A model generated the notes under the pieces. That model saw only the letters and a list, made by a program, of their open reading frames with translations. It made no database searches and was not told the origin of the DNA. From contig NC_068985.1 of assembly GCF_001194135.2 (NCBI RefSeq), positions 60,792,579 to 60,846,887 on the forward strand: DNA of 54,309 nucleotides. The letters are read 5' to 3'. This document shows, piece after piece, positions 1 to 54,309 of the stretch (the stretch's first letter is position 1; each line of letters starts with the position of its first letter). The translations under genes and the position numbers were made by a program. The DNA is from Octopus bimaculoides (lineage: Eukaryota).

Positions 1-32
<32 letters not shown>

Positions 33-712
33 AATTTTTTAATGTTGGCATGAGTCGGCCAAGTTTCACAGTACATTACTGACCTTTGACAGTATTGTGT
101 TTGAGATTAAATTTGCAAACCTAGTTACAACTGTAGATGTTTAATACAGATATATTAAGTTTCACTGTGACAATACACTTCAGGGCTAAACGAAGGTCTC
201 TCATCAACCAGGACAGCGGACAGGGGTATTTAGTTTTAGTTTCCACTAAAGATTCATCAAAACTAGCTTACTTTCTCCTAACTACTGAGAGAAACTAGTG
301 ATATTACTTACAGAATATGTATAAATGTATTTATTATAAACATACAAATATATAGATATAAATGTATAAATGTTTTATAACATATAGATGTATTAATATA
401 AATGTTCTCAAGTTTCACTTCTTTTCTTCCTGTAACTGAGAAATTATAAGATTGGTGCAGTTTTAATCACATCTGCACAGATGTCTGCATGCATTAATTG
501 GTGCATCAACAATGTATATGAGACCATGGGGTCTATTTTCCCAGTGAGGTAAAAATGTTTGTCAAACACATACATGGTTGCAAGATTTGACTCAGAAAAC
601 ATCAGAGCAAACATTAAACAAATCAACATATTTTCCTGCCTGTTTAACCAAACAGGAACAAATGAAAGTGGCTGTACTATGATTTCACGCACACACTAGA
701 TAGATATCTCAC

Positions 713-809
713 CTGTTCATCAATTAAATGCATCTTTTCATTCTGTGCCTGTGCCAGCAATCTTTCCAGTTCAGATAGTTTCTCCATGTGGTCATTATCA
801 CTGCTCAGA
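713..809 (-). CDS. PHLDB1: PHLDB-like internal coding exon, phase 2-0: (S)LSSDNDHMEKLSELERLLAQAQNEKMHLIDEQ
   Basis: Acceptor gttttctttttcag; donor CAG|gtgaga; 97 nt. Matches recalled PHLDB2 RIEEMERLLKQAHAEKTRLLE. Phase fits both the 33134 and 10520 donors. Confidence 0.9.
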
Positions 810-916
810 CTGAAAAAGAAAACAATTGGATATACCAACAAGGATAATGGTCAATGTAATAGTAAAGTAATTAGTTCATTGACTGCAATAGATATTGCAC
901 TGTGGTCCTAACCAAA

Positions 917-950
<34 letters not shown>

Positions 951-1329
951 CCCGTTTTGATAAACACACACACATTAATCAATTACATGAACAATTTGAA
1001 CTGAGAGAAAGAGAGAAAAATTCAGAAAAAGCTACCAATGCAAGTAATATAACAATAACAACAACAACATTGATACACACCAACAAACAAATTTTTAGAT
1101 AGGAAATAATTCTTGTGAACAATTTCCTCGAAAGGAATGATAGAGTAAAAAATCTAGAGTTAACAAGATAACAAAACTGTAGTGAATCATGACTGCCACT
1201 ACCTAATGTTAGCTCTGTAAGTTCAAATCAGGCTGAAGTCGACTGCTTTCCAATCTACTATATGAAACACCTCACCATTTTTCCTCCCCGAATTTGTGAA
1301 GACATGATGATGAAAATCATTGTCATCAC

Positions 1330-1515
1330 TGCATATCTTGGGCAAGAAAACCTGGTGGAACCCCTCCCTCTCCAGGCTAAACTCATTTCCACAGCTGAGT
1401 GGACCGGAGCAATGTGAAATGAAGTGTTTTGCTCAAGAACACAATGTATCACCCAGTCCAGGAACTGAAACCACAATCTTACAATTGTGAGTCCAACACC
1501 CTAACCACTAAGCCA
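1330..1515 (-). mobile_element. Third tRNA-derived SINE family
   Basis: ggcttagtggttagggtgttggactcac...gtgttcttgagcaaaacacttcatttcacattgctccggtccactcagc; related piece at 32940-33080. Confidence 0.65.
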
Positions 1516-2960
1516 TTTTTTGCAATTTGTCTCTGTTCTGTCTCCTTTCATCTTACACTTGTAGAAAAATAAAACATCATTGTCATCGCTGTCATCCTCA
1601 TCCATTTAACATACACTTCCCTGCTGGCATGGGTTGATAGTTCATCGGTCAGTCCTTATTTTATTGTCCTCCTGGGCAGGCCAAAGGATCATATGTGCCA
1701 GTAATCTTTGGTGACCTGGTAGACTTGTTAGCACGTAGAACAAAGTACTTAGTAGCATTTCTTCTGACTCTTTACATTTTGAGTTAAAATCCAACCAAAA
1801 TCAACTTCGCCTTTCATCATTTTGGGGAGGCACTAAAATAAAGGGCCTGTTGAGTACTGGGAGTCAATGTAATTGATTTAACTTAGATTGATGGCCGTGT
1901 GCCAAAAGTTGAATCATTATCATTATCATTAACATCATTATTATTATTACAATTATTAAGGTAGTGAGCTGAAAGAATCACTACCTTAATAATAGTAATA
2001 ATAATAACAGAAATGCTTAGTAGCATTCCATCCATCTTTACGTTCTGAGTTCAAATTTTGCTGGGGTTGACTTTGCCATTTGTTCTTTTGAGATCGATGA
2101 AATAAGCACCAGTATAACACTGAGAGTGATATAATCAACTAGCCCACTCCTACAAGATTTCTATAATAGAAAGGATCATCATCATCATATGGTATCCATC
2201 AGTTATTGTCCTTGATAGTGTTGTTTATCTCTAAATCAGCCCTGATATCAAGATAACTCATGATCATTGGCCATCCTTCTCTTTAAGAGATATTCAAAAG
2301 TTTCAAGACAGTGGGGTGCAATTTGAGAGAAATTTGGCTGCTGTCTCTAGCAGGACTAGCAGGTACGTAAATACCCCTTACTGACCTTTGATATTTTGAC
2401 AAAGGGCCACTAGAAAATCTCTATTCTTTGTTTCTATTTCAATGGATACAGCGTAAAAAGAAACACCTTTCTTTTCTTTTCTCTCCCCTATCCCAACCAT
2501 AAAGAAAAATCTAAGAGAAATGTTAAAAGCTGAGAACTAAATATGTGAAACATAATGTTGGCATTAAAGTTTTATCAGAAATATTGAGTGTCTGAAACAG
2601 TATCAATGGCAAGGAAGAATTAAATGGGGAAGAGGTGTCACAATATAGTAAGGTTGATGTAATAATAATACCAAGTGTACTGATGGTTGCGAGGGAATGG
2701 AGAAGAAAAGATGTTAACTGAATGATGAATAAGAGAAGGCAGAGTTGTCAGGGCTATGATAATAGTAATAACAGTAATAGTTGTAGTAGTAATAATAATC
2801 ATGATGATAATAATAATGTCTGTAATAGTAGTAGTAACAATGATGGTAATAACAACAACAACAATAATAAAGAAAAAACATCAGTAGCAAAATTCCATCT
2901 GGTTTCGTGACGGCCATGAAATGCTGGCAAAAATAGAAGAGAGAGAGAGAGAGAGAGAGA

Positions 2961-3013
<53 letters not shown>

Positions 3014-4579
3014 ACAAAGAATAATGTTAAGTGAATATTGAAATGGTAAGAGCCGTAGGCAATCATGATTTTCACACCATTGTGTTTGTGATGCAAGACT
3101 AAAAGAGAAGAGAGATGGAGGAAAGGGAAAAGTGAGACAAAAAGGAAGGAGAGAGAACGAGTGAAAGTAGAGTGTGAGAAGGAAAGAGAGAGAAATGAAG
3201 AAAAATGGAAAGAGAGGAAGAATAGTGGAAATAGTGAGTATAAGAAAAGGAGGGATATGGAGACAAGGATACTGAGAGACAAAGATACAGAAAGGAGTAT
3301 ACTACGAGAGAAAAGATAGGAATGGAAAGGGAGTGAGAGGGAGCAAATAATTTGAGAGAACACTTAGAGTGTATTTCTGGAATATTCTGACAGTAAATGG
3401 ATGAGAAATGAATAAAAGATTACCATTCATTTTTTTTTTTTAAAGTCAAAACCAGAGTTTCAGTAAAATTTCTTCAATAATCAGTCAACATTTCTTTGAT
3501 ATCCATTCAATGCCTTCATTTAATACAACACTTCCTCAACACTTAGCAAATATCTTGATACAACACTTCTTCAACACTTAAATGTCTGGATACAACACTT
3601 CCTTAACACATAGCAAAATTTAGGCCTTCTGCCTAAATTTTGAGGGGAGGGGAAAATTTGATTGGCTGGTCCATAATTTTATCAACCCCAGAGAGAATAA
3701 TAATAATGATAATGATGATGATAATAATAATAATAACAATAATGGTTTCTAATTTTGGCTCAAGGCCTGCAATTTGTAGGAAGTAGATAAGTCTATTACA
3801 TCAACTCAGTGTTCAACTGATACTTACTTTATTAACCCCAAAAGAATAAAAGGCAGAGTCAACCATAGTGGAATATGAGCCTAGAACATCATCATTGTCA
3901 TCATAGTAGTAGTAGCAATGATACCAGAAAAACAATGAGTGGTTTAATCAAAGTTGCTCAACATGAATACCTACTCATCAAACACCACCACCACGCCGTC
4001 GCTGCCACCACTGCCAGCAGCAGCAGCAGCAGCACCACCACCACCACCACAGGCACTGCACCACCTTCAATTTATAACCCTACTTAGTAAATAAATGATC
4101 AAGCTCCAGAAGGTTTTTTTGCAACCAACATTAATTATCCACTGAATAAACAAAAATTACTTCTCTATTTTATTTCTATTCCACCAGATTAAGTTCAATT
4201 TCTTATTTTTTTTATTTCTTTCTTTTTATTTCCTCTCTTTCAATCATCTTCTTTGCCTGTCTCCAACTCCTCTTCATTCCTTGGCTATTTATTGCTGACC
4301 CTAACTCCTCTGTCTTCTTTCATATCAATTGTAATGGGTAGCATTCTAAAGTCTACTCAGAGTACCTTGTTTAGCCTCAGATCAAAGCTAATCAAACAAA
4401 CCAATAAAGATATTCCAGTCATGACCACCCAGTCTTTTTTTTCTTCAGGCGATGGTATTTTTTTAGTGCTATTGTTTAACCCCAGGTCAGTCCTGATCAA
4501 ACAAAATACTTTTGATCATAAGTCTGCTAGATTAACAATAAAACATATGCTGGCATAACTGTAATTATTTGGTTTAACC

Positions 4580-5570
4580 CAGAAAGAAGACATATAACAA
4601 AACTCGGAGATGAGTGAAACCACAATACCAAAAAAGACATTCCAAATAAAGTCTGAAAATATGACAAGAATAGACAGAGTTGCTATTGTGTAAATACAAA
4701 CACAATGAAGTACATAGAGAGGTGATTCTATTTAGAAGTAGGTCAAAACTATGAGCTAGAGGGGGAGTCTATAGTAACTAAAATCACCAACGAATCATAC
4801 CCTGCAATCTTCATAAGATTACCGGTTTGTTAACAGTGTCTTGTTTGAATGTTTGAAATCTGGATGACAGAAGTTATAGATTTTTAGCTGACATTGAATG
4901 GATAGATGGATATAAATGCCTATTTTTGTTTTATTTTACATGCTGGGTCTAAAGGAAAGGGAAATGCCCATAGCCTTCGCAGTCTCTCTTAGATTGGTGA
5001 GATTGCTACCATAAATGTTCCTCTTGAACATTTGTAAGCCAAATCCTTGTAGGTTTGCAGAAAAGATATGAGCAGGGAGAGAGAATTCAAAGGGATGATG
5101 TTGTAAGAAGGAAGGATAAGATGGAGTGATTAGTAAGAGGTTGAAGGGTAGTGATGGGAGGAGATGAGTGGGTTAGAAATGCCTGAGTAATGGTAGTGGA
5201 ATGAACCCAGCTACTCCAAGCAACAGAGACCATTAGAAAAGGCAGGACACCTGTAAGTCAGAGGAGTGTGTCTTTGACTCTATGCCAATCAAGTGAATGG
5301 CTCTTTTCTGGATGCAGTCTAGGGTGTCTGTGTGTAGCAGTAGTAGTAGTAACAGCTGTGTGTCAGTTCTGAGCCTCATTATAAACCTCACGAGCTTAAT
5401 GAAATATCAGTAATTGTCTTCTGACCTTGAAGAGAAGACCCAGTGATTGGGATGTGAACTGCAATGTTAGATACAATATCTTAGTTGATAGAAAAGCAGG
5501 AACCATCTGGACTAATCTTAATCCTGGGTTGAGACTTCCTCAGCTCCTGAATACCCTCTTTAACTGCCAA
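4580..5570 (-). mobile_element. L2/CR1-group LINE 3' relic
   Basis: Minus strand reads LDCIQKRAIHLI near 5286-5325 and NSLPAHIF..YK..AYKCSR near 5030-5090, a degenerate RT C-terminal region. Confidence 0.6.
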
Positions 5571-6210
5571 TGGAAAAACTTCTAATAAACCTACCACTAA
5601 TATATAAATTAAACAAACAAATTAGTCCATCCTTTTTACCTAAGTTCTGAGTAATAATGAGTTTATAAGCAGTGTCATCACTAAGGTATCTGTTTACACA
5701 CACACACACAAACAGTGTTGGTTACAGATATATTCTATAATAAAGTATAGCATTGTCCTTAAAAGAACACATTAGATATTATAATCTATAGTGTGCTATT
5801 TTCTGAATACAAAACGGAAGTCATGGAAGAAATAGATTTGACCAGATATCTACTTGATCAGCAGCAACTTGGGGCGAAACAGCAACAACTGGTAGTTAAT
5901 AAGTCTATCTAGTGAAACGGTAGGGATTATAACAGCTGCCTAGAAACATTAAAAAAACAAAAAAAAAATCATTACAAGGAGACATTGCTTTTAGATGCAG
6001 TGGGTTGTAAATAGTGAAACTGGTGTCATTCACAGGACATAAGTGACCATGTGACTTACACAGCAGGTACTAACTGATACTGGATACCTACATAGATATA
6101 ACCACACAGAGAGAAGATACTTGAACAGAAAGAAAACTAGTTCATTTTTATTACCAGTTGCTACTTCAGTTAAGTGATGATGCGGTGATGATGTTGGCTG
6201 CCATTAATAT

Positions 6211-6264
<54 letters not shown>

Positions 6265-6714
6265 GAGAGAGATGTGTACTAAGCCTGGACAAATCAGTAG
6301 TATGTTAACTGTGTGATAGCAAGTATATTGTGGTGGTTTAGTCACAGGTCAGTATTGATTGAATCTCAAGTAAAAGACATTCTAACTATGACCTTCCAGT
6401 CTTTTCTATACCTAAAACTACATTTTCAAATATATTTCCCTTTTAAGACAATAAGATATAATTTGAAGAGATTTAGCTACCATTTCCAGCAAGTCTATTG
6501 AAAGTGTTTGGTGATTGACAATAAAATCTATATGCTAATCGTTAAATACAGTAATAGTGTTTTGTTTTGTTTTTTAAACTATAATCACATCTTTAATTAC
6601 AGAAACACTGTTTTCATTGTAACTAGATTTTTAAAGAGGATGAAAAGAAAAGATGAAGTGATGAGCAGTGCACCAAATTCTATTTGGTTTATTACACCTG
6701 TATCTATACAATTA

Positions 6715-6950
6715 AGTTACATCAAGTTTATACACTCTAGCTATATCTAGTTTATATACTCTAATTATATCTGGCTTATATACTCTAGTTACATCCAGCT
6801 TATTTAAACTGTTTATATTTGGTTTACTGAATCTAGTTTTTAAATTACATCTAGTCAGTTTATATTACATCTAGTTCTATTTGATTCATTCTATCTGGGT
6901 TACTAAATCTAGTTCTATCTGGTATATTTAAGTTATATCTAATTTAGTTA
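6715..6950. repeat. Degenerate short-period tandem repeat (atctagtt-like)
   Basis: tctagtt / tctagct / tctggtt recur every 10-15 bp. Confidence 0.6.
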
Positions 6951-7032
6951 TACTGAAAGTAACTGGAACATGACATTTGTTTCAACAGTGAGCATCTGTG
7001 TATTCTGATTGAATGATTAGTTACAATTTTCT

Positions 7033-7243
7033 TTTCTACTCTAGGCACAAGACCCGAAATTTTTGAGGAGGGGGCCAATCGATAAGATCGACCCCAGTAC
7101 GCAACTGGTACTTAATTTATCAACCCTGAACAGACGAAAGGCAAAGTTGACCTTGGTGGAATTTGAACTCAGAATGTAAAGACAGACAAAATGCTGCTAA
7201 GCATTTCGCCTGGCATGCTAATGTTTCTGCCAGCTCGCCACCT
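7033..7243 (-). mobile_element. Near full-length tRNA-derived SINE (abundant family, Meta-domain-like)
   Basis: ggtggcgagctggcagaaacattagc...ttctgagttcaaattcc...ctttgcctttcgtc...gataaattaagtaccag. Further copies at about 1710-1915, 1959-2185, 3745-3875, 19862-20005, 20046-20260, 28755-28940 and 49225-49360. Confidence 0.8.
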
Positions 7244-7478
7244 TGGTGATGACAATATAGTGATGATGATGGCAGTGGTGGTAATGTTGAAAGTGATGAC
7301 AAATATTTCCAAATATTATTTTTAGGTTAGCCAAATCTACTGATGTATCCATTTTAAATTCTTATGAAGTCTTGAAATCTGCAAAATGTGAAATCCTCTT
7401 TAACTGAGCAGGAACTTGTGATTGGGTCATTAGCTCAAAGTTTTAGGTTGGATAGCAAAGACATATATACAAGATTAA

Positions 7479-7698
7479 CCCTTCAGTATTCAAACTGGCC
7501 ATATCAGGCCCAGATATTCTACATGTTTTATGTTCAAATTAATTAGATCAGGTTTCTCACAACTACCCTACAGTGTTATTCTAAAAATAAACAATCACAT
7601 CACTGAAACCTCAAAGCTACAAGATAATATATGATTAATTCAAAACAATGTGGTTAAATAAACATTACATTTGACAGAGTAATCTGAATACTAAAGAG
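7479..7698 (+). mobile_element. piggyBac-type MITE, copy 1
   Basis: TTAA at 7475-7478 and 7699-7702; TIR cccttcagtattca / tgaatactaaagag; homologous to 31520-31736. Confidence 0.75.
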
Positions 7699-7729
7699 TT
7701 AAAGGTGTCAAGGAATTTTATAGTCTGGC

Positions 7730-8030
7730 CATATTATTTTTGTCTTGTATCCATACTCTTCAGTGGAAACAGAGACAGCCTGGAAGATGAGAACTGTTGT
7801 ATAGAAGATGGGGTGGGTATTTAGAAAGACCTTTCAGCAATCATCTGGTTCAGACAGCTACACCATGGCCATGGCTAGCTGGAGAACAAGAAAAATGGTA
7901 CAAAGATCAGCTGAAAATCATCTTGAAGAATGGAAGGCATTGCTGCCAACTGTTCTCTTTGGTGTTATGGATGAAAAACACATTTAGAATTACCAGGAGA
8001 TATAAAGGAAGCGATAAACATGCAGATTAA
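7730..8030 (+). mobile_element. RTE-clade LINE 3' fragment
   Basis: RWGGYLERP...GEQEKWYKDQLKIILK resembles RTE LRW.GHV.RM...GGQKKRYKDQLK. Confidence 0.6.
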
Positions 8031-8479
8031 CACTTGACCTCTCTAACCAAACATTTCTATGTCTTATATATAATTGAGCTGCACATTAAAGATTGAAGTG
8101 TACAGTCATCAAAAAATTGGCAATAGACAGAGGAGATGATCATCTTAGAATCTGATGGACAACCAATTAGCAAACAAGCATCAAAAATGGTAATTCTTGA
8201 TTAGTAATATGTTAGAATTGTTAGTAACTGCTACAAAGAGATGGCCCTGGAACAGACATTCTGAAGGGAGATTTACAACTGATCTAGCATAGAAGAGCTG
8301 CTGTAGATGTATAAAGAACTATATTTCTTCTGTCACATGTACACACACACGCACACACACACACAAGTAATATACATCTCACACAGACATATGAAAGGTA
8401 TAGATATATTTTTGCTTGTGGTTAAATAATGAAAGATCCAGCTGTGGAAATCTCTCTTTCTTTCTTTTCCAAACACAGT

Positions 8480-9020
8480 TAATTGCTTCATATGGGAAAA
8501 ACCGCAAAGAAACGAAGTCACATACTGGACAGTTCAAAGATATTTCTGACGGTATCAAATATATAATGTCATATAAATGGTTATCAATAACAGTGAAAAG
8601 AGTCTTAGATGCATACATAGAACCCATTCTCACAGATGGTTGTGAGACCTGGAACATTGACAAGAATGAAAGCTTACCAATGCTGCAGCGATGTGGTACC
8701 TTTGATGAATGTTCAAGATGACTATGTACAAGGGGTGACAATCATTGAGGTCCTCAGATGAGCAAAGACCATCAGAAAGTTTCTTAACAACATAAACAGG
8801 AGAGAATTGTCTCAGTTCATTGGACAAACACTATATGAGATGACAAGAAGGTGACAACAGGGAAACTGAAAAGAAGTTGTTAGGGAAAATAATGAGAGAA
8901 GCTACTTGATAGTCTTACCACCTGGCTAAAGAAAAACTAGCCCAATAAACTGCTATGCGAAGAACAGGGGGGCATGGAGGTCCCTAGTCTATGACACCTG
9001 TAGGCATGGTTCATGAAGAG
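8480..9020 (+). mobile_element. RTE-clade LINE fragment (post-RT region)
   Basis: KRVLDAYIEPILTDGCETWNI (YGCETW motif), then AAMWYL..M and EVL. Confidence 0.65.
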
Positions 9021-10357
9021 AGTAAAAAGTGTATAAGGACCACTTTATCCAATGTCTTCATAGGATGGATAGGGTATGCTTTGAGGAATATTTGGCTGTT
9101 ATTTCTAACAGGTCACACCATCATGTAGAATTTCTTTTGCTGGCTGGATCTAATATAGTTAATGTGTGGCCCCAAGTTAATGAAGTAAATCTTCAATCAC
9201 ATGTGACCATCTCCTCTTGCTCAACCCATTAATGCATAAAATATAATTTCCAAATTGTCCTGCTTTTGGGACACTATGTATGAATGGGTTACAACAGTGT
9301 ATCTAAAACTACATTATCCAATGTGTTCATCTTTTTGGCAGAATGTTATTTGAGAGAGATTCTGGCTGCTTTTTCTATAGCAGGGCAAACAACTGCAATG
9401 ATGGCTTTTGGTAACCTTCTCTCCTTTTATGGGTGATTAGAACTTAGACACTGATTGTATGTCTAAGTGCTAGACAGTTTACTCAATGAGAAGAAAGTGG
9501 AGAGATAAGGTAAACTATTAGGAAAGTAGATAGAAAATAGTGGGAACACATAAGACATAGATGTGTGATGAAAATAGAATGAGAAAATAATAAGAAAATG
9601 ATATCATGACAATATCTGTGAGATATTCAGATAAAAAACATCTTAAACATATTAGTTAAGATTGTACAAAGAATACCTGGTTTATCAGTAAAATTATTAA
9701 CAAAAAAAAAAAAACATTGAAGAAACATGACAAAGTCTATATTAGCTGTAAAAATACACTGAAAAAATATTAACGATGGCCTAAATGGAAATATATAACA
9801 AAATTTATTAATTTGTTGATCAGATGCCCAATAGAGGAGTTTAACAAATGAACAGAGACAATGTAGGGTGGAGAAGATTCTTTAGTCCTGCTGCAGATAT
9901 GACAACTCCTTAAGTGTTGGTGCCAGAATAAAATACTCTTAGTACCATTCCTCTAGCTAACCATGAAAGGGTTGATGAAAGGAATGGCATCCAGAAACCA
10001 TGCAAAAACATGGAACTTAAGAGCGAGTTGTGGTTGCTGATCTGTCTCAGAAGTAACTCAAAATAAGAACTGATTTGTATCCTCACCTACCTTACACAAG
10101 ATGGACTTTGCTTTGTGCCCTCCATCAAGGCCGGAGTTGATATAATCAACTTATACCCTTGAAGGCACTGCTTCAGCCTGGTCACCGTCTAATGACTAAA
10201 ACCAGTTAAAGAATAAACAAGTTTTGCAGACATATTTCCCATATCAGCATAATCAACATTGCAAACATTTAATAGCAAACATTAGCACAATGCAATGAGA
10301 GAAGGTGGAGGATCAGTGGAGGATAAACCCCAGTATTTTACTGGCACTTTAATTTAT

Positions 10358-10399
<42 letters not shown>

Positions 10400-10519
10400 C
10401 TCAAAGTATTCAACATCAATACAGACATCACATACTTGAAAGTATTGAATATGAAACTAGAAAAATTTAATCAAATAAAAACAATTCTTTTTGTATTTGT
10501 TTTTGGTGAAAATACTCAC

Positions 10520-10653
10520 CTAAAGAAGTCCATAGGGCGGCCACAGAACCAACAATATTCCAGCTGAAAGCTTTTAGCAATTGCTTGTCTAGTACTAGTT
10601 GATGGGACTACAATTCCGTTACGTCCTGCCATGTTAAGTGGATCTGTAGCCAT
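10520..10653 (-). CDS. PHLDB1: Probable alternative first coding exon of the PHLDB-like gene: MATDPLNMAGRNGIVVPSTSTRQAIAKSFQLEYCWFCGRPMDFF
   Basis: aacATGG start at 10653 with an in-frame TGA five codons upstream; a second in-frame aacATGG; 44 open codons plus AG; consensus donor AG|GTGAGT; phase 2 matches exon 809-713. Confidence 0.7.
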
Positions 10654-13108
10654 GTTAACTCCAACGTGTCAACATTTATCAGTCCATCTTTGCAGATAGA
10701 GAATGGGACTATTTATGGATATTTACACACACAAAAATATATTTTCTTTTTTTTCACAAGAAATTACTTTTGCAAGTCCATTTCTAAATAATCACATGAA
10801 AATGTGATTTGTTCTTCATGAAGTCAGACAAGTAAAACTATCAGATAATCAATTGAATAATCCCTGAAGGATTGCAGTAAATTCTCAGGTTTCCATGTTT
10901 CCCATGATATGTAAGAGGAGTGTGGAGATTACAGGATAATCTTGGTTCTTAGCAAGAAAAGATTTCTCAAATAGTTCATATTGGCAGATAAAACAAAAAC
11001 ATGGTTTTGTTATGTGTCCTTGAGTTGGCAACAGAGAATGGTGTGTATGTGTTAGGTATGTAGGTGTTAGATGTGTATATAAACATACATACATACATAG
11101 AAGTGTAATTAAAAGATACTTGGATGGGTGAAAGTGTGTGTGCACAAAATTAATTCAGAAGAGAAATTCAGATAAGTAAAATCAGTATAACAGGAGGGAT
11201 ATATATGGAGAAACATAATAATAAGAATTTACAGACATGGCCTCATTTATATCAAAATTTATTGTTTAACTACGGGTAAACCCTGATCATGTCATTTTTT
11301 CAAAGATCCAGTATATGTTGGATTATATAGTCAATGTGTCCTTTTTTAAAAGGCTGTAAGGTGTAATTTGAAAAAGATTTTGGCTTAGTATTGCAGAGGT
11401 TTGCTTGTTGACAGTCAAAAGTCATTATTTACTGAGTGATGTAACATTGTGTACATGTTCTGGTAAAATATGGAAGCTAATTTTTTTTTTCCCAGGGAAC
11501 ATCTTAGTGATTATAGCCACACTAAAAGCTGACTTCAACTAAAGCCTAAAATTACTAAATAACTGCCAAATTATATGTAGAAAGCCAAATCACCAAGATA
11601 ATAATTACAACTAGACTAATGACCCAGTCCCCTCTATTTTCTGTTTTCTTTTAGTACTAACATAACAATTAAATTCTTTAGTTTGGGAGGTCAAATCAAT
11701 CAGAAAATTGGGAATGTATTTCTAGTAGAATTAGGAATCTTTTATCACTATAGAACAAGGGTATTTGCTGGTTAATATTAAAGAGCCACAAGTTTATAAA
11801 TGGAACTATATATGATCTGTTCCATGCCCCTTATCCTATACAAGATACAAACATGATATTAATAAACAAGAAATTGATTGCTTGTTAGAATAATGTAACA
11901 ATAGATAAGAAACTTAATCATTTAACCTAAGTGCTCAAAATGAAATTCCCAAAACAGTTGGTAAAGTGAAAGTGGAGTTTAATACTATGAATTATTCAAT
12001 GTGGGAAATCAATTGTAATTTAGAGGAAAACTTGCTATTTTTGATATTAATATAATAGATTAATAAAAAAGAAAAATTAATTCAAAAGTTTTAGGTGACT
12101 TGTTAAATCTTGTTTTTTGCATTCCCCCTTATCCAAGTTTCCCTGTTTCATGTGTATATAAATACATTGGGATCAGGTTTTCTGATTAACTGAGGGTATT
12201 AAATCTAGAAAGCTCTGTAAAACACAACCATGCAAATAAAATGGAAGGGAGCAATTTCGGCTGTCATGTGTGAAAGAATATTAGATTTTGGACAAAGGAA
12301 ATTTAGAAGAGTAATGAAATAAGGAGGGTTTATAATATGAACATCAAATACAAATTAATCAAAATACCATTGACAGTTGTTTGAGAAAGAGCTTAAACAA
12401 AGAATGGGTAATACAAAAATTGAATTTTTCATGTCAACAATGGTTGAGGTAAGACTTCGGTTAACACAGCAAAGCAAAAACCAATATATGAGGTTTTAAT
12501 TTGATTACAAAATAAAATAGGTAACAATAATTATAACAAATATGCATAATATTGACATTATTTTAGAAAAGAACTGTTTTCATTGAATTGTTATAAATAT
12601 TGAAATATATCTATGGAAATAGAGTTTGAGACTGTTTAAATTTACAAATTGATTTCAATTAGACATAAGCAACAATAACAAGTATAATGTAATAAGTTTA
12701 TGAATCTATGATACATAACAGTTGTAGGGCCTTGACGTACTTCAAAAACATCAAGGTATCAAAACAATGTTACTCAAGGAGGTAGTTTTAGAACAAGGTG
12801 CAGAACAGAATGGTATAGATAGGAACAATATTAACTTTAAGTAAAAAGGACAGGGAACTAGAAACAGTTGAAGCAACACTGAAACGAGAGAGTTAAATAA
12901 GCTGAGTGAATAGTTGGATTCTAAGAAGACAGTTTGCCCAACCAAAATAACGGAAGCACAGAACAACAACAATAATTATTTCGAAGTTTTTGAAAGGGTT
13001 CTTAAGTGTCAGAAATATTGATTTTGATTGTCAAGGAAAAAAATTTCTTTTATTGTCATAATTAAAAAAGACAAGAAAAAATTGTCAGTTTAGATTTTGA
13101 CTTTCAAC

Positions 13109-13165
13109 GTTAGGATTTACAAAAAGTTAGGATTTACAAAAAATTAGGATTTACAAAATAGGTTG
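13109..13165. repeat. 17-bp tandem repeat, about 3 copies (gttaggatttacaaaaa)
   Basis: Direct reading. Confidence 0.85.
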
Positions 13166-14572
13166 TGGAGGATATATAACCAAAATGATCAAAGATGATA
13201 TTGTGAATGATATAAACTTGTTTAATGGTTGTGAAAAACACACGACATGTTAAATTATTTCCTGTCTGTAAAATGTCTGATTGCACCAGAAGAGAGACAA
13301 TTGAGGTAGAGCCTAGAGGATTATGTACAGCAAGTTGATAGACTAAATGCCACTTTAAGAGCTTAATAGCAATGTTGTAGTAATAGCAGTAGTAGCAGCA
13401 GATATAGTAGTGGATCATATACAAGTACTATAGCAGCAGGAAGAAAAACTCAAGAAAATTAGTCCGGACATGTCTGTTTGATGTCATTACAAAAGTAATT
13501 ATAACAAAATTATAAAAGTCTAGATTTTTCTATTCTTTTTTACTTCTTTTCTTTGTTATTTGCAATATAGTTTCCTGAATTAAAAAGTTATTAATCCCTA
13601 ATTAATGAAATAGAGTACTGCATGGGAAAATGATTTATTTAACTCAAACAAGCTTCCCTTCCTGGTCTCACAAGTTGTGGTTATTGTTGTTCCATGATTA
13701 ACTAGCTCAATGTTGTAGTGAACCAGTTTAAATTTTCCTACATTAATTTCTCTTCTAAACACATATCCGGATAGGGCAGGGTCTTGTCCACCACAGGAAA
13801 TGAAGACACACACATTGTCCACATGCAAAGGTTGGCTGACAGGACATTAATGGCAGATCTTGTTAAACGGGGGCAATGTTGAATGATATAATGATGAAAT
13901 ACACAAGTTGCACTGATCTTCAGGAAGATAAATTCAACTGTGAGCTGTGGTTCAAATTCTGCTCTAGTTTTCTGAGGTCAATTGAACAGTGAAACAAAGC
14001 AGCTCAGTATTGTATCAGATAGTAATACAATGTCTTCAATAACCTTTTATTCTCTTAACATCAATCATTTATGTAGTAATAATATAATGAACTATTTTAA
14101 AATTAACAAATACAAAACCATATGTACATAACAACCTCATCAACTGATATGTGTGGTCCAAACCTGCCAACTCATAGTTAATTATTTTCTATTCAATAAA
14201 CATCTTCAAATAGATTGAAGTACTATATCTAACTTAAAGAAGAAAGAATAACAAAATATATTATTTATCAGTGATATAAAATGCGTAGTGAGGTGGTTGA
14301 ATAGAATAAGAAGGAAATAAGATCACTTACAAACAGAATAGAATAACAGTAAACACTAGTTGTTGTTGGTGATGGATAACATAAAGCACAGGTGTGTTAT
14401 AAAGTAGAGGTGTGGAATATTTATAGGTGAGAAAAGATGTGAAGGTGGATATTATAATTAAATAAAAACAGAGAGATATATATCACAAAAGTATGTTAAC
14501 TGACACAGTCAGACTCAAGGTCTCTCAAAGATTATCTCCCTTGTTTTTGTGATTCAGTCTTTGTTTCATAAG

Positions 14573-14605
<33 letters not shown>

Positions 14606-14628
14606 AGTAAAAGATTAGTATTTAATAT

Positions 14629-14693
<65 letters not shown>

Positions 14694-15187
14694 AGTTAAA
14701 TATTAGTATTTCATATATGTGTGGTTAATAGCCAGTATTACATAATATATAACTAGCAGTATTTCCTATTCCTGCAGTAGTCTAAGAAATGTAGAATATT
14801 CTTTAAAACAACACCACCACCACCACTATCAGAGGTTTTGTTATTAAAACAGAAAAGAACCAAATCTTAGAATATCAGCAGGAAGTGTCACAGCTTGAAG
14901 GAGATAGTTCTGGAATTCTAGCAAATAATTATTCTATAAAATGATAAGAGCTATAGAAGGGGTTTCCTATGGTTTTGCTATTTCTTTTATGTTATTTTAA
15001 ACAAATTATGCTAGAAAGAAGGCAAAAATACAAAATTAAGAAATATTTTGTGTAAATAAATAAGGTTTCTTGCCTTAAAACTAATATCAAAGAATTACTG
15101 GGAATTTCAAGTCAAAGTCTAATCATCTTTAGAATAGTTACAAGGAGAATAAAATAAACTACTACTACTACTGATAATAATAATAAC

Positions 15188-15550
15188 AACAAGAGCACTC
15201 AGAGAGCACAAACCTTCACCAAGACAACACCAATGTCCTTTCAACGATTAGCCGGAGATGATTTTTAAAATAAGAATATTTGAAATAAACTCACCTGCTC
15301 TCACAAAGGAGAATACTAAAAATGAACCTGACCGCTCGCAAAAATTAAGTAAAAAAATCCGGAAAAATAATCCAGTATCTTTGTCCGGTACTAGATTGAT
15401 CCCAAAATCTAATCAGTTTGTGCCAGTCATGAAGCCAAACATCTCTGAAAGTTTCATCCAAATCCATCCAGCAGTTCTTGAGATATCTTGTCCAGAGACA
15501 AACACACAAATGTGACTGAAAACAATACTACGTTAAGGTGGAGGTAATAA
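15188..15550 (+). mobile_element. Helentron-associated (HINE/DINE-1-like) non-autonomous element
   Basis: Starts aacaagagcactcagagagcacaaaccttcacc and ends in a degenerate hairpin aatactacgttaaggtggaggtaataa. The interior (gaaagtttcatccaaatccatccagcagttcttgagatatcttg) is typical of this class as recalled. Confidence 0.6.
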
Positions 15551-16873
15551 TGGTTTCAAATTCTGGCACAAGGCCAGCAATTTCAGGGATGGGTGTAATA
15601 ATGATAACAACAATAAAATTATCTTATTAACTAACTAAATGCAATAAATTCCACTTAAAAAAATAAAAAGTTGAAAGTGATCAATATTTCATTAAATACT
15701 TTTTATTTCTTTTTTCAGGGGAAATAAACATGACCAAGAACTAACAGGTTTTAGTTGATTTAACTGACCTCTATTTAGCTACAAGTCAGCACCAAAAAAC
15801 TTCCAGGGATTACCTTATCTAATGTATCCTTCCTTTCTTAAAATGCTAGGATATGATTTGAGAAAGTTTGTCTGTTATTTCTAGCACATAGAAGCTCTTT
15901 GCTGGTAACAATATGTGAGTGAGAAGCGAGTAGGAAGAGTGGTTGACAAGATTTTCATTTCAGTAGCAAGTAATTTGGCAAGGAAAAGTCAGTTTGCTGA
16001 TGATAAAGTAGAAAGAAAACAGTAACCACTTCAGATAGGAAGAGGAGGATAAAATAATAATAATTCAGGTGTAATTATAGAATACACAGCAGGTAAATAC
16101 TTGTGACCATCCCCTTGTGGGTTACCTTGGAGATTGTCGCATCCATTTAATGAGAAAACTTCAACAATTTCAGCACTAGAAAAACATTTCTGATATCAGC
16201 ACTACAACCACATAACTGTGGAATATCTCCAGTGTCTATCTATCTATCTATCTATCTGCCAATGTCTATCCATTTACCTGACTGTATCTTATCTATCTAT
16301 TCATTTACCTTTCTCTCTCTCTATGTATACCTATACAGTAGAAACTGTTTATCAGATAGAGAGTAGAGGAATTAGAATTGGTTATTGAGAACAACTAGAA
16401 TAGAACACACATATGCACACACACTTTAAAAGACAACTTTTCACAGACTAACCCTAGTAAGGTTGGGGATACATCTAGTTCAATAGTAGGTAGTACACTG
16501 ATGAAATACTAATACTTACACTAATAATATTGGTGTAAACAAATATCGCATCATTTACTATTGCTGCTCCTGTTGAGAGTGCAATTGATGATGGTAGTTG
16601 TTACTGGATTAAGAATACTTACTAGATGTAACGCAATGCTGGGTATAAAGTTATATTGCTGTGTATATAAAAAAATTTTGTTCAGCTCAGTTTTCACAAA
16701 GTTAGTGATTTCGGATATATATATATATATATATATAAGGTTCTTTTTTTCTTTTATTCAATTTTGACTTTAGTAAATACTGAACAGTGATGTGTTTCAG
16801 AAGTTGAGAAAGTGGAATAAGTGTCAGTCTATATACCTGCATGTGTATATAAAAATGTCTGTGTTTGTGTGTG

Positions 16874-16921
<48 letters not shown>

Positions 16922-17321
16922 GTTAACAAACTAGTGGCAGGTTAACAGAATCCTCACAAGTTAACAAGATAGACAGAGAGAAGCAAAGTGACTTCCATAT
17001 AAAACTGAAGACATATTTTGATCCTAAAATTCAATTCAGTGTTGTTCTGTCACTGCATAACAGCAACAAAATTAATACAAAATAGCAATAAGAACAGCAG
17101 CAATACCGATTACAAAATATTTGTTTTAATATAGTTACGAATCCTTAAGAGTTATTTATAAAGACAGGAAAACTGGTATCAAAAGCTTTAATTATTGTTT
17201 ATAAAGATAAAACATAACAACATAACAACAGTGGTTCTGAAGTTTGAGACGTGTGTAATTTAGGGTTTTTGGAGGAAGAAAAAGGGGACATTTTGATGAA
17301 CTACAGCAATAATAAAACATT

Positions 17322-17423
<102 letters not shown>

Positions 17424-18137
17424 TTAATAAAAAATAATGATTATTATAGTTCTTTTTATTAAAATTTCTGTCAAAGTTAATGTTGAAGCTTCTTTCTAAT
17501 GTAGTAATCTATGTGAATATATGAAGAGAGAAAGAAGAGACAAACCAAGATGAAGGGAAACAGTAAATGTAGTAATACCATATTTAGAAAGAGATGTAGT
17601 GTGTTAGGTGTTTGTAGTGTAGCATCACTGCAGTTGACAAATACAGGTGAGACGGAAGAAAATAAAGGTGCATGTTGTAGATTGTATTGTGCAGCAGCTG
17701 TAAAAGACATCTATAAATACACACACACACACACAATTACTCTCGCTCTCTCTCACACACACACACACATATATATATATATACATACACACACGGTCAC
17801 TCATATATACACCTACTCACAGGTAGATACTGGTGTGAGAAAAGAAAAACAAACTTGAAAATAAAACAAAAAGAAAATGGCTTCAGTTTTTGAAGTTGAA
17901 GACAAAAAAGGAAATATTTTGTATAAATGGCTCCCAGGAAACAGTGAGAAGAGTTTGAGGAAGTTGTTGATGGAAATTTTAAAATGTTGCTGATGTTGTT
18001 TGTGGAGGGAAGATAATCAGACATGGAAGGTTTTTGGAACACTGCAAGGAAGAAGTTTTAGTTTGTTTGTACCAACTGTGGAGGTGGCCTAAAGTGGAAG
18101 ATTAGGGCTATTGGAGGTAAACTATGTTGAAAGTATG

Positions 18138-18179
<42 letters not shown>

Positions 18180-19168
18180 TGGAGCGGAGGGAGAAAGATA
18201 GAGATAAACTGACAGACAGATAACAAAATAAGTATATAAATAGAGAGCAACAGAGAAATGCTAAGAAATGATTTGTATGAACTGCTGTTTTTCCCTTATT
18301 TTCTTTGTTAGATGGCTAATTACATTTTTCATTTTACTGATAGTCTAAATATACATACATATAAATGTGTGCGTGTAAAGTCTTTACACATGCAACTAGA
18401 CAATTTACCCTATGAAATTATAAATACAAGTAAGAGAAATATAGAGCTATAATTTGAAAGACAGAAAAAGTACCATTACAGATACGTTAGGAGAATAATC
18501 GACTGAAATAAAAATAATTTAGGCACATCAGTGTTGACATAAAATTCAGGAGTGGAGATTTGTTTGATAGAAATACTCAGAATTTGGTCAAAGAGAGTAT
18601 TATTGGCTTGGTGGAAGTTTGTTGGCATATTCAATACAAAAGCAGAAAAACAGTGGCAATGGTGATGATGATGATGACAACCACAACAACAACAACAACA
18701 AAAACAACAAAGTGAAGAGATATGTAGTAGTTTATCTTCTGGAAAGTTACATTGGTAGTGGTGGGTGAGGGGGATTTGCCTAAATAAAGTTTGATGTCAA
18801 CTCACATACACACATTTGTAAATATTTCAAAAATACAAACAAAAACGTGAAGTTAGAAATAACAATTCTCCAATTATATTTTTTTTCCCCAAAAATTTAA
18901 GTAAAATCCAACGTGTGTACGTGTGTAACTATGTACCAGTGTGTGTGTGAGTGTGTGTGTGTGTACGTATGTGAGATTATGCGTAAGTGTATGTTTATAG
19001 TGAAAGACAGAGGATACACTGATGGTGGTGGTAGTAGTAGTAATCCAAGGCACAGCAGTGAAGTTGGGGGCAGCTGGTTCACTTTAAGACAGGAATTGGT
19101 AAATATCACTGATGACAGGTACATCCACCCAGGTAGCTTAAAGATGTTAAATACTGATAGATGTTGAT

Positions 19169-19215
<47 letters not shown>

Positions 19216-19530
19216 TGTATGTATATACAGAAGAAGTGTGTATATAAGTGTGTGTATGTATAGAGCTGTGTATGTGTGTTTATGTATATGTATGGTTTAT
19301 ATGCACCTTTGTGCAGGTGTATATGTTAGCTCAATGTTTGCCAGTGTGTATATACATATATGTGTATATACAAGCATGTGTTTGTGTGTATAGAGATGTG
19401 TATGTGTTGGTGCCAAAGAGAAGCTGGTGTATGTTGATGACTGAGCTATTGGAGGTGTTGTCTATTGATTGATACAGGCAGTAGCAGTGGATGATTCCAT
19501 TGGGAGGGAAAGGCAGGGGTGTGTGGGTGT

Positions 19531-19650
19531 GAGAGAAGTGTTTGTGGAGAGAGAGAGAGAGAAAGAGAGAGAAGTGTTTGTGGGGAGAGAAAGAGAGAGA
19601 AAAAGAGAGAAGTGTTTGTGGAGAGAGAGAGAGAGAGGGAAGTGTGTGTG
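19531..19650. repeat. Compound repeat: gaagtgtttgtgg spaced by (GA)n, 3-4 units
   Basis: Direct reading. Confidence 0.75.
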
Positions 19651-21825
19651 ATGGGGATAGGAACAGAATTAAAGAGACATAAAGAAACATGAGTGTGAAG
19701 AGGGTGATAGAGAGAGGGAGAAGGAGAGATGAGTAGATATGAAGAAAGAATATAATGAGAAGAGAAAGTCGAAGTGTGTATGTGTGTGTATAAATACACA
19801 CACACACACACATATATAGAGGGATAAAGAGAGATGGATCATTATTATTATTATTGTTATTTTGAGGTCAAATTATGCTGAAGTTGACTTTGCCTTTCAT
19901 CCTTTTGGGATCAATAACATAAGTACCAGTTGAATACTGAGGGTCAATGTAAATGACTTACATCCTTCTCTCCAAGTTGCTGGCTTTGTACCAAAATTTG
20001 AAAGCATTATTGTTGTTTTTATTACTATTATCATCATCATTAATAATCGTTTTAAATTTTGGCACATGGCCAGCAAATCTTTTAGGGGTAGGGAATTAGT
20101 TGATTACGTTGATCTCAGTGCTCAACTGGTACTTATTTTACTGACCACTAAAGAATGAATGACAAAGTCCGCCTTTGCAGTATTTGAACTTCAAATGTAA
20201 ATTTGGAAGAAATGTTGCTGAGAATTTCAACTAGTGTGATTCTGCCAGCTTTCCAGTTATAATAATAATAGTAATAATAAAATTTTATTACCAAAAAGAC
20301 AATGGATAAAAGACTATAGAGGGACTGGTTTCAAAAAATAAGGTGGGGTGAGATTAACATAGAAATTAAATGAATGAGAAAACTGAGAAGATGGTACACA
20401 AAGCACAGAGATGCAGGGCCACTACATAAAAATCATTACTCAAGGTCTCCCACAGAGATGGTCCTGAACACCTAGAGTAAATGTCTTCACAACTATCATT
20501 CCCAAATCAAAAAGCCCAAACATGACAACAGGCCCAGTCATCTGGGCTGCCATGTTCATTATCATCCCCTACCTTAGAACAGAAGGCTCTCCTGTAGATT
20601 TGCTCTAAGTGGAAAGGTTTAGTTGAAGGGTTTAGAGGAAAATGTTTGTCTCTAAATCTTTCCATTGTGTCCAACACACAAGTTCTTTAAACCAGAGCCA
20701 GCAGAAAGATCCAAACTGGAAGGAGGCAGAGTGATATTCACAACTGGATACATAGTACATACAATCATGTGTTTGTGTCTTTGTACTTGTCCTCCCCACT
20801 GCTTGACAACCAATGCTGGTTTGTTTATGTCCCCTCTAACATAGTGGTTCGGCAAAAACAGGCTCGTAGAGTAAATACCAAACTTAAAAATATATAAGTA
20901 CTGGGACTGGTTTGTTTGACTAAACTCTTCAAGGTAATATCCCAGCAAGACTGAAGTCCAGTGACTGAAACAAGTAAAATGGTAGAAATAAAAAAGTGTG
21001 TGTATATGTGTGTCAAATTAAATACACAGCTGAGAGAGCTACAAATAGTTTCATGCTATCATGATCCTTGAACAGGCATATTTGTGAAATATGCCTTGTA
21101 TCTTAAAGCAATCTTTAGATATATGTACACACACTTACACAGTCATACTTATACACACTTCACACTTCAACACAAGCACACACACACATATCATCAACAC
21201 TGTTGTTTTAACTTCTACTTACCCATGCTTGCAGGGGTCAGTCAAGACTCTACTGAGGCAGATATTTCTATGCCCAACCCTCACCTTTGATTGTTATTTT
21301 GTTCTGGTGAACTCCCAAAATCATTCAATGTTTAAAAACTAGTTTTAATAGATACTTCTTTCAAAATCCCTATTTTACTTTTCACACATTAACTTATGTA
21401 TGTTGAACTATGTAAAATGTTAGAAAAAGAAATAAGAAATTTAGCTGTTTCTTGCAAAAAATACATATAAATGCAAAATTTTTTCACAGACCCTTAAAAT
21501 ACTACTGTGGAACCCCAATTTACTATTTTGCTTGAGTGAATCCCACAAAGCCTCTAGTGGTCATACGGGCCCCAGTTAAGAACCACTGGCCTGGACAAAT
21601 TTTCATTGAGGACTTTCAAGAGCCTGGGATCAGCACAGAAAGGTCATGGTGGGTGTGTTGGTGATTGCAAAAATGTAAACAAAATTGTACACTTAAAAAG
21701 TGATATAATGAGACATTCAAAAATCTTAAAGAGGGGAAAGAGACCAAAAAAGAATTTGAAAATGATCCACATTCACCATTACAGTGCATAAACACACACA
21801 TCTTTGCAACAAGTCAGGCAATCAG

Positions 21826-22060
21826 CAAATTGGGCTGATCACTAGGTCCCCATCCACAGTACAACCTGGATCTGGTGCCATCTGACTTTCACTTCATCAG
21901 TTCAATGAAGGACAGTCTTCAGGGACAACAATTTGATGACACAAAGTAAAAGTGATTGTGAAGTGGGTACAACAGTGCTTGCCTACATCTTTCAAAGGGA
22001 ACTTGTGAGATAGAATTAACAATGGTGTAAATGCATCATTGATGATAGAGACTATATTCA
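21826..22060 (+). mobile_element. Old mariner transposase C-terminal fragment
   Basis: Reads TSQAISKLG..PHPQYNLDLVPSDFHF..MKDSLQGQQFDD, a degenerate HPPYSPDLAPSDFHLF motif. Confidence 0.7.
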
Positions 22061-23471
22061 GTAGTATCTTTATATAGTGGAAGAGTTACTCTACCAACAC
22101 AGACAGTTTGAATGATCTGTATAAATTAATAAAAAAGTTATGCCCACTACTACTTTACTTTTGAAATAATCTTCATCCATAAGATGGGCTTTTTCCAGTC
22201 AACTCCTGGCTATTATAGAGAACATCAATCAACAGCAGCCACGCAGTGAGACTGAACCCCAAACCATGGGTTTCAGAAGCAATCTTCTTAACCACATAGC
22301 CATGCTTGCACTATAAATACATGCATATGCATACAATCACAAATGTGCACTCATGCACACACACACACGTATATATGGTAGATATAAGATGGGTGAGTGG
22401 AGCTTGAAGAAGTAGTCAAATTAGGGAGGGAGGAAAGAAGTAAGAGAGGACAACATAGTGGGGAAAACGAAGCTGAAGTGTAATGGAATATATACATACA
22501 CAAAGATGCACAAACATATACATACATGCATGTGGCTGATATTAAACAGAGAAAGTGAACCAGTAAAGTTTACCTGTTACTATAAATAGAAACAGATCAA
22601 TTATTTATTAACACCTTCATTTAAATCAGTTTCAATATATCCCCACCTTCTTCTCTGGTAGAGATTTGGTGGTTTTGACGTTTCTAGAAGAAGGAGCAGT
22701 ATTAATAACTCAAATAATTGTTTTTGAAAGTGCTACCCCAGTATGACCACTAAAACCAGTAACAGATCATAAGAATTACAAAACACACAGAAATAAGGAG
22801 GAAAGTGATATTAATTCTTTTATTCTTTTGTTTTAGTTGTTGCATTAAGCCTATGCTGGGGCACTACCTCGAAAGGCTCAGTCAAATAAATCAACCCCAG
22901 TACTTATTTTACAGGTCTTCTTTTGTTGAACTTCTAAGTTACAGGGATATAAACAAACCAACACTGGTTAACAAATGGTGGACAGGAGACTTACATCTTT
23001 TCTATATATATTCTAAAAAATGTCACGGACAAAAGGTGTGAGAATGAATATCCATTGTCCTAATAAGATTTTACAACAATAAGTCTATTTTATAGATTGG
23101 GAACAACTATTTCAACTATCCAGGATGTGGATGGCTGGAAGCATGAAGGACAGAGTAGTAGAGCAGCTATGGTGGAAACACTGAGCTGCAACAATCAAAG
23201 TGGTGGTGGGGCATACTGAGAGAAGAGTTAAAGGAATACACAGGGAGGAGGTACAGGAAGATTATGATGAGGAGGTGGAAAGTATGAGGGAAAGACAGAA
23301 AGATGGGAGACATTATAAAGCCCAACTGACTTTGCTTGTTAGTTTAAATTAATCTTAAATATATATATGTGAATATATACACACACACACACATATATAT
23401 ATATTATATATGTATGGATATATATTGAACAAGTAGAAAGATAAATTTCTTTTCAACACATAAATACTGAA

Positions 23472-23565
23472 CAGCATATATAAAGGATAAAATCCTTTTA
23501 AGAGCAGAAAAATTTGCCGGCAAATTTTTCTGCTCTTAAAAGGATTTTATCCTTTATATATGCTG
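23472..23565. repeat. Perfect 94-bp palindrome with no spacer
   Basis: 47-bp arms checked base by base; centre gcc|ggc between 23518 and 23519. Confidence 0.97.
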
Positions 23566-23863
23566 ACCAGTATTAACATGTGGAAAAAAAATTTATCGTT
23601 CTACTTGTTCTACAATACGTTTCAACACTTAAAAAAGAAACTTATGTTTGTTTACATATGATGAATATATATATATGTATATATATATATATACATATAT
23701 ATATACAGACAGGACACAGATGTGTGTCGATAGCCAGCTGGAGGAGATGTCCTCCTGGGGCTAAAAGCAACAGTAACATCCACCCCTCGGGGTCAGCCAC
23801 ATTTAAGTGGCAAATATACTTCACTATATTATATNNNNNNNNNNATCATCATCATTATATATA

Positions 23864-24328
23864 ATCATCATCATTGTTTAACGTCTGCTTTCCATGCTGG
23901 CATGGGTTGGACGGTTTGACTGAGGACTAGCAAACCAGATGGTTGCACCAGGCTCCAATCTGATCTGGCAGAGTTTCTACAGCTGGATACCCTTTCTAAC
24001 ACCAACCATCCTGAAAGTGTAGTGGGTGCTTTTACATGCCACTGGCATGAAGGCCAATCAGGTGGTACTGGCGATGGCCATGCTCAAATGGTGTTTTTTG
24101 TGTGCCACTTGTACAGGAGCCAGTCTAGCGGCTCTGGCAACAACCTCGCACGAATGTTGCATTACATGTGCCAGTAACGCGACACTGGTAATGATCATGC
24201 TTAAATGTTGCTTTTTATGTGCCCCCAGCACGGGATCCAGTTAGCGGTCCTGGCAACGATCATGCTCAGATGGTGCTTTTAACATTCCACTGGCACAGAT
24301 GCCAGTCAGGTGGTGTTGTCATCGGCTA
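23864..24328 (-). mobile_element. RTE 3' UTR/tail copy with internal subrepeats of about 60 bp
   Basis: Reverse complement of 32520-32910 (catcatcattgtttaacgtctgctttccatgctggcatgggttggacgg). Confidence 0.75.
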
Positions 24329-24348
24329 TGTCAGTGAATTTGATTTTG

Positions 24349-24385
<37 letters not shown>

Positions 24386-24433
24386 AATGTATATATATAT
24401 ATTATATATATATAAATATATTATATATATATA

Positions 24434-25653
24434 TTAGGTCATCCCATAAGTTCTGTTCAAATTTTGAAGAAAGAAAAGAAGTGATCAAATGTTGTATTTA
24501 ATTGAAATTTAATCATCAATGTACTGATTATCTATGATTTCCTTCCATCTATTTTACAAGCTTTTTAATCCCATCAATGTAAAACTCTTTTGGTTTGAAA
24601 GCGAAGAACTCTAAAATGTCAGTTTCGACCTCCTCCTGGTTTGCGAAAGTTATGTCCCCCAAATGATGCAGTAAACTACGAAACAAATGGTAGTCTGAAG
24701 GAGCAAGGTCAGGAGAATAAGGTGGAAGAAGAATTTTTTCCCAATCAAGCTCTTTGATCTTTTGTGATGTAATCTTTGCAGTGTGGGGTTGTGCATTGTC
24801 CTGATGAAACATCACTCCTTTCTGATTCACTAAAGCAGATTCTTTTTTCTTCAAAACCTGGTTCAAATGCTCTAATTGCTGACAGTAGACTTGAGCATTG
24901 ATTGCTGCAATAGGTGTTAACAATTCAAAGTGAATTACTCCTTTGCAATCTCACCAGATAAAGAGAAGAACACTTTTTCCATGAAGTTCTCTTCTCAGTT
25001 GTGGTTGAGCTTTTTCCCTTTTACCAAAGGAAGAATTCGTGAGAATGGAGAGAAGAGCAGATGTTAACTCAGGACTTGCGGTTGCTTTCGGACAATTCAT
25101 GAGGCATGCATTTTCCAAGTTTAGGAACCTTTCCAAGTTGTTCAAGATGACGATGAACAGTTGTATGGTTTGAACTAAGCTTTATTGCCAATTATTGAAC
25201 TGATAATGCAGGATTTTCTTCAAGTAATGCCTCAAGGAGCTTATCATCAAACTCATCTGGAAGTCCTGTTCGATCTTCATCTTCAAGACTGAAATCTCCA
25301 CTTCTGAATTTTGCAAACCATCTTCTGCAAGTTCTCTCATTCAAGCATTCTTTCCCAGAAACTGAGTGTATTTTGAGTCGCTTCGGCTGCAGCATTTCCT
25401 TTTTTGTACTCATAAAGCATTATGTACCTTAAATGTCCTTTGGATACTTCCATGTTAGCAAGGGTTTTAATCAAAGAAATTTTAATTCTATTATTCTGTA
25501 AAATAATATTTAATTAGTTTAAATGTACACAAATTCTCATAAGGAATCAGTTTATTGATTTTTCACAAATTCTATTAGACATTCTAAAATACCATTAAAT
25601 TTCATTAAATTTTACAAAAGGTAAAATCAGACAGAACTTATAGGATGACCTGA
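24434..25653 (-). mobile_element. Full-length defective mariner (Tc1/mariner DD34D) DNA transposon
   Basis: TIRs ttaggtcatcccataagttctgt / acagaacttataggatgacctga, each flanked by TA. Transposase fragments: HTH (RTCRRWFAKFRSGDFSLEDEDRTG), MPHELS (WVPHEL motif), HQDNAQPH...YSPDLAPSDY with 34 residues between the two Asp. Frameshifts and stops present. Confidence 0.93.
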
Positions 25654-25672
25654 TATATAAATATATTATATA

Positions 25673-26125
25673 TACTAGCAGTATAGTCCAGTTTTGCCTG
25701 AGATTAAGTTAAGATTATTAAGCTAATCAACGTCAAATTTGAGCGAAATCTGTTGAAATTGGTAAACTTTTGACTGAAAATGAGTTGCAGACAACTTCAT
25801 TGGGAAATCCCATAAGGAATCGGTTTATCGATATTTTTTGTTTGTGTTTTTGGAGAACTTAAAGCATTCAAAGATCCCATGAGTCCTAAGTAATGCTGGC
25901 ATCAAGTTTGAACAAAATACATCAAAATTGGTAAAAGTTATGGTTGAAAATGGGGTGTAGCCAATTTTATTGGGAAATCCTGTAAGGAATTGGTTTATCG
26001 ATTATTTTTTTTTATCCCAGTTAAATGGAAAAGCCCATAAGGAATCAGTTTATTGATTTTTCACCCCAAATGGAACTTAACCGAACACAACACTGCTGAT
26101 TCAAACACATCTATATTTATACATT
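25673..26125 (+). mobile_element. Helitron/HINE-like element with three internal subrepeats
   Basis: Starts tactagcagtatagtccag in a TA run; subrepeat gggaaatcccataaggaatcggtttatcgat at about 25801, 25972 and 26027; ends atctatatttatacattaaag. Confidence 0.55.
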
Positions 26126-26817
26126 AAAGTTGGTTTACACACCCAACACAATTCTGCAGAATCAGTGTCATGATGGGAGCGCATGGGTTGGGAGTTTGAT
26201 TGGCAGAGGTTGCAAATGCCAGCCCTTTGAAAAAACCATCCCCATCATCTAACACCCCTTTGCCCATGGGTTGGGAACCCTTCCAGCAAGGAAAACAGAA
26301 TGCCCAAAAGGGCTCCTGATCCTGTGTCAGAAGTGGTTATGTTCAGATCACAACTAAGTCTTAAGTATATATATATATGGGCAACATACACACATGTATG
26401 TACGTACTCCTATTACATACATGTTTTTTGTATGCATACATGTTCATGTGTGTGATTGAAGCCATTCCCACATACATACATAACAAACCCTCTCTCTCTT
26501 CTTGCCTGTCAATCACTCACTAAAAAAGGAAAAAAAAATCTGTTATCTATCGCTCTCTCTCTCTCCACACACACTAACAAAACGACTTCTCATACACACT
26601 ACACTTTCTGTGTTGCACACCCAATGTGTGTATGCGTGTTTGATGGGGTGTGCAACACAGAAAGTGTAGTGTGTATGAGAAGTTGTTTTGTTAGTGTGCG
26701 TGAAGAGAGACAGTGATAACAGATTTTTTTAAATTTCATTTTTTTAGTGAGTGATTCACAAACAAAAAGAGAGAGAGAGGAGTTGTTATGTATGTATTTC
26801 TGTGTAAATGGCTTCAG

Positions 26818-26850
<33 letters not shown>

Positions 26851-26954
26851 AACATGCATGCATACAAAAAACATGTATGCAGTAGGTGTACATACGTGTG
26901 TGTTGCCTGTATATCGACAAAACACATTTTACCTTGATGAAAAAAAAAAAAAAG

Positions 26955-27156
26955 TCTTAACAAAAACTTACTCGTCGCTAGAAGGGAACTTAACTCAATG
27001 TTAAACAATGGTAGATTTCTCCGACTTGAAAATTGTTAAAAGTTTTGGTTGAAAATGAATTTTTACCGCTATTTCCTAGTGCCTTTGGGAAAAATAAGTT
27101 GACGAAAATACAGCTAGGGTCATGACGAATGTCCTCCTAAAATGAGAGCGACATGC
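26955..27156 (+). mobile_element. CpG-retaining member of a related Helitron-like family, cut by an N gap
   Basis: gaaaattgttaaaagttttggttgaaaatg resembles 25923-25950. Confidence 0.4.
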
Positions 27157-27777
27157 NNNNNNNNNNNNNNNNNNNNNNNNNNNNNNNNNNNNNNNNNNNN
27201 NNNNNNNNNNNNNNNNNNNNNNNNNNNNNNNNNNNNNNNNNNNNNNNNNNNNNNNNNNNNNNNNNNNNNNNNNNNNNNNNNNNNNNNNNNNNNNNNNNNN
27301 NNNNNNNNNNNNNNNNNNNNNNNNNNNNNNNNNNNNNNNNNNNNNNNNNNNNNNNNNNNNNNNNNNNNNNNNNNNNNNNNNNNNNNNNNNNNNNNNNNNN
27401 NNNNNNNNNNNNNNNNNNNNNNNNNNNNNNNNNNNNNNNNNNNNNNNNNNNNNNNNNNNNNNNNNNNNNNNNNNNNNNNNNNNNNNNNNNNNNNNNNNNN
27501 NNNNNNNNNNNNNNNNNNNNNNNNNNNNNNNNNNNNNNNNNNNNNNNNTATATATATATATAAATATATTATATATATATAAATATATAGGTGCAGGAGT
27601 GGCTGTGTGGTAAGTAGCTTGCTTACCAACAACATGGTTCCGGGTTCAGTCCCACTGCGTGGCATTTTGGGCAACATGGACAACAGACATTAAATGATGA
27701 TGATGTTGTATGAATACACACACACACACACATATTGTAAGGTCATAATTATATTACAATATCAGTATAGAAGGCCA

Positions 27778-27918
27778 ATTACTTTTAGTTTCAAACCCAG
27801 GTGACAACCTAGGTTATTTTCAGGCTCCATGGGATGTCTATTTTGGAGTAATCAGGTGACAGTTGTTTCCCTGAAGATAACCTGGGCTGTCACTTGAATT
27901 TGAAACTAATTGTAGTTA
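27778..27918. mobile_element. Small MITE-like inverted repeat, arms about 47 bp
   Basis: ttagtttcaaacccaggtgacaacctaggttattttcagg vs cctgaagataacctgggctgtcacttgaatttgaaactaa. Confidence 0.6.
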
Positions 27919-28039
27919 CCCCCTCTTCCTGGAATTATTTATAACATTTATGAACCTTCAATAAAATCCAATTTTATACCCACAATATATAAAAGTCCTT
28001 TTTATTTTTCACTTTATCAGGATCAGTACACAAACATAT

Positions 28040-28460
28040 ACCTGTGGATAGGGTAGACCCAGGAACATGGGATGAAGTGATGAGAAAGGCTCTTCAGATG
28101 CTGGGCCTTACTAAAGAAATGACAAGGGATCAGGAGATGTGGTGATTTGCTCTTCTTGATAAGACATGTCAAGCTAAGTAAAATCACTATCTTCTACACA
28201 TACAGGCATGGTCTTTGAGGCACTGGTGCCTCATAAAAAGCACTCGTGCCAGTATTGTGTTAGTGCACTTATGCCAGTGCTGTGTAGAGACATGAATGCC
28301 GGAAGCATGTGAAAAGTACTCAGCCAACCCTATTAAGTGGTTGGCATTAGAAAGAGCATCCAACCATAGAACCTACGCTACAACAGACAGTTGGAATGTC
28401 AAACTGTCCAACCTATGCCAGCATGGAAAGTTGATGTTAAACAATGATGATGATGATGAT
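28040..28460 (+). mobile_element. RTE 3' end fragment with tail
   Basis: gggtagacccaggaacatgggatgaagtg (GRPRKTWDEV) ending gttaaacaatgatgatgatg. Confidence 0.7.
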
Positions 28461-29415
28461 ACATACACTCATACATATTATCATCACTGTCATTATTATC
28501 TAATGTGTACTTTTCAACAACTGCATGGATAGGACAAAACTTGCTGGGGTGGATTTTTTTTTTGGGGGGGGGTCAAAAACTTTTCCTGTATATATATACA
28601 TATCTCATTCTGTATATCTCAACTTGAAATTTTGGTATTTACTCATTTCTAAATGAACATAAAGGAACAAAATTGTCAAGAAAATGCTGAACTCTACAGG
28701 CTGTAATGTACCTGAGCACTATGCAATAAGCTCATTCTTATTATGTCATAAATTGGTAACCTGGCAGAATCGTTATTGCACTGAACAAAATGCTTAGCAG
28801 CATTCCTTCTGGCCTTTTACATTCTGTGTTCAAATGCCACTGAGATTGATTTTGTCTTTCACCCATTCAGGGTTGATAAAATAAGTACCAGACAAGTACT
28901 GGGGTCAAGGTAATTGACTTTCACCTCCACTCAAAATTGCTGAATTATTTTTATTTCAATCTCTTTTGGTGTTGGTCATCTGTGACATACAACCTACTTA
29001 GCTGATAGTATCATATCAGCTATATCCAGGTAATAGTCTATGTTTGGTCACTAAAGGCCTAGCTGTATATAGTGATGTGGTACAGCTCACTGCTGTCAGG
29101 AACAGCAGTCAGGTACTGTATCATAGACAAGCATGCAGTGCAGAGTTCAAATCCAGGGATGAGCCTGGATAACAAATAAACCAGAAAATACTATAGTGTA
29201 TCTCACTGTTAATGTCAATCTGAAGACAATGTATTGAATCTCTGCCAGCCTAAAAGATAAATGGCTATGATAATAATGAAGAAGAATCTAACAGAGAGAC
29301 TGTAACAATAATTATTGTATTGTTTAAACCAAAAGAGTATACATGTGTTTGTTCTTTATAAGCATTAAGGAGTAAGCACTGAGGAATCATAATAACAACT
29401 TAAAACTCTGTGAGA

Positions 29416-29483
<68 letters not shown>

Positions 29484-31519
29484 GTGTGTGTGTGTGTGAT
29501 GAGAATATCAGACATGAATCATTGAATGCAGCAACTGTGGCAACAGTAGTAAAAGAAATATTAGCCAGGTAACTTCAACATGATTTTAAACAATAGAATC
29601 TTTGATCAAAGATATAGATTAATGGGGGGGGGGAGACAGACAGACAGACAGACAGAGTATCTGAATTGTTGTTGTAGCTTTAATTATTGTTGTTTTTGTT
29701 CTTAGTCTTTCTTCTTCAGTCTTTTTTCTTGTTACTTTCTTTTCACTGCACAGACAAGCATGGTCTCCAATAACAACAAAGCAAAAGAAAAACTTTAACT
29801 CTTCTCTGTGAGAGAGAGAGAAAGACAAAGTGTAGGTCTCAGTATATGAGTGTGTGAGAAAGAGTATGTGTGTATATATGGAAGTGAGTGACGGAGTGTT
29901 ATGCACAGACATGCACACACACGAGATATGGATACATCTACATATGCATGCAAAAAAACCCACAAATACAAACAAGCATGCACACACACCACCACCTACA
30001 CAAATCTCAAACAATCTATAAATATCTGCTAGAATTAAACAGTTTCATGTTGCATTGCAAAACCATTTTCTTTGGTTTCTTTTAATTTTTACCTAATTGT
30101 ATGAGGTTATCAACACAGATGTGTTTGCAGCTGGAGATGAAGATTAGCTAAAACTAAACATTTGGTGATGTAATTTAATCAGTTGCATGTAAACAGTAAT
30201 GAATTTGTTAATATTCAGAACTATATTTCATTATTTTAATAATCATAATCAAATAAAGCTAAATGATGTACTGCAGGATAAAGGGAGTTTCATGACAACC
30301 AATAAATGAAGTTTCAATTCAAACAACATCCATCAATATTACTAGAGCTTTGTTTGTCTTTCAATTGGAAATTTTTTCAAATAGAAAACTTTTCCTTGTC
30401 TACAATAATGCCAACCTGCTTGCTATTATTTCTAACAACACGTACACATGTAGATAAAACTACTTTGTGTTCTATCATTTTCCCATATGTAGATGTCATC
30501 CACACAAAAACCTAGACATTCACTAGCTACATGTACAAGGATCTTCAGAAGACCCTTCGATATAGACATAACAATATGGTTACACTCAACACTACAAAGA
30601 CTAAATCACTACAGCAGTGTTTCTCAAACAGTGCATCACAAGATGCATTTAGGTGCAATGTGGATTTTTAAAAAAGTAATTTAAGTCATTAAAAAATCCA
30701 TGTTAATCCTTGAGCATCTTGGAAAATATTATATTTTTACATCATCATTTAACATCCACTTTTCCATGTTTGTCTGGGTCAGATCTTTTACAGCCAGAAG
30801 CTCTTCCTATTACCAACCCTTATCTATTTTGACGTGCATTTCAAGTAAAATTTTTAAAGAAATTGGAAACAAATGACATTGTTTGTATGACAGTGAGGCT
30901 CATTTACATTTTTATGTTGCTTTTATTATCATCATCCTCATCACCATTTGATGTCAGTTATCCATGCTGGTATGACAGGAGCTGGCAAGCCAGAGAGCTG
31001 CACTAGACTCCATTTGTCTTTTTAGCATGGTTTCTATAGCAGGATGTCCTTCCTAATGCCAACCACTTTACAGAGTGTACTGGATGCTTTCTACGTCGCA
31101 CCAACACAGTGCTTTATACACAGCAACTATCACATTATGTCAAGATATATACACACACACACATCTAAGATGGGTTCCTTAAAGTTTCTGTCTACCAAAA
31201 GGCTTTGATTGGCTCAGGTGCCTCCCAATAGGACTGAACCCAAAACCATGTGGTTGGGAAGTGAACTTCTATCATACATGCCTATACCTATGCATAGATA
31301 TAATTATACACAAGCATAATTAATGAAATTAAGTAAATATTGATTTGGCAGTAATTTGTTATTTGATTTCCAGTGTACCATAAAGTCAAAGAGATTGTGA
31401 ATCTCAGCTCTACAGTGTTGTACTTCCACAGTGTCTAGTCATAAACATCACAACGTAGACATCTCACAGTTGATAAAAACAATAAATCTGATAATATAAT
31501 TATTTCTGTTGTTGTTTAA

Positions 31520-31736
31520 TCCTTTAGCATTTAGATTACTCTGTCAAACGTAATATTTATACACATTGTTTTGAATTAATCATGCATTATCTTGTAACTT
31601 TGAGATATCAATGATGTGATTTTTTTGTTTTCAGAATGACATTGTAGGGTAGGTGTGAGAGGTTGCGTCTGGCCGGTTTGAACATAAAACAGGTAGAATA
31701 TTTGGGCTGGATACATCTGGTTCCAACACTACAGGG
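31520..31736 (-). mobile_element. piggyBac-type MITE, copy 2 (inverted relative to copy 1)
   Basis: TTAA at 31516-31519 and 31737-31740; the interior is the reverse complement of copy 1 (ttactctgtcaaa, ttttgaattaatcat, tgtagggtag). Confidence 0.72.
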
Positions 31737-32049
31737 TTAAACCCAAGTCAACTGTGACTGAGAAAACTGTGACCCAAAGTATTGTGATCATATCATCTTT
31801 TTATATCAGACATGGGATTCTAATGTTCCAGTGATCTTGTAATTCCTTCAAAAAGTTTTATAGCAAATAAGAGAAATCATAAATTTGTGATAGATTGCAA
31901 GAAGTTGGTTGCATATAAAAACTAAACAGGTAATGTTATAAATCCACTCTTATATACAATGTACATTCCTTAAAAGCAAAGAACACATTAAGCGAAGACA
32001 CTTTTTGAATACAATCCATATTTTTAATTTAAATTGTGTGCAAAGATGA

Positions 32050-32910
32050 GGTCATGCACTCTATTGCATACCCTGACAACCTCTATCCCCTGAGAGAAAT
32101 GTTGGACATAAGAAGCATTGGATGTGGCTCCTCATCCATACGCAGCCATGACCATACCAGTGTGACTGCACTGGTATGGTCATGTGCTGCATATGGATGA
32201 GGAGAGTTGTGTGAAGAAGTGCCACTCCTAGACAGTAGAAGGAACCCGTGGTAGAGGTAGACCCAGGAAGACATGGGATGAGGTGGTGAAGCATGACCTT
32301 CAAACGTTGGGCCTCACAGAGGCAATGATGAAAGACCAAAACCTCTGGAGATGTGCTGTGATTTTAGAACACTCAGCAAGGAAAGTAAGATCACAGCTGT
32401 AGCCTATGCCAGTGTCGCATAGCCAGCCCACTCAAAAGTACCTTTGGATCGTAGGGCAACATACCGTGCTTGAGGAGACCTATGGAGTGAAGTACATCAT
32501 CAGCATCAAAATCAAATCAAACCACAATCAAATAGAAATTGTAGTTGTGGTTGATGCCAGCACTGCCTGACTGGCTCCCCGTGCTAGCAGCACATAAAAA
32601 GTACCATCCAAATGTGGTCGATGCAAATCTTCTTGCCCCAACTGGCTCCTGTGCCGGTGGCACGTAAAAACACCATCCAAACGTGGTCAATGCCAACACC
32701 CTCTGGCCCGTGTCGGTGGTATGTAAAAAGCACCCACTACACTCTCGGAGTGGTTGGAATTAGGAAGGGCATCCAGCTGTAGAAACCATGCCAAATCAAA
32801 TTGGAGCCTGGTGCAGCCTCCTGGCTTCCCAGACCCCAGTCGAACCATCCAACCCATGTCAGCATGGAAAACGGACGTTAAACAATGATGATGATGATGA
32901 TGATGTAACA
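32050..32910 (+). mobile_element. RTE LINE 3' end with long 3' UTR (about 60-bp subrepeats) and (GAT)n tail
   Basis: LREMLDIRSI...LHWYGHVLHMDEESCVKKCH..VEGTRGRGRPRKTWDEVVKHDLQTLGLTEAM.KD..LWRCAV; tail aacccatgtcagcatggaaaacggacgttaaacaatgatgatg. Confidence 0.85.
32128..32204. repeat. 35-bp-stem hairpin inside the RTE fragment
   Basis: ctcctcatccatacgcagccatgaccataccagtg-tgactg-cactggtatggtcatgtgctgcatatggatgaggag; one bulge and one mismatch. Confidence 0.93.
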
Positions 32911-33133
32911 GCTGGAGGGAGAGCTGTTCCAACATTAGGCCACTACTCATTATAGTGGAGTAGATGGAGCAATATGCAATAAAGAGCCTTGCTCAAGGAC
33001 ACAACACACACCACATAATTGAAGTTAAGACCTTATGATTGTAAGTCTGACACCCTAGCCTCTAGGTCATGTGCCTTCACACCAGGAAATGTAATATAAA
33101 AGAGACAACTTGGGAATGAATAGGATTTCTTAC

Positions 33134-33323
33134 CTGGTCTCTTTCTCTGAAGGTGTTTCACAGCTGCTAGCTATACTGGAATCTTCTGACTCTAAAGAGT
33201 TGAAACTTTTGCAGTTAGCTTCTCTTAGCTTGCGTTCTTCCCACTGAGCACGGCCCTCGTCTGCTGCTCGCCGCTTCAGTTCTTCAATCCGTTGTCGTTC
33301 CTGCTCCACCACAATATTGTGAG
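33134..33323 (-). CDS. PHLDB1: PHLDB-like internal coding exon, phase 1-2: (S)HNIVVEQERQRIEELKRRAADEGRAQWEERKLREANCKSFNSLESEDSSIASSCETPSEKET
   Basis: Acceptor ccatttatttttag; donor AG|gtaaga; 190 nt. EQERQRIEELKRRAADEGRAQWE matches recalled PHLDB1 EEQRRRLAELKQKAAAEAQCQWD, and FNSLESEDS matches YDTLSLESSDS. Confidence 0.9.
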
Positions 33324-33689
33324 CTAAAAATAAATGGAACAGAAGTTGTTATTCAGATTTAACATCACAAGAGAGGAGACTACAAAGAACTACCACAATG
33401 ACTATACATTATTGCAATAAAACTCTTTCAAACAGATTGACAGAAAATATTTTGAATATTTATAATTCACTTAAAAAACAAGACACATATATACAATTAC
33501 ATTAGAGTTATATTATTGTTAATAATGTCCTATTATCTTTGACAGAGTGTAAATGAAATGAAAAATAAAACATCTTAATAAAGCTGTCATTAAACCACAT
33601 CACATGGGATTGACTAAATGTTGATGAAAAACTAGCATTGCTTTAATGTTGAGGTCTGTGGTTAGCACTTTGATAAATAAGGTTGCTAC

Positions 33690-33950
33690 TAATATACTCC
33701 ACATCTTCCTTATATTATATGCAACTCCACTATATTAAATACCACAGTGCCACTATGATATAGACCACACCTCCACAATATTATTTTACCACACAACATC
33801 ACTATATTACATACCACACTTCCACAATATTATACACAATGCCTTCACACTTCCACTATATCATATACCACACTCCCATTATAATATACTCTACACTATA
33901 TTATAAACTATACCTTCCCTATATTACCCACCACATCTTCACTATAATTT
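33690..33950. repeat. Degenerate minisatellite, unit about 22-25 bp (ccactatattatataccacactt-like)
   Basis: About 10 recognisable units. Confidence 0.7.
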
Positions 33951-34691
33951 AAAGCTTCCAATACTTAGGTTCATCTGTTTCCCCAGGTCCTACTACACAT
34001 TCCCATATTTTCCCTTGCAATAACAGAAACTCACTACCAACAACAATTGCTTAGCTCAATTTTCCAAATCACACAGATTATGAAGCTGAAATGGTTAAGG
34101 TTCTCTCTTTCCCTTCCTCTGACTAACAGAAATAAAAAAATGACCAAACAAAGATTTAATAGAAAGATTATTTTATCAAAGACAAATGATGATTCCCACA
34201 TCTGATTTGCATGCCTATTTTTCTTTGAGACTTATTCAAATTTTTCACAGAATTCAAGCTTGTCACTAACAAAGTGACTAGGTTCATTTGTTGGAGTCAA
34301 GAATAGTTCCAGAGATCTGTAAATAAGTATGTCAGCATGGGCATATAGGAAGCTGCATATGTGATATATTTAAACCCATGCAACAGGTGTGCTCTGTATA
34401 TGCTATATACACACAAGGTTGTGTGCATATATTCAGTCCAGGAACCTTAAAAAGAGAATCCCAGGAATATTTTAGAACTCTTTGTGGTAACACTAATTGA
34501 TTGGATTTGGAGAATGCGAATAATTTGTTTTGATTTTTTTTTCTTGGGAGAAACTCAGCATTTCTAGGCTTTTATGCAATTTGTTCCATAACCCACTCTA
34601 CAAATAAAAATTTATAACCTGGACATAAGAGTTATAAGTTACTCATAAGTTCATTATAAATACTTTCTTTCCAAAAAAAATATATATATAT

Positions 34692-34928
34692 AAAACAAAG
34701 CAGGAAGTTGGAAAATTTATTGGTATTATCTATTCACCATTATACGTGTTTCATTTGCTAATAAGAATTACTAAGTTTTACATGTTAGATAAACATGTAA
34801 GAAATTTCCAATAAGAAATTCCTTACATGTTTATCTAACATGTAAATCTTTATAATTCCTATTAGCAAATAAAACATGTGAAATGGTGAATAAATAATAC
34901 CAAAAATATTTTCCGACTTTGTATTTTG
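34692..34928. mobile_element. Palindromic MITE-like foldback, arms about 105-115 bp, 6-nt loop
   Basis: ...catgttagataaacatgtaagaaatttc-caataa-gaaattccttacatgtttatctaacatg...; complementarity continues to ggaagttggaaaa / ttttccgacttt. Confidence 0.75.
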
Positions 34929-35293
34929 TCATATAATAATTCTGCAAACAATATTTCCAGAATTTTTGGACTCTAATACATACCTTATGTCAATGCAACA
35001 ATGACATCATTTACATATTGGATATTAATACTGGTAAGCAGATGTACTTCAAGAGGATACAGCTTGAATTTGATCCTACCTACATTATGTGTGTGTGTGC
35101 CAGTGTACAGACATGTTTGCGCGTATTTATAAATACAAATACGATATTGTGATTAAGATGCATCTATTCCCACAAATATTTGGAATGATATCTATTTATA
35201 CACTTTTTCATTTATTTATGTATATGTTTACATCAGTTAATATTTGTGTAGTCGATGTATATATAAGTATGGATGATGTTTAAACAGATGAAT

Positions 35294-36179
35294 GATCTTT
35301 CTGATTTGGCGGACACCATTTGTTTTCTAACGAAACACTTTCAAACTTGGGACACTGGTAGAATGTGTCATATAAAACATCTTTTACTCTTAGTGTTGTT
35401 GAGAAAAGTTTATATTTTTAAAGTTATTTCATGTTAAAGTTGTCGTATTTCGGTAATTTCAACCAATCACTGATGTCTATTGTGGATTGTCAACAACATG
35501 TTGTGGCGGTGTAATGTAATGGGATCTTTTCCCTTGAATAAAATTAGTGCCGTTGTTTGTCAATAACAACTATCGGTGGTACTATTATTTATGACATTGT
35601 TCATGCGTTTGTACTGGTTTTAGCTTTAGAGTTTTAGGGTTAGGGAGTTAGGGTTAGGGGATCTTTCTGATTTGGTGGACACCATTTTTTAGAGTTAGGA
35701 TTAGGGTTATGAGTATTTTTGCCAAATTTGGTGAAAATCTGTTCAATACACTGCCACAAATTTTTCACGAAATTTGGCAAAAATACTAATAACCCTAACA
35801 CTAACCCTAAAACTCTAAAACCCTAAAGCTAAAACCAATACAAACGCACAAACGATGTCATAAATAACAGTACCGCCGATAGTTGTTGTTGACAAATAAC
35901 GGCACTAATTTTATTCAAGGGAAAAGATCCCATTACACCGCCACAACGTGTTGTTGACAATCCACAGCAGTAATTGTTTTCACCTCAATAGACGTCACTG
36001 ATTGGTTGAAATTACCGAAATACGACAACTTTCAAAAATGAAATAACTTCGAATATAAAAATTTTTCTCTGTTCTATAAGACAAAATATACAAGTATACA
36101 AAGTTTTAAAGTGTTTCAGTAGAAAACACACTAAATAAAAACTAAATAAAAAATGGTGTTCACCAAATCAGAAAGATCC
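35294..36179. mobile_element. Non-autonomous foldback DNA transposon with a 9-bp TSD (Mutator/MULE-like)
   Basis: Terminal repeats (g)gatctttctgatttggcggacaccattt / aaatggtgttcaccaaatcagaaagatcc; direct repeat cagatgaat at 35285-35293 and 36180-36188; arms complementary over most of the length with a spacer of about 24 nt near 35738-35761. Confidence 0.85.
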
Positions 36180-36553
36180 CAGATGAATTGTTAATGCACT
36201 GTACTTTTGGCATAATTCAAAGGAAACATTTGCACATCGCCATATACATATATTTGCACATAACCATATACATATATTAATGAGGTCACAGACCGTATAT
36301 TTGAGATTTAATTTGTAAACTTAGTTACAACCAAACTTTTAATAAACATTCATTAAGTTTCCCTGTGACAGTACATCACATGTTTAAACCAAAGAGATCT
36401 CAGCAACCAGGATGGAAAGACAGAAGCAATTAGCTTTTGTTTTTGTTAAAGTTTCATCTTAGATGACACAGCCAAAACTAGATCAGGTGTGTGTGCATGT
36501 GTGGGTGTGGTGGTGTGGGTGATATATAAAGTGAAAATGGAAAATATACATAC

Positions 36554-36740
36554 ATGGTTTCTCTAAGGATAGTCCTGGCCAGCTCTTGTTAGAATCTATT
36601 GTTGGAGAAATTGGTTTCTTATTGTTCCATCTGGGAATGGAGTTAGTTAGGTGAGAGGGAGCCAAAGGGTTAACTCCACCTGCACCACCTTCACTCGACT
36701 CAGGCATTGTTCGACGTGCTGAGACCAGATCAACTTTATC
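36554..36740 (-). CDS. PHLDB1: PHLDB-like internal coding exon, phase 0-1: DKVDLVSARRTMPESSEGGAGGVNPLAPSHLTNSIPRWNNKKPISPTIDSNKSWPGLSLEKP
   Basis: Acceptor cttgtccttgttttag; donor CCAT|gtatgt; 187 nt open frame. It bridges the phase-0 end of the 47816 exon and the phase-1 start of the 33323 exon exactly. Confidence 0.8.
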
Positions 36741-36889
36741 CTAAAACAAGGACAAGACAGAGTTTATAACATAAAATTAATGAGATATTTTAATTAAGTC
36801 TGACAGACTTAACCAAAGAGTGAAAGTTATGACATTAAAGGAATAGAAACCGGTCCAGTGAAAAGTTTAGTATACATAGAACACACGTA

Positions 36890-37140
36890 TTATTCAACAG
36901 CTCCATTCGCACATATCATAGCTCACTAACAAGCATAGCTCCTCTCACACTTCTAGCTCATTAATAAACATAATTCTATACGTAATAACATAAGTCCACT
37001 CACATGAAGTTAAGCATAATAAACATAGCTCCACTAATACAACACACACAAGCCTAACTCCACACAGTCAAACCTAGCTCTACTTACTTCACTCACTCTA
37101 AACCTAGCTTCACTTATACTCATCACCATAACATAAGGTA
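36890..37140. repeat. Degenerate minisatellite, unit about 18-20 bp (aacatagctccactcac-like)
   Basis: Recurrent (c)atagctc / cctagctc / ccactcac. Confidence 0.6.
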
Positions 37141-37792
37141 ACATCAATGTTGTTTTTAGAGTCACACCAAAGACTTCTTTTCTATTTTTCTCAAGGTTTA
37201 AAAAGGACTCATTTCTTTCCAGATTATTTTTCACAGATAATTTTCATTCAGATCAATTCTAGTATAAAAATAATCTGTTTTATTGAAATACATTGCTCTT
37301 TGTCTGCAACACTATGCATAATTTGGAATTTATGAGCTCTAATACAACTAACACTAACACACATATACTATATTTAATACAACCTAAAACACACACACTT
37401 TTATATTTTACATATTTTAGTCATTCAACTGTGGCCATGCTGGTGCACTGGCTTGAAGGGTCCAAGCTGAATGATTTGATGCCAGTACCTACTGTTTTAA
37501 AACCTGGTACTTATTCTAAGTTATGAGGATCACCAGTTGTCAGGCAGTGGAAGAAGACAAACACACACATAGATGAATACCTATGCATCTATAATACCTA
37601 TACATACAAATATAATACACATACACACACAGAACAGACTTCTTTTAGTTTCAGTCTACTGAATCTACACACACGTCTTTGATTGGTCTGATTCTACTTT
37701 GATTTAGTAGAACACACTTTCCCAAAGTGCCATGCAGTGTGTCTGAATCCAGGACCATGTGGTTGGAAAGCAAACTTCTTACCACATATGTC

Positions 37793-37864
<72 letters not shown>

Positions 37865-38789
37865 CAGGTGTATATATGTGGGTGGGTGGGTGTGAGAGAG
37901 AGTCGTTATATGCACTGGGTAATGTGGTCAAAAGAGTTTGCCACTGCATAAAATTCATATTGTCTCCACAACAGAAATTCTATAATAGAAATTTTAAATA
38001 ACTTTACTGGTATTAAAACAAAATTAGTCACATCACTCACACACTTACACACATACCCACACACACAACTCCATAAGTTGAAGAGACAGAAATACAAAAA
38101 GGCAGACATCAAACAGTTACCTGCAAAATAAGAAACAAAAACAAAATTACACACACACATATATGAAACTGTGAAAGTAAAGTAAGCTTGAAACATTGGT
38201 GAATTGGCGTTTGCTGTTTTCTAATATAGACTTACCCACAAGACAAGGTGCAGTACAGTAAAAAGCAGGTGAACTTGCAAAATGTTCCAGTCTTCAAGAG
38301 AAGACTTTGAAGTTAATCACTAGTCTGTATGGGAGACACTTCATATTAACTTACAACAAATAGAGAGAAAATCTTAATAAATTGGAGAAATTATATTTTT
38401 AAAAATTTCCTTATACCTAGAGTTTAATTAGTATGTGTGTGTGTGTGAACTGTGAACACACACACATACTTATATGCACACTTTTATATTTACACACATG
38501 CATATGTACACACATGTATATGTATACAATATATTTCATGAGTGTATTCTCTGTGAAGTGGTTAGTTGACATTAGGAAGGGCATTCAGTCATATAAACCA
38601 TGGACATAGGTTTTCTACTCATTAGATCCCATCAAATCATTTAATCCACATTTGCATAGAGGTTGGAAGTTAAATGATATGTATGTGAATGAATTACACA
38701 AATTAGCCAAGCAGCAGAAATAAGAAATACAAAGTCCAAAACATTGGACAATTCCAGTTGGTAAAATTAGTTTCAATATGCTGGTCAAA

Positions 38790-39430
38790 ACACAACAGAC
38801 TAGGGCATTACCATCCTTGTGTCTGCTTTTCCTGCTGGCAAGGGTTGGATGGTTTGACAGAATTCAGTTGGTTGGAGGACCACATCTTGCTCCTGCGCCT
38901 CATTTTTGGCAAGGTTTCTCCTACTAGATGTTCTTCTTAATGCTACTTTACTGAATGTACTGCATGCTTTTCTCATGGAACCAGCACTAGTGAGGTTGCC
39001 ATGTAACTTGCAAGACTGAAAAGCTTCATTAATTAGGAGTATAGTAGAAAGGGAAGCAGCTGTTTGTGAAGTGTCGAGGAGTTTAAAGTATCATAGAAAA
39101 GAAAAGAACACATTTGTTGTTGCAGAGAAGTAAATGGCTACTCTGCATTAATAATGGTGACTGGGAGTAACTGGAGTAGAGCTGGAAAGAGAAATAAAGA
39201 GTGTAGTGATGAGGTGTCAGAGTGTGCCCTCAATGTACAAAATAATGGATTGAAGAGTGTGAAACTATAAAATCAGGAAGTGTGGGGAGGCAATGATTGC
39301 AAAAGTGTGTGCAGTGAGATCTAGGTGCGAATGTAGTGAGTATTGGGGAGGGGTCAGTGGTAGATGATATGACTTAAGATATAAGGTATAGTTGTCAGTA
39401 AGAAGTGGTGCACATATCCTTTGTAGAATA
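38790..39430 (-). mobile_element. Degenerate RTE-type 3' tail
   Basis: tctgcttttcctgctggcaagggttggatggtttgacag is the shared tail motif seen at 23885 and 30960. Confidence 0.5.
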
Positions 39431-39920
39431 TATTTCTTTAAAAGGAAAATCAAAAGACTTATTGCTTGTTTCTACAGACAGGGACCAACAACAGGTCAAG
39501 CTGGACATAGACCACATCTGTCTCATTGGTTTGAGAGAAGAGTGTAAAGGTCATTTGATATTCTCTTGTTTGTTGTCTCATTAACCACTTAATTGAAATG
39601 TACTTAATTAAATGTAATAAATTTAGTTTTCCTCTGTCTACTTGATTCTGCAGGTTTAATCTATCACAATGTAGCTTAAATTGTTCTCTGTCTCTGAGAC
39701 ACACCAAGTGATGGACTATAACAATTCAGGTGAATACAACAATGAAAATAATGACTAATATTACACATATTGCTCATATTAATGTGTAAGACGAAGGTGT
39801 TAGAAAGCAGAAAGTACTCACACATCCTTGTAGTTGTATTGAAAACAGCAGAATAACTTTCTATATAATGAAGATTTCATGATAACAGCAATACAGTAGT
39901 TGTTATAATAGTTTCATTGA

Positions 39921-39943
39921 TAATAATAATAATAATAATAATG

Positions 39944-39997
<54 letters not shown>
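39921..39997. repeat. (TAA)n microsatellite abutting the R4/Dong-like element
   Basis: Direct reading; another long (AAT)n at 17324-17430. Confidence 0.95.
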
Positions 39998-39998
<1 letters not shown>

Positions 39999-41140
39999 CA
40001 CAGTCATTCAGTATGGTGCTGGAATTCTAAAGTAGACAGAGGATGAACTAAAGAAGTTGGGCAGGAAGACAAGAAAGCTCCTAACAATGCATGGAGCCCA
40101 TCATCCATGTGCAGGCACTGATTGCCTATACATGAAGAGAGAAATGGAGGAAGGGTACTGATAAGTGTGGAAGACTATGCATATTGAACTTGGGAATGTG
40201 CTGAGGGTATATACCCCAAAAAGAGGAAACCTTGTTAAGGGCAGTTAGAGATGAGAACAGATTGAAATCAGGAAAAAGGAAAAGAAAACAAAATGAACAA
40301 GATGGACATGAAGAAACAGTATGCAACAAGGAACCACACAGTCAATTCCATGTAATCAGAACTGATGTTGCTGGAAAACATAAGTAGGACTGGTTGAAGA
40401 GGGGAACACTGAAAAAAGAGTCTGAGAACACAATACTGCCAGAGCAAGACCAAACTTTGGTCACAAATTGGAGGGTCAACCTTAGAAATAAATAAGTGTC
40501 TCCACTGTACTAAATCTGTAATAGAGATGATGAAACCATTGCCTGTATTGTGAATGAACATCCTCAACTTATCCAAAACCAAAATAAGTTGTGGCAACAC
40601 AATGAAGTAGTGAAAGTGCTACATTGGAAACTTTGTGAAAAATGGGGATTAGAGAGAAGCAAGATGTGGTATGAGCACAAACCAGAGAGAGGCGATGTCA
40701 GAGACCTGCAAAATTCTGTAGGATTTCCCAATCCAAACAAACCAGGTACTAGAGTACAACAAGCCAGACCTAGTGGTGGTGGAAAAAGTGAACCACATGT
40801 GCTGTATAACTGATGTTGTGTGCCCCTTTGACACATGAATAGTGAAGAAGGAAGACAAAAAAATAAACAAATACAACCCTCTTAAATATGAGATAGTTTG
40901 AGTGAGGAAAAGGTGAAGATAGTGTTAATTATTGTTGGGTCTTTGTGCACAGTATCAGAAGGCATGAAGAGGAACAAAAAAGAAATCAGAATAAAGTGCC
41001 GATAGAACTGTTACAAAAAGTTTGCCCCCATGGACATGGTCAGAATCATCAGGAAAAATATTAGATAGTTGGAAAGAACAGATAACATGGTACCATAGGC
41101 TGCAGGTAGCAAGCCCACAATGCATGCAAGACTCCAGGAG
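39998..41140 (+). mobile_element. 5'-truncated R4/Dong-like non-LTR retrotransposon (RT C-terminus, CCHC knuckle, restriction-like endonuclease), pseudogenised
   Basis: Reads VIQYGAGILK..DELKKLGRKTRKLLTMHGAHHP...LYMKR..GGR.LISVED, then CN.DDETIACIVNE, HNEVVKVLHWKLCEKWG, WYEHKPE, WDFPIQT...NKPDLVVVEK...DVVCPFD, IIVGSLCTV, ARIIRKIL. Confidence 0.85.
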
Positions 41141-41580
41141 TTCCAACAAAACCACCAATAGAAGAGAAAAAACGACCAAAAACTATGTGTACTCCATCCC
41201 ATGCAGGTAGGTTATACAAAGGCGAAACATGCTGCCCCCTCAAAATAAGGGAAGAGGAACATTGCAAAGCTGTGACATGAGGATATATTGATAAATCGGG
41301 TATAGCTGATCATGTATGGAAAAATGGAGACCACCTCCCCCTGTGGGATGAAGTTAAAATAATAGACAGAGAACACCACTGGAAAATACAAAAACTGAAA
41401 GAAGCAGCACAGATGCTAGGACACAACAACCTCCTAAGCAGACGAGTGCAGATATGAATAGCATATGGGAACTGGTATTAAGGAAGGATAGGAAAATATT
41501 AGATTTATAAGCCCTAAAATTCACTCCATAATTNNNNNNNNNNATTTATAAGCCCTAAAATTCACTCCATAATTGCCCAC

Positions 41581-41652
41581 GGGCATATGGCGTAGTGGTT
41601 AAGAGCACTGGCTACTAACCCCAAGATTCCGAGTTTGATTTCAGGCAGTGAC
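41581..41652 (+). other. tRNA-derived segment with degenerate Pol III A and B boxes inside the Penelope-like terminus (not a functional tRNA)
   Basis: A box TGGCGTAGTGG at 41588-41598; B-box-like GAGTTTGATTTC at 41631-41642; anticodon-like loop CTACTAA. Confidence 0.65.
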
Positions 41653-41721
41653 ATGAATAATAAAAATAATAACATTGAAAAATACCTTAGGAATGAGAAC
41701 CCAGGTTCAAAATTTCCCCAA

Positions 41722-41767
41722 GATACCTGATGAAGGCTGGAGGGTATATCAGTCAAAACGTTGTGTT
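41722..41767 (+). ncRNA. Minimal type I hammerhead ribozyme motif; this copy has G12A
   Basis: Stem I GAUAC/GUGUU; core CUGAUGA at 41727-41733; stem II GGCUG/CAGUC; AAAA in place of GAAA; palindromic AACGUU in place of helix III; predicted cleavage triplet GUU. Confidence 0.7.
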
Positions 41768-41992
41768 AACAACAAACAAGATGAGGACAAATATCCGTCA
41801 AATGTAAATAATGTGAAACCTGAGCTGTTAATAATAAAGTCGAATGCTTTCCAACCAAGTATCAAAGCTTATAATGTGTAGGAAGAGACCCTGTGGCACC
41901 TCTGACAACAAGCTGCCGTCTGCTCTCATAGAATCAACCAGAGCAAACAAGATCAAGTGCTCAGAGAAGTAAAATAGTAATAATAATAATCC

Positions 41993-42385
41993 TTTCTACT
42001 ATAGGCATAAGGCCTGAAATTTTTTTGGTGGGGTGAAGACTAGTCAATTACATCGACACCGTGGCTCAACTGGTATTTATTTTATTGACCCTGAAGGGAT
42101 GAAAGGCAAAGTTGACCTTCGCAGAATTTGAATTCAGAATGTAAAGATAGGTGAAGTACCACAAAGCAATTTACCCAGTGTGCTAATGATTTTGCCAGCT
42201 ATCTACCTTAAATAATAATAATAATGGTTTCAAATTTTGGTACAAAGCCAGCAATTTTGGGAAGTAAGTCAATTACACCAACCCCAGTGCTTGACTGGTA
42301 TTTCATTTTATGGACCTAAGAGTGATAGTAATGAAAGGCAAAGTTGATCTTAACAGGATTTGAACTCAGAACATAAAGAGCTGGA
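41993..42385 (-). mobile_element. Two head-to-tail copies of the same SINE
   Basis: aactggta...gaaaggcaaagttga...tttgaa(c/t)tcagaa occurs twice, separated by an (AAT)n tail. Confidence 0.75.
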
Positions 42386-42893
42386 AAAAATACTGCAAAA
42401 TAAAATAGGTAGGTTCACAAGCATAATATATATAATATAATGCAAGTATCATATAATATTAAAAATGTAATAGTGTAAACATAAATGATAAACAAAACAA
42501 CTTGAGACAAATGACAAAATTATATATAGATACATACATATACATTTACACATACATATTATTTAACATATTTAAACAAAAAATAAAACCATCATGTATT
42601 ACAATGCTTACTTTAATACAAGGAATTACCCCAAGTTTTAAGATTAAAATATGAAAAATATTGTCAACATAATATCCAAGAGTTTTAGAGTTTTCTTTTA
42701 TTACCAAAATAAAAAAAAAACTAACAAAAAGAAAATTAAAGAAATTGAAAATGTGAATTCTGAATTTATCAGATGTCAATTTGATTATATCTACTGATAG
42801 GAACAACAATGGCCGATAAAGGTTTAAATGAAGCGTTATTTAAAGAAACTAAGTTTTGCTGGAATGGTTAGACAGAACAGTGAGTGAGTGAGA

Positions 42894-42942
<49 letters not shown>

Positions 42943-43494
42943 TGTTAGAATTTATAAATGGTTAGGAGGCAAACCCATGGTAGACAAAAGCATTGAATGC
43001 AGCTGTTATTTATTTCAGATAAGATTCAATGTTGTGCTTTTATTTCAATTAATCTAGCAAAATGCAACAAGTAAACAACCCAACTGTTTGATTATTAATT
43101 AACAGAACAGTCTTAATTAGTAGAATTAACAAATGACATGTTTTGCAAGCAATTAGGGATGTGCCAAAGTAATGTTTTTAGGGCAATATTAAGAGGGAAA
43201 TAAATTTGTTAGGTAACAACCACTGCAATAACAAACATTTTATTGGCAATGTTTAAATCGAAAGTTTCTTTGAAATGTTATCAGATCATGCAGCAGTTAT
43301 TGAATATAAACTGCTGAAGAAATAGCACTGGAAACAGAAAATTGGTCACTTGACTAAGATTACAAGCAATAAGATGACAGTTTCTGCATAACAAAGTTCT
43401 TTATGTATGGAGCAAAAAATTTCTGAATGAGATCTGTGGAATGAATTGTACTGTGTGGAAAGATAACTTAGTTTATTGAGAAACAGTGACCATA

Positions 43495-44175
43495 TGAAAT
43501 AATGGTTTTAAATTCAAGCATAAGATTACATCCTTTCAGAGAAGGGGGTTAGTTAATGCCATAAATTCCTGTACTTGAGCAGTGCTTTATTATACTGATC
43601 CCAAAAAATGAAAGGTAAAATCAACCCACCCTAGTAGGATTTGAACTCAGAATCTAAAGTGCTGGAACAAATACCACAATGCAGTTTTTCTGATGCTCTA
43701 ACTATTCTGCTAGCTCATCTAACAACAACAATGATAATGCATTCTACTATAGGTACAAGGCTTGAAATTTTTACGGAGAGAACTGGTTGATTACATCAAC
43801 CACAGTGCTCAACTGGTACTTATTTTACTGAACCTGAAGGGATGAAAGGCACAGTCGACCTTGGCAGAATTTGAACTCAGAACATAAAGCCAGAAGAAAT
43901 ACCACTAAGCATTTTGTCTGATGTGTTAATGATTCTGGTAGCTTGCCACTTTAATAATGGTTTCAAACTTTGCCACAAGGGCAGCCATTTTTTGGAGGAG
44001 GGGATGAGTTGATTACATTGATCTCAGTGTTTCACTGGTACATAATTTATCAACCCTGAAAGATCGAAAAGCAAAGTTGACCCTGGCGGAATTTGAATTC
44101 AGAACATGAAAACAGACAAAATACTGTTAAGCATTTTGCCCAGTGTGCTAACAATTCTGCCAGTTTACCACCTAA
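43495..44175 (-). mobile_element. Three head-to-tail copies of the same SINE
   Basis: The same motif set recurs at about 43495-43720, 43740-43950 and 43957-44175. Confidence 0.78.
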
Positions 44176-45583
44176 TAATAATAATAATGATAAGAATACA
44201 CAAATATACCATGGTTTTAGCAGTTCTATAAACTGGGTGTGATAAACTACGTATCAGATTTAAAATCTAGGATTAACATGACCAACGTAACTCTTGAAGA
44301 TGGTGCTCCAGCATGGTTGCAGTCCAATGACTTAAACCAGTGTGTGTGCATGTGTGTGTGTGTGCGAGAGAGAGAGAGAGAAAGAGAGTATGTGTGCATA
44401 GAACTATATATTTACATGACGATGATGATGATTTACAAATTTGTTAAATATCTTTAACTTGCTGTCAACAAGATGAAAAGCAACAGCTAAAAATGTCTGA
44501 TTTAAAGAGAATTACCATTATTTGTTAATCTATAATGATGCACCAGACTCCAGTGCAGTAATGCAACCAGGTGTTGTATTCCTTCTCCTTTTCATCATCA
44601 ATCATTTTATTTGATTGAGACTATCTCAGGAGGAATTTAAAAACTAGGAAATGGTTTCTGAATTTTCATTTTGAAATCAGTTTCCAATATACCTGATATA
44701 ATCAATTCATATTTGAGTTCTAAAACAAAAGTTTTTATTGAATAGAGAGACAAAACATCATCCAACTTTCAACTGTAAATACATAATAGAATAAGAATAT
44801 TCCATATTTAGCTATTACTGTTGTAAATGAGTAACATGTGGCAGCTCAAAGACAAACAGATCGCTGCACAAAAATGGATAATGAAATTCTTCTTGGAGTA
44901 GAACCAATAAATACTTATTCTTTCAGCAGAGGCCTTGTAGTATTAAACTGGTTGTTCTTAAAACTAAGAAAGCAGAGTCTCTGGTCTGAGTGCTTGAAAC
45001 GTTGATGATCTTAGATAGAATAAACTTTAACAGAAACTATTTCTTATACAATCCTTTGATATTTACTGAGATTTCAGGAAAATATTTATCCTTCTGAAAC
45101 ATTTAGAAATACCATGAGAGTCAGGAAGTTAACTGGTAATGAATATCTGATTCAATAAGTATAGTTCTGATTACATAATACTTCATTTAACTAAATTACC
45201 TGATCTTACATTTTATATAGAAATATATAATAATGTACATACAATTTAACACATAGAAAACATTATATCACTTACATTTCTGACTGGTAAGATTTTCTAC
45301 AAGGCTTCAAAACTATCAAATAAATTTGCTGAGTGGTAATAAAATGTAAATATATCCTAGTTTCCAAAGATTATAACTAAGATAAAGAATGTACCCTGGC
45401 CAATACTACAGATAAAATCATGCCACCAGAATTACAGGATTCTAATCCTACAGTAACTATTTTTTTACTTACTTGGATAACAAAGAAGCTGAATGGCAGG
45501 AAAAGTATTCACAAAGCAAAAGTTTAATTCAAGAAATTATTGCAAGCAAGGCAGCTAGCTAAAATGTTGGAAAACCTGAGTAT

Positions 45584-45631
<48 letters not shown>

Positions 45632-47815
45632 AAGTATGGGGGTTTAGTTCACAGGTGATCTAAGCGATTAGGTACGCTAGGTAAGTGCTATAATGGATTA
45701 CTGGGGCTCCAAGGTTATAGCTGAGATGGTAGTTATGGAGCCATTGCAATTTATACAAAGTAAATTGGAAATATATATGTGTGTGTGTATTATATATATA
45801 ACGCAAACTGACACAAACACATATATGTACAGTTTAAAAAGGCCTGAAACTCTAGAGATCATATGAGAGGAAATGACTTATTGTTGTGATGCCTTTTACA
45901 AATATATTTGTATATGAAGAAGACAAAACCAAAGACACAGTGAGGTGCTAATTCAAGAAATAGTAACACAAACGGTAATTTCTAGAATACAAGTCTTCAT
46001 AACAATATGTTAACATACACAAAGGTAATGATATCAAGAATCTATTACATGTTTAGAACAATGCAATCAAGTAACTAAGTACAATAAATAATAGTTTCAC
46101 ATATGATAAAGCTGTGAAACCACATATAAACCAGTGACATAGGACAAGGCATTGATATCACATATGTAAAAACAATGATATAAGATATATCAAGGTAATT
46201 ATTATAAAATAAGGAATGATTAATTAAGCATATTAAAGGCAGTGGATGTTTGTTACATTAACTGTAATTGAAGCCATCTCTAGTAAAATAATTGATACTG
46301 CGTGAAGTAGAATTTCTAGCACTAAATTTAATAATCTAAGTGTAGACTATAGTGGAGCTAATTTGTTGAATATTAATTAAAAGAAAATGAAATTATATAA
46401 AAAATCATATGTAGAACAAGGAGGAAGCAGGTTAATTTTGAATTTATGAATGGTAGTAATTACCAATTCTTAAAATTAATGGATCACATTAATAAATGAC
46501 TTTATGAACACAATACATAAAATACAAATCTAAAATTTGCAGTTTCTGACTGTGTTGACATAATAATTAACTCTATATCTTAAGTTGATAAGTTGGAATA
46601 TTATCAAGGTTTGTTGAAATAGTCTCAAGTCAAATTTACATCAGTCTAAGTGTAGCCAGTAGAGGTCTAAATAGTTCAGGTAATTAATTAAATAAGGTAT
46701 CAAACATAATGTAAATGAAAATATTAAAACGTATCTCTCTATAGTCAGAGGTACTCTCATCTTAATATAATAATGTACATATTACAGTAGTGTTAATTCT
46801 AATCTTAATGTAATAATTGAATACTAACAAATTACTGTTATGTTAATTCTAATCTTCAAGTAATAATTTGATACAAAGATATTGCAGTGACATGAACTTG
46901 TGCTGATATGAGCTGAGATAGTAGGCAAGGGGTGGAGAACGGAGATGATGAGTTCCTCCTTTACTTGCCGGAAGCAAATATTGCCAAAGCACCAGTCATG
47001 AAAAAAATGAATGAAAAAAGAAAATGGTCTCCACATGAAGTAAAATGTTCTTTCTGCTTCATTCTCGATCTTTTAAAAAAGATCTTTGAGCAATGTTCTT
47101 GTTGCTTAAGGGTAAAGACCAGTTTTCTTTTGGTTTGCCTAATTCTTGCTACAGAACTTAACATTAATGTAATCATTTAATACTAACTAATTACACTGAT
47201 ATTAATTAAATCAATGTTTACATACTGACTTAACCATAACGTAACAGTTTAGTACTAATTACAGTGATACTGGCTGATTCCCCTTTCAATTTATTACAAT
47301 GATGCAGACAGTCAAGTTACAATTCAATAAAACAAAAACAAAAAAGAGATATATTTGTGCATGATGGGGNNNNNNNNNNGGGCTAATGTTTCAGAAAATT
47401 ATATCCAAAAAAGGTTCTGCTTGAATGGTAAATATTTCTACATTTGCTGATATACAAATTTATCTCAATTTTGGCTTTAAACTGATGTGTAGTCTTGGAT
47501 TCTGGTGACCATGTTCTTAATTTTTCAATAGGACAACAATGATTAATTAACTATTTAATAATTGTTATAATTAGGAGACAGTAAACTGTTTGTTTAATAG
47601 AATCAACTTTTAAGAATGTCCTGGAAAAAAAACAGAAATTGGTGAAATGTCCTGAGCTTTTCAAGAAATTGTTTTACTGGTCCATCATCATAATGATGAT
47701 GTTCAAAGGCTTCTTTTTTTGTTCTTTTAAAAGATTGACTGATAGGAATAATCATAAAAATAATAATAAAAGAGATTAAATACAATAAGAACTAGACAAA
47801 GATGATGACATGTAC

Positions 47816-47935
47816 CTCACTTTCTGCATCAGATGACCTTCCACTTTGGTCGTAACCCTCATCACTGACTGCTACAGAGCAGAACTGCGATAGTTCCTGT
47901 ATTTTGCGTTCCACACTTATCAGTCTTGCTTTTTC
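47816..47935 (-). CDS. PHLDB1: PHLDB1/2 (LL5)-like internal coding exon, phase 0-0: EKARLISVERKIQELSQFCSVAVSDEGYDQSGRSSDAESE
   Basis: Acceptor ctaccatctcttccag with a CTGAC branch-like motif upstream; donor GAG|gtacat; 120 nt open frame. The coiled-coil start resembles PHLDB1 QKEKEKLTVLERRY (recalled). In frame with the three exons below. Confidence 0.8.
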
Positions 47936-49634
47936 CTGGAAGAGATGGTAGCTAAGTGAGTCAGTTACTAATGGTGGCTACAACACTCAAGTCTTATCAC
48001 TGACTCTTTGCTTTAAGCAATTGATAGAAAAGTTGCATTTAATTAGTTAATTAGATTTTCAAAATGTCACCCACCAAAACATTAGAAATAAATGCAAAAT
48101 AAATTAATCAGATAACACATTATCTTGAACTTATTGCCATACTCAAAACCACTTTTTCTCCAGCGCTTACAATATCACATTACTATCCCAGTATGTTTAT
48201 CTCACATTTACAAAAATTCATGTTAGAATTTCACAAGTATTTTGAAACAGACACACATTCATAACAAACTGGAAAAATGAGTACTCAGCACCAGGAAAGT
48301 GGATGAACAGTTCTTTTAAATAACATTATGTGAAGTTTATGGAACACAAGGTTTCATATGGATGAAAATCAATTTTTCAACTAGAATTCAACTCACAAAT
48401 GACATGCTAGTACAAAGTTGATGAACGTGTCAACTAGAATGGTGGAATTGGCAGTTGCAATCTGAAATTCTGGCTAAAACATTGCAGATTGTTATATGCA
48501 TGAAACCTTGGGTCCCTGACAGTCAATATAAATTCTCTATATATAATATCTGTGTATAACTGCAACATGTGTGTAAAACAATCTGATTTCCCACCTACAA
48601 TAGATATACCTTTGTCATGAACCAAGAAATTGCAATTACTTGTCCTCAAACCAAACAACAAACCATTCCTGACAGCAGAAGTAATATTATTTCAATCTTT
48701 AAACATCACCCCCGCAGTGTTAGATCTTGCATTCTTCCATGCTGATTAAACTTATTCAATTCTTCTACTGACTTCTTATATCTAACAATACATCCCCTGT
48801 TTCTTCAGATTTCAGAATCTATTGTTTATAACTAGAGATTTGAAACTGTAACAATCGGAGATACAATAATCTATTACTGATGGTCTACTTTGAACCACTG
48901 TTAATGGTATTAATACTTCCTTCTTATAGCAACACCATTTACTCACCCATTCTATCAACGCTACTAAAATATTTCAAACTTATCATTATTGTAAATGGAA
49001 GAAATATTAAAAAAAATATCTTTGAGCAATGCAGGTGAGAAATTAGGCAAAATATGTCAGGTGATGCTTATAAATAAAAACAAAGGGAAGATATTGTATC
49101 AACCTACATAGGTTGTTTAATGTTTCTGTTATTTTTCAGGAAAGCCTCTCTTTTTCAGAAGTAAGACAGAAAATAACACAAGAGTTTGGAGAAAATAATC
49201 TTTCATGATTGTTTCCAACATATGTGCAAGGCTAGAAATTTTATGGAGAGGGTTTAGTCAATTATATCAATCCCAGCACTTGACTAGTACAATACTTTAT
49301 TGACCCTGGGTGGGCGAAAGGAAAAGTTGATCTTGACAGGATTTTGAACTCAAAACAATAAGAACCAGCACATTTACCTCAAGGTATAAAACTATATTGG
49401 TGATAATTCTATACTTATTTTGAGGTAATATGTTATGTTGTCAATGTCTACACAGATCTAAACAGTCTAACTAGAGGATAATCCAGTCAACTGACAAAAG
49501 CTGATGAGGACACAACTAGATTGAAATAAGCATCCATCTGCAGTCAGATCTGAAAACTATAAATTTTAGCAGTAAAGTTATTTTAGAGCAAGATAAAATA
49601 TACACTTTTGTGTAGCTAATTACATACACAAGCA

Positions 49635-49681
<47 letters not shown>

Positions 49682-52318
49682 TGCATAATATAGATATAAT
49701 GAGTGTGTGTGTGTGTGTGTGTGTATAAACAAAAAATAGATTCTGATACAATGATTCAATTTAAAATTTGGTAGAATTTTTGGCATAATTGATTTAACAT
49801 AACTTTTGATAAAAATACATTGAAAAACACACAGACATGTCTGTGAGTGAGCTTGTGTGTATTTACATCTACACAAAGTTGACAATCTATATCTGTAACA
49901 CTGTCTAACTAATACTTAATCTATTGACTTCAGAGGGATGAATGACATAGTAGTCTTAGGCTGGATTTCAATTCAGAAGAATGAAATAGTGAATTTTTGG
50001 TAAGGAACGCAAGTTGGCTTTCTGTTGTGACAAATCAATTACTCTACCAACAATAATCTTCTATCCTGTTAAGTAATAACATATTTGTTTACATAATTTT
50101 TTTTTAATCAAGTAACCCCTCTTCATGTTGGTGATATCATTCACATATGAAGTCAAGTACATCATCTTACTATGTCAAATATATGGAATGTATGTTATAT
50201 TGATGCATTTTTTTAAAAATGATGTCATTCTTGATAGCACTGATAAACTAGTAGTAGTAGTAGTAGTAGCCAATTTTGTAAAAGACTGCTATTGAATTGA
50301 TTGTTTTACCGTGGGTATGTTCCTGGTGCTAGATATCTACTATAAACTTAATTGGTAATGCTAACTGAACCAAACTATGTTCACTCTGAAAATGTACTTC
50401 TCTTCTTCTTCCTTCTCCTATTACTATTAATAATAATAACAACAACAACAATAATAATAAAAGTGACAATATAAAACTATTTGTTTCATTCTAGACAAGG
50501 GTTACACAATTAGAATTTAAGATATTTCCCATAATTATTTACAAAAGATTCTCAGTTAAGTTATCTACCTAACCCTAACCCCAACCTAATTAATGCTGAA
50601 TTCCAAGAAACAAACACTTAAGTAAAGACATATGGTTAATGCCTATAGTTCTGTAATCAACTGCTGTTAACATGAATATACTGAATTCTTCTTTCCAGTT
50701 AATATTTTCAATATTTATATTAAATTTCAGTCAGTTTGATAATAAATTGTCATCACGTGTCTTATTCCTGGAAGTGTACAGGAATCCAGTCTAGGACTGT
50801 CTACAGAATGATATATCCAAAGACAATTGACTAAGCAAACTGACTGAAACTTAATTTAATTGTAAATATACACTTTAAAGATGAGTTGAACATCACGGAA
50901 AATTATAATCTTAAAATGGTGTCTGTTAGAAATCTTTAACTCATTTTTCTTTCTTCTTCCAAACAAGTGAAAGACAGAAAAAAAGAATAAACATTTACTC
51001 TCTCTCTCTCTCTCTCACACACACAAAAGCATAAATACAAGATGGCTGTTGACTTATAAGGTGCGTAGGACCATCATAGACAAGTTATCTTGTTTTTCTT
51101 TTTTTTTTCTCTACAATGACAATGGGACCTACAATGGCTTATAAACCTAGCAAGTGACTTGTATTTTTTGTTGCAAAAGTGGTAATCATTTTCATGTGTT
51201 GCAATGAGGTGCTTGTTCTGCACAGCACTTCGATGTGACTGGAAAATTTGCTACCACATAGATTGCATAATGGACTAGCTGGTAGAAATTTATTGTATTC
51301 AACCTGAAGCCTCTTATCTTATCACACACACACACACACTGCATGCAGGCATGTATGCAAACAATCAATCAAGGTTAATGGCTGAAACATTTTCTAAGAG
51401 GTATTGTGTTTAACAGCCCTAGAGAAATAAGATGGAAAGAAAGGCAACATTGATTGTGCTAAGATTTGAACTCAGGGTTGAGAGATATAAAACTAAATAT
51501 AGTAAATTTCCATGGAACTTGACATTTATTCTACTGTCATATCTTCTGCATGAATATAAAACCGTAAACACACACTGTAAATATATGCTATTTGCAGTTG
51601 GTGCAATAGTGTGCAGGTTGGTGACAACCTTACCATCTGTAAACTTAAAGATATTAAAGTGAGGGTAACATTGGTAAAATAAAAATATAATAAAATAGAT
51701 AACAATTAGACAGACACATGACAAGTGAAGAACCAGATAAAACTGGTCTGAAAGGAAAGCTTAGCAATAAACAACAATCAAGCAGTTAGAAGCAAGGGAA
51801 CACAGCAAGGGAGATGATTCTGATGTCCATTGGTGAAATGTGATACAGTTGTTGGTGGTAGCAGTGGTAGTGGTGGTATGAAATATTTGATGGTGGTGAA
51901 ATATTTGGCAGCAAATTGATACTCTGTAAGTGTCAGCAAGAAGTATTCTAGTTATTGAATCAAAAGAACTACATCTTCATTGATTTATAGTGCAAGTGGT
52001 TGAGTATTCCACAGATGTTTGTCCCCTTGGGTAGTATCAGTATGACAAACTGATGTTTATTTAACTCCAGCCCAACCCTGACTGAGTAAACTGTTGACCA
52101 AAGACATTTCTGTTATGAACATCCAATAGTCTTTTTCCAATGTTCACAGTGCCTAAGACAGCATTATATAAAGTGTCTCTAAACAGTGGGATATGATTGG
52201 AGGAAGTTTTAGCTACTAAGAGGCTTTTAAGTAAACCATAGTTTGGCTTAATTTTGTGGGGCATAAAAGCGCTTTATTCTCAGTGATTGTGGCTTTGCTA
52301 GGACATCAATATTTGTGA

Positions 52319-52374
<56 letters not shown>

Positions 52375-52868
52375 GCAGGCATATTCACACACACACGAAC
52401 ACACACACACACGCACAATAGGTTTCCAAGAAAGTTTACACAAAACACTAACCTCTTGGACCATGGCAGGGGAAAAAATGATATGAAGGATGAAATATTT
52501 AAAAATTTGGGTGAAAAAAAAAAGGACATTAAAATATTGATTTAAATCTTAATTTAAACATTGAAATATGAGAATAAAAGAAATAATCAGTGAGAAAATG
52601 GTAATCAATGGACATAAGAAAGCATCTCTGTAAATGGTACTCCATTATTTGTTTGGTTATAGCAAGGGAAGTTAACCAGAATAAAGTTACAAGATACTCA
52701 AAGAAAGCACATTCAGTACAACCAAACATGCATGTTTGTCACTGCTCCAGCATGGCCCCTTTACCTTGAGACAGGTGTGGAGGAAGGAGGCATCATTAAT
52801 AATGGTAATACAGCAAACAAAAATATCAGTTTGACATTCAGACTATTTAAACAAAAATAAGAGAGAGG

Positions 52869-52908
<40 letters not shown>

Positions 52909-53267
52909 GAGAGAGAGCAGGGGAGAAAGAGAAAGAGAGAGAAGAGAAACAAACTTACATAACTCCCAATAATACCAACAATAATGTTTATGATATAGAC
53001 ACACATAATTCTACTGGTACCCCAATGCATGACTGGTACTTACTAACCCTAACCCTAAAGGCAAAGCTGTCAGAGATAATAACCAACTAAAAACAGAAGT
53101 TTATTATTTAAATGTTACATGTTCTACTGTCTAGGACATTTTCATATCAAAGACTGAGACAATTCCCAGTAACACTATTTCAGAATCAAATATTTACTTT
53201 TAAGAAAGAAATGCTTAAAAATAAATATATATATATTCAGTATAATTACATACACACGTATGTGTAA

Positions 53268-53371
<104 letters not shown>

Positions 53372-53928
53372 NNNNNNNNNNNNNNNNNNNNNNNNNNNNN
53401 NNNNNNNNNNNNNNNNNNNNNNNNNNNNNNNNNNNNNNNNNNNNNNNNNNNNNNNNNNNNNNNNNNNNNNNNNNNNNNNNNNNNNNNNNNNNNNNNNNNN
53501 NNNNNNNNNNNNNNNNNNNNNNNNNNNNNNNNNNNNNNNNNNNNNNNNNNNNNNNNNNNNNNNNNNNNNNNNNNNNNNNNNNNNNNNNNNNNNNNNNNNN
53601 NNNNNNNNNNNNNNNNNNNNNNNNNNNNNNNNNNNNNNNNNNNNNNNNNNNNNNNNNNNNNNNNNNNNNNNNNNNNNNNNNNNNNNNNNNNNNNNNNNNN
53701 NNNNNNNNNNNNNNNNNNNNNNNNNNNNNNNNNNNNNNNNNNNNNNNNNNNNNNNNNNNNNNNNNNNNNNNNNNNNNNNNNNNNNNNNNNNNNNNNNNNN
53801 NNNNNNNNNNNNNNNNNNNNNNNNNNNNNNNNNNNTATATATATGCATATATATATATATATGCATATATATGTATATACATATATGTATATACATATAT
53901 GTATATATATATACATACACATATATAT

Positions 53929-54095
53929 AGGCACAAGAGTGGCTGTGTGGTAAGAAGTTTGTCTCCCAACCACATGAATCCGGGTTAAGTCCTACTGTGT
54001 GGCACCTTGGGTAAGTGACTTCTACTATAGTCACGGGCTGAGGAAAGCCTTGTGAGTGGATTTGGTAGACAGAAACTGAAAAACGCCTGTTGTAT
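53929..54095 (+). mobile_element. tRNA-derived CORE-like SINE
   Basis: ggcacaagagtggctgtgtggtaagaagtttg...ggttaagtcc...ggcaccttgggtaagtgacttctactatag. Other copies at 27590-27675 (+), about 31165-31280 (-), 37640-37790 (-) and 22190-22305 (-). Confidence 0.75.
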
Positions 54096-54309
54096 ATACA
54101 TTTCTCCTGCCAGCCAGCACAGTTGTCTAGTATGTAATAAAATGTGTAAAAGCTTGGCAGGGCTTAAAAGTCATATAAGGACAACACATGGCAACAATCA
54201 TGACTCATTTCAGTAAGTCTTCCTGGCAATGGCTTTTCTTGTGTAATGATGATGCAGCTGTGATATATATACATACACACACACACACATTATATATATA
54301 TATATATAT

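What the first reader, a model, noticed from the sequence alone, without database searches (positions are those of the whole stretch)
10520..10653. Hidden alternative first exon giving a short PHLDB-like isoform with a distinct CxxC-containing N-terminus
Seen: a 44-codon frame below the ORF-track cutoff, with two in-frame aacATGG starts, an in-frame upstream stop and a consensus AG|GTGAGT donor in phase 2. It joins exon 809-713 as ...YCWFCGRPMDFF-S-LSSDNDHMEKLSELERLL. It is unique, CpG-retaining sequence amid decayed repeats. Established: LL5 proteins end in a coiled coil plus a PIP3-binding PH domain. Inference: an internal promoter yields a short coiled-coil+PH isoform lacking the N-terminal scaffold, whose CWFC motif could be a lipidation or metal-binding site. 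Less likely alternative: a 75-nt phase 2-2 cassette exon from a weak acceptor at 10594.
Basis: partly seen in the sequence, partly recalled or inferred. Interest (0 to 1): 0.8.

Follow-up and report, generated by a model that had tools for sequence, protein, structure and literature searches.

The report
Conserved alternative first exon, PHLDB gene
The 44-codon frame is a real protein-coding exon, conserved across molluscs, that starts a short version of an LL5/PHLDB membrane-scaffold protein; related molluscs already have it annotated, so it is sound but fairly ordinary, apart from an undescribed invariant CWFCGRPM motif.

Summary
Observation confirmed. The minus-strand frame 10653-10520 has two aacATGG starts, an in-frame TGA six codons upstream and a TAG|GTGAGT donor in phase 2. 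It joins exon 809-713 in frame.

An ORF this size is common by chance here. Comparison makes it real:
- On a 780-kb contig of a distant relative, this ORF is the only alignable sequence within 20 kb. It shows purifying selection (differences 9/4/24 by codon position; pN 0.13, pS 0.84).
- That copy lies 27 kb upstream of a PHLDB PH-domain exon, on the same strand.
- The clam Mactra antiquata has an annotated 281-aa protein of this form: a GKNG...CWFCGRPM first exon, an 809-type exon, coiled coil and PH. The intron phase and the split AG|T Ser codon are the same.
- Gastropod PHLDB proteins place CWFCGRPM directly before the same exon.

Window exon 33323-33133 matches the long mussel form at 92% and has the same donor phase. 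No coil or PH exon lies between it and 10653, so both 5' exons feed exon 809 of one gene.

Promoter use, expression and the role of the motif remain untested. I rate it a new member of a known kind, of modest interest.

The parts
10520..10653 (-). Alternative first coding exon (coding part): M1-F44 plus the first two bases (AG) of a split Ser codon
   Evidence: Searches give the sequence. Searches show conservation and purifying selection against L001. Searches show orthologous exons in Mactra, L004, L006 and gastropods.
10669..10671 (-). In-frame TGA six codons upstream of M1, which closes the frame to any upstream coding exon
   Evidence: L001 has a stop 10 codons upstream and Mactra has one 3 codons upstream.
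10612..10632 (-). N-terminal motif MAGRNGI, an instance of the mollusc consensus phi-x-G-[KR]-N-G-[IVF]. M8 occupies a conserved hydrophobic position, so M1 is the likelier start.
   Evidence: Alignment A3.
10531..10554 (-). Octapeptide CWFCGRPM, unchanged in every full-length homologue. It is preceded by I-A-x-[SG]-[FY]-x-L-[ED]-x.
10514..10519 (-). 5' splice site GTGAGT. The exon ends ...TTTAG, in phase 2.
   Evidence: One search shows AG|GTRAG or AG|GTAAT in the same phase in all five loci.
713..809 (-). Shared second coding exon of 97 nt, (S)LSSDNDHMEKLSELERLLAQAQNEKMHLIDEQ, which begins the coiled coil. Its acceptor is used by both 5' exons.
   Evidence: Searches show the Mactra exon 2 has the same length and the same phases.
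33133..33323 (-). Exon B, the upstream exon of the long LL5-like isoform: ..EQERQRIEELKRRAADEGRAQWEERKLREANCKSFNSLESEDSSIASSCETPSEKET plus AG|GTAAGA. Its donor has the same phase as 10520.
   Evidence: Searches give 92% identity over 59 aa to P0034 and 82% over 68 aa to Mytilus P0033.

Best explanation
Window 10653-10520 (minus strand) is the start-codon exon of a second, short transcript of a mollusc LL5/PHLDB-like gene. Translation begins at M1 (10653). The exon then splices from its phase-2 donor at 10520 across a 9.7-kb intron to exon 809-713. The long isoform reaches that same exon from exon B (33323-33133).

Judging from the orthologues, the product is about 275-280 aa. It would consist of a 44-aa N-terminal peptide with two conserved motifs (phi-x-G-[KR]-N-G-phi and I-A-x-S-[FY]-x-L-E-x-CWFCGRPM), a coiled coil of about 77 residues, and the C-terminal PH domain. 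In vertebrate family members that PH domain binds PIP3. The short form lacks the whole N-terminal scaffold of the long form.

Shown here: the exon is real and coding, the junction is correct, and downstream exons are shared with the long form.

Inferred: transcription starts at an internal promoter near 10.7 kb. I also infer that the N-terminal peptide is a partner- or metal-dependent linear motif rather than a folded domain. My preferred mechanism is that the CxxCG knuckles of two chains, brought together by the parallel coiled coil, share one Zn ion and form an intermolecular clasp. Dual S-acylation of the two Cys is the main alternative. In either case the short form would act as a membrane-bound competitor or regulator of the long scaffold.
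For: - Searches give the anatomy.
- the only relative of the ORF in the first search is a 45-aa ORF on ENA contig ctg123308l. Within 20 kb of that contig, only the ORF aligns to the window (76% nt, 78% aa, tblastx E 2e-20).
- differences by codon position are 9/4/24, pN is 0.126 and pS is 0.84. The flanks are 0.59-0.62 identical, against 0.595 for shuffles.
- on the same contig and strand, a coil exon lies 17.6 kb downstream and the PH exon 26.7 kb downstream.
- gastropod proteins named PHLDB2, or PH domain-containing protein, read ...IAASYQLEYCWFCGRPMPPFGT-SLSGGEEHLEKLAELEKLLAQAQ...PH.
- Mactra antiquata P0031 (281 aa) has four coding exons. Exon 1 ends AGC AG|GTAATT and exon 2 starts T GTA AGT, so the phase and the split codon are identical. 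Exon 2 is 97 nt, as in the window.
- L006 holds the whole four-exon gene within 9.2 kb.
- the donor and phase are conserved in five loci.
- exon B matches the long form, and the window holds no other downstream exon set.
- in the AlphaFold2 model of P0031, residues 1-56 have low confidence, the helix 57-133 has pLDDT above 90, and the PH domain is confident.
- PMC10337942 reports self-association of full-length LL5beta and attributes it to coiled coils.
Against: I have no transcript evidence for this species: no RNA-seq, CAGE or EST data were available. The ATAAATA at 10716-10710 is the only promoter-like feature, and it is unremarkable in sequence that is 66% A+T. The coil and PH exons of this gene lie outside the window, so the size of the short product is taken from orthologues.

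For the zinc-clasp idea, each chain has only two Cys, no other ligand is conserved, and the monomer model leaves the motif disordered. For S-acylation, invariance of all eight residues is more than acylation sites usually need. The PDB profile hits to metal knuckles (Rlp24 'CFFCGRPA', HycF 'CIFCGR') are at chance level, with E values of 0.05-0.4.
Confidence: 0.85

Rival explanations
1. It is a 75-nt cassette exon (10594-10520) spliced between exon B and exon 809. This would insert TRQAIAKSFQLEYCWFCGRPMDFF into the long isoform, either instead of or in addition to first-exon use.
For: The AG at 10596-10595 is phase-compatible with the donor of exon B, and an AG sits at the same place in L001. 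In gastropods the CWFC motif follows a long N-terminal region.
Against: The sequence upstream of that AG has no polypyrimidine tract. In both species the AG simply belongs to a conserved AGT Ser codon. Codons 8-20, upstream of it, show 6 synonymous changes and 1 replacement, so they are translated. M1 aligns with M1 of the bivalve proteins. In gastropods the long region and the motif form one exon that starts at its own ATG and has no exon-B-like sequence.
Confidence: 0.08
2. It is the first exon of an independent gene that only appears to share exon 809. On this reading the long LL5-like gene does not use exon 809 in this species.
For: In Mactra and L006, no exon-B-like sequence lies within 10 kb upstream of the CWFC exon. 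The PH exons also fall into two sequence types, MGNKFKTW and MGGKIKTW, which could mean that some molluscs have two paralogues.
Against: In the window, exon B is followed on the same strand only by the CWFC exon and exon 809. No other 809-type, coil or PH exon is present. The B->809 junction reproduces the reading ..PSEKET-SLSS..EKL.. found in Mytilus P0033 and in the spliced 2.8-kb Logan contig product P0034. The donor phases are identical.
Confidence: 0.05
3. It is a chance open frame or a decayed repeat in an intron, with a fortuitous GT.
For: The minus strand has 184 stop-free stretches of at least 45 codons. Pfam finds no family.
Against: Conservation is confined to the frame, with substitutions concentrated at third positions. 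Orthologous exons occur in at least five other genomes, with the same donor phase. The exon is annotated as coding sequence in Mactra and in gastropods.
Confidence: 0.02

Closest known systems
Mactra antiquata 'Pleckstrin [homolog]y-like domain B member 1' (P0031, 281 aa; GCA_047288015.1, CM103822.1)
   Same: It has the same first-exon design: M1, phi-x-G-K-N-G-phi, then IAxSFxLExCWFCGRPM. The phase-2 donor splits an AG|T Ser codon in the same way. The second exon is also 97 nt, and coil and PH exons follow.
   Different: The spacer between the two motifs is 6 residues longer. It is 50% identical to the window peptide over the aligned 38 residues. No long-isoform exon was seen within 10 kb upstream.
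Heterobranch gastropod PHLDB2-like or 'serine-rich adhesin' proteins (Plakobranchus GFO46565.1, Elysia GFS08687.1, Biomphalaria KAK6963507.1)
   Same: They start MNP(R/K)VSP..GKNG, and IAASYQLEYCWFCGRPM lies immediately before the SLSGGEEHLEKLAELE(K/R)LLAQAQ exon, the coiled coil and the PH domain.
   Different: A Ser-rich insert of 500-850 aa separates the two motifs within the first exon, so these proteins are 800-1100 aa long rather than about 280 aa.
Vertebrate LL5alpha/LL5beta (PHLDB1/PHLDB2) and PHLDB3
   Same: The C-terminal coiled coil plus PH architecture is the same. The window's exon B and exon 809 align to the vertebrate segment ..IEEQ(K/R)RRLAELKQ(K/R)AAAEAQ.QWE...YDTLSLESSDS...KIEEMEK(M/L)LKEA. 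PHLDB1 and PHLDB2 bind phosphoinositides and organise cortical platforms (PMC7278972, PMC10337942).
   Different: No vertebrate sequence with the GKNG...CWFCGRPM module was found among 1.84 billion cluster representatives at E<=1e-3. PHLDB3 is a separate, shorter paralogue, not an alternative-promoter product.
Rad50 zinc hook and Lck-CD4 zinc clasp (intermolecular Zn(Cys)4 sites built from one CxxC per chain)
   Same: The comparison concerns mechanism only. There is one CxxC per chain next to a dimerising coiled coil, and the CxxCG pattern is typical of metal knuckles. This rests on established knowledge and inference, not on a test made here.
   Different: There is no sequence relationship. 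Metal binding was not tested. In Rad50 the hook sits at the apex of an antiparallel coiled coil, whereas here the motif lies about 15 residues N-terminal to the coil.

Membership tests
PHLDB / LL5 family | C-terminal PH domain (Pfam PF00169) | not testable with these tools
   The PH exon lies beyond position 1 of the window. In the nearest relative it is on the same contig and strand, 26.7 kb downstream of the orthologous exon. Mactra P0031 scores 67.8 bits to PF00169.
PHLDB / LL5 family | Coiled coil directly upstream of the PH domain, beginning ..EKLxELExLLAQAQxEK / KIEEMEKxLKEA | tested here: met
   Exon 809-713 is 66-74% identical to the corresponding exon of P0033 and P0034. The AlphaFold2 model of P0031 has a helix at 57-133 with pLDDT above 90.
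PHLDB / LL5 family | Long-isoform segment before the coil (..ELKxxAAxExxxQWE....SLESxDS..) | tested here: met
   Exon B (33323-33133) is 92% identical to P0034 and 82% to Mytilus P0033, and it aligns with vertebrate PHLDB1/2.
Mollusc short PHLDB isoform (Mactra P0031 type) | First coding exon with M1, phi-x-G-[KR]-N-G-phi and I-A-x-[SG]-[FY]-x-L-[ED]-x-CWFCGRPM | tested here: met
   Alignment A3. The profile search gave 16 hits at E<=1e-3.
Mollusc short PHLDB isoform (Mactra P0031 type) | Phase-2 donor 3-4 codons after the motif, joining the 97-nt SLSS..EKL exon | tested here: met
Mollusc short PHLDB isoform (Mactra P0031 type) | Transcript and protein actually produced in this species | not testable with these tools
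   No transcript data for this genome were available. The look-up by exact product found nothing on record.
Structural zinc site (Cys4 / Cys2His2 knuckle pair) | Four metal ligands available within one chain | tested here: not met
   Only C34 and C37 are conserved in the N-terminal peptide. No further conserved Cys or His lies before the coil. Pfam finds no zinc-finger family even at E<=10. A site shared between two chains remains possible but is untested.
S-acylated membrane anchor | Cys residues shown to carry acyl groups | not testable with these tools
   This needs acyl-biotin exchange or metabolic labelling. No sequence consensus exists that could be tested here.

The most novel reading that the evidence does not exclude
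The bipartite peptide (phi-x-G-[KR]-N-G-phi ... I-A-x-S-[FY]-x-L-E-x-CWFCGRPM) may be an undescribed functional module of PHLDB proteins, present across molluscs. Two roles fit the sequence. Two chains of the coiled-coil dimer could share a zinc ion to form a clasp. Alternatively, the two Cys could carry acyl groups and anchor the protein in the membrane. Either would make the short isoform a PIP3-independent cortical tether, or a dominant-negative regulator of the long LL5 scaffold. In cephalopods one gene would then switch between the two forms by promoter choice.
Probability: 0.25. Interest if true: 0.55.

Novelty: new member of a known kind. Interest (0 to 1): 0.3.

Why it matters
The result adds a well-supported second 5' exon and a short isoform to the gene model of an LL5/PHLDB cortical scaffold gene. 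It also shows that a frame below the ORF cutoff can be validated from comparative data alone. The wider point is the invariant CWFCGRPM octapeptide and its GKNG partner motif. They are conserved across bivalves, gastropods and this genome, yet the octapeptide's core (CWFCG) appears in no paper of the searched library, and no Pfam family matches the peptide. If the motif proves to be a metal clasp or a lipid anchor, it would indicate a short, membrane-bound LL5 form that could counteract or localise the long form.

Tried and rejected
(1) Origin by exon duplication. A tblastn hit suggested that exon B (REANCKSFNSLE) and the new exon (R[EQ]AIAKSF[NQ]LE) share a motif. Profile-profile comparison of the two exon families found no relation (hhalign probability 0.2), so I dropped the idea.

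(2) Pfam scans of the peptide, of the joined 77 aa and of other candidate exons found nothing relevant.

(3) A profile search of the PDB gave only chance-level hits.

(4) A scan of JGI metagenome contigs with the motif patterns found no confirmed relative.

(5) I tried to walk along contig ctg123308l to see the 6.7-kb gap where the 809-type exon of the relative should lie.

(6) The locus of Mytilus P0033 is not on record, so the test of long and short forms in one bivalve gene could not be made.

(7) The first word-indexed protein search returned a single candidate. Later searches showed that this index misses many true relatives, so its silence about annotated cephalopod proteins carries no weight.

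(8) Candidate exon A (47935-47816) looks coding, but it has no homology support. It ends in phase 0 while exon B needs one base from the preceding exon, so the two cannot join directly. I therefore left it out of the parts list.

Full report
**What is in the sequence**

On the minus strand, 10653-10520 reads MATDPLNMAGRNGIVVPSTSTRQAIAKSFQLEYCWFCGRPMDFF followed by AG|GTGAGT. Both ATGs sit in an aacATGG context. A TGA closes the frame six codons upstream of the first ATG. The exon ends with two bases of a codon.

Exon 809-713 starts with T behind a ttttctttttcag acceptor. The join therefore gives AG|T, which is Ser, and the frame continues as LSSDNDHMEKLSELERLLAQAQNEKMHLIDEQ. The stretch is unique within the window. 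It has slightly more CpG than the background (observed/expected 0.46 against 0.20), but that rests on three CpGs.

By itself, however, it is not above chance: the minus strand has 184 stop-free stretches of at least 45 codons.

**Is it a real exon?**

The first protein search found one relative, a 45-aa ORF (P0001) on a 779,722-bp ENA contig. I compared 20 kb around that ORF (L001) with the whole window:
- Microsatellites aside, only the ORF aligns, at 76% nucleotide and 78% amino-acid identity (tblastx E 2e-20).
- The 150 nt on either side are 0.59-0.62 identical, which matches shuffled sequence at 0.595.
- Within the ORF the differences fall 9/4/24 by codon position. pN is 0.126, and pS is 0.84, which is saturated.
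- The start codon, the second Met and an AG|GTAAGA donor in the same phase are all kept.

This is the signature of a coding exon maintained across a deep divergence. All three reading frames entering from upstream meet stops (sequence), so it cannot be an internal coding exon of the long isoform from any acceptor upstream of the ATG.

**Which gene, and which junction?**

I searched 1.84 billion cluster representatives with a profile of the two ORFs. This gave 16 hits at E<=1e-3.

*Long hits.* These are gastropod proteins from Plakobranchus, Elysia and Biomphalaria. Their sources name them PHLDB member 2, PH domain-containing protein or, misleadingly, serine-rich adhesin. They read ...KKESIAASYQLEYCWFCGRPMPPFGT-SLSGGEEHLEKLAELEKLLAQAQSEK..., followed by a coiled coil and a PH domain. 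The motif therefore sits directly before the homologue of window exon 809-713.

*The clam protein.* A second search returned Mactra antiquata P0031. This is an annotated 281-aa protein that reads MEPGKVNQFRGKNGFRVPPQNLELEVEKKHRIALSFNLEHCWFCGRPMTPNS-SVSSGEDNLEKLQELERLLAQAQ..., then coil and PH. Its locus (L003) has four coding exons:
- Exon 1 ends AGC AG|GTAATT.
- Exon 2 begins ttacag|T GTA AGT and is 97 nt long.
- The intron phase, the split AG|T Ser codon and the length of exon 2 are the same as in the window.

*Other loci.* Another bivalve-like locus (L006) holds the same four exons within 9.2 kb. In all five loci examined, the donor follows the motif by 3-4 codons, in phase 2.

*Synteny.* On the P0001 contig, a coil exon lies 17.6 kb downstream of the exon and the PH exon lies 26.7 kb downstream, both on the same strand. 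The 809-type exon of that species must lie in a 6.7-kb stretch I could not fetch.

**Is it alternative to the long form?**

Window 33323-33133 encodes ..EQERQRIEELKRRAADEGRAQWEERKLREANCKSFNSLESEDSSIASSCETPSEKET followed by AG|GTAAGA.
- It is 92% identical over 59 aa to P0034, and 82% over 68 aa to Mytilus P0033.
- Both proteins continue ..PSEKET(T)-SLSSGED.LEK..ELERLLAQAQ.
- It aligns with the corresponding stretch of vertebrate PHLDB1/2.
- Its donor has the same phase and the same last two bases as the donor at 10520.
- tblastn with the full short and long mollusc proteins finds no other 809-type, coil or PH exon in the window.

The long transcript must therefore skip over 10653-10520 to reach 809. 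The two 5' exons are alternatives within one gene.

**The cassette alternative**

An AG at 10596-10595 would let a 75-nt exon join exon B in frame, and the same AG exists in L001. Three points count against this. The AG is simply part of a conserved AGT codon. It has no pyrimidine tract upstream. Codons 8-20, which lie upstream of it, show six synonymous changes and one replacement.

M1 aligns with M1 of the bivalve proteins. M8 falls on a conserved hydrophobic position of the motif phi-x-G-[KR]-N-G-phi. First-exon use from M1 is therefore the main reading. An extra cassette isoform cannot be excluded.

**What the peptide might do**

The alignment defines two motifs:
- an N-terminal phi-x-G-[KR]-N-G-[IVF];
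- I-A-x-[SG]-[FY]-x-L-[ED]-x-C-W-F-C-G-R-P-M, whose last eight residues are invariant.

The spacer between them is 8 residues here. In heterobranch gastropods it is 500-850 Ser-rich residues, so the two motifs behave as separate elements.

Other tests gave little direct information on function:
- AlphaFold2 on the Mactra protein gives pLDDT 43-58 for residues 1-56, with the octapeptide disordered. The helix 57-133 scores above 90 and the PH domain is confident. As a monomer, the N-terminus is therefore a linear motif and not a folded domain.
- Pfam has no matching family.
- No paper in the library contains 'CWFCG'.
- A PDB profile search gives only chance-level hits. Two of them are metal knuckles, the Rlp24 N-terminus IENCFFCGRPA and HycF FNLGHCIFCGR. 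I treat these as a resemblance only.

*Inference.* CxxCG is a typical metal-knuckle pattern, but each chain offers only two ligands. A site would therefore need two chains, and the adjacent coiled coil could provide them. Self-association of full-length LL5beta, attributed to its coiled coils, is reported in PMC10337942. S-acylation of the two Cys is the main alternative. In either case the short form keeps the PH domain, which binds phosphoinositides in the vertebrate family (PMC7278972), and loses the scaffold region. It could then act as a membrane-bound competitor or regulator. None of this has been tested.

**Comparison and novelty**

The gene belongs to the PHLDB/LL5 family by its exon-B segment and the start of its coiled coil. 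Its PH exon lies outside the window. The exon is an orthologue of first exons already annotated in a clam and in several gastropods, so the kind is known in databases although undescribed in the literature. I could not check whether this genome's own annotation has it. The first word-indexed search proved too insensitive to be informative on that point. No relative outside molluscs or unnamed contigs appeared at E<=1e-3.

I rate it a new member of a known kind, with interest 0.3. It is a sound gene-model addition that also brings out a small, conserved, unexplained motif.

Noticed in passing
window 33133-33323 (-): Exon B is extremely conserved. RRAADEGRAQWEERKLREANCKSFNSLESEDSS(I/V)ASSCETPSEKET is identical but for one residue between this window, Mytilus galloprovincialis P0033 and P0034. 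That is tighter than the PH domain, which is about 80% identical among the mollusc PH exons compared. It suggests an important, uncharacterised interaction segment of the long LL5 form.
   Followed up: partly
L006 10107-10606 and L005 10188-10811: In two bivalve-like ENA contigs, the 3' 72 nt of the CWFC exon plus the first 10 nt of the intron (donor included) form a tandem array with an 82-bp period. L006 has 6 copies at 95% identity and L005 has about 8. This places several motif-plus-donor copies, in shifting frames, inside the intron.
   Followed up: partly
window 24552-25419 (-): A Mos1/mariner-type transposase remnant. Pfam matches Transposase_1 and DDE_3 at 24552-24950 and HTH_48 at 25195-25419. 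It is split over frames and lies inside the large intron of the PHLDB-like gene.
   Followed up: yes
window 47816-47935 (-): A candidate upstream exon, ..EKARLISVERKIQELSQFCSVAVSDEGYDQSGRSSDAESE, with a tccag| acceptor and a GAG|gtaca donor. It has no homology support. Its phase 0 end is incompatible with a direct join to exon B, so at least one further exon would be needed between them.
   Followed up: partly
window ~27150-27560 and ~53370-53840: Assembly gaps (runs of N) flanked by (TA)n, (CA)n and (TATG)-like microsatellites. Microsatellites are frequent throughout the window, for example at 10352-10398 just downstream of the exon.
   Followed up: no
window 32000-33000 and 28400-28570 (-): A local G+C rise (0.47) next to exon B. 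It contains a repeated element that also occurs near 28.5 kb; both copies translate to ..HHHHH.CLTS.FHA.(M/I)GW... Pfam finds no family. It is probably a dispersed repeat and not a CpG island.
   Followed up: no
proteins P0033/P0034/P0045 versus P0031/L006/P0003: Mollusc PH exons fall into two sequence types, KMGNKFKTW and KMGG(K/R)IKTW. In bivalves and gastropods the CWFC exon is found with the second type. On the contig of the window's nearest relative it lies upstream of the first type. Some molluscs may have two paralogues where this lineage has one gene with two promoters.
   Followed up: no
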